Source: Candidatus Woesearchaeota archaeon (GTDB lineage: Archaea; Nanobdellota; Nanobdellia; Woesearchaeales; BS150m-G63). From it: a stretch of DNA of 64,000 nucleotides. Position numbers and translations under genes: made by a program. The stretch is from positions 25,061 through 89,060 of the forward strand of contig JADHVD010000001.1 of assembly GCA_016784165.1 (NCBI GenBank), given 5' to 3'. Of this stretch, positions 1-64,000 are shown piece after piece (the first letter of the stretch is position 1; every line of letters starts with the position of its first letter). Below the pieces are notes generated by a model. It did no database searches and had not been told where the DNA came from. It worked only from the letters and a program-made list of their open reading frames with translations.

Positions 1-577
1 TAAACCTATAAAATATCTTGCAATACCTCCAGAAGAAGTATTGGACAGAGTTAAACAAAAAGTAAAGAACGAATATCTCGATAAAACAAAATCTATGGAT
101 TCTTTAAAAGAAAGTGATATGATGAAGGAATTAGATTTATTACACATTAAAGGTGTTGATTTTATTGAACCTTCAGATATAACTGGATCTCTAAAAGGGA
201 GAGATAAAATATATTCTCACCTTAACAGAATGATTAAAAATGCAGAAAAAAGTATAATATTAGTTTCAAGTGAAGAAGGCATCAAAAGGAAATTAGATAA
301 TTTAAATAAAAGTTTAGAAAAAGCAAATAGTAAAGGTGTTAATATAAATATTTGTGCACCACATACTAATCTTAAAATAAAAGAAACATTCAAAACAAAT
401 TTGAATTTGAAAAACATAGAACAATTAAACGCAAGATTTTGTGTAGTCGATAATAAAGAAGTTCTTTTAATGTTGATGGACGATAAAGAATTACATGAAG
501 ATTTAGATGTTGCGATTTGGTTAAACAGCCCATTTTTGGCAAATTCTCTACAAACATTAATTAAATTAAATCAATAA
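1..577 (+). CDS. TrmB-family transcriptional regulator (5' end outside window)
   Basis: Frame is open from position 2 (KPIKYLAIPPEEVLDRV...) and aligns with the paralog at 31803 (GSLKGR, W.N.PF motifs). Confidence 0.85.
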   Translation, partial: KPIKYLAIPPEEVLDRVKQKVKNEYLDKTKSMDSLKESDMMKELDLLHIKGVDFIEPSDITGSLKGRDKIYSHLNRMIKNAEKSIILVSSEEGIKRKLDNLNKSLEKANSKGVNINICAPHTNLKIKETFKTNLNLKNIEQLNARFCVVDNKEVLLMLMDDKELHEDLDVAIWLNSPFLANSLQTLIKLNQ

Positions 578-668
578 TTGATATTATTTTAATTTTTAAA
601 ACCAAACATTTTTATACTACATTTCTTTATTTTTAATAAAATACTTTTTTAAAAAGGAGGTCGATAAA

Positions 669-872
669 ATGGCATTAACATTAGAACAGCTAACTCTCGC
701 AATTATAGTAGGTACTTTATCTGCAATAGTATACGCATTAAGAGTTCTTGTGATTTTAGAAAGAAGGATGGCTAGAATGGATGGTAACATCATGAAAATC
801 ACTAAAAAAGTAGTTGCAGAAGAATTGAAAATAGAGAAAGCACTAAAAATAAAAAAGAAAAAGAAAAAGTAA
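669..872 (+). CDS. Small single-TM membrane protein
   Basis: GGAGG SD upstream; N-terminal hydrophobic helix, short coiled coil, poly-Lys tail. Confidence 0.75.
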   Translation: MALTLEQLTLAIIVGTLSAIVYALRVLVILERRMARMDGNIMKITKKVVAEELKIEKALKIKKKKKK

Positions 873-913
873 CTTTTTTTAATTTTTTAATTTTAAATAA
901 ATAGATTATTAAA

Positions 914-1816
914 ATGACCTTTAAAAAAATATTAAAACAAATCAAAGAATTAAAAATACAAGGAGCACAAAATATTGCTATTTCTTCAGTAATGGCTCTT
1001 AAATGGTTTATAGACAATGAAGGCATAAAATATAAGGAAAACCTTTTATTTGAATTAGAAAAAAGAAAAAAAAAGTTAATGGAAACAAGGCCAACAGAAC
1101 CCGCAATGAGAAATTCTTTAAAATATATTCTTGAAAACATTAAACATAAACAGTTTATAGATATAAAAAAAGAAGTTAATAAAAGGGCTGATTTTGTATT
1201 AAAACAATTTAAAAAATCAAATAACATTTTAACAACAATTGGCGCTAAAAAAATAAACCAAAACAGCGTGATTTTTACTCATTGTCATTCCTCTACGGTT
1301 ATCAACATATTAAAAAGAGCACATAACACTGGGAAAAAATTTAAAGTATATAATACAGAAACAAGACCTCTTTTTCAAGGTAGAAAAACAGCAAGAGAGT
1401 TAATTTCTGCAGGAATCCCAGTAGTTCACTATATAGATTCTGCAGCAAAATTTGCTTTGAAAAAAACAGACATGGTTTTGATAGGGTGTGATGCAATTCT
1501 TTCAACAGGGAGAGTGGTCAATAAGATCGGTACCTCTATGATAATAGATTTTGCAGTTAAACAAGAGATACCTGTCTATGTATGTACAAATTCTTGGAAA
1601 TTTGATCCCCAAACAATTGTTGGTTATGAAGAACCTTTAGAAAAAAGAAATAGAGATGAAGTGTGGCACAATGCTCCAAAGGGCATAAAAATAGAAAACA
1701 TTTCTTTTGAAACTATAGATCCAGATAAAATAACTGGAATAATTTCCGAATTAGGAATTTATCAACCAAGTGTATTTGTTGAAGAAGTAAAAAGAGAGAA
1801 TAAATGGATGTTTTAA
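914..1816 (+). CDS. Ribose-1,5-bisphosphate isomerase (eIF-2B family)
   Basis: IQGA, RPTEP, THCHS, TETRP, GCD and NKIGT motifs. Confidence 0.85.
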   Translation: MTFKKILKQIKELKIQGAQNIAISSVMALKWFIDNEGIKYKENLLFELEKRKKKLMETRPTEPAMRNSLKYILENIKHKQFIDIKKEVNKRADFVLKQFKKSNNILTTIGAKKINQNSVIFTHCHSSTVINILKRAHNTGKKFKVYNTETRPLFQGRKTARELISAGIPVVHYIDSAAKFALKKTDMVLIGCDAILSTGRVVNKIGTSMIIDFAVKQEIPVYVCTNSWKFDPQTIVGYEEPLEKRNRDEVWHNAPKGIKIENISFETIDPDKITGIISELGIYQPSVFVEEVKRENKWMF

Positions 1817-2305
1817 TTAACTTATTAATTTAATTTCTTCTTCTAATTTTTTTATTATGTCTTTATTATTTTCTTGATTCATTAATAATCCACATTCAGG
1901 ACACTTAAATTCAAAATTAGTCGATTGATCAAAATTTAGACGCATACACTTATTTTCACAAGTAAAAAAAAGAGACCCATGTTCTCTTTCTAACCTTTCG
2001 TTTAATTTTTCTAATTTTTTCTTTTTTAAGTCAACTAAAAGGTATTTTATTTGGTCTGTATTTAAAGTCCAATAATAAATATACCACCCTTTTTTTTTGT
2101 CTTTTTTTCTAATAGAAGAAACCAAATTAAAATTAACTAATTTGTATAATAACACCCTCACTTCCTTGATGTCTTTTTCTAGTACTTCGGCTATTTTAAA
2201 TTCAGAGATATTTTTTTTGTTTTTTAGATAATTAACTATTGAAAGGGCATTTTCGCCAGCTACTTCTCCCACTACATATTCTATTATTTTGTTTGAAAGT
2301 CTCAT
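1817..2305 (-). CDS. tfe: Transcription factor E (TFIIE alpha)
   Basis: wHTH, GWYIYYW motif, C-terminal Zn ribbon (C..C...FKCPECG). Confidence 0.9.
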   Translation of the reverse strand: MRLSNKIIEYVVGEVAGENALSIVNYLKNKKNISEFKIAEVLEKDIKEVRVLLYKLVNFNLVSSIRKKDKKKGWYIYYWTLNTDQIKYLLVDLKKKKLEKLNERLEREHGSLFFTCENKCMRLNFDQSTNFEFKCPECGLLMNQENNKDIIKKLEEEIKLIS

Positions 2306-2419
2306 AATGTTAAGAACGTCCTAATTACATTCATTTTGTGTTTATTTTATATTATTATTCTGGGAAAATGGGTTTATAAACCTTTTGGTTTTTATAGAGG
2401 AGAATTTGCGAAAGAAAGA

Positions 2420-2785
2420 TTAGTAACTTTTTTGGATGTCGCTTATACTCTTTATTTTTTCAAAAAATACCTTTTTTTCTTTTCCTTTTTGAATTAAAAG
2501 GTAAAAAGAACAATCAAAACCCATATTTATCAAATTTTCTTTTGTTTTAAAATATTTTTCTAGTTGATTCCTTTTTTTTTGGTTTTCAAAAGGATAATAT
2601 TTGGGTTTTCTAGTCGATTTACTCTCTACAATCGCAACTTTTTCTTTTCCTTCTTGGCTGTAAAACAAAATCCAATCAATCTGTTCAGGATTAATTAATT
2701 TAAATATTTGTTCTGTATTAAATTTTTCTTTTAATATTTTTCTACTTTCTCTTTCCCATATTTGACCTAATCTTCTTGGATTCAT
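2420..2785 (-). CDS. PD-(D/E)XK nuclease, Hjc-like
   Basis: G..WE helix, then ID-W and VESK motifs in a 121-aa protein. Confidence 0.6.
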   Translation of the reverse strand: MNPRRLGQIWERESRKILKEKFNTEQIFKLINPEQIDWILFYSQEGKEKVAIVESKSTRKPKYYPFENQKKRNQLEKYFKTKENLINMGFDCSFYLLIQKGKEKKVFFEKIKSISDIQKSY

Positions 2786-2870
2786 TTTTATTATATATTA
2801 AACACACATTATATATTTTTCTTTTTTAAAAATCAAAAATTTTATAACCTTGAGGAATTTAAGATAAATA

Positions 2871-3080
2871 ATGACAAATAGAACAATACCTTTGGCGGCA
2901 ATGGATAAACTTTTAAAAAAAGCAGGTGCAGAAAGAGTTGCCGATAGTGCAAAAAGGGTGTTAAGGGATAGTTTAGAGGGTATAGCAGAAGATATAGCCT
3001 CTCATGCAACTAAATTAGCCTCACATGCCGGAAGAAAAACAATAAAAAGTGGAGATGTTAGGCTTGCTGCCAGAGATTAA
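2871..3080 (+). CDS. Archaeal histone (HMf family)
   Basis: IPLA, GAERV, HAGRKTIKSGD signature. Confidence 0.95.
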   Translation: MTNRTIPLAAMDKLLKKAGAERVADSAKRVLRDSLEGIAEDIASHATKLASHAGRKTIKSGDVRLAARD

Positions 3081-3967
3081 ATTTTAATTTTCATAAAATC
3101 TTCTGCACAAACAACATCATCAAAGAAATCTCTAGCATCTTCTTCTAATTCTTGGGTGTTTTTATACCTATTACTGAAATGAATTAGAATTAATTTTTTT
3201 ACATTTGATTTATTTGCAATCAAGGCTGATTGTTTAGCTGTGAGGTGGAAATATTTTTTAGCTTTATCTTCTAATTTGCTACCATAAGAAGATTCACAAA
3301 CCAATAAATCTGCGTTTTCTGAAATTTTATAACAATTATCACATAAAATGGTGTCAGATATTATGCTTAATTTTTTCCCTTTTACAATATAAGTTAAATT
3401 ATTTATATCTATTTTATTTCCTTTCCAATTAATATTTTTTCCTTCTTGTAATTTACCTAACAAAGGACCTTCAGGAATTCCTAGTTTTTCTATTTCTTTT
3501 ATTTTAATTCTTCTTTTATCTTTTTCAATAAAAGAAAAAGCTAAAGATTCTATTTTGTGTTTTAAGGGCATAGTTTCCAATTTAAATAATTGGTTTTCAA
3601 AAAAAACACCTTCATTTATTTCTTCAACATTTATTTTTATTTGTTTGTCTGATGGAAACGCCTTAAAAATATGATCAATTCTTTCTTTAGTTCCTTTTGG
3701 GCCATAGATTTTCAAAGTTTTAGTATACTCTAAAGCACCAAGACTTTGCAAGATGCCGGGTAAACCAAGTACATGGTCACCATGCCAATGGCTAAGGAGT
3801 ATTTTATTTATTTTAGTTAAACTAATTCCAGCTATTTTCATTTGTCTTTGCGTACCTTCTCCACAATCTATAAGGATCCCTTCAGAGCCATAACTAAGAA
3901 ATAAAGATTGCTGGTTTCTTTCTTTTGTTGGAGTCATACACGAAGTACCTAAAAAAGTTAATTTCAT
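3077..3967 (-). CDS. rnz: Ribonuclease Z
   Basis: FLGTS..PT.ER, DCGEGTQ, HWHGDH, IHFS.RY; start placed at MKLTFLG. Confidence 0.95.
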   Translation of the reverse strand: MKLTFLGTSCMTPTKERNQQSLFLSYGSEGILIDCGEGTQRQMKIAGISLTKINKILLSHWHGDHVLGLPGILQSLGALEYTKTLKIYGPKGTKERIDHIFKAFPSDKQIKINVEEINEGVFFENQLFKLETMPLKHKIESLAFSFIEKDKRRIKIKEIEKLGIPEGPLLGKLQEGKNINWKGNKIDINNLTYIVKGKKLSIISDTILCDNCYKISENADLLVCESSYGSKLEDKAKKYFHLTAKQSALIANKSNVKKLILIHFSNRYKNTQELEEDARDFFDDVVCAEDFMKIKI

Positions 3968-4061
3968 TTTAATATGGTGGGGTTTAAAGAACATTATATA
4001 TTTTTTGTTTTTATATATCTAAAAACAAAGATTTTTAAACATATTTTGTTTTGCTTATTAC

Positions 4062-4598
4062 ATGGTTAAGAAAGAACCAGTTAAAGCAATATTTGCAGAA
4101 GAAAGAGTTATAACAGAAAAAAGCGATGCTTCTAGATTATTTTATGATAAAAGTAGGTTTGGGTCTTTATTAAGTGATGGAAAAATACAATTATCTCTTT
4201 TAGAATCCCTTTATTTGATTGAAAAAGAAAGTTTGATCGTTCTTGATGGAAGAAACAAAGAGATATCTTTTGAAAGATTTATTAAAAAAGCTAAAAGAAA
4301 AGAACCCCATTTTTGGATTAGGTATTGTGTATTCAAGGATTTAAGAAATAGGGGATATATTGTTAAAACTGCTTTAAAATTTGGTGCAGATTTTAGGGTT
4401 TATGATAGGGGTGTGAAACCAGGAGAAGATCACGCAAGATGGATTATTTATCCAGTACACGAAGCGAGTGGGTTAACTTGGTACGAATTTGCAGCTAAAA
4501 ATAGGGTTGCACATTCAACTAAAAAAAGACTTATGATGGGTATAGTGGATGACGAAGGAGATGTAACTTATTATGAAATAAGGTGGGTAAGGCCTTGA
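4062..4598 (+). CDS. endA: tRNA splicing endonuclease (single-unit, alpha4 type)
   Basis: LSLLESLYL, DLR.RGY.VKTALKFGADFRVY, catalytic His in EDHA. Confidence 0.95.
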   Translation: MVKKEPVKAIFAEERVITEKSDASRLFYDKSRFGSLLSDGKIQLSLLESLYLIEKESLIVLDGRNKEISFERFIKKAKRKEPHFWIRYCVFKDLRNRGYIVKTALKFGADFRVYDRGVKPGEDHARWIIYPVHEASGLTWYEFAAKNRVAHSTKKRLMMGIVDDEGDVTYYEIRWVRP

Positions 4599-4640
4599 AA
4601 ACAAAAAAATATTTATAGCTATTAATTTTATATTTCTTTT

Positions 4641-5570
4641 ATGGTTGGGGAAACAGAATTTATGATTAAAAAGAAGACTATTTTGCGTTTAATTAGTGAA
4701 AAAGGTCCACTAATACCTTCTCAAGTATACAAGGAAATAGAAGAAAATGTTTTGCTGGCATCAGCACTTTTATCTGAAATGGCATCTGAAAAATTAGTTA
4801 AAATTTCTTCTGTTAAAATAGGTGGTAGCCCCCTTTATTATTTAAAAGGGCAAGAAAAATTACTTGAAAAACACATAGATAGATTGCACGAAAAAGAAAA
4901 AAAAGCAGTAGATTTGTTAAGACAAAATAATGTTTTAATGGATATCTCTTTAGAGCCAGTGATAAGGGTTGCATTAAGGCAAGTAAAAGATTTTGCAAAA
5001 GCATTTGAAGTCAAAATTGGTGAAAAGAAAGAAATGTTTTGGAAATGGCACTCTTTTCCTTCTAATGAATTGGGGTGGAAGGTAAAAGAGATTCTTAAAA
5101 CCTCAACACCTAAAAATTACTCAATAAATTCTAAACAAAAAACAACGCAACAACACAAACAACCACAACCAACACAATCAAATATAAATTCTTTGCAAAA
5201 ACAACAAAAAATAGTTGAAGTAAAGAAAACATTAAAAAGAGAAACAAAAAAGAAAAAAGATGATTTTTTATCCAAAGTTTTACAAAATCTTGAAATGGAT
5301 AAATTGAGAGTTATTACCCAAACTTCTTTAAGAACAAATAAAGAATCAGAATTTGTTGTTGAGATACCTTCTGCAGTTGGTCGGTTAGTGTATTACTGTA
5401 AAGCAATTAATAAGAAAAAATGTAATGATGGCGATTTGAGTTCTGCTTTTGTTCAAGGACAATTGAAGAAATTACCGGTGTTGTTTTTAATAACTGGAGA
5501 TTTAACAAAAAAAGCAAAAGAGATGTTAAAAAAAGAGTTTAAGGGCATGGTTGTAAAGAAGGTGGTTTAA
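4641..5570 (+). CDS. Hypothetical protein: N-terminal wHTH, Q-rich linker, C-terminal restriction-endonuclease-like domain
   Basis: 309-aa ORF whose stop directly abuts the fen1 ATG; domain calls are by pattern only. Confidence 0.6.
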   Translation: MVGETEFMIKKKTILRLISEKGPLIPSQVYKEIEENVLLASALLSEMASEKLVKISSVKIGGSPLYYLKGQEKLLEKHIDRLHEKEKKAVDLLRQNNVLMDISLEPVIRVALRQVKDFAKAFEVKIGEKKEMFWKWHSFPSNELGWKVKEILKTSTPKNYSINSKQKTTQQHKQPQPTQSNINSLQKQQKIVEVKKTLKRETKKKKDDFLSKVLQNLEMDKLRVITQTSLRTNKESEFVVEIPSAVGRLVYYCKAINKKKCNDGDLSSAFVQGQLKKLPVLFLITGDLTKKAKEMLKKEFKGMVVKKVV

Positions 5571-6605
5571 ATGGGTGTTGCTTTAAAAGATTTAATTGTT
5601 AGAAAGGAAATTTCTTTTGATGAATTAAAAGATAAAATGTTAGTTGTTGATGCATATAATAATCTTTACCAATATCTTTCATCAATTCGACAACGAGATG
5701 GATCTCTTTTAACAGATTCCAAAGGCAATATTACTTCTCACTTGATTGGTTTATTTGCTAGAACTACAAGCCTTATGCAAAAAGGGTTAAAATTAATTTT
5801 TGTTTTTGATGGTGAACCTCCTGAGATGAAAAAAGAAGAAAGGGAAAGAAGGAAAGAAATAAAAATCGAAGCAGAAAAAAAATATTTAGAAGCAGAAAAA
5901 AAAGGAAATCAACAAGAAATGAAAAAATATGCTGCTAGAACTTCTAGATTGACTTCCAAAATGGTTGATGAAGCAAAGCGGTTGGTTGAAGCACTTGGAC
6001 TTCCAGTTATTCAAGCAATTAGTGAAGGAGAGGCACAGGCAGCACATATGGTTAATAAAGGGGATGCGTTTGCAATAATCAGTCAAGATTATGATTCTTT
6101 GCTCTACGGTGCAGAAAGAGTGCTTCAGAACGTTACAATTTCTGCTAAAAGAAAAATAAAGGGTTCTGTTGCTTATCAAACATTAAAACCCAGCATGATT
6201 GGGTTTAGTGAGAATTTAAATTATTTGGGAATAGATAAAGATCAATTGATTGTTTTATCTATTTTAGTTGGAACTGATTATAATATTGGGGGTGTAAAAG
6301 GTATAGGTCCTAAAAATGCATTGAAGTTAGTTAAACAATATGGTTCTGATTTCGATGATCTTTTTGAAGATGTTAAATGGGCAGATCATTTTAATTTTCC
6401 TTGGACTGATGTCTATTATACTTTTAAAAAAATGCCAATGAAAGATGATTATGAATTAAAATGGAAAGAACCAAACGAAAAAGAACTTAGAAGATTATTG
6501 GTCGAAGAACATGATTTTTCTGAAGATAGGTTTGAAAAAACAATTAAAAAATTAATTAAAAATAAAGAAGAGAAAAAACAAAAAGGGTTGGGAGATTTTT
6601 TTTAA
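5571..6605 (+). CDS. fen: Flap endonuclease 1
   Basis: MGV start, VFDG, EGEAQAA, SQDYD, GTDYN..G..GIGPK.A, C-terminal PIP box QKGLGDFF. Confidence 0.97.
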   Translation: MGVALKDLIVRKEISFDELKDKMLVVDAYNNLYQYLSSIRQRDGSLLTDSKGNITSHLIGLFARTTSLMQKGLKLIFVFDGEPPEMKKEERERRKEIKIEAEKKYLEAEKKGNQQEMKKYAARTSRLTSKMVDEAKRLVEALGLPVIQAISEGEAQAAHMVNKGDAFAIISQDYDSLLYGAERVLQNVTISAKRKIKGSVAYQTLKPSMIGFSENLNYLGIDKDQLIVLSILVGTDYNIGGVKGIGPKNALKLVKQYGSDFDDLFEDVKWADHFNFPWTDVYYTFKKMPMKDDYELKWKEPNEKELRRLLVEEHDFSEDRFEKTIKKLIKNKEEKKQKGLGDFF

Positions 6606-7783
6606 ATTTTTAAAACATAAATAGGCGTCAATTCTGTAATAATTTTGGCCATACCTAATTCTACTGTTTTTTGAACAACTTCTCTACCCCTATAATTAAA
6701 TTGAAGTTCCTTTACATTTGAAATTATTTTTTTCCCTACTCCATTCGCCATTTCTATTTCAAAAAATCTTTTATTATTAATTTCAAAAACATTATCTACA
6801 GTTAAGGAATCAATAAACCTATAACCTCCACCATGTGGAAGAATATTTACATTATTTAATCGATTATATACTCCAAGTTCTTTTGCTCTTTTTGTAAATC
6901 CCAATATTTCTATTTGTTCTTTCGTAAAATTTTTATTTCCATGAGCTAAGTAAGAAGGAATATCTGCCCTAATAGATATTGGAAAAATTTGTTTTTTATT
7001 TTTTATTGGTTGACACCCCAGAACTATTTCATTTGGGTTTAATAATCCTTGGTGGCAAATATTAGATATTATTTTTCCTCCAAATAACTCTTTGAATGCA
7101 ATTTCTCTTCTTTTATTTGCGAATTCTTCTGCATACCTATAAAATTTAAAATATTTTTTAAGTTCTTGTCCTTGTAAGGTATGTAATGAACCAAAAGGTG
7201 TTTTGATTCTATCACTCATTTCTAATAATTTTTTACTATGGGTCCAATAAAGGCCGAACCCTTTATCATGATCACCTTTTAATTCTGGACAACCAGCATG
7301 CATTATTACGGCATATTTTGGAAAATTAGTTGAATAATTATGTACTTCAAATACATCTATGAAGTGATTTCCCTTATAAAAATCCCACTTTACTTTTGTA
7401 CCTTTTATTTCAATGTCACTTTTTTGTAATTCTCTTATTTTGTTTATTAATTCTTGAGGTTTGGGTATTTTATTTAAAGAACCAACAAGCATACCACAAG
7501 CATTAGGTAATGAATCTAATATTGTGAGGTTTTCTTTTCCATTACCCCAACTTAGTTTTCCACCATAAGAAATTCCAGATTCCCACCGGCCAATATTTCT
7601 TGTTACAGTTTCATCAGGCGTCGTAATAAATGTAGCATTGGGTGTCATGCCTAGCCTTTCTTGGACATAATGGATTTTGGCTAATCCATATTTCATATTT
7701 TCGTGGCTTAAACGAGATGCGGCATCATCTATCCCTGTTGAGAAAATATGTTTTTTTGCTCTTTCTAACGGTTCCTGACCCAT
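6602..7783 (-). CDS. Divergent RtcB-like RNA ligase
   Basis: Ordered RtcB-like motifs PD, NACG, GNHF, MHAG, CHQ, PHGGG and a C-terminal P..VLK. Confidence 0.75.
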   Translation of the reverse strand: MGQEPLERAKKHIFSTGIDDAASRLSHENMKYGLAKIHYVQERLGMTPNATFITTPDETVTRNIGRWESGISYGGKLSWGNGKENLTILDSLPNACGMLVGSLNKIPKPQELINKIRELQKSDIEIKGTKVKWDFYKGNHFIDVFEVHNYSTNFPKYAVIMHAGCPELKGDHDKGFGLYWTHSKKLLEMSDRIKTPFGSLHTLQGQELKKYFKFYRYAEEFANKRREIAFKELFGGKIISNICHQGLLNPNEIVLGCQPIKNKKQIFPISIRADIPSYLAHGNKNFTKEQIEILGFTKRAKELGVYNRLNNVNILPHGGGYRFIDSLTVDNVFEINNKRFFEIEMANGVGKKIISNVKELQFNYRGREVVQKTVELGMAKIITELTPIYVLKI

Positions 7784-7784
7784 T

Positions 7785-8444
7785 TTAATTTTCTAGAATC
7801 ATTTTGTAAGACTCTATTTTTCGTATGTCTTTTGTTCTTAATTTTAAATGAGTTTTTAGGTTTTGAACTATTTTCAATGTTTCTTGGTGTAGTTTTTTAC
7901 CTTGTACCTTACTTTCTTTGTAGAATAATTTATCATAATCTTTCAACCTTTTATTGATTCTATCATCAATAATATCTTCCATGGTTCCTTTTTTACCCAT
8001 TATACCCCTAATCATGCCCATAAAACCTAGACGTTCTAAGGCATCAGCATCAAACACTACTTTTTCTTCTGGGCTTGAAGGTTTAATCATGGAAGTAGGT
8101 GTATGTTTTACCACTATTTTAGTGATTTTTCTTATTGTTTTAGGGTCTTCGATTAAAGATTCAAGAAATTCTTCTGCTCTTGAGCCTCCATCAATTCCAT
8201 GAAATTCCCCGGTAGTTGCATTTATTCTACCTATATCATGCATTAATGCCCCACAAATTAGAACAAAGGGATCTATTTCTTCTTTTATTTTTCTTCCAAT
8301 TTCTATAGAATGTTTACATACTTCAAGAACATGAGAATAATCGTGACCTTCTGCTTTATGGTGTTTTTTTTCAATAAAACGAATAATTTTTTCAATTACC
8401 TTTTTTTCTTTATTTGTTAATTTTTTTTTAAACACCAAAATCAC
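7785..8444 (-). CDS. HD-domain phosphohydrolase
   Basis: H...H, ALMHDIG, H, H, DAD.LE motifs; exact start uncertain. Confidence 0.9.
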   Translation of the reverse strand: MILVFKKKLTNKEKKVIEKIIRFIEKKHHKAEGHDYSHVLEVCKHSIEIGRKIKEEIDPFVLICGALMHDIGRINATTGEFHGIDGGSRAEEFLESLIEDPKTIRKITKIVVKHTPTSMIKPSSPEEKVVFDADALERLGFMGMIRGIMGKKGTMEDIIDDRINKRLKDYDKLFYKESKVQGKKLHQETLKIVQNLKTHLKLRTKDIRKIESYKMILEN

Positions 8445-8549
8445 CTCTTTTAATGGTTGGTTGATTAGAGCATATATAAATTTTTTTAAATTGGGATCGT
8501 TTTACACGTTTTCAATAAATTTAAATAAGATTGGTGGGTGAGGTTTAGT

Positions 8550-9416
8550 ATGGAATGGTATTTTTTTGGTTTAATGGCTGCAATTTTTTTCTCTGGAAGA
8601 ATAGTGTTACAAAAAAAAACACTACTTAAAGAACACGCACTAGAAATGTCTACAGTTTTATCTATTTTTATATTTGTTTTATTTTTCGTGTTTATTGGAA
8701 AAGTAGATTTTTCAATCTCTTTTAATATTGTGCTTTTAATTTTCTTTACATCTATATTATGTACTTTTGGCTTTTGGTTTTTAGCAAAAGGGATTAGGCA
8801 CATGCAAGTGTCTGTAACTTCACCTTTACTTAATTTTAGTCCAGCTTTTGTTGCGATACTCGCAGTATTCTTTTTGGGAGAAAGGCTAAGTCATATTCAA
8901 TTTACGGGAATTTCTTTACTTGTTTTGGGTGCGTATTTTTTAGAAGTAGAGCACCCATTTAAAAATCCATTTAAACCAGTCATTCATTTATTTAAATCTA
9001 AATATACTCAATATTTATTTTTGGCAATGATATTATACTCTTTTGTTTCCATATTAGATAAATTTATTCTTGGAAAAACAGACCAATTTACATATCTTTT
9101 TATTTCACAATTATTTGTAATGATCAATTTTATTTTTTTAATTAACTTATTTCATGATGGTTTTAGGGGTATTGGGCATGGAATAAAAAAAGCAGGTAAA
9201 TGGATTTTTTTGTTGGCAATGATATTTATTGCACAAAGACTTTTTTATATGACTTCAGTAACTATGGTGCAAGTTAGTTTAGCATATCCTCTTTACAGGG
9301 TAGGCACTCTTTTTTCCACAATAATAGGCGGAAAAGTATTCCATGATGGGCATATGGCTCATAGAATTTTTACGTGTTTAATTATGATTATTGGGGCGGT
9401 ATTGGTGGTAATTTGA
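8550..9416 (+). CDS. EamA/DMT-family transporter
   Basis: About 10 TM helices in two repeats; P.F..ILA..FLGE.L motif. Confidence 0.85.
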   Translation: MEWYFFGLMAAIFFSGRIVLQKKTLLKEHALEMSTVLSIFIFVLFFVFIGKVDFSISFNIVLLIFFTSILCTFGFWFLAKGIRHMQVSVTSPLLNFSPAFVAILAVFFLGERLSHIQFTGISLLVLGAYFLEVEHPFKNPFKPVIHLFKSKYTQYLFLAMILYSFVSILDKFILGKTDQFTYLFISQLFVMINFIFLINLFHDGFRGIGHGIKKAGKWIFLLAMIFIAQRLFYMTSVTMVQVSLAYPLYRVGTLFSTIIGGKVFHDGHMAHRIFTCLIMIIGAVLVVI

Positions 9417-9420
9417 AAAT

Positions 9421-10242
9421 ATGAAAGAAAGAAAAATAAAAGGGTTAACTAAAAAAGAGAATTTTTTAGTACCAAATTCCTTTGATGTTGTTGGAGATAT
9501 TCTTATTTTTGCAGAATTTCCCGAAGAGTTAAAGAAAAAAGAAAAAATTGTGGGCGAATGGTTTATTGAACAGAATAAACACATTAAAGTAGTGTTAAAA
9601 AAAGTAAAGAAATATTCTGGAAAATATAGGACTCCTGTTTTGAGGGTTGTTGCTGGAGAAAGAAGAAAAAAAACAAGATATCTTGAACATGGGTGCAGAT
9701 TTGATTTGAATGTGGAATCAACTTATTTTTCTCCGAGATTGAGTACAGAAAGAAAAAGAATATATCAACAAGTAAAAAAAGGAGAATCTGTTTTAGTTAT
9801 GTTTTCAGGCATATCCCCCTATCCAGTGATTATAAGTAGAAATTCAGAAGCTAAAGAAATATTTGGTGTTGAAATAAATCCTTTTGCGCATGAATATGCA
9901 GAGAAAAATATATTGTTAAATAAAATTGAAAATGTTAAATTATATAATGGGGATGTAACAGATATTTTACCTAAAATAAAAAAGAAGTTTGATAGAATTC
10001 TTATGCCTTTGCCAAAGGGCGCAGAAGCTTTTTTGGGGGTTGCTTTGAGTAAAATTAAAAATAAAGGAACCATACATTTTTATGATTTTTTAGACAAACA
10101 AGATATTCCTAATTTAGCAATTGAAAAAATCAAGAAATCATGTAAGGAAGCTAAAAAGAATTTTAAAATATTGGATGTTGTTAAATGTGGGCAATATTCT
10201 CCTGGAAAATATAGAATTTGTGTTGATTTTAGAATACTTTAA
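9421..10242 (+). CDS. Trm5/Taw2-family SAM-dependent tRNA modification enzyme
   Basis: FDVVGDI, YFSPRL.TER, MFSGISP, EINP, DRILMPLP. Confidence 0.85.
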   Translation: MKERKIKGLTKKENFLVPNSFDVVGDILIFAEFPEELKKKEKIVGEWFIEQNKHIKVVLKKVKKYSGKYRTPVLRVVAGERRKKTRYLEHGCRFDLNVESTYFSPRLSTERKRIYQQVKKGESVLVMFSGISPYPVIISRNSEAKEIFGVEINPFAHEYAEKNILLNKIENVKLYNGDVTDILPKIKKKFDRILMPLPKGAEAFLGVALSKIKNKGTIHFYDFLDKQDIPNLAIEKIKKSCKEAKKNFKILDVVKCGQYSPGKYRICVDFRIL

Positions 10243-10266
10243 AAATAAAAGCCATTTATTTCTTTA

Positions 10267-10335
10267 TGCGCGATGATTTGGTGAACACCAACAGATCCGA
10301 AAGGAGATGATGAAAGGAAGTAACTAATGAGCGCA
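10267..10335 (+). ncRNA. Candidate box C/D guide sRNA
   Basis: GC-richer intergenic island: terminal stem TGCGC/GCGCA, C-like ATGATT, D'-like CAGA, TCC-GAAA-GGA hairpin, consensus C' ATGATGA, D-like ATGA. Confidence 0.55.
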
Positions 10336-10369
10336 CATTTATTAGAATTTTAAATTTTTGTTGGTTTGT

Positions 10370-11512
10370 TTAACCAAATAAATTCATATAATCTTTTCCC
10401 TCTGCTTTTTCCCTTGCTTTTACTTTTTTTATTGCTTTTAGAAAATCTTTTTCAGTTATGTTTATTCTGTTTTTTCTTATTGCGAAATAACCTGCTTCAG
10501 TACAAACAGCCTTTATTTCTGCACCAGAAAAGTTTTCTGTTTGTTTGATTATTTTATCTATATCTATCTTTTTATCTAGTAACATATTTTTTGTATGAAT
10601 TTTGAAGATTTCTTTTTTCCCTTCTTTATTTGGTAAGGGGATTTCAATTAACCTATCTAATCTTCCTGGTCTTGTTACTGCAGGATCTAGAATATCTTTT
10701 CTATTTGTACATCCAATTACTTTAACATTCTCAAGGTGTTTAAATCCATCTATTTCTGCAAGGAATTGCATAAAAGTTCTTTGCACCTCTCTTTCTCCAG
10801 AAGTTCCAACATCAATTCTTGTAGCTGCAATTGCATCGAGTTCATCTATAAATATTATTGTAGGTGATTTTGCTTTTGCTAAAGTGAATATTTCTTTTAC
10901 TAATTTTGCCCCTTCCCCTATAAATTTTTGAACTAATTCAGAACCCACTATTTCTATAAATGTAGAATTTGTAGATGCTGCAACTGCTTTTGCTAAAATC
11001 GTTTTTCCAGTTCCTGGTGGACCATAAAGAAGAATCCCTTTTGGTGGCTGAATGCCTATTTTTTTGAATAGTTTTGGTTTTTTAAGTGGGAGTTCTATAA
11101 CTTCTTTAATTTCTTCCATTTGTTCATTTAATCCACCAACATCATTCCATTTAATTGTTGGTTTTTCTAAAATAATAAATTTTTCAACATCAAAATTTTT
11201 AGATAATTCTACTTTTTTTATAATTGTAAGATTTCTTTGTTCAACAAGAACTTGGTCTCCTGGTAGAATTTTTTCACACTCATTAGAAATATTTACAAAA
11301 AATTGATTACCATTCTGGATTCGTATGATTACATTTTCTTTATATATTTCTTTAACTTCTGCAACCATCAAAGGGGTGCTTTTAAATTTATCAACTTCTT
11401 TTCTTAGTTCAGAAACAGCTTCTCTTAACAGAACACTTTCTTCTTGCGAAATAGAGTCTATTTCATAATTATAACTTATTTCTCTTTCTTTATTGTTTGC
11501 TTTTGGAGACAT
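10370..11512 (-). CDS. pan: Proteasome-activating nucleotidase
   Basis: N-terminal coiled coil and OB domain, GPPGTGKT, KFIGEG, IFIDELD, RPGRLDR. Confidence 0.93.
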   Translation of the reverse strand: MSPKANNKEREISYNYEIDSISQEESVLLREAVSELRKEVDKFKSTPLMVAEVKEIYKENVIIRIQNGNQFFVNISNECEKILPGDQVLVEQRNLTIIKKVELSKNFDVEKFIILEKPTIKWNDVGGLNEQMEEIKEVIELPLKKPKLFKKIGIQPPKGILLYGPPGTGKTILAKAVAASTNSTFIEIVGSELVQKFIGEGAKLVKEIFTLAKAKSPTIIFIDELDAIAATRIDVGTSGEREVQRTFMQFLAEIDGFKHLENVKVIGCTNRKDILDPAVTRPGRLDRLIEIPLPNKEGKKEIFKIHTKNMLLDKKIDIDKIIKQTENFSGAEIKAVCTEAGYFAIRKNRINITEKDFLKAIKKVKAREKAEGKDYMNLFG

Positions 11513-11571
11513 TTTATCTATTTAATAAAGGGCATTTTTAAGTTTTTGCCTTATTTAAGGTATTTATCTAA

Positions 11572-13314
11572 TTAGATGACAAATTTACCTTTTTTAAGAA
11601 TCCAAAATTCTTGTTTACCTTTTACCCCATAAATATCCATCTTTTGTTTTTTTGCATTAATTACAATGTCATAATGGTATTCTGTGGTTCTATCTGGATC
11701 AAATCCAGACCCTAATGCAATATGAATCATATTTGCTATTTTTTCATTTACAATTAAGTAATCACAAAGTTCTGCTTCGGGATTGGTGTTTATTGCAAAT
11801 TCCCCTAATTTATTGAAATTTTTCTTTTTTAAATTGATCAAGGTTTGTGGAAGAGACTTGTGCTTTTCTTTTTCAAGTAACGCTTTCCATGCATTTCTTT
11901 TTTCTTGGTTGAGTTTTTTTATTATTTTTTTAGGACCACTTACTATCTTGTACCCCTTTTTATCTGCTTTTACCACTAAAGGTTCTTTTTCACTCAACAT
12001 ATAACTTTGATCTATACTAATAACAACATCACCATAAAAAGTCCCTTTAATATATTCAGGGGTAAGAAATGCTTCCCCTCCAGGAATGTTTGCCATATTA
12101 CCTACCTTTATTCCTGTTTTTTTGTAATATGCTTTGTTAATTTTGCTTCTTGTTTCTGTCCCACTTAATTTTGCTTCTCTTTTGATATTTTTTCCTTTTA
12201 AGAAGACTTCAAAATTAGATTTTTCTGAATTTACAATAATTTCGTCTGCTTTTTTCATTACATCTGCAATTGCTTTGTTTCTTTTTTGCATATCAAACCA
12301 ATTGATATTACTTGTTTTAATGAAAATATCGATCGGAAGCGTTTCTGTAAAACAAACTCGACTTTGAGGGTCTCTAGATTCTTCTTTTGATTGGGGATAC
12401 CATTCAAATTTATAAAGAATTCCGCCAGGGCTAGGCCACCTTGTTTTTTTATTGGGTGTAGGGTAACCAATTGCTTCTCCAAAGAGGTGTTTCCCACCAT
12501 ACCCCTTTCCATGGATGAAAAAATTAATATCAGAAGGCTTAAAACAATTTAATTTTAATAACTTCGATAATATTTTGTATTTTTGAAAAATTGGTTCATC
12601 TATATTTTTTTCTAATTCACACCCAAACAAGGTTGTTTTTAAGTCAGATATTCTGTTTGCAGGTTTTAATACAGATGTTTTAGAACTAGAAGCACCAAAT
12701 GAAACTTTATTTTTTAATGAATCTTTCATCGCTCTTGCAATAGAAAAAGAGTCAAGGTAATCCTCCAAAGGGAGTTCTAATTCCTTAGGTATTAATTCAA
12801 ATCCAATTCCAACAGTTTCCCACCATTTAACATTACATGCTTGAGACCAGATTGTTTTTGCTGTTTCTAACAAATCTTTTTGTCTATAAGGCTTAAACCA
12901 TTTTGAGTTAAATTTGATGCACAATTCTTTGTTATTGAAACAATTATTTGTATTTAATATTAAGTCTGGTTTTTTGAAAATTCTTTTGAATTTTCCTTTA
13001 GTTTTTTTCTCAACTTCATTAATAAAATCTAAAAGTGCGATTGTTTTTTTATTTTTTACTTCTTTTTTTAATTGGTCATAGGTTTCCCAAACTCTTTCTA
13101 GTGCTTTATACGATTTATTGCCTTTCTTATTTATTCCAATCACATTTAATTCTGCATCGAGATTATGAACTGCTTTAGATAATGGGGCTATCGAGTAATA
13201 TGCCGATTTGTTGTCTTTTTCTAATAAAATTAATATTGCTTTTTTTTTGTATTTTGAAAGATTTTTTTGATAATATTTTACTGCATAATCAAATTCTTTT
13301 TTGTTGTATTTCAT
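11572..13314 (-). CDS. M29-like (thermophilic metalloprotease) aminopeptidase, extended
   Basis: NIPGGEAF, LGEFAINTN, NEK....HIALG and HYD motifs in the C-terminal half. Confidence 0.75.
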   Translation of the reverse strand: MKYNKKEFDYAVKYYQKNLSKYKKKAILILLEKDNKSAYYSIAPLSKAVHNLDAELNVIGINKKGNKSYKALERVWETYDQLKKEVKNKKTIALLDFINEVEKKTKGKFKRIFKKPDLILNTNNCFNNKELCIKFNSKWFKPYRQKDLLETAKTIWSQACNVKWWETVGIGFELIPKELELPLEDYLDSFSIARAMKDSLKNKVSFGASSSKTSVLKPANRISDLKTTLFGCELEKNIDEPIFQKYKILSKLLKLNCFKPSDINFFIHGKGYGGKHLFGEAIGYPTPNKKTRWPSPGGILYKFEWYPQSKEESRDPQSRVCFTETLPIDIFIKTSNINWFDMQKRNKAIADVMKKADEIIVNSEKSNFEVFLKGKNIKREAKLSGTETRSKINKAYYKKTGIKVGNMANIPGGEAFLTPEYIKGTFYGDVVISIDQSYMLSEKEPLVVKADKKGYKIVSGPKKIIKKLNQEKRNAWKALLEKEKHKSLPQTLINLKKKNFNKLGEFAINTNPEAELCDYLIVNEKIANMIHIALGSGFDPDRTTEYHYDIVINAKKQKMDIYGVKGKQEFWILKKGKFVI

Positions 13315-13369
13315 TTTTTACCTCTTTGTTGTTAAGTTTTTCTTGTTTTTATTTTTGGTTGTTTTATTT

Positions 13370-14410
13370 TTATTTAATTATCTTTATTAATCTTTTTTTT
13401 GTTTTTGTTAATATTTTTGGACCTTTTTTTGTTAAAAGGATTGTGTCCTCAATTCTGATTCCTTGTTTATTGTAAATTCCAGGTTCTATTGTAAATATAG
13501 TGTTTTCTTTTAACGTTTCTTTAGATTTTTCTTTTATTGATGGGGCTTCATGGATATCTATTCCTAAACCGTGCCCCAAACCATGTATCAGTTTTTGTTT
13601 TAATAGTTCTTCTGCTTCTTTGAATAGCTGATTACATTTTTTATTTATTCTTGAATTTTTTATTAATGTTTTTTGAACTGTTAATATGTGATTGTAGATT
13701 TTAAATTCTTCTTTTGTTGGCTTTCCAATATAAATTGTTCTACTCATATCTGAACAATATCCTTTGTATTTCACACCCATATCAATTAGACAAAAACCTT
13801 TTTTTAATTTAGTGTTCATTGGTTTGTGGTGAGGATATTTAGAATTTTGGCCAGATGCTACAATTGGATCAAAAGCGAGTTCTAATCCTTTTTGGAGAGT
13901 TTCGTGTACTATGAAAGAAGAGACGTCTGTTTCTGTTTTCAGTTTTCTTTTTTTAATTTGATTTAATGTTTTTTTAAATATTTTATCTGTGATTTTACAA
14001 GCATAACTTATTTTTTGTACCTCTTCCGCTGTTTTCGTAGATCTTAATTTATTTGTGAGTTGGGAGACGTCTTTTATCTTTTTATTTTTGAATGCTTTTT
14101 TTATTCCTTTATATTGGTTAAGGGTAATACTGTTTTTATTTAATCCTATAGTTTTTGAGGTTATGTTTTGATTAAGATATTTTGTTATGTCTTTTGGCCA
14201 TTTGGTTGGTTGAATGTTTGATTCTTTCTTTGCTATAGCTAAATTCATTTCAGGAACAAGGATCTTTGGTGGATTGTTTGTTGAAATTATTAAGCAAGAA
14301 AAATCTCCAAAATTTGAGAAGTATTTTATGTTTGGGTCATTACCGAAAAAGATTGCGGTTTGAATATTTGATTTTTTCAACTCTTTTTTGAATTCATGTA
14401 ATTTTAACAT
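13370..14410 (-). CDS. Xaa-Pro peptidase (M24)
   Basis: DMG...GYCSDMSRT, HGLGHGLG..IHE.P, TIEPGIY, G.RIED. Confidence 0.92.
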   Translation of the reverse strand: MLKLHEFKKELKKSNIQTAIFFGNDPNIKYFSNFGDFSCLIISTNNPPKILVPEMNLAIAKKESNIQPTKWPKDITKYLNQNITSKTIGLNKNSITLNQYKGIKKAFKNKKIKDVSQLTNKLRSTKTAEEVQKISYACKITDKIFKKTLNQIKKRKLKTETDVSSFIVHETLQKGLELAFDPIVASGQNSKYPHHKPMNTKLKKGFCLIDMGVKYKGYCSDMSRTIYIGKPTKEEFKIYNHILTVQKTLIKNSRINKKCNQLFKEAEELLKQKLIHGLGHGLGIDIHEAPSIKEKSKETLKENTIFTIEPGIYNKQGIRIEDTILLTKKGPKILTKTKKRLIKIIK

Positions 14411-14518
14411 TTTTTTTAATGGGGTAGTGGTTCAATAAAAATCTTTTGTTTTTGTTAAATGGTTGTTAATTGTTTATTGTGGGAAGGTTTATATATTTTT
14501 AGTCTTTTTTGGTGGTTT

Positions 14519-15727
14519 ATGAAAGAAAAAATATTAAAGAATGGGATAAGTGTTGTTTTTGAAAAAACAAGCACAGAGTCTGTTACAGTTGAAGTAGCAG
14601 TAAAAGTGGGTTCTATTAATGAAGATGAAAAAGTTGGGGGGATAAGCCATTTTATAGAACACCTGGTATTTTGCGGAACAGAGAAAAGAAAAAACTCTAG
14701 AGAGCTAACCAACGAAATAGAAAAGTTGGGGGGAGAATTAAATGCTGCAACCGGAAACGAAACAACATTCTTCTATATCAAAATTCCAAAAAAACATTTG
14801 AAAATAGCATTGGATTTGTTATCAGATATTTTGTTGAATCCATTATTTAGGGAAGAGGACATAGAAAAAGAAAGAAAAATAATCTTGGACGAGATAAATA
14901 TGATAAATGATGAACCAAGATTTTATCAATGGATTTTATTTCAACAAGCTTGTTTTGAAAGTAAGGTGGGCAATCCAGTCTATGGTACTAAAGAAAGTGT
15001 TAAACAAATAACAAAAAAAGAGATTGTGGATTTTTATAAGAAACACTATGTTTCTAATAATTTGTATGTCTCTGTTGTTGGGGGGTGTGAAGAACCATTT
15101 GAGTTAATCAATTCTTTTTTTAAAGATTTTGAGAAAGGAAGTTTGGATGAGTTCTATTTCGAAGAGCCTCTTAAGACAAAACCCATCAAAAAAATAGCGG
15201 AAAAAGAGGTGGCACAATCTTATGTTGTGTTGGGTTATCCAACAGTACCAAAAGGACATAAAGACGCCATTGTTTTTAAGATTATAAAAGCTATTTTGGG
15301 GAGGGGACAATCAGGCAGATTATTTGATGAAATAAGAAATAAAAGGGGGTTGGCATATGATGTTGGGGCCCATGATGAATCTGGTTTTAATTATGGTTTT
15401 TTTGCGACTTATGTAAATACAGAACAAAAAAATATCGAAGAAGTTAAGGGGATAATTCTTAAGGAACTCGATAAATTATTAGGTGTTTGTGAAGGGGATG
15501 TTGATGAAGCAAAAACATTTTTAGAAGGTAATTTTTTAATTAATATGGAAGACACACATAAAAAGTCTACATTTATCAATTCTTGGAATTTATTTGGACA
15601 ACCCGAAAAAGCACAGAATTATTTGGAAAAAATAAATCAAGTAACCAAAGAAGATATAAAAAGAGTGGTAAAACAATATTTTGGAGAAAATTATACTTTA
15701 GTTATTTTAAAACAGAATAATTCTTAG
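14519..15727 (+). CDS. M16 zinc peptidase
   Basis: HFIEH inverted zincin motif, GGELNAAT, SGRLF..IR.KRGLAY; start placed at the ATG after GGTGG. Confidence 0.92.
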   Translation: MKEKILKNGISVVFEKTSTESVTVEVAVKVGSINEDEKVGGISHFIEHLVFCGTEKRKNSRELTNEIEKLGGELNAATGNETTFFYIKIPKKHLKIALDLLSDILLNPLFREEDIEKERKIILDEINMINDEPRFYQWILFQQACFESKVGNPVYGTKESVKQITKKEIVDFYKKHYVSNNLYVSVVGGCEEPFELINSFFKDFEKGSLDEFYFEEPLKTKPIKKIAEKEVAQSYVVLGYPTVPKGHKDAIVFKIIKAILGRGQSGRLFDEIRNKRGLAYDVGAHDESGFNYGFFATYVNTEQKNIEEVKGIILKELDKLLGVCEGDVDEAKTFLEGNFLINMEDTHKKSTFINSWNLFGQPEKAQNYLEKINQVTKEDIKRVVKQYFGENYTLVILKQNNS

Positions 15728-15763
15728 TTTTGTTTTGGTTGATTTTTATTATTTTTAAATTAT

Positions 15764-16834
15764 TTATTTAGTTATTTCAAAACCTTGTACTTGTTTTAAG
15801 AGTTTTGCTGGTTTTCCTGTTTTGAAATGGTTTCTTACTGGTTCAAGAAGTTCGTTGATGTATCTCGCTGTGCTTGTTTTAAGGTCCATAGGGTGTACTT
15901 TTTTATTTTTGAATGCTGTTTCTAATCCATTATAATCTTTGAAAGATATGTTTCCCCCAAATTTTTCTGGTCTAGTTATTTTGAATTCTTTTATTTTTTC
16001 AAAGACGATGTATTTACAATATTCAAGTACTGGATTTTCTTCAATAACTCCTTCAGGACAATATGCTTTGTTTAATTTCCTATTTACTTCTTCTGTGGTG
16101 TCTGTCATAAAAATGGCAGAATCTGGATTTGATTTAGACATTTTCATTGCTATGACTCTATCTGTTGTTACAGTCCCTTTCGGCGGTTGTCCGAGCCCCA
16201 TTAACATATGGTGGTGTACTGCAATAGGTTTCCAAAAACCGAGCTTAGGGCCCAATTCTCTTGCCAATACATTGACTTTTCTTTGATCCATTCCTAATTG
16301 AGCTATGTCAACATTTAAGTAAAAGATGTCTGCGGCTTGCATACAGGGATAAAAAATTTGAGATGCTTGAAGGGATTCGCCTTCTTTTCTCCCCATAATT
16401 TGTCCACACCTAGTTATCCTTTTAACTGTGGAGTTTCTAGCTACCTGCATTACTGTTTTCCAATAATTCACATCTCTCATGGCTTTATTAGCCCAAACGA
16501 AATCTACTTTAGTCATATCCATCCCAGTGGCTTTCCACACTTCTATGAAATATTCTCCACAAGTTTGGATTTTTTCTAGATCCCCATCAAATTTATTGTT
16601 TGCCCAAGCATGCCAATCTGCTACCCACATCTTAAATTTACAGCCAGCTGTAATCATTTTGTTGATATTAATTGCTCTTAGGAGTCCTTGAGCTATGTGT
16701 ATTTTTCCACTAGGTTCAAAACCATCATAGGCTATTGGATTTTTTTTAGTTTTAAGAAGTTCTTTTAATTCATCCTCTTTAATGATTTCTTCTCCTACTT
16801 CTTTTATGAGGTCGAATCTCTTTGTTAATTCCAT
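15764..16834 (-). CDS. tyrS: Tyrosyl-tRNA synthetase
   Basis: YDGFEPSG..HIAQ, YPCMQAAD, GMDQRK, KMSKS. Confidence 0.95.
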   Translation of the reverse strand: MELTKRFDLIKEVGEEIIKEDELKELLKTKKNPIAYDGFEPSGKIHIAQGLLRAININKMITAGCKFKMWVADWHAWANNKFDGDLEKIQTCGEYFIEVWKATGMDMTKVDFVWANKAMRDVNYWKTVMQVARNSTVKRITRCGQIMGRKEGESLQASQIFYPCMQAADIFYLNVDIAQLGMDQRKVNVLARELGPKLGFWKPIAVHHHMLMGLGQPPKGTVTTDRVIAMKMSKSNPDSAIFMTDTTEEVNRKLNKAYCPEGVIEENPVLEYCKYIVFEKIKEFKITRPEKFGGNISFKDYNGLETAFKNKKVHPMDLKTSTARYINELLEPVRNHFKTGKPAKLLKQVQGFEITK

Positions 16835-16975
16835 CTTATTTGGATTTAAGCCTGAGACTATAAATATTTTTCTTTTTTAAGGTTCATATAAATACGCATA
16901 TAGTTTGTTTTCAAAAGGTTTATACAAAAATGACAAGCTCTTTAAGCATAAATATTTCTCAAAACTATCTCTTTT

Positions 16976-16992
16976 CGAAAGGTTTATATATT
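16976..16992 (+). promoter_or_regulatory. BRE/TATA promoter of the PRC-barrel gene
   Basis: CGAAAGG followed by TTTATATA, about 50 nt upstream of the ATG. Confidence 0.5.
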
Positions 16993-17041
16993 ATTTAACT
17001 TACTAATTGAGATATTATTAAGGGGTTATAGGTGGACAAAA

Positions 17042-17305
17042 ATGGCTGAAGAAGAAAAGAAATTTTCAAAACAATTATTGGGAAAAACCGTTGTTAGTAA
17101 AACTGGTAAAAGATTTGGCGAAGTGGGAGATATAGTGTTTGAAACAAAATCTGGAGAATTAATTCACGTTGTTTTACAGAATCCTACAAGTTATACTCAA
17201 AAGATGGAATTAGAGAAAGATAAAGCAGGAAGCATTTTAATTCCTTTTAGCGCAGTTATTGCTGTGGGTGATTTTCTAGTTGTAGCAGAAGAAGACATTA
17301 TATAG
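17042..17305 (+). CDS. PRC-barrel protein (CdpB-like)
   Basis: LLGKTVVS.TGK.FG.V.DIVF....G and IPFSAV.AVGD.LVV. Confidence 0.85.
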   Translation: MAEEEKKFSKQLLGKTVVSKTGKRFGEVGDIVFETKSGELIHVVLQNPTSYTQKMELEKDKAGSILIPFSAVIAVGDFLVVAEEDII

Positions 17306-17397
17306 TTCTTTTATTGTTTTATTAAAAGGTGACAAAATATATCTTTTACCCTATTATAGAAAAGCATATAAATTAAGCATCTATAGGTGGTAGTACA

Positions 17398-18348
17398 ATG
17401 AGCTCTTTATGGACTGAAAAATATAGGCCTGAAACATTTTCTGATATTAAAGGCCAGAAAGAAATTGTTAAGAGGGTTAAAGCGTTTGTTAAACTAAAGA
17501 ATATGCCTCATCAAATGTATGCAGGTCCTGCAGGGATAGGTAAATCTAGTTTGGCTTTGGTTTTGGCAAAGCAGTTGTTTGGGGAGAACTGGAAAGATAA
17601 TTTCTTAGAGTTGAATGCTAGTGATGAACGAGGCATAGATATTGTAAGAAATAAAGTAAAGAATTTTGCAAGGACAAAAGCACTTGGAAATGTTCCATTT
17701 AAAGTAATTTTTCTTGATGAGTGTGATGCATTGACTAAAGAAGCACAACAAGCATTAAGGCGAACAATGGAAAATTACACTAATACGTGTAGATTTGTTT
17801 TAAGTTGTAATTATAGTTCAAAAATTATAGACCCCATTCAAAGTAGGTGCGCGGTTTTTAGATTTAAATTACTCGACAATAAAGAGTTATTAGAAATTGT
17901 TGATGATATTACAAAGAAAGAAGGATTAGAATTAGCTGAAGGTGTTAAAGATGCATTGATAGAGGTTTCTGGAGGGGATTGTAGAAGATTAGAAAATTTA
18001 ATGCAAAGTGCTTCTGCGGTTTCTAATAAAATTGGTGTTGAAGATATATTTGCACTTGCATCTATAGCTAAGCCAAAAGAATTAATTGGTGTGCTTGAAT
18101 TAGCATCATCTAACCAATTTATTAAATCAAGAGATCAATTGTTAGATATTATGCTTAAATATGGTTTATCTGGGTTAGATATGGTTAAACAAATACAAAA
18201 AGAAGTATGGAATTTAAAAATAGATGATAAGAAAAAAGCAAAATTAGTTGATAAATGTGGCGAAATAGAGTTTAGAATGGTTGAAGGGAGCGACGAATTT
18301 TTACAATTAGAAGCTTTACTTGCTTATGTTACATATATTTCCAGTTAA
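17398..18348 (+). CDS. rfcS: Replication factor C small subunit
   Basis: WTEKYRP, GPAGIGKS, ELNASDERG, DECD, SRC motif. Confidence 0.96.
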   Translation: MSSLWTEKYRPETFSDIKGQKEIVKRVKAFVKLKNMPHQMYAGPAGIGKSSLALVLAKQLFGENWKDNFLELNASDERGIDIVRNKVKNFARTKALGNVPFKVIFLDECDALTKEAQQALRRTMENYTNTCRFVLSCNYSSKIIDPIQSRCAVFRFKLLDNKELLEIVDDITKKEGLELAEGVKDALIEVSGGDCRRLENLMQSASAVSNKIGVEDIFALASIAKPKELIGVLELASSNQFIKSRDQLLDIMLKYGLSGLDMVKQIQKEVWNLKIDDKKKAKLVDKCGEIEFRMVEGSDEFLQLEALLAYVTYISS

Positions 18349-18389
18349 TTGCAAATTAATTTAATTAATTAGTTGCTCTTTATATTAAG

Positions 18390-19844
18390 ATGTCTGAAAA
18401 AGAGAGTAGTGAAAAGATTGAAATGTTGTTGGGAGAAATAAAAGAGATTCAACAACAAATGAATGAAATTAAATCAGTTAGTACATCGGACCATAAATTA
18501 AGAAGCGAATTAATTAAAAAAGAAGGAGTTATTTCTGAGTTAAATCAAGAATTAGAATCAAGAAGAAAGTTAAATAGTAAATTTGAACTTTTATTTGGTG
18601 TTTTTTCTAGACAACTAACTTATATAAAAAATTTAAGAAATGGACTTAAAAGTAGCAAATGCTTAGGAGATAAATTAGGGGAAAACATTAGGCAAAAAAG
18701 AAAATTAATTTTGGATTTGAAATCAAATCTGGATAAAACTAATAAAGAATGTTCTTTAGTTAAAGGACTATTAAGGGAAGAAGTTATAAAAAATAAGGTA
18801 TCTTTGGGTGATTTGAAAAAATTAGCAGATGCTAAATTTATAAAAGAAAAAGAATATGGTGAGTTGCGAGATCTTTTTAAGAAACAGATGGTAGTTATGG
18901 ATAAGTTGAAAGAACAACTCAGGGGAGAGAAAGGAAGGATAAATGTGTTGGTTAAGGATTCTTTATTAAAAGAAAAAGAGATTGGTGGTAAAAAAAGATT
19001 GATTTTTAAGCTTAAAAAAGAACTTTTTTTAGCAAATAAAGTTTTGCACGAGGGTTTTGAAGGTGATGAATTTTTAAAAGAAATTAGTGAAGAGATTAAT
19101 GTTGAACCTAAATCCATTCTTGATGGTGATGTAGATACTAAAAAAATGTTGTATTTGTTGAAATCATTGAAAAAAGAATTAGTAGAAAAAGAAGAAAAAA
19201 TAATTAGGAGAAACAAAGAATTAAGGTTGGGGGAAAAAGATACCCTTGAATTGGAAAATGAAGCAGAATCATTTAAAAAAAGAGTGGATAGTGTAGAGGC
19301 AGCAAATAAAAATTTGTTGAGGGAAAATTTTGAATTAAGCAATAATGTTGAATTTTTGAAAAGAGCTGTGGATGCCCTAAAAGGAAAAAATGAGCGTCTT
19401 GATTTAGCTTATGGAAAGAATATTGAGAAATTGAAACAAGAATACGAAGAAAAAATCAAAGGGTTGATGAAGGAAAAAGTGGAAGAAGATGTAAGAATTA
19501 GGGTATCAAGTTTAAGAGAAGAACCCCTTGATAAAAAAGAGTCCAAAGAAGCAACCCAAACGGAAGAAAAAACTAAAGACAATTTGATGAAAAAAATAGA
19601 GAAAAACTCCAAACATATCGGAATAACTACTGCAAAAAAAGGTCCAATGAAAAGAATAATTTCCCGTAAAGAAAAATCTTTGTTTGGTGGTACCACCACA
19701 GTTTATGCGCCTAAACATGAAGAATTAGTTCCTTTAATTAAGATTGCTTTAGAACATGGAGAAAGTAAAGAGAAAGTAAAAGAATCTTTAATTAATTCAG
19801 GCCATGAAATTAGTTTGGTGGAGAAAGCTTTATCTAAATTTTAA
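18390..19844 (+). CDS. Long coiled-coil protein with small C-terminal helical domain
   Basis: K/E/L heptad-rich over about 350 aa; no ATPase motifs, no TM segment. Confidence 0.75.
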   Translation: MSEKESSEKIEMLLGEIKEIQQQMNEIKSVSTSDHKLRSELIKKEGVISELNQELESRRKLNSKFELLFGVFSRQLTYIKNLRNGLKSSKCLGDKLGENIRQKRKLILDLKSNLDKTNKECSLVKGLLREEVIKNKVSLGDLKKLADAKFIKEKEYGELRDLFKKQMVVMDKLKEQLRGEKGRINVLVKDSLLKEKEIGGKKRLIFKLKKELFLANKVLHEGFEGDEFLKEISEEINVEPKSILDGDVDTKKMLYLLKSLKKELVEKEEKIIRRNKELRLGEKDTLELENEAESFKKRVDSVEAANKNLLRENFELSNNVEFLKRAVDALKGKNERLDLAYGKNIEKLKQEYEEKIKGLMKEKVEEDVRIRVSSLREEPLDKKESKEATQTEEKTKDNLMKKIEKNSKHIGITTAKKGPMKRIISRKEKSLFGGTTTVYAPKHEELVPLIKIALEHGESKEKVKESLINSGHEISLVEKALSKF

Positions 19845-19891
19845 TTGAAAAAAAAGTAAAAAAGAACTAAAAATAAAAAATAAAAAAATAA

Positions 19892-20836
19892 TCAACCTTC
19901 TGCATGTTTAACCAATACATTGGTTGATATTTCTTGTTCATAATCGTAATCCAAGGTTATTTCGATTACTTTTTCAAAGTCTCCAGACGATCCAGCTACA
20001 TTTTGTGTACAAGTTATTGCTCGTTTTCCATCATATAAAGTTATATAACCAGATGTAGCAGTTCCTTCTGTTAAACCAGTACATTCTAATCCGTCCATGC
20101 CAGTATCTATTGAGACATACACTTTATCTTTATTAGTAAGCGTATCTTCACAAGTGGTGTATTTTTCAAAAAGTTTTCCAGTACCTTTGTGCCAAACATC
20201 AAAAGTAAAAGCGATTTTATCATTTGCTCTTGCTGTTTCTTTAAAATTAGCTATTTGTACGGGTGCACCAGAATTAAAAACAGTTTTAGTTTCTTTAATT
20301 TCACAAACACCTTTATTATCACTTAAGGGATTTTCCTTTATACAAATCTTTGTGTCTGCTTTAGTTGCATATTTATAACAAAGTTTTGCTAAGAAAGGAA
20401 AATTCATATTTCCACTTAAGTAGTCTCCATAACTAAAATCTCCTGTTGAGGGGAATGTTAGATGAATAATTCCACCTTCAGTTATTCCACCTTCAGCATT
20501 TTTTTGAGAACCGAGTAAATCTTCTGTTGTAGATTGAATTAGGTCTGTTGTTGTCGTACCAAAATCAGATGCATATATTCCACTTACTTTTACTGAAGCA
20601 TCTCCTGAAACAACATCTGTTTCACCTATATTTTCTATTTTAAGGACTGCAGTAAAAGGGAACACGCCGCCATCATAAACCTCTTTAGGTGGTGCACCTT
20701 CAATAAATTCAATTGTTAATCCAGTAGTACCCCCTATGAATGGGTCTGCTCTCCCAGGTCCTGTTTCTTGATTACAACCAGCAGTAAAAACTATTAAGGT
20801 TGCTAGAAAAAGCATTCCAAGATATTTTATTTCCAT
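19892..20836 (-). CDS. Putative surface lipoprotein (paralog 1)
   Basis: Signal peptide ending FTAGC; shared CY.Y.T, IC, GAPV.I and L.Y.Y motifs; GGAGG SD. Confidence 0.75.
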   Translation of the reverse strand: MEIKYLGMLFLATLIVFTAGCNQETGPGRADPFIGGTTGLTIEFIEGAPPKEVYDGGVFPFTAVLKIENIGETDVVSGDASVKVSGIYASDFGTTTTDLIQSTTEDLLGSQKNAEGGITEGGIIHLTFPSTGDFSYGDYLSGNMNFPFLAKLCYKYATKADTKICIKENPLSDNKGVCEIKETKTVFNSGAPVQIANFKETARANDKIAFTFDVWHKGTGKLFEKYTTCEDTLTNKDKVYVSIDTGMDGLECTGLTEGTATSGYITLYDGKRAITCTQNVAGSSGDFEKVIEITLDYDYEQEISTNVLVKHAEG

Positions 20837-20936
20837 TATGATTCCTCCTTTATTATTAATTTTATTATTAGTGATTATGGGTGATACTAAATAGAGGGAT
20901 TTATTTAAACTTTTCTATTGTAATTATAGTAAATAT

Positions 20937-21821
20937 TCAAATTTCACTTCTTACTTCTAAAGAAGTTCTTGTAGAACTCTTGTAACCATAATCTAAAGTC
21001 ATAGTTAAAGGGGATTTAAATGCTGCTTGATTAGCGTCTAAATCTGTTGTGCTACAATAGATTTTAGCACTCCCATCTATCAATTTTATCATTCCATTAG
21101 GTTCACAATTAAGAGAAATTCCAGAAATTTGTGGGGTATCATACCTAACATTCCCTAATTCTTCATATCTATATCCAAATGGGCAAGCGTCTCCATCTAT
21201 AACTACTCCATTTCCTGCATTGTTTATTGTTAAAATTAATCTTAATTTTTCATATCCTGGTTCTACTTGAACAGAAGTTATTGCAACTGGAGCTCCTTGT
21301 CCACCACCACCACCAACATCATTTGCTTGGCAAGCATCATGGGTATTGATTCTTGGATTGGGATCTACACAAATAGGTATTGTTGCAGTTGTTTGATAAT
21401 CATAACAAGCGATAGCTTCTATTTGGGTATTATATCTATCCACTCCTTCTGGAAGTGTTATATCAACAAGTTCTTCTTGTACAATTGCTTTGCTCCCTTC
21501 ATGATTATATTCATTTTTTCCATCAACATTAAATTGAAGAGGATTTTCTCCAAATATTGGAATAATACTCGTATCAAATCCAGTTAAATATATTTCTCCA
21601 TATTCTACATCATATGCACCACGATTAGAGATTTCCACAATAACATCCATCACATCCCCACTATAAACAGTATTTGGTGGCATGTGTGGTAAAAATCTGA
21701 GGGTAAGTGCTTGCGTCCCTTTGTGGTATTCAATATCATATTTTTTGGTTTTTCCACTACTACAACCAAAACCAAAAGAAATTAAGAGTAATAATATAAT
21801 CAATATTGCTTCTTTTTTCAT
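20937..21821 (-). CDS. Putative surface lipoprotein (paralog 2)
   Basis: Signal peptide ending FGFGC; CYDYQT, ICVD, GQGAPVAI, LDYGY. Confidence 0.75.
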   Translation of the reverse strand: MKKEAILIILLLLISFGFGCSSGKTKKYDIEYHKGTQALTLRFLPHMPPNTVYSGDVMDVIVEISNRGAYDVEYGEIYLTGFDTSIIPIFGENPLQFNVDGKNEYNHEGSKAIVQEELVDITLPEGVDRYNTQIEAIACYDYQTTATIPICVDPNPRINTHDACQANDVGGGGGQGAPVAITSVQVEPGYEKLRLILTINNAGNGVVIDGDACPFGYRYEELGNVRYDTPQISGISLNCEPNGMIKLIDGSAKIYCSTTDLDANQAAFKSPLTMTLDYGYKSSTRTSLEVRSEI

Positions 21822-21869
21822 TATGTTGTTTATTTATGCTTTAATTATTTAAAGTTTTCTAAAAAACCT

Positions 21870-22823
21870 TTAATCTAATTGTTTTTTAATGGTTATATCT
21901 TTAGATATTGTGGTGGTATATCCATAATCCATCTTGATATGTAAGGGGGTTAAGTATGTTCCTTCTTTTTGATTTAACCTTTCTGTGAAACTACAGATCA
22001 TTTTTCTTTTTTTGTTTTTTAATTTTATAGGGTTTTCTGGTTTACAATCTAGTTTTATTGGTTCTCCGTACATAAATAGTTCTGCAGAGAAAGATAGGTG
22101 ATTTAAGTCGCTTTCTTCAAGAGGATCAGAAGAACAAAAAGACTCTAAATTGTTTTTGTTTATAACATTCCCTCTTCCTTTGTTTTCTATGTGGATTGTA
22201 AATTGAGGTTCTATTGTATTTTCTTGAGTGTGGTGAAACATCCTTGTTTCTATCTTTGTTATTGTAACTGGCGCCCCTTGTCCAGAACCAAGATTTAATT
22301 CTTCAGGACTACAAATTTTGTCTTTTTGTAAACCATATACATCAGAATCGATACAAATATCTTCTGAAAAGTCTGTTTGATATTCATAACAAGAAGTGAT
22401 ATATGTGTGTGTTTTATGGATTGTGCTTTCTGGATCAGGTATTTTTTTTGCTTTTAATTGGTATGTTATAATGTCTTGATTGCCTTTTGGGAATTCTTTT
22501 GATTTTCCTTCTATATCAAAATCCTGTTTACTTATTTCTTGTATTTCTAGATAATCTTCTTCTGTAGCAATTTTTATTAGACCATATTCAACATTATTAG
22601 CGCCTTTATTTTCTAATAAGAGGTTTAAAGAAAATATATTTTCTTCATAGACTTCTTTTAAAGGAGATCTTTCCATAAATTTTATTGAAATCGCATTAAA
22701 ACCTTTTTTGTAGTCTGTATCTGTAACTATTGTTTTTTGATTTCCACCACTAAATTGACATCCATTAATTATTAAAAAAATAAAGGTCAAGGCTAATATT
22801 GCGTTTATTTTTTTCATTTTCAT
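21870..22823 (-). CDS. Putative surface lipoprotein (paralog 3)
   Basis: Signal peptide ending IINGC; CYEYQT, ICID, GQGAPVTI, MDYGY. Confidence 0.75.
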   Translation of the reverse strand: MKMKKINAILALTFIFLIINGCQFSGGNQKTIVTDTDYKKGFNAISIKFMERSPLKEVYEENIFSLNLLLENKGANNVEYGLIKIATEEDYLEIQEISKQDFDIEGKSKEFPKGNQDIITYQLKAKKIPDPESTIHKTHTYITSCYEYQTDFSEDICIDSDVYGLQKDKICSPEELNLGSGQGAPVTITKIETRMFHHTQENTIEPQFTIHIENKGRGNVINKNNLESFCSSDPLEESDLNHLSFSAELFMYGEPIKLDCKPENPIKLKNKKRKMICSFTERLNQKEGTYLTPLHIKMDYGYTTTISKDITIKKQLD

Positions 22824-24916
22824 TTTTTTATGCTTATTGTTTTTGATGTTTCTGATTCAAATAAATAATCTGTAGAGACCCTAAAATATTTTGTGGAGAG
22901 TGGAACATCCCCTAAAAGTGAATTAGAATCAGTTAATTTAGTTCTACAATTAAAACTTCTATATTCTTTGATTTCCCCAATCTGTTCAATTTCTTTTAAT
23001 TTAAATGTATTATCTCCCATGTCTTCAAATGAATAATCACAATTTTCTGAGTTTAAGTATAATCCTTGTGGTAGACTTATTTCTATATTTGTAATTTCTT
23101 TTATTTCTCCTTCCCAAGTGTTTTCTACAGTAAAGCCTACTTTGGGATTCATTTCATCTGAAACACCTATTGGTTGGGATGTCGTATCAATTCCTAGTTT
23201 AATTGGGCCATTAGTGTAAATAGGAATGGGTATTTTTTCAGTTATACCATACTCTCTGAAATGATCTATATCTGCTCTTCTCATAATTTTCTTTCTTTCT
23301 TCATCCATAAAATAAGTTTTTAAATAAGCAGATGTTTTAAAATTGTAATTTGCAAAGAAATTTATTTTTTTAGATCCGGTTTTATTGAACCCTTTTTTAA
23401 AAGTGCAATCTATGTCTTGTTCATCATTACCAATTATTGTAAACTCACTTATAGACATCTCTCCTTCACCATTAGATGAATTACAGCTTAATCGGATGTT
23501 TATTGGATTTTTTGATGCAGTTCTTACCTTTAATATACCCCACAATTCAACAGATTCATTTACGGTTATGAGGGGATCAGATAGTTCTATATCTTCAATG
23601 AATATACCTAATTGTTCTTCTTGTTCTTCTTGTCCAGAGTAATGATAGTCTTCTCCTGTCGCATGTTTCACTTGACTCGCAAACCCTTCTTTTATGAGGT
23701 CAGGAATACCCAGAATTAAATTTATTATATCCATTATTGCATTTTTGAAAAGTTGCCAAACATTTCCAAGGGCACCAAAAAAGTCAGTATCTACTGTATT
23801 TTGTAATGCAGGTATGTTTTGAAGAGTTCCTGCTTCTACTGCAGCATAAACATTCATTATGGCAATAATTAACCAAACAAAAATAATTATTTTTTGTATA
23901 CTGTGTAATAAAGGAGTCTTAACTTCTAAAAATACAAACCAAATTAAATAAATTGGCCATACAGCGAGAATTATATTAATCATATTTTCATCTAAGAAAG
24001 GAGAAATATACTTTGTTAAAATTAAGGGCATAAAAAAAGCAAGTGTTGCAAGAACCATTGATTTTATTAAAGCAGCCCAACTTTCTCTAGAAACAAAACT
24101 TTGACTAGTATCTCTAAATACAACTAACCAACCAATTATCCCTAAAGCAAAATAGATACCAAGTCTTAATTGAACTAAACTATAATTGGAAAGGCTATCT
24201 ATAATATGAAAAAACATAGCCATAAAGAAGAATAAGTTAGTTAATCCGCCTTCTTTTACGTGTTTAACCCCTGCTCCAACTCCTGTTGCAATACCCCTTC
24301 CTGCAAAAGCACCAACCGCAGCTCCTGCCGCAACAACCGGCGCAGCTCTTTTTGCCGCATTTATAGTTTTATCTTTTGCTTTTCCTGCTAAATCTCTTGC
24401 TTTTTCAGCTGTACTTTTTTTTATTTCTTCTATTTCTTCATCGGTTTTTTCTTTTTTTTCTTCAGCATCTTGTGCTTCTTCTGCAGTTTTTTCTGCAGTT
24501 TCTGCAGCATCTTCCCTATTTTCAGCAGCATCTTCTTTTGTTTTAGATACCTCTTTTTCTGATTTGCTTTCATCTTCAGCAGTTTCTTTTGAAGTATCTG
24601 CAGTTTCTTTTGAAGTATCTGCAGCATTTATTTTTTCAGATTCTATATTTTCTTCTTCTTTTCCAAATCGTTTGGCAACATTTTCACGCATAGAATTTAG
24701 GGTGGGTTTTGCTTTTTCTACCGCCTTATTTGTAAATGTTTTTACTTTTGATGTAGCTTTACTTTGGGAAGCAGCGTTTGCTATACTTTTTGCCTTTTGA
24801 CCTATGTTTTTAGCAGTATTTTTTAAACCACTTCCTTTCCCTTTTAGGTTACTAAATGCACCTTTAAGATTTCCACCAAGACCAGCTAGTTTATCTCCAA
24901 TACCCATTTTAATCAA
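22820..24916 (-). CDS. Multi-pass membrane protein with charged helical N-terminus and a C-terminal domain related to the adjacent lipoproteins
   Basis: K/E/A-rich N-terminal region, Gly/Ala zipper, about 5 TM helices, beta-rich C-terminal domain. Confidence 0.75.
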   Translation of the reverse strand: MIKMGIGDKLAGLGGNLKGAFSNLKGKGSGLKNTAKNIGQKAKSIANAASQSKATSKVKTFTNKAVEKAKPTLNSMRENVAKRFGKEEENIESEKINAADTSKETADTSKETAEDESKSEKEVSKTKEDAAENREDAAETAEKTAEEAQDAEEKKEKTDEEIEEIKKSTAEKARDLAGKAKDKTINAAKRAAPVVAAGAAVGAFAGRGIATGVGAGVKHVKEGGLTNLFFFMAMFFHIIDSLSNYSLVQLRLGIYFALGIIGWLVVFRDTSQSFVSRESWAALIKSMVLATLAFFMPLILTKYISPFLDENMINIILAVWPIYLIWFVFLEVKTPLLHSIQKIIIFVWLIIAIMNVYAAVEAGTLQNIPALQNTVDTDFFGALGNVWQLFKNAIMDIINLILGIPDLIKEGFASQVKHATGEDYHYSGQEEQEEQLGIFIEDIELSDPLITVNESVELWGILKVRTASKNPINIRLSCNSSNGEGEMSISEFTIIGNDEQDIDCTFKKGFNKTGSKKINFFANYNFKTSAYLKTYFMDEERKKIMRRADIDHFREYGITEKIPIPIYTNGPIKLGIDTTSQPIGVSDEMNPKVGFTVENTWEGEIKEITNIEISLPQGLYLNSENCDYSFEDMGDNTFKLKEIEQIGEIKEYRSFNCRTKLTDSNSLLGDVPLSTKYFRVSTDYLFESETSKTISIKK
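24579..24624. repeat. 21-bp in-frame tandem repeat (ADTSKET x2)
   Basis: GCAGTTTCTTTTGAAGTATCT occurs twice in direct succession. Confidence 0.9.
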
Positions 24917-24920
24917 AGAA

Positions 24921-26114
24921 TTATTCTAATTTAACCATTAACCCCACTATGTTAAGTGTTGTTTTAGGTTTTATTTCAACATAATTATTTCCTTGTTCTA
25001 TCCAACTGTTAATATTTTTACTGAATTCTTCTTCTGTTTGATCTATTTCTGTTAAATGTCCATTTACATTTATTGTTGCTTTTTTGTTTTCATCATTTTC
25101 TACAAAAGAAAGGGTTAACAATACATCTTTTTCATTATTTGTTACTTCTTCATATTGGGATTCATTTACTTCAAAATAATAAAGTGCAGATTTAGTTTCT
25201 TTTAAGTAATCTACAACTTTTATTTGTTCAATACTATAACTCCCTTTAGACGTCGTAAATTTTATTTTATTTTGTCCACTATTTAAGATTGCAGGTGAAA
25301 AACTTTGTTGATAAGAATCATCACAAATAGGAATTGCTGAAAATATATTCCGATTATTTATTTGAATTGTTAGTTTTCCGACTTGGCTAATATCACTACA
25401 ATAAGGAACAAATTTTAAAACAGATTCTTCTAAATTAAGGTACTCTGTATTTGTTAAAGTAAATACATTTTGACCTTCTTGCCCACTAATATCTGTAACA
25501 TCCCCAATAATTTGCATATTTTTGAATTGATATTCATTAGTTTTCCAAAATGCTAAACCTACACCATCGAGCTCAAATCTGAGAGTATTGTCTTCTTTTA
25601 AGAGGGTCTTTTTAAATGTTATTGGACCAGGGGTTAAGCTTTCAAATTCTCCTTCATAAATCAATTCATTGTTTAAATAAATATAGAGAATGCCTTTTGT
25701 TTTTGTAGCTGCGATAGATAGAATTACATTTTCTGTGTTTTCTAATTCATTTATTTTAAAATTAAGAGTTTTGAATTTTTCATCAAACCACCCTTTTCTG
25801 ATTATAAATGGATTTATAGCATCTAATACTTCTGCATTTGTTGTTTCAAAAAGATAAATATTTCCTATATTATGCAATTCGGTTGTACTTGGAAAATATG
25901 TGAGAGTACCAATGTTTTCTGAGAGCAGAATATTTTTTTGTTCTTCTGCTTCTTGTGACTCATCATTAGAGGTAGTATTATCCCCTAATAATTCCTCCCT
26001 TGTTTCTGGTGGTAAGAATAGAATATATAAAATGATTATTAGTGTAATGATAGTAATTAATGTTGCTGCACCACTTCCAGTGGTTTGGGCTTTTTTTCTT
26101 GACATAAGGTTCAC
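24921..26114 (-). CDS. Class III signal peptide (pilin-like) surface protein with three beta-sandwich repeats
   Basis: RKKAQ followed by a hydrophobic helix; three repeats of I..N(N/G)...(L/I)..(G/D).N.(L/I/V).(F/I). Confidence 0.65.
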   Translation of the reverse strand: MNLMSRKKAQTTGSGAATLITIITLIIILYILFLPPETREELLGDNTTSNDESQEAEEQKNILLSENIGTLTYFPSTTELHNIGNIYLFETTNAEVLDAINPFIIRKGWFDEKFKTLNFKINELENTENVILSIAATKTKGILYIYLNNELIYEGEFESLTPGPITFKKTLLKEDNTLRFELDGVGLAFWKTNEYQFKNMQIIGDVTDISGQEGQNVFTLTNTEYLNLEESVLKFVPYCSDISQVGKLTIQINNRNIFSAIPICDDSYQQSFSPAILNSGQNKIKFTTSKGSYSIEQIKVVDYLKETKSALYYFEVNESQYEEVTNNEKDVLLTLSFVENDENKKATINVNGHLTEIDQTEEEFSKNINSWIEQGNNYVEIKPKTTLNIVGLMVKLE

Positions 26115-26177
26115 CTTTTTTATCTATTGAATTAACAACAAGTATTTATATATATAAATGTTTTCCTATTTTTGAGA

Positions 26178-27236
26178 ATGAAACTGATTTATAAGAATTT
26201 AAAGAAAGGAGAAATTAAGTTTAAAGTAGAAAATAATGATGATTTATGGTATTTAAGTCATATTATTGAAAAGGGGGATATTGTTAAAGGAAAAACCACT
26301 AGAAAAATAGACTATGGGAAAGGAGAAAAAGTTAGGGCAGAGAAAAAATTAATTTTTTTAGTAGTTAGTGTAGAAACAGTGGAGTTTCATAAACATTCTA
26401 ATATTTTAAGAGTTTTAGGTAAGGTTGTCGAAGGCCCAGAGGAAGTTGGAAATGGAAGTTACCATACATTTGAACTTGATGAAGGAGTAATATTATCTTT
26501 AGTTAAACAAAAGTGGTTAAAATATCAGATTAATTGGTTAGATGAAGCAATTAAATCTAAGGTTGCTAAGATTTTAATTTGTGTACTTGATCGTGAAAAT
26601 GCTTATTTTGCTTTATCTAAAAAATATGGCTATGAATTATTATCTTCTCTTGAAGGCGAAGTACAGAAAAAAGAAGAGCGAGCAAAAACTGGTGGGCAAT
26701 TTTATGTCAGTGTTATTGGTGTATTGAAAGAATATCTTAAAAGGCACAAATTTGAAAATATTGTTGTTGCGAGTCCTGCCTTTTTTAAAGAAGATTTAAT
26801 TAAATTAATTAAAGACGAAAATTTAAAGAAGAAAATAGTTTTAGCAAGTTGTTCAAATGTTGGTGAAAATGGGATTAATGAGGTACTGAAAAGACCGGAA
26901 GTAGAACAAGTTTTGAAACAAGATAGGATTGCTAAAGAAATTAAAATGGTTGAAACAGTTTTAAGTGAGATTTCTAAAGATGGATTATTCTCTTATGGGG
27001 TAAAGGAAGTTGAAAATGCATTAAATGCTGGAGCAATTAAAATTTTATTGATATGCGATCAATTTATACAAGAAAAAAGAAGGGAAGGAGGTTTTGAAAA
27101 AATAGACAAGATTATGAAAACTGTTGAAGATATGAAAGGGGAAATTCACATAATTGGGAGCGAACACGAAGGTGGGAAAAAACTATCTGGGTTAGGGGGA
27201 ATTGCAGCTATTTTAAGATATAAATTAAATTATTAG
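26178..27236 (+). CDS. pelA: Pelota / aDom34 ribosome rescue factor
   Basis: DDLWYL, G.T.R, LRV.G, YHT, HEGG..L.GLGGIAAILRY. Confidence 0.95.
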   Translation: MKLIYKNLKKGEIKFKVENNDDLWYLSHIIEKGDIVKGKTTRKIDYGKGEKVRAEKKLIFLVVSVETVEFHKHSNILRVLGKVVEGPEEVGNGSYHTFELDEGVILSLVKQKWLKYQINWLDEAIKSKVAKILICVLDRENAYFALSKKYGYELLSSLEGEVQKKEERAKTGGQFYVSVIGVLKEYLKRHKFENIVVASPAFFKEDLIKLIKDENLKKKIVLASCSNVGENGINEVLKRPEVEQVLKQDRIAKEIKMVETVLSEISKDGLFSYGVKEVENALNAGAIKILLICDQFIQEKRREGGFEKIDKIMKTVEDMKGEIHIIGSEHEGGKKLSGLGGIAAILRYKLNY

Positions 27237-27275
27237 ATTATTGTTTAATTGATTCTATTTTATTCATCATCACCG

Positions 27276-28394
<1,119 letters not shown>

Positions 28395-28486
28395 TTTACC
28401 TCTTTTTATTTTTTATTTTGATTATTTAATTGTAGTTAGAAAGCTTTAAATAATTTGTCTTTTATGTTTGTAGTGGTGGTTTAAGA

Positions 28487-30457
28487 ATGATAAAAAAAAG
28501 AATTATTGAATCAGTTTCTAAAAAATCTAAAAGATTTTCTCCAAGTAAAATTTTTAGAGAAAATGCACACATAAAAAGTTTTGAAGAATATTTAAAATTA
28601 TATCAAGAATCTATAGAAAATCCAGATTTATTTTGGGCTAAACAAGCAGAAGAGTTGGATTGGTTTAAAAAATGGGATAAAGTATCTTCTTGGAAAAAAA
28701 CTAAATTAGAATGTAAATGGTTTGAGGGTGGGAAGATAAATATCTCTTATAATTGTTTAGATAGGCATTTAGATAGTAGAGGGAATAAAACTGCTTTGAT
28801 TTGGGAACCAGAAGTCGGTAAAGCTAAAAAATATACTTATAAAGAATTACATAAAGTGGTGTGTAGGTTTTCTAATGTTTTAAAAAAATATGGAGTCAAA
28901 AAAGGGGATAGAGTTTGTTTTTATATGCCCATGATTCCTGAATTGACTATAGGTATGCTTGCGTGTGTTAGGTTGGGCGCAATACATAGTGTTGTTTTTG
29001 GCGGATTTAGTATAGAATCTTTAAAGGATAGGATTATAGATTCTAAAGCCAAAATTTTAATTACGAGTAATGCTAGTTTGAGAAAAGGAAAATCAATACC
29101 TATGAAAAATAATGTAGATGCTATTTTAGGGGATTGTAAATCTTTAAAGAAAGTTGTTGTTGTTAAACGAGCAGATGATATTGATACTTTTATGAAAAAA
29201 GGTAGAGATGTATGGTGGCATAAAGAAGTTGATTCCAATAATATTGACGATTTTTGTAAGGCAAAAGAAATTGATTCTGAACATCCTGCGTTTATTCTTT
29301 ATACGAGTGGTACAACTGGAAAACCAAAAGGGGTTGTACACTCAACAGCTGGTTATTTAATGTATACTTATTTGACTTTTAAGTATGTTTTTGATTATAA
29401 AGAAGAAGACATTTTTTGGTGTACTGCAGATATTGGATGGATAACCGGACATAGTTATATTGTTTATGGCCCATTGGCTAATGGCGCAACAACAATTATG
29501 TTTGAAGGAGTACCAACATACCCTAATCCAGATAGGTATTGGGAAATTGTTGATAAATATAAAGTAAGTGTATTTTATACTGCCCCAACAGTTGTTAGGG
29601 CATTAGAAAGATTTGGTAAGAAGTGGGTTGAAAAACATGATTTGAGTAGTTTGAGATTACTTGGAAGTGTTGGTGAGCCAATTAATCCCGATGCGTGGAT
29701 GTGGTATCATCAAGTTATAGGGAAAGGAAAATGTCCTATTGTTGATACTTGGTGGCAAACAGAAACAGGGGGGATATTGATAACTCCTTTGCCTGGAGCT
29801 GTTGATTTGAAACCTGGGTCTGCTTGTTTTCCTTTTTTTGGGGTGAAAGCAAGTGTATTAACAGAGGAAGGGCAAAAAGCGAAAAAAGGCGAAGGTGGAT
29901 ATTTAGTAATAGAAAAACCTTGGCCAAGTATGTTAAGAACTGTTTATAAAAATCCAAAAAGATTCAAAGATACATATTTTAATAAATTTCCTGGGATGTA
30001 TTTTACTAATGATGGGGTTAAATGTGATGAAGATGGTTATTTTTGGATTATGGGTAGAATGGATGATGTCGTTAATGTTTCTGGACATAGATTAAGTACT
30101 GCAGAAGTCGAAGGGGCACTTGTAAGTCATGGTTCTGTTACAGAAGCTGCAGTGGTTCCAATGCCTCATAAAATCAAAGGATCTGCATTATACGCTTTTG
30201 TAACATTAAAAAAAGGATTAAGTGGTGGAATTGATTTAATTTCTGAATTGAGAAACCATGTTGGTTTTGAAATAGGACCTATTGCTAAACCAGACAGAAT
30301 TCAATTTACAAATGAATTGCCTAAAACAAGAAGTGGTAAAATAATGAGAAGAATTTTAAAAGCAATCGCAGCCGGAAAAGAAGATGTAGGAAATACGATG
30401 ACTTTAGCAAATCCAGAAGTTGTTAAAAAATTAAAAAAAGAAAGATTACCACTTTAA
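28487..30457 (+). CDS. acs: AMP-forming acetyl-CoA synthetase
   Basis: YTSGTTGKPKG, TADIGWITGHSY, DTWWQTETG, PKTRSGKIMRR. Confidence 0.96.
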   Translation: MIKKRIIESVSKKSKRFSPSKIFRENAHIKSFEEYLKLYQESIENPDLFWAKQAEELDWFKKWDKVSSWKKTKLECKWFEGGKINISYNCLDRHLDSRGNKTALIWEPEVGKAKKYTYKELHKVVCRFSNVLKKYGVKKGDRVCFYMPMIPELTIGMLACVRLGAIHSVVFGGFSIESLKDRIIDSKAKILITSNASLRKGKSIPMKNNVDAILGDCKSLKKVVVVKRADDIDTFMKKGRDVWWHKEVDSNNIDDFCKAKEIDSEHPAFILYTSGTTGKPKGVVHSTAGYLMYTYLTFKYVFDYKEEDIFWCTADIGWITGHSYIVYGPLANGATTIMFEGVPTYPNPDRYWEIVDKYKVSVFYTAPTVVRALERFGKKWVEKHDLSSLRLLGSVGEPINPDAWMWYHQVIGKGKCPIVDTWWQTETGGILITPLPGAVDLKPGSACFPFFGVKASVLTEEGQKAKKGEGGYLVIEKPWPSMLRTVYKNPKRFKDTYFNKFPGMYFTNDGVKCDEDGYFWIMGRMDDVVNVSGHRLSTAEVEGALVSHGSVTEAAVVPMPHKIKGSALYAFVTLKKGLSGGIDLISELRNHVGFEIGPIAKPDRIQFTNELPKTRSGKIMRRILKAIAAGKEDVGNTMTLANPEVVKKLKKERLPL

Positions 30458-30501
30458 TTATTTATTATTTAATTGGGGTTGATTAATCAATCAATTATTA
30501 A

Positions 30502-31512
30502 CTATTTGTTTAATTTTATATGTTTTTTATGAAATGCTTTTTGTGCTTGGACAGCAGTTATTGCAGTTATGTTTACAATGTCTTCTACACTACAACCTCT
30601 ACTTAAATCATTAATTGGTTTATTGATTCCTTGAAGTACTGGACCAACTGCTTTTGCATGACCAAGACGCTCAACTAATTTGTAACTTATGTTCCCGCTT
30701 TGGATATCTGGAAAAATTAGAATATTGGCATTTCCTTTTAAGATTGATGTCGGAGCTTTTAGTTTTGCAACTTCAGGACAGATTGCAGCATCTACTTGAA
30801 GTTCTCCATCAATGGTTAAATTTTTTCTTTTATATCTGACTATTTCAACGGCTTCTTTTACTTTACTTGCTAAAGGGTGTTTAGCAGAACCATGGGTTGA
30901 AAAAGAAAGCATAGCTATTTTTGGAGATATTCCAAATGTTTTTGCTGTTTCCGCAGTATCTATTGCAATTTCTGCTAAGTCTTTTGCATCAGGCTCAATC
31001 TCTACAGCAGAATCTGCAAAGAAAAGAACTTTGTTTTTTAAGAACATTAAGAAAACTCCTGAGACTCTATGGAATTTTCCTTTAGTATTTATTATTTGGA
31101 GTGCAGGTCTTAAAGTATGGGCAGTTGGATGAATTGCTCCAGAAACCAATCCATCTGCTTGATTGAGTTTTACCATCATGGTACCAAAATAAGCACAATC
31201 TTTTATTTTCTCTTTTGCTTCTTCCTCACTCATCCCTTTAGTTTTTCTTAATTCGAATAATTTTTTAGCATACTTGTTTAATTGTTCTGATTTTTGGTTG
31301 TCAATTATTTGAACATTTTTGATATTTAATTTTAATTTATTTGCTTTTGATAGAATTTCTTGTGGATTTCCTAATAGGATAATTTTTGCTAACTTTTCTT
31401 TTAAAATTATTTCTGTTGCCCTAAGAGTTCTTTCTTCATTTCCTTCAGGAAATACAATAATTTTTATTTCTTTTTTTGCTTTAATTTTGATTTGTCTTAA
31501 AAGTTTTTCCAT
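30502..31512 (-). CDS. pta: Phosphate acetyltransferase
   Basis: IVFPEG, AMLSFST.GS, DGELQ.DAA, GNI.YK, DLSRG. Confidence 0.95.
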   Translation of the reverse strand: MEKLLRQIKIKAKKEIKIIVFPEGNEERTLRATEIILKEKLAKIILLGNPQEILSKANKLKLNIKNVQIIDNQKSEQLNKYAKKLFELRKTKGMSEEEAKEKIKDCAYFGTMMVKLNQADGLVSGAIHPTAHTLRPALQIINTKGKFHRVSGVFLMFLKNKVLFFADSAVEIEPDAKDLAEIAIDTAETAKTFGISPKIAMLSFSTHGSAKHPLASKVKEAVEIVRYKRKNLTIDGELQVDAAICPEVAKLKAPTSILKGNANILIFPDIQSGNISYKLVERLGHAKAVGPVLQGINKPINDLSRGCSVEDIVNITAITAVQAQKAFHKKHIKLNK

Positions 31513-31602
31513 CTTTTTATTTGGTATGTTGTTTGAGTTTTTAAAAATTTTCTTTTTTTATGTGAATGTTTCAAAAAAGTTTTAGAATAAAAATAGTAAA
31601 GC

Positions 31603-31659
31603 TCTTTAAGCTTAAAGATTATTGCAAGGGTAATCTTTAACAAAAAGACTATAGTCTTT
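31603..31659. promoter_or_regulatory. Two perfect 16-bp palindromes (candidate operators) in the pta/trmB divergent region
   Basis: TCTTTAAGCTTAAAGA (31603-31618) and AAAGACTATAGTCTTT (31644-31659). Confidence 0.5.
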
Positions 31660-31802
31660 AATCCAAAGGCTTCAAAGAAACCTTTAAATATTAGTTGTGT
31701 TTATTAAATTATAACTTATTAAGAGTAGTATCACACTTTAATTTTTTATTTAAGTGAAAATCATGATTAAATAGTAAAAAAGAAAGAGAGGTAAAAATTA
31801 AA

Positions 31803-32621
31803 ATGATAGTCAAAGAAGAATTTTTAAGTAGGTTGAGGAGATATTTTTCATTAAACCTTTATGAAGTAAAGATTTGGACTGCTTTGTTGTCTAGGGGAGT
31901 TTCTACAGCGGGAGAGTTATCTGATATAGCCAATGTACCTCGAAGTAGAAGTTATGATATTCTTGAAAGCTTAGAAAAAAAAGGATTTGTTGTATTGAAA
32001 TTAGGTAAACCAATAAAATATATGGCAGTTCCACCTACAGAAGTAGTTGTAAGAGTAAAGAAAAATATGCACGAGGAAATGAAAACTAAAGTTGATAGGT
32101 TAGAGAATTTAAAGGATACTGACGTATTAAATGAATTAAATACTTTACATACCCAAGGTATAGAATTAGTTGCGCCTGCTGATTTAAGTGGTTCTTTGAA
32201 AGGAAGACATAATTTATACAACCATCTTGAAATGACTATCAGAAATGCTGAAAAATCAGTTGCTATTCTGACTACACCTCAAGGATTGATGAGAAAAGTA
32301 GAAGGACTTAAACCCATTCTTGAAAAAGTAAAAAAGAGGGGAGTGGATATTAAAATTGCCGCTCCTTTGGAAAAAGAATGTTGGGGGGCTGTTAAAGATA
32401 TCTCAAGTGTTGCAGAAGTTAAACACACAGACCATAAAGGGAGATTTGCAATAGTGGATGGTAAAGAATTAATTTTCATGGTTTTAGATGATACTGAAGT
32501 TCATCCAACTTATGATGTAGGTATTTGGGTAAACACGCCATTTTTTGCAACAGCATTAAATGATCTTTTTGAAGTTGCATGGAAAGGGATGACTCCATCC
32601 GATCAGATTCTTAAAAAATAA
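31803..32621 (+). CDS. TrmB-family regulator / TrmBL2-like chromatin protein
   Basis: LNLYE.K.W.ALL, ELSD.ANVPRSRSYD.LESLEKKGF HTH, C-terminal PLD-like domain. Confidence 0.9.
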   Translation: MIVKEEFLSRLRRYFSLNLYEVKIWTALLSRGVSTAGELSDIANVPRSRSYDILESLEKKGFVVLKLGKPIKYMAVPPTEVVVRVKKNMHEEMKTKVDRLENLKDTDVLNELNTLHTQGIELVAPADLSGSLKGRHNLYNHLEMTIRNAEKSVAILTTPQGLMRKVEGLKPILEKVKKRGVDIKIAAPLEKECWGAVKDISSVAEVKHTDHKGRFAIVDGKELIFMVLDDTEVHPTYDVGIWVNTPFFATALNDLFEVAWKGMTPSDQILKK

Positions 32622-32768
32622 TTTTCTTTTTTATTTCTTTTATTTCTTCTATTTCTTTTATTTCTTCCACATAATTTTTTATTTTTTAAAATTATTTTTT
32701 AAAATATATTATTTTTATAACTTTATCATAAGAAAGATTTTTAAAGAAGTTAGTGTTTATATTTGTGT

Positions 32769-34304
32769 ATGGACATCAAATCGTTAGTAGCTAAGTTAAG
32801 CCCTTTGGAAAGAAAAGTTCTACCTTTATTATCCAAATTTAACTCTTTTGATGATTTAGTCGATAATTCAGGGTTAAAGGAAATTGAAGTTATGAGGGCT
32901 TTGCAGTGGTTAGAAAATAAAAAAATTTTGGTGTTGAAAGAAGAATTAGAAGAAGTGGTGTTATTAGGTAAAAATGGGAAAGATTACGTTAAGAAAGGTT
33001 TACCTGAAAAAAGATTTTTATGTGCGATAAAAGGAGATAAATTAAATTTAGGGGAGATAGGGGCGAAAGAAGAGTTGAGTAAAGAAGAGTTGAATATTTG
33101 TATAGGTGTTTTGAAGGGAAAGGCAGCAATAAACTTAAGTAAGGATAATGGATTAATAGTATCCATAACAGATAATGGTAAAAAATTATTAGAAAAAGAA
33201 AGTTTAGAAGAATTATTTTTGAAAAAGAGTTTCCCTATAGTGCTGAAAGAATTAAAAGATGAAGAAAAATTTGCTTTTGATAATTTATCTAAAAGAAAAG
33301 ATATAGTAATTTCTGATGTGGTTAAAACTCGTTCTGTTGAAGTTACTAAATTAGGTAAAGAAGCACTCAAAAAGAAAATTTCTGTTGGGGATGTTTTGGA
33401 TAAATTAACTCCCTCTATGTTAAAAACAGGAAAATGGAAAGGTAAAAAGTTTAGGGCATATGATGTAGAGATTAATGTTCCTAAAATAAATAGGGGTAAA
33501 AGACATTTTGTAAATCAAGCTGTTAAGTCTGCTAGAAAAATATGGATGGATATGGGTTTCCAGGAAATGACTGGAGATATGGTTCAAAGTTCTTTTTGGA
33601 ATTTTGATGCTTTATTTACTGCACAAGACCACCCTGTTAGGGATTTACATGATACTTTTTTTATTGGAAATCCAGCGAATGCTAAATTGCCTGATTTGGG
33701 GCTTGTTGAAAAAATAAAGAAAACACATGAAACTGGATGGACCACTGGAAGTGATGGCTGGGGTTATAAGTGGGTAGAAGAAGATTCAAAGAAAAATGTG
33801 CTGAGAACACATACAACTTGTTTATCTGCTCAAACTATTGCTAAACTTAAAAAAGAAGATATGCCTGCCAAGTTTTTCGCACTTGGAAAGTGTTTTAGAA
33901 ACGAAACATTAGATTGGAGCCATTTGTTCGAATTTAATCAAACAGAAGGGATTGTAATAGATCCCAATGCTAATTTTAGTCATCTAATTGGTTATTTGAA
34001 AGAATTTTTTAAGAAAATGGGATATGAAAAAGCAAGATTTAGGCCAGCATATTTTCCTTATACAGAACCTAGTTTAGAGATAGACGTATTTCATCCAGTG
34101 CGTAAAGAATGGGTTGAATTAGGCGGGGCTGGAATTTTTAGGCCTGAAGTAGTTAAACCTTTATTGGGAATAGATGTTCCTGTTTTGGCTTGGGGTCCTG
34201 GATTTGATAGAATAATTTTAGAATTTTTTAAGATAAATGATATTCGTGAATTATATAAAAATGATCTTAAACAATTAAGGGGAATGAAGGAGTGGATGAA
34301 ATAA
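32769..34304 (+). CDS. pheS: Phenylalanyl-tRNA synthetase alpha subunit
   Basis: FWNFDALF, LRTHTT, FRNE, YFPYTEPS, GAGIFRPEV. Confidence 0.96.
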   Translation: MDIKSLVAKLSPLERKVLPLLSKFNSFDDLVDNSGLKEIEVMRALQWLENKKILVLKEELEEVVLLGKNGKDYVKKGLPEKRFLCAIKGDKLNLGEIGAKEELSKEELNICIGVLKGKAAINLSKDNGLIVSITDNGKKLLEKESLEELFLKKSFPIVLKELKDEEKFAFDNLSKRKDIVISDVVKTRSVEVTKLGKEALKKKISVGDVLDKLTPSMLKTGKWKGKKFRAYDVEINVPKINRGKRHFVNQAVKSARKIWMDMGFQEMTGDMVQSSFWNFDALFTAQDHPVRDLHDTFFIGNPANAKLPDLGLVEKIKKTHETGWTTGSDGWGYKWVEEDSKKNVLRTHTTCLSAQTIAKLKKEDMPAKFFALGKCFRNETLDWSHLFEFNQTEGIVIDPNANFSHLIGYLKEFFKKMGYEKARFRPAYFPYTEPSLEIDVFHPVRKEWVELGGAGIFRPEVVKPLLGIDVPVLAWGPGFDRIILEFFKINDIRELYKNDLKQLRGMKEWMK

Positions 34305-35953
34305 TGCCTACAATAAATTTGAATAAAAATGTATTTGAAAAGCTTGTTGGAAAAAAGCTAACCTTGGATAAATTGAAAGATAGAATTAGTATGTTAGGTA
34401 CTGATTTAGAAAGCATAGAAGGTAATGAGATTATTGTTGAAGTATTCCCTAATAGGCCCGATATGTTGAGTGAACAAGGATTTGCCAGGGCTTTTTCTAG
34501 TTTTATTGGTGTTGAGAAAGGATTGAGAAATTATACTGTTAAAAAAAACAACAAGTATGTTGTTAAGATTGAAGATGCTGTTAAAAAAGTAAGACCTTAT
34601 ACTGCATGTGCAATAGTAAAGGGATTAAAGTTAGATGATGAAAAAATAAATGGGATAATCCAGATACAGGAAAAATTACATGTTAGTTTTGGTAGAAACA
34701 GAAAAAAATTAGCTATAGGGATATATCCCCTTGAAGAAATTAAATTACCAATAACTTATACTGCTAAAAAACCTAAATCATTTAAATTTTTGCCTTTAGA
34801 AGGGAAAAAAGAAATGGATGGGTTACAAATATTAAGTCAACACCCAACTGGAAGGGAATATGGACATCTTCTTGAAAATAGTTCTATGTTTCCATTGTTT
34901 ATTGATTCTGATGGGGCAATATTATCTATGCCACCAATTATTAATTCTGAGAAAACAGGAAAAATATCTGGGAAAACTAAAGATGTATTTATTGAATGTA
35001 GTGGATTTGAATTGAAAGAATTAAATCAGTGTCTGAATATTATTGTAACAGCTTTAGCTGATATGGGTGGAGACATTCATGAAATGGAATTACAATACGG
35101 AAAGAAAAAGATTATTACTCCTGATTTAAGTGTTGTTGAAAAAGAATTAGATGTTGATTATATTAATAAAATTCTTGGTTTAAATTTGAAAGAGAAAAAA
35201 ATGGGCGAATTGTTAGAAAAGATGGGATATGGAATTAAGGCAAAAAAAGTTTTGATTCCTGCTTATAGAACTGATATATTACATCAAATAGATTTAGCAG
35301 AAGATGTTGCGATTGCTTATGGTTATGAGAATTTTAAGGCAGAGATACCTAATGTTGCTACGATTGGTGGAGAAGATAATTTTGAAGTGTTTAAATCAAG
35401 GGTGGCAGATATACTTGTTGGTTTGGGATTAATTGAAACAATGTCCTATCACCTTATTAATGAAGATGTCCATAATAAAAAGATGTGTTGTGATATGGAT
35501 TTAGTTAAATTGGAAAATCCATTAACTAATGATTATTCTGTTTTACGTGCTTGGATAGTTCCAAGTTTAATGCAAGTGTTATCTGAGAACACTAATAGGG
35601 AATATCCTCAAAACATATTTGAAATTGGAAGTGTGTTTAAACTTGATGGAAAAAAAGAGACTGGAGTAAGAGAATCAATTAGAGTAGGGGTTGTGTTGTG
35701 TGGTTCTAATGTCGATTTTACAAGTACTAAACAAGTGTTTGATGCTTTGATGAGGGCATTGAATGTTGAATATAACATGAGGGAGACAAAACACGATAGT
35801 TTTATTGCTGGAAGGGTTGCTAGAGTAGGCGTTGATGGAAAAAATATAGCTTATGTTGGGGAGATTAAGCCAGAAGTGTTAGGAGAATTTGAAGTGAATG
35901 TGCCTGTTGTTGGTTTTGAGATTAATTTAAGTGAATTATTTAAATTGATTTAA
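34304..35953 (+). CDS. pheT: Phenylalanyl-tRNA synthetase beta subunit
   Basis: MPTI start overlapping the pheS stop (TAATG); NRPD, QEKLH, PPIINS, YRTDILH..D..EDVAIAYGY. Confidence 0.96.
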   Translation: MPTINLNKNVFEKLVGKKLTLDKLKDRISMLGTDLESIEGNEIIVEVFPNRPDMLSEQGFARAFSSFIGVEKGLRNYTVKKNNKYVVKIEDAVKKVRPYTACAIVKGLKLDDEKINGIIQIQEKLHVSFGRNRKKLAIGIYPLEEIKLPITYTAKKPKSFKFLPLEGKKEMDGLQILSQHPTGREYGHLLENSSMFPLFIDSDGAILSMPPIINSEKTGKISGKTKDVFIECSGFELKELNQCLNIIVTALADMGGDIHEMELQYGKKKIITPDLSVVEKELDVDYINKILGLNLKEKKMGELLEKMGYGIKAKKVLIPAYRTDILHQIDLAEDVAIAYGYENFKAEIPNVATIGGEDNFEVFKSRVADILVGLGLIETMSYHLINEDVHNKKMCCDMDLVKLENPLTNDYSVLRAWIVPSLMQVLSENTNREYPQNIFEIGSVFKLDGKKETGVRESIRVGVVLCGSNVDFTSTKQVFDALMRALNVEYNMRETKHDSFIAGRVARVGVDGKNIAYVGEIKPEVLGEFEVNVPVVGFEINLSELFKLI

Positions 35954-35973
35954 ATATCTAGTGAGGTGATTTT

Positions 35974-36492
35974 ATTTCCAAAAAGAAACATTATTTAGGA
36001 ATAGATGAATCTAATCATGGAAGATTCCCAGAGATCTTTGTGGGTGTTTATTCAAATGTTAAAACAGATATCAAAAAACAAGAATTGATAGGGAAAAAAA
36101 GAAAAAGTGAGCCTGTTTCTTTAATTATTGATAAGAAATATAATGATTTTCATTATTTAGTTATAACAGAAGAATATGGTAAATTGTTTAAACAAAAAGC
36201 ATGTTTAATTGCTTATGCAGAACTTATAAAATCTTTTTCTGATTTGGAGAAAATAATTATTGATGGAGATTTAAGAGAACCACTTCAAGAAGAATTAAAA
36301 CAAATTTTGTATCCTAATAAATACGGTATTCTGGCAGTTGCAAAAGCAGATATGAATTATAAAGTGGTTAATATGGCAGATCAGATAGCTAATTTAATCC
36401 ATAGAGATTATAAACGCCCTACGAGATTAAAGAAATATTTACCTCATTTAATCACCCCTAAAATTGAAGATTATCTTAGTTTACTGGAATAA
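35974..36492 (+). CDS. RNase HII-like protein lacking the C-terminal domain; probable ATT start
   Basis: In-frame LGIDESNHGR upstream of the listed GTG, then IIIDG and KAD..Y.VV; SD GAGGTGA just before ATT. Confidence 0.6.
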   Translation: MSKKKHYLGIDESNHGRFPEIFVGVYSNVKTDIKKQELIGKKRKSEPVSLIIDKKYNDFHYLVITEEYGKLFKQKACLIAYAELIKSFSDLEKIIIDGDLREPLQEELKQILYPNKYGILAVAKADMNYKVVNMADQIANLIHRDYKRPTRLKKYLPHLITPKIEDYLSLLE

Positions 36493-36522
36493 TTATTTTT
36501 ATTAGAGGTTATTGTTGGGAAT

Positions 36523-36930
36523 TTATTTTACTTTTTTAGTAGTTACTGTTTTCTTTTTTGGTGTTGCCTTTTTTTCTTTCGTAGATGAAGTCTTTGAAGT
36601 TTTTGTTTGTTTTACTGTTTTAATTGCTGTTTTTTCTTCATTATTTTTTATTTTCTTTGTTTTTTTAGGTCTTTTTTCAGCTTTTTTAGGTTTTGTTGTT
36701 TTAATTTCTATTTTTAATTTTTTGAATTCTTTAATTATATCTACATTTGATGCTTTTTTCTTAATTTTAATTATTTGATTTAATGGTTCAAGATGTGTTA
36801 GGTTACATTTTCTACGTCTTGTTTCGCCATCTATTAACACATAATTAGAGTCTAGAATATCCACAATAACACATTTTTTGCCAGCATCTCTACCTGCAAT
36901 TTTTACACATAATCTTCCAATTTCGTACAT
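36523..36930 (-). CDS. rpl14e: 50S ribosomal protein L14e
   Basis: EIGRLCVKIAGRDAG..CVIVD; Lys-rich tail. Confidence 0.95.
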   Translation of the reverse strand: MYEIGRLCVKIAGRDAGKKCVIVDILDSNYVLIDGETRRRKCNLTHLEPLNQIIKIKKKASNVDIIKEFKKLKIEIKTTKPKKAEKRPKKTKKIKNNEEKTAIKTVKQTKTSKTSSTKEKKATPKKKTVTTKKVK

Positions 36931-37037
36931 CTTATTTCCTCCGGTTTCCTTGTTTTGTTGGGTTTGTTACCAGATTTTCCCAGGAAACTATATTTATTTT
37001 ATTGTTTAGTAATTTTTTATTTTGATTGTTATTTTAT

Positions 37038-37064
37038 ATTATTATTATTATTATTATTATTATT
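37038..37064. repeat. (ATT)9 microsatellite
   Basis: Perfect run just downstream of the rpl34e stop. Confidence 0.9.
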
Positions 37065-37070
37065 AGGTAA

Positions 37071-37334
37071 TTATTCTTGTATTGAGCTCTTTATTTTTGC
37101 TCTAGTACATTTAGAACAAAGTTTGCCACCAAAGGGTCTTTGAGGTCTTTTTTGTGTTTTTGGTGTGTTTTGTGCTTGATGAGGTCTAAGTCTTGGTACT
37201 CCCTTTAAAGGGGTTTTACAATTAGCACAATGGGCTATTTTAGGCTTTCTTTTCTTGTAGGTTAATTTAGTTTTACTGATAACTTTAGTAAAAACACGTC
37301 TTAACGACCTTGATTTATATCTTCCTGCTGGCAT
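37071..37334 (-). CDS. rpl34e: 50S ribosomal protein L34e
   Basis: CANC..PL.GV and RP.RPFGG.LCSKC. Confidence 0.95.
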   Translation of the reverse strand: MPAGRYKSRSLRRVFTKVISKTKLTYKKRKPKIAHCANCKTPLKGVPRLRPHQAQNTPKTQKRPQRPFGGKLCSKCTRAKIKSSIQE

Positions 37335-37366
37335 TTTTATAGTTTAATTATGTTCATTTAAAAGCT

Positions 37367-38110
37367 TTACGCTAATTTCATCCATTTTCTAAGGAGCATA
37401 CTGAAAATTAATGAAAAAATTATATAAGTGCCTAACCACCCGAGTTTCCACCCAAATAAATTTAACACTTTTAATTTTTCATTATTGATATTTAATGATT
37501 TTAATTTTGAATTTTTTATTGGTTTTATTGGTTGTTTGTATGCTAATTCATCGGTTATTAGTAATTCCTGGGTGTGTTTATTTCCTTCGAATTCATATTC
37601 TAAGAGGTATTCCCCTGGAGGTCCTTTTAATACCCATTTTGCTTGATTATTAGTAATCGTTTGTGCGTTATTACTAATGATATTTAATCCATCTGGTACT
37701 TCAATTGTTATGATTCCTGAAGCATCTTTGAATGTTGCAGTTGTCATAAATTCTTGATCAGGCATTATTGGGTAATAGGCTAAATGAGATGTTAACCATC
37801 CAAATATGATGATTATAGGGATAAATGTAACTAGTGTTGGTTTCATACTCAAACCCATGTATTTCATGTTTGTTTTCATGGCTTTTTGTTGTACGTCCAT
37901 TGCTTTTTCAGGATGATCTTTGAGTTCTTTTGTTTCTTTTTGAAACTCCTTCATTTCTGCCTTTAATGTTTTCATCAAATCCTGATCAGTCATTAATTTA
38001 TATATTACTGTAATTATAACGGATACTATCAATGCAATTATTAGTACTATCCAAAAAGGATGTAAGATTAGTAAGGGGTTTAATATTGGTTCAACTAATT
38101 TTTCAAACAT
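37367..38110 (-). CDS. DUF106 / EMC3-TMCO1 (Oxa1 superfamily) membrane protein
   Basis: TM, coiled coil, MKPTLVTFIPII, GWLG.YI; conserved position downstream of secY. Confidence 0.85.
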   Translation of the reverse strand: MFEKLVEPILNPLLILHPFWIVLIIALIVSVIITVIYKLMTDQDLMKTLKAEMKEFQKETKELKDHPEKAMDVQQKAMKTNMKYMGLSMKPTLVTFIPIIIIFGWLTSHLAYYPIMPDQEFMTTATFKDASGIITIEVPDGLNIISNNAQTITNNQAKWVLKGPPGEYLLEYEFEGNKHTQELLITDELAYKQPIKPIKNSKLKSLNINNEKLKVLNLFGWKLGWLGTYIIFSLIFSMLLRKWMKLA

Positions 38111-38117
38111 TTTAATT

Positions 38118-39509
38118 TCAGTGCTCCATAAATTTTCTTAATACTGGATTCATATCCATCATGTGGTGTTGTGCTATTTCTTCATATAATTTGTAAATAA
38201 TCATAACTGCTAATAAGATTCCAGTTCCCCTAGATAATGCTCCAGCAACATCGGCAAGTCCTGCTAAAAACCCTACTGCAAGTCCACCCATAACTGTTAA
38301 AGGAATAATATATCTTTTTAATAATCTTTCTAGAACCCTTTGATCTTTTCTAAATCCAGGTATTTGTAAACCTGAAGACATTATTTGTTTTGCTTGGGAT
38401 TTTGCGTCCATTCCAGCAGTTTGCATCCAAAACCATGCAAATAATACTGATCCACCCATCATAAACGCCATGTATACAAGGGCATGCCCTACTTGTGAAA
38501 AAGTGATGCTTCCTTTTATTATACTTCCCAGAATGTTTGGGGAGTATAACCATGCAACTAGGCCACTTATAGGTGTATTTCCACTAAAGGTTCCAAGGAA
38601 AGGGTGCCCCCAATTTTGTAATAATCTCGCCCAAAGTTGGATGTTTGCCATTAGTGCTGCAACCAAAATAACTGGGATGTTACTAGTGTATAAGAAACTC
38701 AAAGGCCATCTCATACCTTGCCCTCTTACCCTTCCAAAACTTAAAGGTATTTCTACTTTCATTGCTTGACCATATACAGCCATAACAAATACTAAAATTG
38801 TTGCTATAATTCCGCCAAGCATAAGTCCTGCAGTAATTTTATCTCCAATAGCTAATGATTGGAATAATGCAGGAATTGCCCCTGTTGCGATGTTTGGATT
38901 TGTTGGAGAGGCTAATGGACTAAAAGCCCTTATAAAAATACTTTTACTCACTCCAGCAGCGATGAATAATGAAATTCCAGAACCAAAGCCCCATTTACTT
39001 ATTACTTCATCCATAAACATGATCATGAATCCTCCAAGGATTAATTGGAATATTAAGATTAATTGTAATGAAAAATAGGTGCTAGTTCCAAGAAATGCGT
39101 TAGCCGGGGCTAGTCCCCCCATAAATACATAAATTCCTGCTTCAAAGATAATGAAAAAAATTGCTAAAAGTTTTTGGATTCCTTGAAATGTTCTTTTGCC
39201 ATCTGCACTTGTTAAATCAAATTTGATAATTCCAGAACCATTTAATAATTGTAATACGATTGATGCAGTAACTATTGGACCAATACCTAATGATATTAAA
39301 GAACCAAATTCTGCTCCAAGAATTAAGGATAAATATTCAAATTGTTGTAATGCGTTTTCTCCTAATCCAAAAAGGGGAATCATCCCAAGAATAAAAAACA
39401 ATCCAAGTACAATACCAGTCCATTTTAATTTTTCTTTAAAAGATAATCTTTTTTGGGCAGGTTTTACTACTTCTGGTAAATTCATTAATATGTTTTTAAA
39501 AAAAGACAT
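38118..39509 (-). CDS. secY: Preprotein translocase SecY
   Basis: LGIGPIVTASI..QLL, GSGISLFI, YTSNIP, IPGFR, GTGILL. Confidence 0.97.
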   Translation of the reverse strand: MSFFKNILMNLPEVVKPAQKRLSFKEKLKWTGIVLGLFFILGMIPLFGLGENALQQFEYLSLILGAEFGSLISLGIGPIVTASIVLQLLNGSGIIKFDLTSADGKRTFQGIQKLLAIFFIIFEAGIYVFMGGLAPANAFLGTSTYFSLQLILIFQLILGGFMIMFMDEVISKWGFGSGISLFIAAGVSKSIFIRAFSPLASPTNPNIATGAIPALFQSLAIGDKITAGLMLGGIIATILVFVMAVYGQAMKVEIPLSFGRVRGQGMRWPLSFLYTSNIPVILVAALMANIQLWARLLQNWGHPFLGTFSGNTPISGLVAWLYSPNILGSIIKGSITFSQVGHALVYMAFMMGGSVLFAWFWMQTAGMDAKSQAKQIMSSGLQIPGFRKDQRVLERLLKRYIIPLTVMGGLAVGFLAGLADVAGALSRGTGILLAVMIIYKLYEEIAQHHMMDMNPVLRKFMEH

Positions 39510-39510
39510 C

Positions 39511-39939
39511 TTACATCAATTCTCCACCAGCTTTTTTTATTTTTTCTTCTGCTTTTTTGGAGAATGAATTTATTTTAAGTTTTAATTTTTTTGTAAGTGT
39601 GCCATTACCTAATAATTTACCATAACTTAGGTTGTTTAAATCTATTTCAAACACATCTTTGTTTTCTTTTGCTAATCCTTTTTTAATCCAAATTGGTAAT
39701 TTTATTTCAATTTCTTTTAGATTAATTGTTTTTACTGCTTTGAATCTGCTTGTGAAACCATATTTTCCGAAGTATTTTCCTTTCCAAATACTTGGTTTTT
39801 TTGCATCCCCACGTTTACCAGAACCTGCTGCACCTCTTCCACCACGATGGCCTGCACCTCTTCGCTTTTTCATAGAGCCACAACCGTGCGTTTTTGAGCC
39901 ACGATATTTCACTTTTTTCTTTAATCTGTTTGTTGTCAT
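39511..39939 (-). CDS. rpl15: 50S ribosomal protein uL15
   Basis: RGS.THG.G..K.RRGAG.RGGRG.AG; KLLG.G. Confidence 0.95.
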   Translation of the reverse strand: MTTNRLKKKVKYRGSKTHGCGSMKKRRGAGHRGGRGAAGSGKRGDAKKPSIWKGKYFGKYGFTSRFKAVKTINLKEIEIKLPIWIKKGLAKENKDVFEIDLNNLSYGKLLGNGTLTKKLKLKINSFSKKAEEKIKKAGGELM

Positions 39940-39983
39940 TTTGATTTATTTTAATTTATTATTTTATGATTATATTTAATTAA

Positions 39984-40394
39984 TTACAACATTTTTTTGA
40001 TTAATGTGTTAATTTTATCTCCTCGATACCCCAATACACCGCCTAGAGTAAATGGTTTTTTTATCCCTTTTCTTTCAAATCCCCCTTTTGGTGGAGCTAA
40101 CCTGAATAAATTAGGTCTCTTAGCATCTTTTCGTTTAGTTAATTCTTTTTTTGTTTCTGAATTTAATTCCCCCCATGTTATATAATCTTTACATTTTTTT
40201 ATCATACCAAGATAATTTGGTTTGTTTTGGATTACAATACAATGGTTTGTTTTGTTTAAATTTAACATTTTAAGGGTATCAACGATTACTTTATTTACTT
40301 TAATTGAACCCCTTATTCTAATTACTGCTAATTCAATTGTTTTGGTTTCTTTTGTTTTATTTTCAATGTTTGATTGTTTTTTTGATTCTACCAT
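39984..40394 (-). CDS. rpl30: 50S ribosomal protein uL30
   Basis: AVIRIRG, DTL.ML.L, FRL.PP.GG. Confidence 0.93.
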   Translation of the reverse strand: MVESKKQSNIENKTKETKTIELAVIRIRGSIKVNKVIVDTLKMLNLNKTNHCIVIQNKPNYLGMIKKCKDYITWGELNSETKKELTKRKDAKRPNLFRLAPPKGGFERKGIKKPFTLGGVLGYRGDKINTLIKKML

Positions 40395-40412
40395 TTTATT
40401 TTATTTTTTAAT

Positions 40413-41384
40413 TTATTCTAATAATCCTTCTTTGATACCTAAAGCTTCAACATCATGAGGTTTTACTTTGGTTGTACTTAATTTTCTTAATGCCTTTAAA
40501 CAAGCTTTAATAAGATTAATTTTTGATTTTGTTTGTCCAAATGATCTAGACCATACATCTTGGATACCTGCTAATTCTAAAATTTTAGCACAACTAGATT
40601 CTACACACAGACCAGTTCCTTTTGGTGCAGGTATTAATTTGATTTTAACCGAACTACATTTTCCTTCTACTTCAAATGGAATTGAATGAGGTGTTTTACA
40701 ATTACATTGCCATGAACCACACCCTCTTTTGATCTTTATTAAATTTAATTTGGCATTTCTGAAAGATTTTTCTCTTGATGGGACTGTTTCTTTAGCTTTA
40801 CCATATCCAGTACCGACATAACCATTTTTGTTACCTATTACAGCATATGAAGCGAATCTTGGTTTATTTCCTTCAGGAGTTTTCTTTTGTGTTTGTTTGA
40901 AGACCCTTCTTTGTCCACCACCAAATTTACCTTTTGATTGTCCTATTAATAACAAGTCTTTTTCTAAATTTGGAATTAATGCATCGACAATTTCAGGTTC
41001 TAATATATTTAATCCTTGATCTAAAATTTTATCAATATCTACAATTTCTTTATTTTTTACTTGTTTTCCTAAACCTGTTTGAGGGTTCCAAGAGTCTATA
41101 TCAAAACTGTCTTTTGAAATCCTTTCTTCTATTTTTCCCTTTGTAATATCTTTTGTAGCTTCTTTAACTTCTTCATTAGCTTTTTTTATGTCTTTTTCTA
41201 TTTCTTTTTCATCTATTTTGATATTTTCTATTTTTTCTTTTTGATTTGGATTAGAAGAATCTTTAGTATCTTGTTCGATAATTTTAGAAGTTTTTGATTT
41301 TTTTAATTTAGATTCTGTTTTTTCAATTAAAACTTCTTTCTTAATTTCTTCAGGTTTTTGTTTGGTTTCTTTTTGTTTTTCCAT
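40413..41384 (-). CDS. rps5: 30S ribosomal protein uS5 with long charged N-terminal extension
   Basis: W.P.T.LG, RGCGSW.C, PAPKGTGL, AGI.DVW. Confidence 0.95.
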   Translation of the reverse strand: MEKQKETKQKPEEIKKEVLIEKTESKLKKSKTSKIIEQDTKDSSNPNQKEKIENIKIDEKEIEKDIKKANEEVKEATKDITKGKIEERISKDSFDIDSWNPQTGLGKQVKNKEIVDIDKILDQGLNILEPEIVDALIPNLEKDLLLIGQSKGKFGGGQRRVFKQTQKKTPEGNKPRFASYAVIGNKNGYVGTGYGKAKETVPSREKSFRNAKLNLIKIKRGCGSWQCNCKTPHSIPFEVEGKCSSVKIKLIPAPKGTGLCVESSCAKILELAGIQDVWSRSFGQTKSKINLIKACLKALRKLSTTKVKPHDVEALGIKEGLLE

Positions 41385-41385
41385 T

Positions 41386-41940
41386 TTATTTCATTATTTT
41401 CTTTTTAATTTCTTCGAATTGTTTTAATATGTCAATTTTATTTTTTAAGTATTCTGAAAATTGAGTTTTTGATTTGTTTGAATTTTTTAAGTAATTGGCG
41501 ATATTTGTTCCTTTTATAGATTCTTCATTAGGAAACATATCTTCTGAATGGGGTGTTTGTAATCCGTTATCTATTGCCCCCTTTAATGCAGCAAATAATC
41601 TTGAACCTTTTGTGGTATTATTTAATCCTAAGTCCACTATAACCTCTCCAATTTTATGTTCTTTAGCTTTTTTTGCTAATAAAACTCCAGTTAAATATGC
41701 TGAAGGGATATTTCCAGTATTAGCTTTCCACCCAATTTTTTTTAATTCTGAGGAATTTGCACCTGTAATTATTTTATCTCCTTTTTGTTGATATTCTACT
41801 ATTTGTAGAGTTATATTATTTAATGATCTTCTAATTACTAGTCTTGGTTTTTTAGATAGTAATAATTTTAATCTTTTATTGTAATTAGTTCTACCTTCTC
41901 GTTTTCTTCTATAATTTACTTTTTTTATTGTTTTACTCAT
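41386..41940 (-). CDS. rpl18: 50S ribosomal protein uL18
   Basis: RRKREG.TNY.KR..LL, RLVIR, AYLTG; start placed at MSKT. Confidence 0.95.
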   Translation of the reverse strand: MSKTIKKVNYRRKREGRTNYNKRLKLLLSKKPRLVIRRSLNNITLQIVEYQQKGDKIITGANSSELKKIGWKANTGNIPSAYLTGVLLAKKAKEHKIGEVIVDLGLNNTTKGSRLFAALKGAIDNGLQTPHSEDMFPNEESIKGTNIANYLKNSNKSKTQFSEYLKNKIDILKQFEEIKKKIMK

Positions 41941-42382
41941 TTTTACCCAATATTTTATCAAGGAATATTTTTATGTGTCTTTTACTTCTAAAAAACCCAC
42001 CCTTTGATTTTGATCTTAAGTCCCTATATGTTTTACCCTCTATAACCTTTTTATCTTTAATTTCTTTTAGGAACTTTCTTTGTAATCTTATTTTGTTCAT
42101 CCATATTTTCTTTTTAGGTAGTCTAGCTGTTTTTTTACCTTTTCTAGACCCTTGTCCTTTTTGTTTTCCTTTATTTTTTTGAATTTGTCTTTTTTTAGCT
42201 CTAAATCTTGATATTCCTTGAACTGGTTTAGCAGTTATTGCTTTATCTTTTATTAAAGATCTTAAATCTGCTTTAGTTATCGCTTCTTTGATTTCATCCA
42301 ATCTTTCAATATCAAAAATTACTCTTTTTTTAGAGCAATTTAATAATTTTGCAGATATTGTTTTTTGTGCTGTTAACTTCAT
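41933..42382 (-). CDS. rpl19e: 50S ribosomal protein L19e
   Basis: G.GSRKG...AR, WM..IR..R, KGG.F. Confidence 0.95.
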   Translation of the reverse strand: MKLTAQKTISAKLLNCSKKRVIFDIERLDEIKEAITKADLRSLIKDKAITAKPVQGISRFRAKKRQIQKNKGKQKGQGSRKGKKTARLPKKKIWMNKIRLQRKFLKEIKDKKVIEGKTYRDLRSKSKGGFFRSKRHIKIFLDKILGKNE

Positions 42383-42393
42383 TTTAATTTTAT

Positions 42394-42975
42394 TTATGAT
42401 TTTTTAGTTAATATTTTATCTTTTTCTTTCTTTTTCTCTTTTTCCATTTCTTCTGTTGTTTTTTCTATTTTATCTTCTATTTTTTCTTTTGTATCTTCCT
42501 TTTTTTCCTTTTCCTTTGCCTTTTCCTTTGCTTTTTCTTTTTTGGCAGTCTTTGTTTTTATTTTTTTATTTTTAAGTTCTTTTTTTTGTTTTAAATTTTC
42601 TTCTATTTGTTTAAGGAATAATTCAGGATTTTTTATATTTAAGATAGTTATTTTTGTTTTTATTGCTTCTTTAATTAATTCTATTTTTTTCTTTAAACCT
42701 ATTTTTGAAATTATAATCCCTTCATCATTTGGGATTTTTTTTAGTTCTTTTATTGTTGATACTATATTTGATTTTAATCCTTTAACTAAATGTTTTATTT
42801 CTTTTGGAGCACCATATCCTATTTTTGGTTTTAATCTATATCCTTTTTGAGCTAATCTTACTTTTGATTGTAATCCCCTAGCCCTTCTCCACCTGGATTT
42901 AATTCTTCCTTTTTTATGAGAATCTTGTCTAATAAAATCAGGTTTCTTTCTTTTTGGAATATTTGTTTTAGTCAT
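42394..42975 (-). CDS. rpl32e: 50S ribosomal protein L32e with K/E-rich tail
   Basis: KP.F.RQ, WRR.RG..SK.R, P.IGYG. Confidence 0.93.
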   Translation of the reverse strand: MTKTNIPKRKKPDFIRQDSHKKGRIKSRWRRARGLQSKVRLAQKGYRLKPKIGYGAPKEIKHLVKGLKSNIVSTIKELKKIPNDEGIIISKIGLKKKIELIKEAIKTKITILNIKNPELFLKQIEENLKQKKELKNKKIKTKTAKKEKAKEKAKEKEKKEDTKEKIEDKIEKTTEEMEKEKKKEKDKILTKKS

Positions 42976-42998
42976 TTTATTTTATCTTATTTGTTTTA

Positions 42999-43544
42999 TT
43001 ATTCTATCTTTTTCCCATCTTTTTCAATAATAAAGATACCATCTTGAAATATTCTTCTGTCTTTATTAGTTATTCTTGTTAATTGTTCTATACTAGATGC
43101 AATTTGTCCTGCGATTTCTTTGCTTGTTGATTCTATAACTATTTCACTTCCGTTTAATTTTACATCAGCACCTGATTTTAATTCAACAATTCTTGGATGT
43201 TTTTCTCCAAAAAAGTTTTTTACTGTTAGTTTATTATTATTTATTGAAACGTTCATTGGAAAGTGACTTGAACAAACTTTTAATTTATAAATATGTCCTT
43301 CTGTTGCTCCACGTATCATGTTGTTTATATGTGCTTTGATGGTTCCTGCTAACTTTTTTTCTCTTTTTGTTAATTTGTTTGAACTTAATTTTATTTTATT
43401 ATCCTCTATTTTTAAATTAATTAAGGTGTTTCTAAAGTTTCTTTTAACTTCTCCCTTTGCTCCCTTCAATGTCAAAGTTGAACCTTGTAAATCTGCCTGA
43501 ACACCATCCAATAATTCAATTTCCATATCAACTTTGTTTTTCAT
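42999..43544 (-). CDS. rpl6: 50S ribosomal protein uL6
   Basis: HFPM, NFFGEK, D.R.FQDGI. Confidence 0.95.
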   Translation of the reverse strand: MKNKVDMEIELLDGVQADLQGSTLTLKGAKGEVKRNFRNTLINLKIEDNKIKLSSNKLTKREKKLAGTIKAHINNMIRGATEGHIYKLKVCSSHFPMNVSINNNKLTVKNFFGEKHPRIVELKSGADVKLNGSEIVIESTSKEIAGQIASSIEQLTRITNKDRRIFQDGIFIIEKDGKKIE

Positions 43545-43548
43545 AATA

Positions 43549-43947
43549 TTAATAAATAAATGCGATTAATTTTCCCCCTATTTTTTTTTCTTTTGATTCT
43601 TTTTGAACCATGATTCCTTGGGATGTTGAAACAATGATTATTCCAAAATCTTTTGCTGGTAAGAATCTTTTTTCAAATTTTTCATAATTGTCTTGTTTAA
43701 CTGCGAATCTTGGTTTTATTACTCCACATTTATTGATATTACTTATTAAATTTAATTTGAGTGATGTTCCTTGTCGAGATTCTATTTTTTCAAAATCACC
43801 AACAAAATGGTGATCTTTCATAATTTCTAACACTTTTTCAATTATTTTGGAACTTGGTTTAATGGTACATTCCTTTTTTCCTATTCTTTCTGCATTTAAA
43901 ATGATTGACAATGCATTTGCTAATGGGTCATTTAACATTTTTTCCAC
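43549..43947 (-). CDS. rps8: 30S ribosomal protein uS8
   Basis: DPLANAL, NKCGVIKPRF, LPA.DFG...VSTSQG. Confidence 0.95.
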   Translation of the reverse strand: MEKMLNDPLANALSIILNAERIGKKECTIKPSSKIIEKVLEIMKDHHFVGDFEKIESRQGTSLKLNLISNINKCGVIKPRFAVKQDNYEKFEKRFLPAKDFGIIIVSTSQGIMVQKESKEKKIGGKLIAFIY

Positions 43948-44178
43948 CTAGTTGTATTTTTTAAATCCAATTTTTGTTGCAATATCTCTGAAACAAGTTC
44001 TACAAATATTTAATTTGTATTTGTTAATGCTTGCATGTTCTCTACCACATATTTTACATTTTTTAGTACTTCTTCCAAATTTTCTTTCTTTTGGAGCATT
44101 ATGTTTAATAAATTTAGCTAATTTAGCTGGTTTTACTTTAAGTTGTTTGAACACTTTTTTATAACTGCTTGTAGTCAT
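43948..44178 (-). CDS. rps14: 30S ribosomal protein uS14
   Basis: CKICG...CRTCFR..A..IGFKK. Confidence 0.93.
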   Translation of the reverse strand: MTTSSYKKVFKQLKVKPAKLAKFIKHNAPKERKFGRSTKKCKICGREHASINKYKLNICRTCFRDIATKIGFKKYN

Positions 44179-44690
44179 TCTTCATCACCCGTCTTAACAT
44201 TAAATTCTTTTTGCATAAATTTTATTGCTTCTGATCTGCTTATACTATGTTTTTTAGGAATTTTCTTTTTGAAATTTTTTCTTCGTTTTATCCTAAATCC
44301 TGCCCTTTCTAATGTTATGCAAACTTCTAAACCAATTATACCTATTTCTGGATTATATTTTGCTCCTGGAATATTAATATATTCTGGAATTCCAAATGCA
44401 ATATTTCCATAATCATCAAATTGTTTTTCTGTTAATATATTTTCTTTTGATTGTAATAATCTTATTAATATCTCTTTTGCTTTTTCTCCTCTTAATGTAA
44501 CTTTGCAACCAATTGGCAATCCAGCTCTTAATCCCCATTGAGCAATTCTTTTTTGGGTTATTGTTTTAACTGGTTTAACTCCTGAAAGTTCTTTTAATAA
44601 TAATAAGGCTTTGTCTAATATAGACTGATTTTTACCAACTCCTATGTTAAGAGTTATTTTCCCTATTTTTATTTCTTTCATTGGATTCAT
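44175..44690 (-). CDS. rpl5: 50S ribosomal protein uL5
   Basis: NPM, PIGCKVTLRG, FD..GN..FGI.E. Confidence 0.95.
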   Translation of the reverse strand: MNPMKEIKIGKITLNIGVGKNQSILDKALLLLKELSGVKPVKTITQKRIAQWGLRAGLPIGCKVTLRGEKAKEILIRLLQSKENILTEKQFDDYGNIAFGIPEYINIPGAKYNPEIGIIGLEVCITLERAGFRIKRRKNFKKKIPKKHSISRSEAIKFMQKEFNVKTGDEE

Positions 44691-45385
44691 TTTTCAAATA
44701 AAGTAATTGCACTTTTTTCTTTACCGATTACAAAAGCATGATTTTTTGAAGTTTCTAAACTTCTACCATCTTTAGTTTTGAATATTAATTGATTATTTCC
44801 TATTTTATCAATAATTCCCGATTCTGCAACGTGCTTTCCCCCTGTTAAATATACCATGGATGATTTTTCCAATTTAAAATGGTCTTTAATTTTTTTAGCA
44901 GAAAGATCTAGAGTTATACTATCTCCAAGTCTATATTTTTTATCCTTTACTAATATATTTTTGCTTCCACTAAGATTTAATTGAATCTTTCCTTTTTTTA
45001 TTATTGTTTTATTTAATATTTTGAAAATTCCTAAATTCTTTTCGCTTTCATTTAATTCTAATAATTCTAATTTTCCTTTTTTTGTTAGTAAGATTCTAAA
45101 AGATTTATTCATTGAAGGTATTTCAACGATATCCATTAATCCAATGGTATCGTGTATATCTTTTCTTTTTATTTTATTAACTAGCACTTCTTTATTATTT
45201 AAAATATATTTTGCTTCTTTTGCACTTTTTGCATATTTTAAATAATCTCTTAATAAGGTACCTAATGCAAAACCTTTTTTGAAAGAGGTACTTCCAGCAA
45301 ATGGCCTAATTATGAATTTATTTTCTTTCTTCATTATGTCCCAACTTTTAGGGGAAGGTATTCTTTTTAAGTGGTTTTTAGTCAT
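44687..45385 (-). CDS. rps4e: 30S ribosomal protein S4e
   Basis: HLKR..SP.SW, GLMD, TGG.H. Confidence 0.93.
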   Translation of the reverse strand: MTKNHLKRIPSPKSWDIMKKENKFIIRPFAGSTSFKKGFALGTLLRDYLKYAKSAKEAKYILNNKEVLVNKIKRKDIHDTIGLMDIVEIPSMNKSFRILLTKKGKLELLELNESEKNLGIFKILNKTIIKKGKIQLNLSGSKNILVKDKKYRLGDSITLDLSAKKIKDHFKLEKSSMVYLTGGKHVAESGIIDKIGNNQLIFKTKDGRSLETSKNHAFVIGKEKSAITLFEK

Positions 45386-45765
45386 TTTTTTCTCTCCAGT
45401 GAGCTTATTCTTTTTTTATCTTCTAAATCTAACGAAGTAATTAAAAGATTGGACGGTGCAATAGGGGTAAGTCTTTTTGTACCATCTTTTTTTATTATTT
45501 CAATCCCAGTTACATATATTTTTTCTCTTTTAGTTTCTACTTTTTCAATTATTCCTGTTTTGCCTTTGAAAGATCCTCTCATTATTTTTACTTTATCTCC
45601 TTTTTTCATTTTGGCAGATCTTTTATTGTATTTTTCTTTTAATTCTTTTGATAGGTGAGCTGACATTAGTTTTCTTTTTAAGTGTAATGGGGCATTTTTT
45701 CTATATTTACGCTGGTTTTTTACTTTTTTACTCGATTTCCACGTTTTTTTGAATTCGTTTTTCAT
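45382..45765 (-). CDS. rpl24: 50S ribosomal protein uL24
   Basis: APLH...K.MSA.LS.EL, GD.VK.MRG.F.G. Confidence 0.95.
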   Translation of the reverse strand: MKNEFKKTWKSSKKVKNQRKYRKNAPLHLKRKLMSAHLSKELKEKYNKRSAKMKKGDKVKIMRGSFKGKTGIIEKVETKREKIYVTGIEIIKKDGTKRLTPIAPSNLLITSLDLEDKKRISSLERKK

Positions 45766-45773
45766 TTTATAAT

Positions 45774-46175
45774 TTATACCACTATTTTTGCTAATTTACT
45801 TATTCCTGGCCACCTTTCACAAGCTTCTTTTGCGATTGCTCCTTTGAATAAAGTCCCTTTAGGGTTTCCTTTATCATCCTTTAATACTACTGCTGCATTA
45901 TCTTCAAATTTTATTCTTGTACCATTTACTCTTCGATATTCTTTTTTTTGTCTTACTATTACTGCAAAAACAACTTGTTTTACTACATCAGGTCTTCCTT
46001 TTTTTACTGATGCTAAAACTAAATCACCAACACCTGCAGCAGGAAGTCTACCTTTAGTTGTTTTATGCCTTTTTACTGAAAATATCAGTAGGCGTTTTGC
46101 ACCTGAATTATCACAGGTGTCTACGATTGCCCCAACAGGCAATGCTCTTGATATGCTTCCTTTTAAGGGTTTCAT
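45774..46175 (-). CDS. rpl14: 50S ribosomal protein uL14
   Basis: DNSGAK, GVGD, FEDNAAV, G.PKG. Confidence 0.96.
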   Translation of the reverse strand: MKPLKGSISRALPVGAIVDTCDNSGAKRLLIFSVKRHKTTKGRLPAAGVGDLVLASVKKGRPDVVKQVVFAVIVRQKKEYRRVNGTRIKFEDNAAVVLKDDKGNPKGTLFKGAIAKEACERWPGISKLAKIVV

Positions 46176-46585
46176 TTTTTAGTTGATTTTTTTTTAGTTG
46201 AAGATGTTTTTTCGTTTTTTTTATTTTTAGTTACTTTGATTTCTTTTTTGGATTCTTTTTCTTTAGTTATTTCTTTAGTTTTTTCAATAATTTTTTCTAT
46301 CACTACAAACTTTTTTGCTTTGCTTAATGGCCTACATTCTTGGATTTTTACAATATCTGTTTCTTTAATATTCATACATTCAGGTTTATGTGCCATTACT
46401 TTTGTTTTTCTTTTTTCATATCTCTCATATTTAGGAATTAATCTTGTTCTACCCCATTCAACTACGATTGTTTTGTGGGCTTTTGCAGATACGACTGTTC
46501 CTGTGAATGTTCTTCCTCTAGTTTTGAGTTCTCCATGTATTGGGCAGTTTTTATCCTTACATTGGTTTTCTTTTGTTGATTTCAT
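46172..46585 (-). CDS. rps17: 30S ribosomal protein uS17
   Basis: C.D..CP.HG, KYERYE, ECRPLSK.K. Confidence 0.95.
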   Translation of the reverse strand: MKSTKENQCKDKNCPIHGELKTRGRTFTGTVVSAKAHKTIVVEWGRTRLIPKYERYEKRKTKVMAHKPECMNIKETDIVKIQECRPLSKAKKFVVIEKIIEKTKEITKEKESKKEIKVTKNKKNEKTSSTKKKSTKK

Positions 46586-46836
46586 TTTATTTTTAGTTTG
46601 ATTCTTTCCTCTGGTTTTAGTTGAAGTAATTTTCCTTCAACTGCAATTTTTTTGTTATTTATTGTGAATATCAATTGTTGTGATTTGGTTATTTTTTTTC
46701 TTTGATTTTTTGTTGTTATTATTTCAAATGTGTGTTTTGTTTCATTAATGATTTTTCCGTTTAATTTTTTTGAAGGCACGTGTATAGTTTGGCCTATTAG
46801 TTCTCCCTTAAGGAGTTTTTCAACCATTTCTTTCAT
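46582..46836 (-). CDS. rnp1: RNase P protein subunit Rpp29
   Basis: ELIG, G.II.ETK.T, P.ERIK; conserved operon position. Confidence 0.85.
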   Translation of the reverse strand: MKEMVEKLLKGELIGQTIHVPSKKLNGKIINETKHTFEIITTKNQRKKITKSQQLIFTINNKKIAVEGKLLQLKPEERIKLKIK

Positions 46837-46840
46837 CTTT

Positions 46841-47149
46841 TTATTTGATTTTTATTGTTTCTGGGCTGAAACCGAGGTGAGACAAAATTTCTTTGATTTT
46901 TGTTTTGTGGTTTCCTTGCAAATCAATTTTTCCGTTTTTTGCTGTTCCTCCACAAGCCAATTTTGCCTTTAGTTTTTTTGCGAGATCTTTTATGTTTATA
47001 TCAGATTGGTCAATTCCTTTAATCACTGTGTATTGTTTTCCAAATTTTCGTCTTTCTATGCTTATTATTATGTTTTGATTTTCTTTTGCTATAGATTCAC
47101 AAACACATAACTCTATTGGTAACCCACACTTAATGCATATTTCACTCAT
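46841..47149 (-). CDS. Translation initiation factor aIF1 / SUI1
   Basis: CGLP.ELCVC, LK.KLACGGT.K...I.LQG.H. Confidence 0.93.
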   Translation of the reverse strand: MSEICIKCGLPIELCVCESIAKENQNIIISIERRKFGKQYTVIKGIDQSDINIKDLAKKLKAKLACGGTAKNGKIDLQGNHKTKIKEILSHLGFSPETIKIK

Positions 47150-47346
47150 TGCTTTGGTTTAATTCCCTCCTGGTTTAGTATTGTTTTTATACGCGCTATA
47201 TTTTTTTTGATATTTTTGATATTTGATTGACCCTTTACAGCAGAGCCTGTTGAAATTTGAGCATTACTTTTCATTAACTCTTTTCTTAATTCCTCTAATT
47301 TTGATTTTAAGTTACCTTTACTTAGTGTTTTTAGGTTTAGTTTCAT
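47146..47346 (-). CDS. rpl29: 50S ribosomal protein uL29
   Basis: L.ELRKEL...IKK.IARI.T; operon position. Confidence 0.9.
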   Translation of the reverse strand: MKLNLKTLSKGNLKSKLEELRKELMKSNAQISTGSAVKGQSNIKNIKKNIARIKTILNQEGIKPKQ

Positions 47347-48254
47347 TTTTTCTTGTTAGTTTTTTTTGTTTTGATATCTTTTTTTATTGGTTTTTTATTT
47401 TTTATTTTTTCTTTATTGTCTTCTTCATTTTTTTCTTTATCTTCCTTTTTATCTGTGGTTTTAGATTTTTCTTTTATATCTTCTTTTTTATTTTTTTTCT
47501 TGTCTTCTTTTTCGTCTTCTTTTTTAGCAACTTTTTTTGTGGGTTTTGTTTTGTCTTTATTGTTTTTCTTTTCTTTTTTATCTGTTGTTTTAGATTTTTC
47601 TTTTACATCTTCTTTTTTAGGTTCTTTTATTTCAATTTCTTCAACAACTTCTTCTTCTATTTTTAATAATTCAATATCATTTTTTTCTTTTAATTCTATA
47701 GGCATTATTCTAACTTGGATTCCCACTGCTCCACTTTTTAAGTGTGCGGTTGCTATTGCTTTTTTAATACCTGAAACAGCCATATCTCCACATTTTTTTA
47801 AATAACCTTTATAGAACCGCCATCTTTTTGCTCTTGCTCCAGGAATTTTTCCTGAAATTAATATTTCTATCCCTAAAGCTCCAGTACTCATGACTTCTCC
47901 AATTACTTTATGTCCAATATTTTTAAATCTTGAAGATCCAAATCTTTCTAAATAAGATGCTATTCTTTCAGCAACAATATTTGCATCAAGATTTAACTCT
48001 TGAATCTCATTAATTTCTATTTGAGGATTTTCAAGGTTGAATTTTCTTTTTAAATCTGCTGTAAGTTTCTTTATATTTCCACCTTTTCTTCCAACTATTA
48101 ATCCAGGCCTTGAAGCACTTATTATTACTTTTTCACCCAAGGGAGTTTTTTGTATCTTAGTTCCACTATATCCTACTCTTTTGAGATTTTTTTGGATATA
48201 ATCTCCAATAACATATTCTTTCAATTTTCTTGAGATTATTTTTCTTTCAATCAT
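47343..48254 (-). CDS. rps3: 30S ribosomal protein uS3 with long charged C-terminal tail
   Basis: TPLG, RPG.IVGR.G KH domain, GA.G.EI..SGK. Confidence 0.95.
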   Translation of the reverse strand: MIERKIISRKLKEYVIGDYIQKNLKRVGYSGTKIQKTPLGEKVIISASRPGLIVGRKGGNIKKLTADLKRKFNLENPQIEINEIQELNLDANIVAERIASYLERFGSSRFKNIGHKVIGEVMSTGALGIEILISGKIPGARAKRWRFYKGYLKKCGDMAVSGIKKAIATAHLKSGAVGIQVRIMPIELKEKNDIELLKIEEEVVEEIEIKEPKKEDVKEKSKTTDKKEKKNNKDKTKPTKKVAKKEDEKEDKKKNKKEDIKEKSKTTDKKEDKEKNEEDNKEKIKNKKPIKKDIKTKKTNKKK

Positions 48255-48895
48255 TTTTGGATTTTGGTATTTTCCTCCTTTGGTTCAGTTGGGAGTTTTT
48301 CATCTTCTTTTTTAACTTCCTCTGTTGGTTTTTTTATTTTTTCTTCTATTTCTTTTGATTTTTTATCTTGAATTTCTTTTTTAATTTCTTTTTTAACTTC
48401 CTTCTTAATTTCTTCTGGTTTCTGTTTGGTTTCTTTTTGTTTTTCTTTTTTATTCTCTTTAGGTTCTTGAATTATTTCATCACTTTTAACAATTATTTCT
48501 AAATGCGTTCTTTTACTTTTCCTTCTTCTTTTCCTTCCATGCCTCCATGGGGTGCTTGCTTTATTGGCACATAATTTAGTTATTTTTAAATCTGAAATGC
48601 TCAATCCTTTTGTTTGGGCATTTGCTTCAACATCATTTAACAAAGTTAGTATTGCTTTACTTGCATTGAAAGGATATCTTCCTGCAGCAATCTTTCCTGG
48701 CTTATGTCCTATGTCGTTGTTGAATCTTTTAAAGGGGATAGCTTCTTTTTGGGTAAGGACTCTTTGAAGCACTGCCTTTGCTTTTTCCAGACTTTTTTTC
48801 CTGATATGGTTACAAATCTCTATACTGTGCTTTGTAGATATATGTAAATCTAATGCAGACGCTTTTGCAGTATTTTCTGATTTGGTTTTTTCCAT
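48251..48895 (-). CDS. rpl22: 50S ribosomal protein uL22 with charged C-terminal tail
   Basis: IS.KH..EIC..IR, GRYP..A, NA..KGL, TH.EI. Confidence 0.95.
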   Translation of the reverse strand: MEKTKSENTAKASALDLHISTKHSIEICNHIRKKSLEKAKAVLQRVLTQKEAIPFKRFNNDIGHKPGKIAAGRYPFNASKAILTLLNDVEANAQTKGLSISDLKITKLCANKASTPWRHGRKRRRKSKRTHLEIIVKSDEIIQEPKENKKEKQKETKQKPEEIKKEVKKEIKKEIQDKKSKEIEEKIKKPTEEVKKEDEKLPTEPKEENTKIQK

Positions 48896-48953
48896 TTTTT
48901 GTCTGGTTTGTTTTATTGTTTGTTTTAATTTATTTCATATTAATCTTTATTGC

Positions 48954-49337
48954 TTATTTAACTGATATATTTGAACTTGATCTTGTTGCGCCAACACCTG
49001 GAGAGTTATGCCCTACTCTTTTTCTTGTTAAGGAAAATTCCCCTAATAAGTGTCCAATCATTTCTGCTTCTATATTTAATAAAACAAAATCTTTTCCATT
49101 GTGTATTTTAATTATTTTTCCAACCATTTCAGGAAGAATAACTAAATCTCTACAATGTGTTTCAATGTTTGATTTATTTGCCCTTATCTTTTTTAATAGT
49201 AATTTTTGTTCTGGAGAAAACCCTCTCTTGATGGTTCTTCTTTGTTTTGATGGAAATAATTCTGCTAATTCAGTCATGCCCATTTTTTGGAGTTCTTCTA
49301 ATTTTTTCCCTCTATAAGTGTATTCTTTTTTCATCAT
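48954..49337 (-). CDS. rps19: 30S ribosomal protein uS19
   Basis: YRGK, THCRD..ILPEMVG, MIGH.LGEF. Confidence 0.96.
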   Translation of the reverse strand: MMKKEYTYRGKKLEELQKMGMTELAELFPSKQRRTIKRGFSPEQKLLLKKIRANKSNIETHCRDLVILPEMVGKIIKIHNGKDFVLLNIEAEMIGHLLGEFSLTRKRVGHNSPGVGATRSSSNISVK

Positions 49338-49342
49338 TTTAG

Positions 49343-50059
49343 TTACCTTTTACCCTTTTTCCTTCCAGTTCTTCTTGCCCTTAACATTCCAACTTTTCTT
49401 CCTGGAGGAGCTCCTCTAGGAGTTACAGTAGGTTTACCTTTGTGAGAACTTGTTGTTCCACCAAATGGATGGTCAACAGCATTCATAGATGTTGCCCCAC
49501 TTCTAGGATACAATTTATTTCTCGCCCTTTTCATTTTCATCCTAATACCTGCTTTAAGTATTGGTTTATCGGATATTCCGCTACCAGCAACAGTTCCGAT
49601 ACTTGCTTTACATTCTTCAAAAAATTCTTTTTGTTTTTTTGAAGGAAATTGAATAACTACTTTATTTTTTAATTTTGCTACAACTTTTGCAAATGCACCA
49701 GCAGATCTACAAAATTTCCCATTATCTCCTGGTTTTGACTCTATATTGAATATTTTAGTCCCTTCTGGGATGTATTTTAATTGTAATATGTTTCCTGCTT
49801 TTATTGCTGCATCTGGACTATATTGTAACTCTTCCCCTACTTTAATTCCTTCAGCAGCTATTAATAAAACCGATTTTTCTGTTGGGCTTGTTACCTTTGC
49901 TAATGGTGCGCTATGTGCTGGACAATGAATAAAATCAATTATTTTTATTTTGGTATCTTCTTTTTTGGGATAAGTAGAACTTCCTTTATAACGATGACTA
50001 GGCGCTCTATAAGTCATACTTCCTTTTCCTCTTGCTTGTTGTATTAGTCTTTTTCCCAT
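49343..50059 (-). CDS. rpl2: 50S ribosomal protein uL2
   Basis: MGKR..QQ.RG.G, MNAVDHPFGG, PPGRKVG. Confidence 0.96.
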   Translation of the reverse strand: MGKRLIQQARGKGSMTYRAPSHRYKGSSTYPKKEDTKIKIIDFIHCPAHSAPLAKVTSPTEKSVLLIAAEGIKVGEELQYSPDAAIKAGNILQLKYIPEGTKIFNIESKPGDNGKFCRSAGAFAKVVAKLKNKVVIQFPSKKQKEFFEECKASIGTVAGSGISDKPILKAGIRMKMKRARNKLYPRSGATSMNAVDHPFGGTTSSHKGKPTVTPRGAPPGRKVGMLRARRTGRKKGKR

Positions 50060-50093
50060 CTTGTTATTTTTATTTATTTATTTTTTATTTTGA

Positions 50094-50357
50094 TTAACCC
50101 ATTAATCCAAGGTTTGTTGCAATATCAATTGCCGGTGTTTCGTTTGAAAATTTAATATAAGCTCTTTTTTTTCCATCTGGACCTATGAATGTATTTACTT
50201 TTTCTACTTTTGCTTTGAATATTTTTTCAATTGCTAATTTTATTTCTGGTTTTTTAGCTGAATTATCTACCATAAATATAAGTTTATTTTCTGACTCCAT
50301 CAACCTTATTGATTTTTCAGTTGATAAAGGGTGTTTGATTATTTTGTATGCGTCCAT
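50094..50357 (-). CDS. rpl23: 50S ribosomal protein uL23
   Basis: P..TEK....ME.EN.L.F.V, KVNT, K.AY.K. Confidence 0.95.
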   Translation of the reverse strand: MDAYKIIKHPLSTEKSIRLMESENKLIFMVDNSAKKPEIKLAIEKIFKAKVEKVNTFIGPDGKKRAYIKFSNETPAIDIATNLGLMG

Positions 50358-50358
50358 T

Positions 50359-51309
50359 TTATTTTGTTATTTTTTTAACTTCTTTTTTTATTTTTGATGT
50401 TTGTTTTTTTAATTCTGTTTTTTCTTTTGGTTTTTGAGTGGTTTTTTTAATAGTTTCTTTAATAGTCTCTTTAGGAATAGTTTTGACTTCTTTTTTTTCT
50501 TGTTTTTTCTTGATGGTGCCTAAAAATAATTGTTCTTGTTTTAATTTTTCAATAGCCCCTTCTGTAAAAAGTGCGACTCTTCCTGGTTGTGCGCCAGGAG
50601 CAAGAAGTTCTGCATTTAGATTTTCTATTTCCACTACATCTATATTTAGATTTTTAGCTGAATTTGATATTTTACATCTAGTTGAAGTAATAATTAAAGG
50701 TCCTTTTTTCTTGATATATTTTCTTCCTCTTGCCTTTCCTTTTCCAGCTCTTATTTTTCTATCTGTTTCTAATTGAATTTTTAATTTTGTTAAAGCTGTT
50801 TCAACATCTTTTGTTTTTTCAAGAGTTTCAAATTCTTGGCTTAATATAAATGGATAATCTTCTGGAACAATATAATTTTTTTCTTCCAAATATTTTTTAT
50901 CAAATGTTGCAGCCATTGCTGAACAAATCGCTTTTCTTCTTTCTTTTTTATTGATTTTTTGTGATAGGTTTTTTTCTGCTTTTGGTGGATGAGCCCTTCT
51001 TCCTCCAACTGTTTGAGGTGCGAATGCGCCTACATAATTTAATCTAGTACCTCTTCTCGACATTACTTTTCTTGGAGTTCTTGATTGGCCAATTCCATAA
51101 GTACTTCTGTAACTATTACGTCTTTTAGATAAATAAGCTGAAGCTCGTTTCCCTGCTTCAGGAGATGCACCATAATTTTGTCTTTTATTATTTTGAATTG
51201 TTAATACTGCTTTTTTAATTATATCTGCCCTTATTGGCTCATTAAACTGTTTAGGTAATTCTATGTCTTTTTGTACAATTCCCTTTGTGTTTTTTATTTT
51301 TAATTTCAT
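50359..51309 (-). CDS. rpl4: 50S ribosomal protein uL4
   Basis: GGRRAHPPK, RAGKGK.RGR, LAPG..PGR. Confidence 0.95.
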   Translation of the reverse strand: MKLKIKNTKGIVQKDIELPKQFNEPIRADIIKKAVLTIQNNKRQNYGASPEAGKRASAYLSKRRNSYRSTYGIGQSRTPRKVMSRRGTRLNYVGAFAPQTVGGRRAHPPKAEKNLSQKINKKERRKAICSAMAATFDKKYLEEKNYIVPEDYPFILSQEFETLEKTKDVETALTKLKIQLETDRKIRAGKGKARGRKYIKKKGPLIITSTRCKISNSAKNLNIDVVEIENLNAELLAPGAQPGRVALFTEGAIEKLKQEQLFLGTIKKKQEKKEVKTIPKETIKETIKKTTQKPKEKTELKKQTSKIKKEVKKITK

Positions 51310-52274
51310 TTTGTACTAATATATTCAATAATTGGTTTTTCTGGAGATATTTTCTTTTGGGATCTTATTGGTTGAGTTAACACAATTAATCTTTTTTTAG
51401 GTCCTGGAATGGAACCCTTTATTAATATAAATGTATTTTTAACTTTTCCGTAATGAGCAATTCCGCCTTTAGGATTAACTTCGTCCGGGTTTGTTGATAT
51501 TTTAATTAATTTTTTATTATAATCAGTTCTTGTAAAATAGCCAGTTTGACCAGCATGAGCGATTCTCCACATTATATGTGTTTGTCCTTTCCAAGGTCCT
51601 AAGGATCCAGGATTTCTTCTAGCTTTTTCTGCTTTGTGGCTTGTTAATCCAATTCCAAATCTTTTTACTGGTCCTTGAAATCCTCTTCCAGTGGTTATTG
51701 CATGAATATCTACTAATTGAGTTTCTTCAAATATTTGATCTATTGTGATCTCTTTTCCAGTATTTTCTTTAATGAAATTTAATTGGTCTTCTTTAGTTCC
51801 GCCCAATACAATTTCCATGATGTCTGGTTTTTTCTTCCCAATATCAGTATATTTTGGTTGAGTATAAACTAAGATTCTAATTTCATCGTACTCTTCTGGA
51901 GAAATTTGTTTAGTGATTATTTTTTTTGGAAGATCTAATCTTCTTTTTAATTCTTTATCGAGATTTTCAACAAGATGTTCAGAAATGAGTTTTGAACCAA
52001 AAATGGTGTTTTTGTAGAAATGAGAAGCGGCAATTTTAATTGGCGGACATTCAATGATTGTGACAGGAATAGAAATTGATTCGTCTTTAGTCATTGAAGT
52101 TGGATGGTTATCCTTTACAATGATGTGAGTCATGCCTGCCTTGTAGCCAATAAATGCCAAAGGTTTTGGATCATTACTTTTAGCCCAAGATCTTATTCGT
52201 GGTTTATGACTTTTAGCCTTTCGTCTAGGCCAAAACTGTAAACTTCCGCTTCTTGGTTTGTGTGTGCTAGGCAT
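51306..52274 (-). CDS. rpl3: 50S ribosomal protein uL3
   Basis: PR.GSL.F.PRR, GYKAGMTH, G.GFQGPVKRFG, GS.PGP.KR. Confidence 0.96.
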   Translation of the reverse strand: MPSTHKPRSGSLQFWPRRKAKSHKPRIRSWAKSNDPKPLAFIGYKAGMTHIIVKDNHPTSMTKDESISIPVTIIECPPIKIAASHFYKNTIFGSKLISEHLVENLDKELKRRLDLPKKIITKQISPEEYDEIRILVYTQPKYTDIGKKKPDIMEIVLGGTKEDQLNFIKENTGKEITIDQIFEETQLVDIHAITTGRGFQGPVKRFGIGLTSHKAEKARRNPGSLGPWKGQTHIMWRIAHAGQTGYFTRTDYNKKLIKISTNPDEVNPKGGIAHYGKVKNTFILIKGSIPGPKKRLIVLTQPIRSQKKISPEKPIIEYISTK

Positions 52275-52483
52275 CTTGAATATCCATTAATATTTGTCTG
52301 TGTTAAAGACATTATTATCTCTTCTTTTTTGGATTTTTAATGACCTTTTAGTAAAGCTTTTTTTATCAAGAAGTATCTTGGTACTGAAAAAGCTTTTTTT
52401 CAGGCCTTGTTTACACATTATATTTAAACAAAATAAATTTAAATATACTCGACGAGTTGTCGTTTTCTATAGAAAACTTGGGC

Positions 52484-52495
52484 GCTTTATAAAGC
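52484..52495 (-). promoter_or_regulatory. Candidate TATA box of the ribosomal superoperon
   Basis: GCTTTATAAAGC, about 210 nt upstream of the rpl3 start. Confidence 0.4.
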
Positions 52496-52562
52496 TTATG
52501 CTTTTTTACTTTATTTTATCATTATAGGAAGTGTTAAATTAAGTCTTAAGACAAGTAAAATT

Positions 52563-54755
52563 CTAAATTTTACTTATATGTCTGCATTTAGGGTAACCAG
52601 AACATCCATAGAATTCTCCATAAAATGATTTTCTTAGTATTAATTCTTTGCCGCATTTAGGGCATATTTTTTTCTCTTCTTTTTTATTTTTGTCCCCTTT
52701 TTTTGTTTCATTATTGCCGTTATTTTTAGAAGTGCAATCTGGATTTATGCAAAGTTCTTGGGGTCTTTTTCCTTTTCTTATTACATTGACCATAGGATAA
52801 TTACATTCTTTGCAGAGATTTTCTGAATTTTTAATTAAACTATTTGGAGGTAACTTGAATGTGGTTTTACAATCAGGATATTTGGTACATGCAATAAATT
52901 TTCCAAATTTACCTCTTTTAATTGTTAATTGCCCATCTTTACATGTCGGGCATTTTCCTATGTGGTTTGCTTTATCTTGAGTTTCCCTTGTAGCATCTAT
53001 TAATCCTTCTCCAATGCTTTTTTCATTTTCTTTGAATTGTTTTAATATTTTTGTCAGAATTGTTTTAACTTCTTCTAAGACTTTTTCTTTTTTCTTTTTA
53101 TCTAAACGAATGTGTCCCATTTCTTCTTCAAAATGGCGTGTTAATTTTTCATCGATTATTCCAGGAGAATATTTTTTTAAGGTATCTACTGTTGCAAGCC
53201 CTAAAGAAGTTGCTTCTATTGATTTTCCTTTTAAGTAATTTCTTTGAAATAATTTATCCACTATATCTGCCCTTGTTGATTTAGTTCCAATATTCTTTTT
53301 TTCTAATTCTTTTATGATTGAAGAAGGAGTATATCTTTTGGGTGGTTGAGTCTCTTTTTTATGAAGTTTTATTTGTTTTACAGGTACAGATTCTCCTTGT
53401 TTTATTAATGGGAGCTCTTCTTCTTTTAATGAGAGATATGGTTGATAAAAATTGTGCCACCCTGGTTCTGTAGTGATGATCCCCTTTGCAACGAATATTT
53501 CTTTATTGCAATTTATTTTTGCAGTTGTCGATTCTCTTTTAGCTATTGGGGCAAAAGTAGATAAAAATCTTTTTACAATTAAATCATACAATTTTTTAGT
53601 GTGGCCATCTTCTAATCCTTTAGGGATTATTCCTGTTGGGTAAATAGATGGGTGGGCAGGATCTGATTTTTTACCTTCATTTGGTTTGAGAGTTCCTTTG
53701 AGTAGATCATTACATAATTTATTGTAATCTTTTTGTTTCGAGAGTTCTTTAATTATCTTGTCATACCCAATTCCTTTTGGTAGTTTTTGAGAAGAGGTTC
53801 TTGGATAAGAAATATATGAATTTGTATATAATTCTTGGGCTATTTGTAATGTTCTTTTTGGTGGAATTCTTAAACAACGATAAGATTCTGTTTGAAGTGT
53901 GGTTAAGTCAAAAGGAAATGGGGGGAGTTGGTTTTTTTCTTTTTTTTCTACTGATTCTATGATTGCATTTTGACCTTTTGTGTTTTTCATTACTTTATCT
54001 GCATTTTCTTTTTCCCAGAATTTGTCTTCAATATGCCAAGCAATTAAGTTTCCTTGTTTCACATTTCCATTTAATTCTATTTGCCAAAAGGGGGTAGGAA
54101 TAAATGTTTTTATTTCTTTATCTCTATCTGTTATAATTTTTAATGAAGGTCCTTGTACTCTACCTATACTTAGAATTTTGAAAGCTCCTGTTGATTTGAT
54201 TGAAGCTGTTAGTGCTCTACTAAGATTTATACCGTACATCCAATCTAAAAAATGTCTTGTTTCTCCGGCATTAGCTTGCCCCCAATCTATGTGGGGTGAT
54301 TTGTTCTCATAAGCTTCTATTAAATCAGGTTTAGTTAATGTAGAAAATTTCATCCTATTTGCATCTTCTTTTTGAAGTGCAAATCTCACTATATTTAGGC
54401 CAATAACTTCTCCTTCTATATCATAATCACAAGCTATGGTGAATTCTGAAGCGTCTTTTGCTAATTTTTTTATATTAAGAAGGTAGTCTTTTGAGTATTT
54501 TTGTGCTTTATTCATAGAAGCAGTGTCTACCCAATGCATATTGAATACAGGATACTTCCAACCGTTTTTTTCTTTTTCATCTACAGAGTAAAGATGTCCT
54601 ACTGCAGAAGCAACTATGATTTCTTTTTTATTATGAGTTATTTTATAGTAAGGTACTTTTTTTTTGTATGTTTCTTTTTTGGGAGTTTTGTCTGCTAATG
54701 CTGTTGCAATCTTGAATGCTGCGCTTGGTTTTTCACAAATTATTAATTCATACAT
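52563..54755 (-). CDS. topA: DNA topoisomerase IA with C-terminal Zn ribbons
   Basis: ICEKP, GHL, CDYDIEGE, GRVQ, ISYPRT, AH..I.PT, GT.STR. Confidence 0.96.
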   Translation of the reverse strand: MYELIICEKPSAAFKIATALADKTPKKETYKKKVPYYKITHNKKEIIVASAVGHLYSVDEKEKNGWKYPVFNMHWVDTASMNKAQKYSKDYLLNIKKLAKDASEFTIACDYDIEGEVIGLNIVRFALQKEDANRMKFSTLTKPDLIEAYENKSPHIDWGQANAGETRHFLDWMYGINLSRALTASIKSTGAFKILSIGRVQGPSLKIITDRDKEIKTFIPTPFWQIELNGNVKQGNLIAWHIEDKFWEKENADKVMKNTKGQNAIIESVEKKEKNQLPPFPFDLTTLQTESYRCLRIPPKRTLQIAQELYTNSYISYPRTSSQKLPKGIGYDKIIKELSKQKDYNKLCNDLLKGTLKPNEGKKSDPAHPSIYPTGIIPKGLEDGHTKKLYDLIVKRFLSTFAPIAKRESTTAKINCNKEIFVAKGIITTEPGWHNFYQPYLSLKEEELPLIKQGESVPVKQIKLHKKETQPPKRYTPSSIIKELEKKNIGTKSTRADIVDKLFQRNYLKGKSIEATSLGLATVDTLKKYSPGIIDEKLTRHFEEEMGHIRLDKKKKEKVLEEVKTILTKILKQFKENEKSIGEGLIDATRETQDKANHIGKCPTCKDGQLTIKRGKFGKFIACTKYPDCKTTFKLPPNSLIKNSENLCKECNYPMVNVIRKGKRPQELCINPDCTSKNNGNNETKKGDKNKKEEKKICPKCGKELILRKSFYGEFYGCSGYPKCRHISKI

Positions 54756-54802
54756 TTTTGAAAAAGGATAGAGAAATCAAAAAAGACACTTATATAATAA
54801 TG

Positions 54803-56140
54803 TTACGATTCTTTGTTTTTCTTAGGTTTTGCTTGTTTTTCTTTTTGTTTTTTAGGTTTTTTATTGAGGTAAATTGTTTTTCTTATAGTATAACTTACAG
54901 GATTTTTTATTTTGTTACATAAGCTATCTGGGTTACAAATGCCTATATCTTTATAGTATTGGTTGTTTGAACAGTTTGGTGGGAGAATTTTCTTTTTTTG
55001 GGTTTTATGATACCTTAATTGGCCTACTAAATAGACTTCTCTCATTTCTTCTGGGTTGTTTTTGTTCCATTTTTTTAGGAGTTCTTCTATGTCATCATGA
55101 GACCAACCTACACTGTTTAGGAAATTTATTATTAGAAATAAGAATCTTTTTCTTCCGTCTTCCAATCCTTTTAGTCCTAATTGAATGCATGGTGGGAAGA
55201 ATTGTTCTGGCATTTTTGTTTTAATTTCAAAATGTTCTTTGTTTTTTTTCTTCAATGATGGATGTTCCTCTTTTTTCACTTCAAAATCAAAAGATTGAAC
55301 TATAAGTTTTTTTGCTTCGTCTTCTTTTGCGTTTGAATCATCAAGAAATCTGAATTTTGAGATTGTTACATTTTGAGGTTTTGCATGTTCTAATTCAAAA
55401 TCGAGAACTTTATCTGGGTCTAAAGGAATACTAACTAGATTGCTTTTTTCATTAAATGAATAAGGCATTCTGATTAAATGTCTACTAGAAATTAGAATCG
55501 TATCTACTTCTAAAATCGTGAATGGATCAAATTTACTATTTTTTACTATTTCTTTGAAGGGTTTTCCTGTTTTTTTTGTTATTTCTGTTATGCTATTTAT
55601 CTTTAGAATTTCTTTTGCTAATGGTTTTTTAATCATTTCTTTAAGATATTCTGCTATTTTTCTTGGCCCTTCTGGGAATAAGTATTTTGTTTCTTGTTGA
55701 TGAATTTTTTTTGGAAATGCCTTGAAGGGAATGGCTATATGAAATCCAGAACCTCCTGAGAATTTGCAAGAAAGGGAATTTATTCCCTGATATTTTAGTG
55801 CTTTGATTAATAGGTTGGCTGTTATCCTGCTATATTCTATGAATTTACAGTCAATATCTAGAATAAGGTCCCAACCGATTCTTAATTCATCTAATTCTTT
55901 CTTTTTTAGTGCGGGACTTAGTCGCGCAGGATTTGACCAAAGCTCTTCTGACATGTGAAAAGAAGTTGCTCCATGTTTTGTTAATTCTAATACATCTTGA
56001 GGATAACTTAAGGTGTCTGGTCGTGCACCAAATCCTTCACCAAATCTTGTGGCTATTTCTCTATTTTTAGAATAATGAACCAATTCTTTTTGGATTTCAG
56101 GCCTTTTGTAATGAAGTAGTGCTGCACTTAATGTTACCAT
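54803..56140 (-). CDS. Fused DNA primase small/large subunit (PriS-PriL)
   Basis: DLILDID and SGG.GFH (PriS), then FPPC and PPNC...C...C Fe-S motifs (PriL C-terminal domain). Confidence 0.9.
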   Translation of the reverse strand: MVTLSAALLHYKRPEIQKELVHYSKNREIATRFGEGFGARPDTLSYPQDVLELTKHGATSFHMSEELWSNPARLSPALKKKELDELRIGWDLILDIDCKFIEYSRITANLLIKALKYQGINSLSCKFSGGSGFHIAIPFKAFPKKIHQQETKYLFPEGPRKIAEYLKEMIKKPLAKEILKINSITEITKKTGKPFKEIVKNSKFDPFTILEVDTILISSRHLIRMPYSFNEKSNLVSIPLDPDKVLDFELEHAKPQNVTISKFRFLDDSNAKEDEAKKLIVQSFDFEVKKEEHPSLKKKNKEHFEIKTKMPEQFFPPCIQLGLKGLEDGRKRFLFLIINFLNSVGWSHDDIEELLKKWNKNNPEEMREVYLVGQLRYHKTQKKKILPPNCSNNQYYKDIGICNPDSLCNKIKNPVSYTIRKTIYLNKKPKKQKEKQAKPKKNKES

Positions 56141-56257
56141 TTTATTGATTGTAAGGTTAAGGGTTATATATCTTTTTTGTTAGTTGAGAGTATATATAAT
56201 ATAGTTAATTTTTATAATATAGTTAGTTTTTTATATTAGGGTGGTGTTTATTTTTTT

Positions 56258-57103
56258 ATGGGTGCTATAAATCAAATTAAAACAGTTGTATTATTGGGGT
56301 TGTTGACATCTTTATTATTATGGATTGGTAGTTTTTGGGGTAGGTCTGGATTGATTATTGGATTGGTGTTTGCATTAATTATGAATTTTGGTAGTTATTG
56401 GTTTTCTGATAAGATTGTGTTGAAGATGTATAAAGCTAAAGAAGTTAGTGAATCACGTGAGCCAAGATTATGGGGAATTGTTAAAGAGGTTTCTCATTTG
56501 GCTGGATTGCCTATGCCTAAAGTTTATGTTGTGCCTAGTGGCGCTATGAATGCTTTTGCAACAGGAAGAAATTATGATCATTCTGCTATTGCTTGTACTG
56601 AAGGAATTTTGAAAGAGTTAAATGAGTCAGAATTAAAAGGAGTTATTGCTCATGAGATGAGCCATATTAAAAATAGAGATATTTTAATTTCAACAATTGC
56701 TGCAACTATTGCTGGTGTGATAAGTTATATTGCTATGATGGCTAGATGGGGTGCTATGTTTGGTGGTTTTGGTAGAGATAGAGATGGGGGGAATATGATT
56801 CAATTGCTTGTTTTAGCTATTCTTACTCCAATTATAGCTATGATTTTGCAGTTGGCGATTTCCAGAAGCCGGGAGTTTTTAGCTGATGCGAGTGCTGCTA
56901 AGATATTACATAATCCACATGGGTTAATTAGTGCACTTGAGAAATTGAGTGCAGGAGTTAAAAGACATCCTCTTCGTTTAGGTAATCAAGCTACGTCCTC
57001 TTTATTTATTGTGAATCCTTTTAAGGCTAAAGGGTTGATGGGTTTATTTAGTACACACCCAAGAATGGAAGAAAGAATTTCTAAGTTGAAAGAAATGGGT
57101 TAA
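56258..57103 (+). CDS. htpX: HtpX membrane zinc protease
   Basis: NAFATG, AHEMSH, SR.REF.AD, FSTHP...ERI. Confidence 0.95.
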   Translation: MGAINQIKTVVLLGLLTSLLLWIGSFWGRSGLIIGLVFALIMNFGSYWFSDKIVLKMYKAKEVSESREPRLWGIVKEVSHLAGLPMPKVYVVPSGAMNAFATGRNYDHSAIACTEGILKELNESELKGVIAHEMSHIKNRDILISTIAATIAGVISYIAMMARWGAMFGGFGRDRDGGNMIQLLVLAILTPIIAMILQLAISRSREFLADASAAKILHNPHGLISALEKLSAGVKRHPLRLGNQATSSLFIVNPFKAKGLMGLFSTHPRMEERISKLKEMG

Positions 57104-57145
57104 ATTGGGTTGTTAAATCGATTATTTATATTTAATAAAGAATTT

Positions 57146-59350
57146 TTATTCCTTATATTCTGTTTCAACAATCTCTTTTATCTTTTTTGCTTTTGTGATC
57201 CCTATTTTTTCTACTTTTGTGAGTTCGCTTTGTTTTGCATTGATTATCTTTTTGATTGTTTTGAATTCGTTTAGAAGTGGTTTTGCAAGTGTTGGGCCAA
57301 TACTGGGGAGGGCACTTATTAAGTATTCTTGTTGTTCTTTTAGACTACGAGAGTTTTTACTGCTGTGAGGGGTGAAAGAGTGTTTGTTTTTTTCTTGTTC
57401 TCTTTTGGCTATTATATATAGGAGTGATGCTGTTTCTTCTGCGTCTAAGGTTTTTATAATTGGGATTTTATAATCAATCGTTATTGTGGCCAACATCCCC
57501 CTTATTGCATTAGGGTGTACCCTCCTTACTTTGTAGATGTCTTGTTCTCCTTCTATTATTATAATTGGGGAATCATAGTTTTCTTTTAAGTTTTTTATTT
57601 GTTCTAAGAGTCTACCATCCACTATTGAATTTACAAAATCTGTAGGTGTTTTATATTCTACTGCAGCTCTTTCACTACAGAGATAGTCTGCGCTTTTTAG
57701 TTGTTGAAGTTTTACTTCTACTCCTTTGGCGATAAGGTTTTTTATTATAGCTGAATTCCTTTCTCTATGATCTACGAAAATTAATAGGTTGTGATTTGGA
57801 ATGAATTCTTTTAATGTTGGTTGTTCTTTTTTTCTTAAGGGCGATGTTATTTTGTTTTTTAGTGTTTCAAGAATTCCATACATCTTTTTTTGTTTATGGT
57901 GTGCACTCCACCTAAAAGCAACATCTCTTGTATCTTTTGTTAAGAGTATCATCACTTTTCCTTTTTCTAACCTCCCTGTTCTCCCTCTTCTTTGTATGTG
58001 ACGAATAGCGCTAGGTATTGGTTCATAGAATATAACTAAATCAACTTTGGGGATGTCTAATCCTTCTTCTGCTATAGATGTTGCTACTAAAATGTTGAAT
58101 TTTCCTGCTCTGAAATCATCAAGAATTGCTTTTTGCTCTTTTTGGCTGAGTCCTGTTCCTGCTTTTTTTAGTTGACCAACAAAGAGATTTGCTTTAGCCC
58201 CTTTTATTTTATTTAGTTCTTCAACTATTTTAGATGCAGAATCTCTGTATTGATTAAATATTAATATTTTGGTGTTGTTTTTTAATTCATTAATTATTAT
58301 TTCTCTTAATTTTGTTAGTTTAGGGTGTTCTATTTTTTCATCAATCAATCTTTCTGTGAGGAGGAACACTGATTTGAAATTTGGATCTATAACTAAATTT
58401 TTGACTGCTTTTATTTTTGTAGTTATTGATTGAGATCTTAGTTTTTGTAGGTAATGGTAGAGGGGAGAGATTCCTTGGGTTTCTATTAATTCTTGAGCGT
58501 GTTGTATTTTAATTATTTCTGCAACTAGAGATATTGATTGCCATAAAGTATAGTTAGTTCTCTCTTGGGTTGCTTGTTTGTGGAGTTCTGTTTGCATTCC
58601 CAATAAATCTCTTTTAGTTATGTAAGATAATGGTTTTTTTAAGATTCCCCAAGATTTTAATTTTAGTAATCTTTCTTTTGCTGTGTTTTCAAGTAGTGTT
58701 TTTATTTTCTTTAATTTTTCTGGGAGTTCAACTTCTACCCAAGTTAATTCAGTTTCTTGAACATAGGGCTTTACATCTGGATCTTGTTCTGTCCTTACTT
58801 CTACTTCTTCAATGAAAAGATTTTCACATACTTCTGTTACTTTTTCTATTTCTGAACCTGGTGAAGCGGTTAATCCAATTATTCTTGGATATTTTGCTAA
58901 TTTGTTGTATTGTTTTGCAACCCAAACATAAGCATAATTACTTACAGCTCTATGTGCTTCATCTACTCCAAGAAGACTCACTTCTTTTAGATTAATTCTT
59001 TTTGATATAATGTCATTTTCAATGCTTTGAGGTGTGCTGAAGATTATTTTTGAATTGTTCCAGAGCTCTATTCTTTTTTTTGGAGTGGTTGCTCCTGTAA
59101 AAATGGCCATTGTTTTGGGGTCTGTCTTGAAGTTTTTTTGGAAGGCTAAGAAATATTGATCTATTAAAGGTTTTGTTGGTCCAATTAATAGAATTTTAGA
59201 TTTGGGATATTGAGATAATCTTTGAGCAGCTAGCATGAGAAATATGTTTGTTTTTCCTAGTCCTGTTGGGAGCACAACTAAAGTGTTTTTCATTGAAGCA
59301 GTAGCTAGAATTGTTTCTTGGTATAATCTAGGTGTGAAATTTTTAATCAT
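57146..59350 (-). CDS. hef: Hef helicase-nuclease (FANCM/XPF family)
   Basis: PTGLGKT, DEAH, TASP, QRRGRTGR; ERCC4 domain (VD.RE, ADY, VEYK) and HhH. Confidence 0.92.
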   Translation of the reverse strand: MIKNFTPRLYQETILATASMKNTLVVLPTGLGKTNIFLMLAAQRLSQYPKSKILLIGPTKPLIDQYFLAFQKNFKTDPKTMAIFTGATTPKKRIELWNNSKIIFSTPQSIENDIISKRINLKEVSLLGVDEAHRAVSNYAYVWVAKQYNKLAKYPRIIGLTASPGSEIEKVTEVCENLFIEEVEVRTEQDPDVKPYVQETELTWVEVELPEKLKKIKTLLENTAKERLLKLKSWGILKKPLSYITKRDLLGMQTELHKQATQERTNYTLWQSISLVAEIIKIQHAQELIETQGISPLYHYLQKLRSQSITTKIKAVKNLVIDPNFKSVFLLTERLIDEKIEHPKLTKLREIIINELKNNTKILIFNQYRDSASKIVEELNKIKGAKANLFVGQLKKAGTGLSQKEQKAILDDFRAGKFNILVATSIAEEGLDIPKVDLVIFYEPIPSAIRHIQRRGRTGRLEKGKVMILLTKDTRDVAFRWSAHHKQKKMYGILETLKNKITSPLRKKEQPTLKEFIPNHNLLIFVDHRERNSAIIKNLIAKGVEVKLQQLKSADYLCSERAAVEYKTPTDFVNSIVDGRLLEQIKNLKENYDSPIIIIEGEQDIYKVRRVHPNAIRGMLATITIDYKIPIIKTLDAEETASLLYIIAKREQEKNKHSFTPHSSKNSRSLKEQQEYLISALPSIGPTLAKPLLNEFKTIKKIINAKQSELTKVEKIGITKAKKIKEIVETEYKE

Positions 59351-59482
59351 AGGACTAAGATGGGCTATTGGTTTATATAGATTTATAGCTTTTTATTCTT
59401 ATTTTTGATTGTATATAATCTAATTCTAAATAATTTAAATATGTTTTAATTTAAATGGGTTTGATTTAAATTGGTTTGATTT

Positions 59483-59815
59483 TTACTTTAAGTATTTGTT
59501 TTCGTGCAAATAATAACTAAATAATGCACCTATTAAGAATAAAAGGAGAGTGATAAATTTATTGCCATAATAACTTCCAAGTATATAGCCGATTAAGAAC
59601 CCTACAATTACTATGAAATAAGGTATTTTTACATTTTTTCTTTGCTGAAACCAGAATCGTCCAACAACCATGCCACAGAGAAATATAATAACATAGCTTA
59701 AGAATGCGCTTCCAGATGAAGCTGCTAGAAAAAATCCTATTACTAATAGTATAAATGCAGAGATTTCTGCCCAATCTTTTGAAAAATTCATTTTGTTAAA
59801 TGGCCTCCTTTTCAA
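59483..59815 (-). CDS. Small multi-pass membrane protein
   Basis: About 4 hydrophobic segments; overlaps the end of the M50 gene; start uncertain. Confidence 0.65.
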   Translation of the reverse strand: MKRRPFNKMNFSKDWAEISAFILLVIGFFLAASSGSAFLSYVIIFLCGMVVGRFWFQQRKNVKIPYFIVIVGFLIGYILGSYYGNKFITLLLFLIGALFSYYLHENKYLK

Positions 59816-60548
59816 AATATATATAAAATAATAACCAAGCTATTCCTGCAATTAATATTGCAAAAATCCATGAGTAAATACTGAAGTAAACTAATAATCC
59901 ATAGCCTGCTATGAATCCAAATATAGTTACATAGAATAATCTCGAATAAAAGAAAATGTGAATTCCATCTAAAGGAGGAATTGGTAAAAGGTTGAATACT
60001 GCGACAGCCCAATTAATTAAGAATGCCTTGTGAACAAGAGCAGCGTTTATTGGTAATGCTGGAAACCATAAAATTATTGTTTTTAATAATGTTGCAATCA
60101 CTATGTTTGCTAAAGGTCCTGCCAATCCAATTATTCCTAAATCAATAGGTCTTACACCATATCTGAATTTACCAAGTCTTTGTATTGCTAAATGGTGGAG
60201 AGTCATACCACTTAAAGCAAAGAACCATAAATGTCCTCTTGAGATTATACATAATATAATTGCAGCTGCAATTCCATACCACCAAATCTTAGTTTTTACA
60301 TCATAACCCCTATTTACCCCAAATAATTTATGTGCTGATTCATGTATAATTATGGCTAATAAAGAAATTATTGTGGCATTGATCAAGTTTTTTAAACCAA
60401 CAAAGAATTCAAATTCTGCACCATATCCCCATTCTCGGTATGAAGCTATAAAACCAAATACTAATGCAGCGATTAGTATTCCTGTCACCTCTTCTTTACT
60501 GAATTTGAAGTAACGCTTTACTTTATCTTGAAAGTCGCGAAATCCCAT
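59796..60548 (-). CDS. Site-2 protease (M50)
   Basis: HESAH, AGP..N, FNLLPIPPLDG. Confidence 0.88.
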   Translation of the reverse strand: MGFRDFQDKVKRYFKFSKEEVTGILIAALVFGFIASYREWGYGAEFEFFVGLKNLINATIISLLAIIIHESAHKLFGVNRGYDVKTKIWWYGIAAAIILCIISRGHLWFFALSGMTLHHLAIQRLGKFRYGVRPIDLGIIGLAGPLANIVIATLLKTIILWFPALPINAALVHKAFLINWAVAVFNLLPIPPLDGIHIFFYSRLFYVTIFGFIAGYGLLVYFSIYSWIFAILIAGIAWLLFYIYFEKEAI

Positions 60549-60575
60549 CTTTTTTAAATTATAGTTTGTAGGTAT

Positions 60576-61274
60576 TTAAGTATTTTGCTTTATTTTGAAA
60601 GAGTAAGATACCACTTCTTGGTCTTTTATCAATTCTATAACTTCTTTTTCATGACCTGCTCCGATGATTGCTAGGGTTTTTTTGTTGCTTTGGATTAGAT
60701 AGAAAAGATTTTTTGCTATAATCTTGTTTCTTTCTTTTATGAGTACTTTGTAAATTGAAGGGTAACGTTTTTTTACTTTATTGATTAGTTTTTTGATTAT
60801 TTCTTCTTTGGGTACTTTTGTTAAGTCAAAATCAATTTCTTTTTTTCTAAAAATAACTGCCTTAACTATATCTGCTAAAAAATTGAATTTTTCTTTCCAA
60901 GTAATTTCTTGAGAAAGTCTTTTTAGTGTTATTTCAATATCTTGATCTATTAATGCTAATTGCGTTTTGTGTTTTTTTGCTAATTTTACTGCTGTGAGCA
61001 TTTCTGTTCCTGGTTTTACACCTACCATTTCTCCTAGTTTTTTTTCTACCCAAGCACCAATGAGACTGAATATAAAACCTTTGAGCCCTATTCTAAAAAT
61101 ATCTTTTAAGTTGATTGATCTTTTTCCTTTATGGAGAAGTGCAGATAGTCTTTTTTTATCTAATTCAACCCCAATTATTTCTGGTTTTTGAGATTCTATA
61201 GCTTTTTTTACTTGATCTATACTTTCTTTCGCTATATGTGAAGTTCCAATAATTGTTAAATTTTTATATTTCAT
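60576..61274 (-). CDS. TraB/PrgY-family protein
   Basis: IGTSH...S, VELD..R, PG.EM, LID..I, ERN, GAGH. Confidence 0.9.
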   Translation of the reverse strand: MKYKNLTIIGTSHIAKESIDQVKKAIESQKPEIIGVELDKKRLSALLHKGKRSINLKDIFRIGLKGFIFSLIGAWVEKKLGEMVGVKPGTEMLTAVKLAKKHKTQLALIDQDIEITLKRLSQEITWKEKFNFLADIVKAVIFRKKEIDFDLTKVPKEEIIKKLINKVKKRYPSIYKVLIKERNKIIAKNLFYLIQSNKKTLAIIGAGHEKEVIELIKDQEVVSYSFKIKQNT

Positions 61275-61361
61275 TTTTTGATGAGATTATTAATTAAATG
61301 ACAATCTTTAAATATTAGTTTAGTTTTAATAAAACTATCCATTTCAAGGGGAGGAATTACT

Positions 61362-61640
61362 ATGTTAAAGATGAAAAGAATATCCGAAGCTTATGATATG
61401 AAAGTTTTTACTGATACTGGCGATTATTTTGGGGATGTGGAAGAGTCAATCCTAACTCACAACAAAGTTTTTGGTTGGAGAGTTAAGGCAACAAGAAACT
61501 CTTTTTTGAATAAAGTACTTGGTTCTGCAAAAGGTGTTATTGTGCCACATCAATTAGTTAAATCTATTGGAGATATCATTATTATCAGTAAAGCGGCTGT
61601 GCCTTCTCAATCATCAGATGATGAATTAGAAGCAGAGTAA
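61362..61640 (+). CDS. PRC-barrel protein (CdpB-like)
   Basis: M.VFTD.G.YFG.V and VP...V.SIGDIIII; GGAGG SD. Confidence 0.85.
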   Translation: MLKMKRISEAYDMKVFTDTGDYFGDVEESILTHNKVFGWRVKATRNSFLNKVLGSAKGVIVPHQLVKSIGDIIIISKAAVPSQSSDDELEAE

Positions 61641-61741
61641 ATTTTAATTTATTTTTTTATTTCTTTTTTATTTTTTAAATTTGATTATTTTATATTTAAT
61701 TTTACTTACATTGTAAGTATTAAGAAATTAGTTTATTTGGT

Positions 61742-62680
61742 TTATTCTAATAGTTCTACACTATCTATTCTTCCGTCGCCGTCAAGGTCAAATCCTTGAA
61801 CAGCTATTGCAAAAGTTTTTTGATTGGAGAATCTTTGAGTGATTAGTTTATGGTGTCTTGTTAATGCAAGTACTGCTGCTTTTGTACCCAGATATCTTAT
61901 TCCTGCTAAAACAAGTATTTTGTTTTCTGGGTTATAGGGGTTTGGAATTCTTGCTATAAAACCACAAGCTTCATCAGTATAGTGTTTTCCTGTTTTTTCT
62001 GAGATTATCCCATAAGGTTTTTTGTCTGAGAATTTTATTGGAAGCATATCATTTACTTTTGAAACTATAAGGTTAGTTATAGGTCCGCCCACAAGAATTA
62101 AGTTGTTTTTCTTTTTGGTTGCTATATCTACATCTAAAACCACACTGAATTTTTTTGAAATTGAACTATAATATCCCAGAAATAATGCTAAATCAATTGC
62201 ATAGTGGCCATCTCTTGCTCTTGCTTTTTGAGGTCCGTGAGGGTCTGGACTTCCTACAACTATGTTGCAGTTTAGCTTGTGATTTTTTATGAAAGGGTTG
62301 AGGAATTCTTTTATTTCTTTGTCTTTTTCTTCATGGATTAATTTATCTATATTTTTCCAATTTTGACTAAGAGATATCACAAAGTTCATTTCTTTCGGTC
62401 TATATTTTTTTGCTACTGTGCCCCGTATTTCTTTTTTTTCAACTAATTCAAGAATTCCCGAATTCAGAAGTTGTTTTATGTGGTAATATACTTTTTGTTC
62501 ATGTAATTTTAATTTTTTAGCTAGTTCTGCTGGATACATTGGTTTTTTTGCTAAAGTTTCTAATATGTTGATTCTTAGAGGGTGATCTATTAAACGCATT
62601 GCAGAAGGATTGTGAAAAATAAAAGCAGAATCATAAATTAATTCGTTTTCTTTTTCTTTTATTAAATAGTTTTTTACCAT
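61742..62680 (-). CDS. ArsR-like HTH regulator fused to a C-terminal alpha/beta domain
   Basis: HP.R..IL..L, ELAK.L..H.Q.VYYH...L; NLILVGGP..N; terminal DLDGDG. Confidence 0.75.
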   Translation of the reverse strand: MVKNYLIKEKENELIYDSAFIFHNPSAMRLIDHPLRINILETLAKKPMYPAELAKKLKLHEQKVYYHIKQLLNSGILELVEKKEIRGTVAKKYRPKEMNFVISLSQNWKNIDKLIHEEKDKEIKEFLNPFIKNHKLNCNIVVGSPDPHGPQKARARDGHYAIDLALFLGYYSSISKKFSVVLDVDIATKKKNNLILVGGPITNLIVSKVNDMLPIKFSDKKPYGIISEKTGKHYTDEACGFIARIPNPYNPENKILVLAGIRYLGTKAAVLALTRHHKLITQRFSNQKTFAIAVQGFDLDGDGRIDSVELLE

Positions 62681-62948
62681 TTAATGGAGATATTCTATTG
62701 GCTTATAAATTTTATCTTTTATTATAACTTTTTTTATAATATTTTTATAATTTTATATAATCTAGTTTTATTTTAAATGGTTGTTTTTAGTTTATTTTTT
62801 ATTTAGTGGCTTATTTATTCTTTTTTGATTGATTTGTGGGTTATTTGGGGTTATTGAGGTTGTAGGTCTTTTAATATTCGCTTTTTCTTTTTTTATTATA
62901 ATCTAATTCTTAATTAATTATTTAAAGGACGGAATTTTAAAGGGTGCT

Positions 62949-63647
62949 ATGGCAACTAAAATTGTAATCATGGCTGCCGGCAAAGGTACAAGAATGATGC
63001 CTTTGACACGGTATGTTCCAAAGACTTTAATCAATGTTGGGGGAAAACCATTCTTATATTATTTGATAAAGAATGTGTTAAAAGCAGGATATACAGAGAT
63101 AGGTATTGTTGTAGGTTATAAAAAAGAGAAGATTCAAGAATTTCTTAAAGATTTTGGGTTTAAGGCAAAATTAATGGAACAAAAGAAAAGACTTGGTACG
63201 GGACATGCACTTAAACAAATTAAGGGGTTTGTTGAAGGGGAAGATTTTGTTGTTATTGGTGGAGATAACTTGTGGTCTACTAATGATTTGAAAGCTATGC
63301 GTAGTAAGAGTAAATTTTGTTATATTGCTGGAATGGAACATCCAAGTCCTGAAAAATATGGTGTGTTGTTAGGGGAAGAAGGGATTCTGAAGAAAATAGT
63401 TGAAAAACCAAAGAGTTTTGTTGGTAATTTGATTAATGTTGGATTGTACAAGTTTACTAAAGATATTTTTGATGCTCTGGATAAAATAGAAAAATCTGAG
63501 CGAGGGGAATATGAATTGACTGATGCAATTTCTTTATTGGCTTCTCAAGGAAAAGTAAAAGTTATGAAACTTAAAGATTATTGGTTAGATCTTGGTTGTT
63601 TAGATGATATACCTATAATTGAGCAATTTTTAACTAAAAAGGTGTAG
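62949..63647 (+). CDS. Sugar-phosphate nucleotidyltransferase (GlmU/RmlA-like NTP transferase)
   Basis: MAAGKGTRM.PLT...PK, LGTG.A, VEKP, RGEYELTD, W.D.G. Confidence 0.92.
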   Translation: MATKIVIMAAGKGTRMMPLTRYVPKTLINVGGKPFLYYLIKNVLKAGYTEIGIVVGYKKEKIQEFLKDFGFKAKLMEQKKRLGTGHALKQIKGFVEGEDFVVIGGDNLWSTNDLKAMRSKSKFCYIAGMEHPSPEKYGVLLGEEGILKKIVEKPKSFVGNLINVGLYKFTKDIFDALDKIEKSERGEYELTDAISLLASQGKVKVMKLKDYWLDLGCLDDIPIIEQFLTKKV

Positions 63648-63657
63648 GGTTGATAAC

Positions 63658-63738
63658 ATGTGTGGAATTTTTGGTTACAAAGGCAAAAAGACTACGTCTT
63701 TAAGCCCTTTAAGGGATTTTGTTGAGGAGATGATTTAA
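63658..63738 (+). CDS. Mini-ORF 1, [26 protein letters not shown]
   Basis: ATG to TAA, 26 aa; translation not demonstrated. Confidence 0.4.
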   Translation: MCGIFGYKGKKTTSLSPLRDFVEEMI

Positions 63739-63739
63739 C

Positions 63740-63820
63740 ATGTGTGGAATTTTTGGTTACAAAGGCAAAAAGACTACGTCTTTAAGCCATTTAAGGGATT
63801 TTGTTGAGGAGATGATTTAA
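63740..63820 (+). CDS. Mini-ORF 2 (P to H variant)
   Basis: Preceded by the same GAGGAGATGA SD-like sequence as glmS. Confidence 0.4.
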   Translation: MCGIFGYKGKKTTSLSHLRDFVEEMI

Positions 63821-63821
63821 T

Positions 63822-63902
63822 ATGTGTGGAATTTTTGGTTACAAAGGCAAAAAGACTACGTCTTTAAGCCCTTTAAGGGATTTTGTTGAGGAGATGATTT
63901 AA
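63822..63902 (+). CDS. Mini-ORF 3
   Basis: Same SD-like sequence; its stop lies 1 nt before the glmS ATG. Confidence 0.4.
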
Positions 63903-63903
63903 T

Positions 63904-64000
63904 ATGTGTGGAATTTTTGGTTACAAAGGGATGAAGAACTCTTTTTCTGTAGTTTTTAATGGTCTCAAAGATTTAGAATATAGGGGTTATGATTCATGGG
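63904..64000 (+). CDS. glmS: Glutamine-fructose-6-phosphate aminotransferase (runs off the window)
   Basis: MCGIFGY...[14 protein letters not shown], the GlmS N-terminal signature. Confidence 0.9.

Follow-up and report, generated by a model that had tools for sequence, protein, structure and literature searches.

Why would a gene be preceded by several copies of its own beginning? The window, by which we mean the whole 64,000-nucleotide stretch of archaeal DNA that was analysed, closes with such an arrangement. Three mini-ORFs that each begin like glmS, the gene for glutamine-fructose-6-phosphate aminotransferase, stand in series between a sugar-phosphate nucleotidyltransferase gene and glmS itself. 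A preliminary description of the locus proposed a leader, or an array of decoy peptides, that is specific to glmS and to the supply of hexosamine. This is not supported by our analyses, as the same build is found at a prefoldin gene, at a 2-hydroxyacid dehydrogenase gene and at a gene of unknown family. We argue that the array is probably a locally amplified member of a genus-restricted family of hairpin cassettes, here called element E, that colonises gene starts. We would put the probability of this reading a little above one half (about 0.55).

The array upstream of glmS

The host assembly (G000) comprises 865 kb in 26 contigs and has a G+C content of 30%. Tandem Repeats Finder (TRF) reports an 82-bp array at positions 63654-63929 of the window, with 3.4 copies, 98% matches, no indels and a score of 531. 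Together with an ORF scan this confirms the three 82-bp units that had been described between the nucleotidyltransferase gene and glmS. The locus is laid out as follows.

62949..63647, forward strand: upstream sugar-phosphate nucleotidyltransferase gene, 232 aa (Pfam NTP_transferase, E 2.3e-40)
63654-63735, 63736-63817 and 63818-63899, forward strand: array units of 82 bp (TRF; junction contigs and depth in independent runs)
63658-63738, forward strand: mini-ORF 1, 26 codons, of which codons 1-9 are identical to glmS
63740-63820, forward strand: mini-ORF 2, 26 codons, with P17H
63822-63902, forward strand: mini-ORF 3, 26 codons
63900-63929, forward strand: partial unit, which is the real glmS start (TRF)
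63904..64000, forward strand: glmS, continuing past the window to G000:C4:90760 as an intact 598-codon frame

The ORF coordinates bear out that each of the three 26-codon mini-ORFs stops 1 nt ahead of the following ATG. From the first mini-ORF ATG to the glmS ATG there are 246 nt, or 82 codons (63904-63658), so glmS shares its frame with copy 1; the return to that frame had been pointed out correctly. The mini-peptides of copies 1 and 3 are identical, copy 2 has an H in place of the P, and the mini-peptide matches no Pfam family. The units are further told apart by CCT, CAT and CCT at 63706-08, 63788-90 and 63870-72, and the base preceding the ATG is C, C, T and T at 63657, 63739, 63821 and 63903, both sets of differences being present as described.

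Two inverted repeats had been assigned to every unit, and this claim stands for one of them. The palindrome AAAGAC-TAC-GTCTTT is there once per unit (63687-63701, 63769-63783 and 63851-63865). With at most one mismatch it has 4 matches in the window against 0.53 expected, a number that 0 of 100 shuffles reach. The other palindrome, CCCTT-T-AAGGG, is broken in copy 2, and also in the unit of the sister species G001.

No further unit occurs anywhere in the 865-kb assembly outside the glmS array, and glmS itself has one match only. Its name is based on the MCGI... N-terminus and a conserved LEYRGYDS motif, both common to relatives, and its product is 89% identical to the GlmS of G001. The nucleotidyltransferase gene adjoins glmS in 3 of 3 congeners (G000, G001 and G002).

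Support for the array in independent metagenomes

Could a single unit have been falsely expanded to three during assembly? We compared the contigs of four marine metagenome runs from four studies (X1, X5, X6 and X7); the glmS stretch is found in runs of several studies. These are unitig-like, k=31-type contigs, so none is able to span the array, and no spanning contig was found in the four runs. The CAT variant of copy 2 was also not seen in these contigs, which drop minor variants. In X1 and X5, from two studies, a 57-nt contig equals window positions 63709-63765 without a mismatch and includes the junction that leads from the end of one unit through TAAC to the next ATG. This junction is impossible with a single unit, so there are at least two units in each of these runs. 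The depth of the unit contig is 14.8 in X1, where the flanks have 7-10.6, and 10.9 in X5, where they have about 5.4, i.e. roughly 1.4-2 times the flanks. In a third study, X6, a 112-nt contig covers window positions 63818-63929 (one unit plus 30 nt) at a depth of 37.5, with flanks at 11 and 15.3. This ratio, roughly 2.5-3.4, suggests about three units. The X7 contigs cover the flanks only.

Checked in this way the array holds up, and we think it very improbable that it was made by the assembly. An artefact would sit well with the single unit of a metagenome contig of the same species (L032), which may be a true variation or an assembly collapse, and with the unspanned array and the unseen CAT variant. 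It is contradicted by the junction found in two studies and by the raised unit depth in X1, X5 and X6; moreover, a tandem repeat is more likely to be collapsed than expanded in a k-mer assembly. In public collections only L032 and one genome contig identical to G001 contain an exact 24-mer from the unit, in a search that would miss more distant carriers.

The unit in related genomes

The number of units in front of glmS is variable, as had been supposed. There are three in G000, one in G001 and none in G002. A search of 401 genomes of the order shows that the whole unit is present in G000 and G001 only, and is absent from the other 398 genomes as well as from G002. The unit of G001 reads ATGAGTGGA... 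and encodes a 26-aa peptide, after which come TAA, a T and the glmS ATG. In G002, with a GlmS that is 72% identical, the stop of the upstream nucleotidyltransferase gene is directly followed by the glmS ATG. G002 is an unpublished genome, and on it rest the empty glmS site, the two hairpin copies that G002 contains, and three further empty sites described below.

The units of G000 and G001 differ at 4 of 82 positions. Three of the four differences are non-synonymous in the mini-ORF (C2S, T13R and P17R); one lies in the hairpin loop, and two break the second palindrome. Conservation of the mini-peptide was thus not found in the one relative compared, with even Cys2 changed to Ser, and copy 2 of G000 adds P17H. 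Judging by these changes, the constraint on the unit is not at the peptide level. A decoy peptide is not borne out for this reason, and also because two of the sister arrays described below stop 3 codons past their pseudo-start.

The nucleotides of the unit are far better conserved than neutral sites. Between G000 and G001 the four-fold sites differ at 75 of 197 positions in glmS and at 29 of 74 in the nucleotidyltransferase gene (38-39%), and sliding 82-nt windows of the flanks are 74-91% identical. The binomial probability of 4 differences in 82 positions is about 2e-12 at the four-fold rate and 0.004 at the overall rate of 15%. Given a four-fold divergence of 38%, a neutral sequence inherited from the common ancestor should be much less alike than the unit is. 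This would mean either a constraint at the nucleotide level, which favours function, or a recent movement of the unit between lineages.

A family of hairpin elements at gene starts

The core of element E, a name coined here, is CAATAAGAC-loop-GTCTTAAAG, with a loop of 3-16 nt and a 6-bp stem. The 18-nt consensus has 15 exact matches in G000, 3 with one mismatch and 9 with two, and the means in 20 Markov-1 shuffles are 0, 0.1 and 0.9, respectively. Counting up to two mismatches, 27 matches were observed where about 1.0 would be expected per genome. Of 401 genomes of the order, 3 contain the exact pattern, and these three belong to this genus (15 in G000, 5 in G001 and 2 in G002); none of the 398 others searched has it, and a reversed control gave 1 match. 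Among 2.9 million viral contigs, 29 have one exact match to the pattern each, a count made without a control.

The 27 matches form 13 intergenic loci in G000, of which 0 lie inside an ORF of at least 80 aa. Of the 12 loci with a downstream gene, 10 share its strand, and tandem arrays make up 8 of the 13. In an alignment of 23 members, from which the glmS units were excluded, 99.3% of the stem cells pair and the loops measure 3-14 nt; the stems contain one compensatory change and two G-U pairs.

A whole-genome scan for tandem repeats revealed other arrays with units of 48-93 nt and a similar hairpin. Four arrays end 21-35 nt upstream of a start codon, and the start region of the gene is repeated in every unit. 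Beside the one at glmS, the following arrays are of interest here.

C24:17153-17353: E array of 52-nt units with a 16-codon mini-ORF, MDNKTFEVLKPHFMEN, then TAA, 1 nt and ATG; before a Prefoldin_2 gene
C24:2778-3075: E array of 54-nt units that stop 3 codons past the pseudo-start; before a gene with no Pfam match
C12:74670-74782: E array of 48-nt units that stop 3 codons past the pseudo-start; before a 2-Hacid_dh gene

These three sister arrays have the same build as the one at glmS: a start-codon region, the hairpin, a spacer, and the start-codon region again. The four genes behind the arrays (glmS, prefoldin, 2-hydroxyacid dehydrogenase and one of unknown family) are functionally unrelated.

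The sites of E vary between close relatives. The orthologues of the three other array genes in G001 and G002 are empty sites, and three genes of G001 carry single E units where the orthologues in G000 are empty. Most sites thus differ between these two close species: four arrays are confined to G000 and three single units to G001, and two sites are common to both. One of the latter is upstream of the S19e gene, where the stem has been kept and the loop and flanks have diverged. At the 2-Hacid_dh gene the relatives have GAGGTGA and an ATA or TTG start, and G000 has the array and an ATG. From this distribution, the gain and loss of E is evidently recent.

Relation of the glmS unit to element E

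How good is the case that the unit at glmS belongs to this family? The hairpins that bear on this question are listed here, with the E-values of a covariance model (CM).

63684..63704, forward strand: hairpin core of unit 1, CAAAAAGAC-TAC-GTCTTTAAG, 16/18 of the consensus (CM E 1.8)
63766..63786, forward strand: hairpin core of unit 2 (CM E 0.37)
63848..63868, forward strand: hairpin core of unit 3 (CM E 1.8)
31641..31663, forward strand: hairpin with the same A:T flip, CAAAAAGAC-TATA-GTCTTTAAT, the best CM match in the window (E 0.094)

The glmS hairpins agree with the consensus at 16 of 18 positions and are three of the nine matches with two mismatches. Their two differences offset one another, the sixth pair of the stem being A:T in place of T:A; at another E locus this pair is flipped to G:C. 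The covariance model was built from the 23 members without glmS and was run over the whole window with filters off. It gives the glmS units 16.8-19.9 bits (E 0.37-1.8) and ranks 3, 6 and 7 among 49 matches. The hairpin at 31641-31663 lies between divergent genes, 140 nt upstream of the gene at 31803.

The 3′ half of the unit is of its own kind. Following the hairpin it reads CCCTTTAAGGGATTTTGTTGAGGAGATGATT, unlike the spacer common to the other arrays, and the common E spacer (NNN-CATTTT...AAAACTnAAA-ATG) is absent from the unit, which has CCCTTTAAGGGATTTTGTTGAGGAGATGATTTAAY instead. In its setting the unit resembles the rest of the family, as it is intergenic, co-oriented with its gene and tandem, with a duplicated start. 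As the CM score is non-significant, the case for membership is made by three things that were noticed by eye before they were tested: the statistic of the pattern, the compensatory flip and the common architecture. On these grounds it is likely, though not proven, that the glmS unit is a member of E.

Translation and transcription signals

The units carry a strong signal for translation, and a candidate for a transcription signal lies just upstream of the array.

63725-63734, 63807-63816 and 63889-63898, forward strand: Shine-Dalgarno (SD)-like AGGAGATGAT, 5 nt before the ATG of mini-ORF 2, mini-ORF 3 and glmS
63618..63639, forward strand: T/A-rich, promoter-like stretch with TTTTTAACTAAAA at 63627-63639 (PWM 3.9, 98.6th percentile)

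An SD-like sequence ahead of each next start had been described, and the genome's own ribosomal RNA supports this: at the 5-nt spacing, AGGAGATGAT is complementary at 9/10 positions to the 16S 3′ tail GGATCACCTCCT (contig C23). Only 1 of 430 confident starts in the genome reaches 9/10. The duplex has a predicted energy of -12.1 kcal/mol, compared with a median of -3.1, and is equalled by only 1.4% of the 430 starts. As a yardstick, SD four-mers are found at 104 of the 430 and peak at -12/-11, and TATA-like hexamers peak at -31..-28. With a strong SD before each next AUG, a single transcript could plausibly be translated into both the mini-peptides and GlmS.

The last part of the nucleotidyltransferase gene contains the T/A-rich stretch, which spans -40..-19 relative to the first ATG and may act as a promoter. 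The score of this stretch comes from a promoter profile made from 325 starts with no SD, with percentiles taken against random positions; the profile is weak, with at most 0.2 bits per position. A promoter within the glmS unit was also considered and rejected, since this own-genome profile scores it at -4.9, the 11th percentile of random positions. The other E arrays reach the 72nd-85th percentile, and three of them have CTTAAA at about -29..-24 of the ATG, at the genome's peak of TATA-like hexamers.

No signal of a structured RNA was found. Neither one unit nor the 321-nt leader folds better than shuffled sequence (z -0.20 and z -0.36), and an Rfam cmscan of 3276 nt (3.3 kb) around the array, with E up to 10, gave only two chance matches to C/D snoRNAs. 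The idea of a glmS-specific leader is not backed by either result.

Origin and expression of the array

We propose that an element E lodged just inside the 5′ end of glmS and that the start region (4 nt, the ATG and 8 codons) was directly duplicated around it. How the first such unit was made is a matter of guesswork. Two microhomology-guided template switches, involving the AAGA-rich early codons and the A-rich ...TAAnATG start context, might have been sufficient, and a double switch would explain that the duplicated stretch always runs from the start context to the hairpin arm. The native junction resembles the hairpin arm at 7/9 positions at two loci, and less at others. The flanking direct repeats are about 11, 18 and 30 nt at three loci, which argues against a transposase with a fixed target duplication; the search for an insertion enzyme or mechanism for E identified none.

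The relatives show the spread of the arrangement, with one unit in the sister species G001 and the untouched order of genes in G002. At glmS the 52-nt insert is flanked by 30-nt direct repeats, by which the number of units can change through unequal recombination or replication slippage, and G000 would have gone to three units in this manner. A neutral product of slippage had been put forward as an alternative from the start. Slippage fits this expansion from one unit to three, but not the origin of the unit, since the 52-nt part was not copied from adjacent glmS sequence and the unit has only 4/82 differences where 38% are seen at four-fold sites. As to the former, the insert was considered as a copy of glmS codons 10-26 and this was rejected: against glmS nt 27-226 the 52-nt part aligns no better than shuffles, with 134, 57 and 122 of 1000 shuffles aligning equally well in the three species.

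As for expression, glmS is probably transcribed with the nucleotidyltransferase gene, or from within its end, so that the units would form a 5′ leader in which ribosomes could load at every AUG. With a strong SD 5 nt before every next AUG, glmS would have the same efficient initiation context at any number of units, and any effect of unit number on glmS output would probably be modest. The mini-ORFs would be by-products of the duplicated start codon, maybe translated, with a peptide that has no role.

One result sits uneasily with the cassette reading, as a neutral by-product should differ from G001 at far more than 4 of 82 positions; of the element at the S19e gene, common to the same two species, nothing but the stem has been kept. 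The near-identity of the unit between two species keeps a functional or recently exchanged module on the table.

Alternative explanations

The array could have been a local accident with no function and no repeat family behind it, in which sequence was inserted or duplicated at the glmS start long ago and reached three copies by later slippage. The 30-nt direct repeats ease slippage, the covariance-model score is non-significant, and the insert differs from the other arrays in its 3′ half. However, a match with up to two mismatches is expected about once in the whole genome and is unlikely to fall in a given 52-nt insert, and a compensatory flip along with the tandem start-hairpin-start build of three other loci is unlikely by chance. 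The strong SD is also improbable in random sequence, and the 4/82 differences to G001 contradict neutral decay after the two species split. We consider such an accident unlikely. Another alternative is a dedicated glmS leader, the main idea of the preliminary description. Ribosomes would translate the mini-ORFs one after another, and GlmS synthesis would be tuned by termination-reinitiation or by ribosome queuing, according to the number of units. The stop 1 nt ahead of each next AUG, an SD in the top 1.4% at 5-nt spacing at each AUG from the second on, the 4/82 differences to G001 and the variation in unit number between genomes are all what one would expect of this. That said, the same architecture adjoins unrelated genes, the peptide changes freely (Cys2Ser included), folding tests are devoid of a signal for alternative structures and a third congener, the unpublished G002, does without the unit. 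Nor need the number of units matter, given that the initiation context of glmS is identical with one or three of them. On balance this explanation, too, is improbable.

A further alternative is a cis-acting signal in RNA or DNA. The hairpin might be bound by a genus-specific factor, or be a terminator, insulator or promoter module, with the array multiplying the signal. The E stem is kept while loop sequence and length vary (one compensatory change and two G-U pairs in 23 members), every element lies between genes and most point the same way as the gene downstream, CTTAAA recurs in three arrays, and the glmS unit is conserved at the level of nucleotides. Set against this are the poor promoter score of the glmS unit and the middling scores of the other arrays, the lack of excess folding energy and of an Rfam family, and a search for a candidate binding protein that found none. 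We regard a signal of this kind as quite unlikely.

The cassette reading also has a bolder form, in which E is an archaeal mobile cassette of a kind not described before that inserts at the first codons, duplicates the start region, brings its own initiation signals (an SD at glmS, a TATA-like box at other loci), and expands into copy-number-variable arrays. This we hold to be doubtful. If it were true, a small marine archaeon that has few regulators would possess heritable expression dials in these arrays, or a means of rewiring its promoters and ribosome-binding sites, and the near-identity of 4/82 against 38% would reflect selection on, or recent exchange of, a useful module.

Taken alone, the glmS array is a curiosity. 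As a member of a family it points further: in a small archaeal genome, gene starts are occupied again and again by short hairpin cassettes, which leave a new start codon behind them and grow into arrays. This is a cheap route to the replacement or multiplication of initiation signals; at one gene the relatives pair an SD with a non-ATG start, and G000 has an array and an ATG. There is also a practical side for annotation. E arrays yield strings of tiny ORFs that gene callers will miss or over-interpret, and tandem 5′ mini-ORFs that copy the N-terminus of a gene need not regulate that gene.

Comparison with known systems

No description of such an element, or of an archaeal glmS uORF, was found in the open-access literature, where the motif GTCTTAAAG returned, by title, only primers and unrelated matches. 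Several known systems are similar in part. Leader peptides and uORFs with translational coupling resemble the array in that a short ORF, with the SD for the next AUG in it, terminates 1 nt ahead of that AUG, and mini-ORFs in series would allow reinitiation. The array departs from them in being made of repeated units whose build recurs at unrelated genes. Neither the peptide nor its codons are conserved, and the array has no terminator or antiterminator structure. The glmS ribozyme and GlmY/GlmZ are bacterial controls of glmS at its 5′ region. The array has the same location, but it is archaeal and has neither a relevant Rfam match nor a structured fold. These controls play no part here. Tandem-repeat contingency loci are copy-number-variable repeats at the 5′ ends of genes; there, as here, the number of units differs between close relatives and the unit length is not a multiple of 3. 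Unlike in such loci, every unit of the array restores a start codon and an SD, so there is no switching off by frameshift.

Two further candidates were rejected. In a CRISPR array there would be unique spacers, whereas here the whole 82-nt unit repeats at 98% identity. A MITE or other transposon does not fit flanking direct repeats of varying length, and longer terminal inverted repeats were not seen.

Closest to E are small mobile or repetitive elements. Correia and ERIC elements, and putative mobile promoters, are small repeats that come to lie immediately before or across the starts of unrelated genes, whose expression they can alter (PMC3575422). The criterion used for mobile promoters is at least 50 nt at 80% identity or more (PMC3575422). 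The common part of E, at only about 21-45 nt, is below this, the promoter profile score of the glmS unit is poor, and E is without terminal inverted repeats accompanied by a fixed target duplication.

The REP, BIME and REPIN elements of bacteria are short hairpin repeats that are intergenic, often clustered or in tandem, and lineage-restricted, with a conserved stem, and in these respects they resemble E. REPs are spread by a REP-flanked Y1 (RAYT) transposase. They leave the start region of the following gene unduplicated, and the host of E is an archaeon. What sets E apart from its closest kinds, these and the Correia, ERIC and mobile promoter elements, is that the start region is duplicated, that no transposase is associated with it and that its host is archaeal. 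A REP/RAYT system in G000 was considered and rejected. The sole Y1_Tnp gene (PF01797, 100 bits; C13:10526-10990) has unrelated GC-rich hairpins on either side, and no match to the E hairpin motif came out of a loose scan of contig C13. This Y1_Tnp gene is located within a broken hsdM-like gene.

Hairpin-unit arrays before other genes

Tandem arrays of hairpin units also lie directly before or 5′ of three genes outside the window, on contigs C24 and C12 of the source assembly (G000):

G000:C24:17153-17353, 3.3 units of 52 nt, immediately 5′ of a Prefoldin_2 gene
G000:C24:2778-3075, about 5 copies of a 54-nt unit, 5′ of a gene of unknown family
G000:C12:74670-74782, 2.4 copies of a 48-nt unit, 5′ of a 2-hydroxyacid dehydrogenase gene

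In the Prefoldin_2 array every unit repeats the first codons of the downstream gene, and each carries a 16-codon mini-ORF whose stop falls 1 nt ahead of the next ATG. No array is present at this site in either of two congeneric genomes, G001 and G002. The 2-hydroxyacid dehydrogenase start consists of the array and an ATG in G000, whereas the relatives have an SD with ATA or TTG.

Elements within the window

31641-31663, single hairpin between divergent genes
61742-62680, (-), 312-aa protein, ArsR-type HTH (HTH_20) fused to an S-layer-like outer domain (S_layer_C)

Like the glmS units, the lone hairpin shows the flipped variant, and it is the top match to the covariance model within the window (E 0.094). 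Transcription of the HTH_20 and S_layer_C gene and that of the nucleotidyltransferase-glmS pair are divergent.

Tandem repeats, contig ends and a transposase locus

Tandem hairpin units of 57-93 nt occur at four further loci:

G000:C15:1-224
G000:C16:1-220
G000:C15:5324-5490
G000:C18:58173-58317

These repeats probably break the G000 assembly, since two of the four loci are located at contig ends, and these ends are mutual reverse complements. A distinct 50-nt tandem repeat, 100% identical, is found at two contig ends (G000:C23:48168-48339 and C18:1-99).

G000:C13:10324-10990, single IS200/IS605-type Y1 transposase gene, 154 aa

The transposase gene is probably a foreign insertion. GC-rich hairpins flank it, and it is adjoined by a 61-aa fragment that resembles the beginning of a subunit of a type I methylase.
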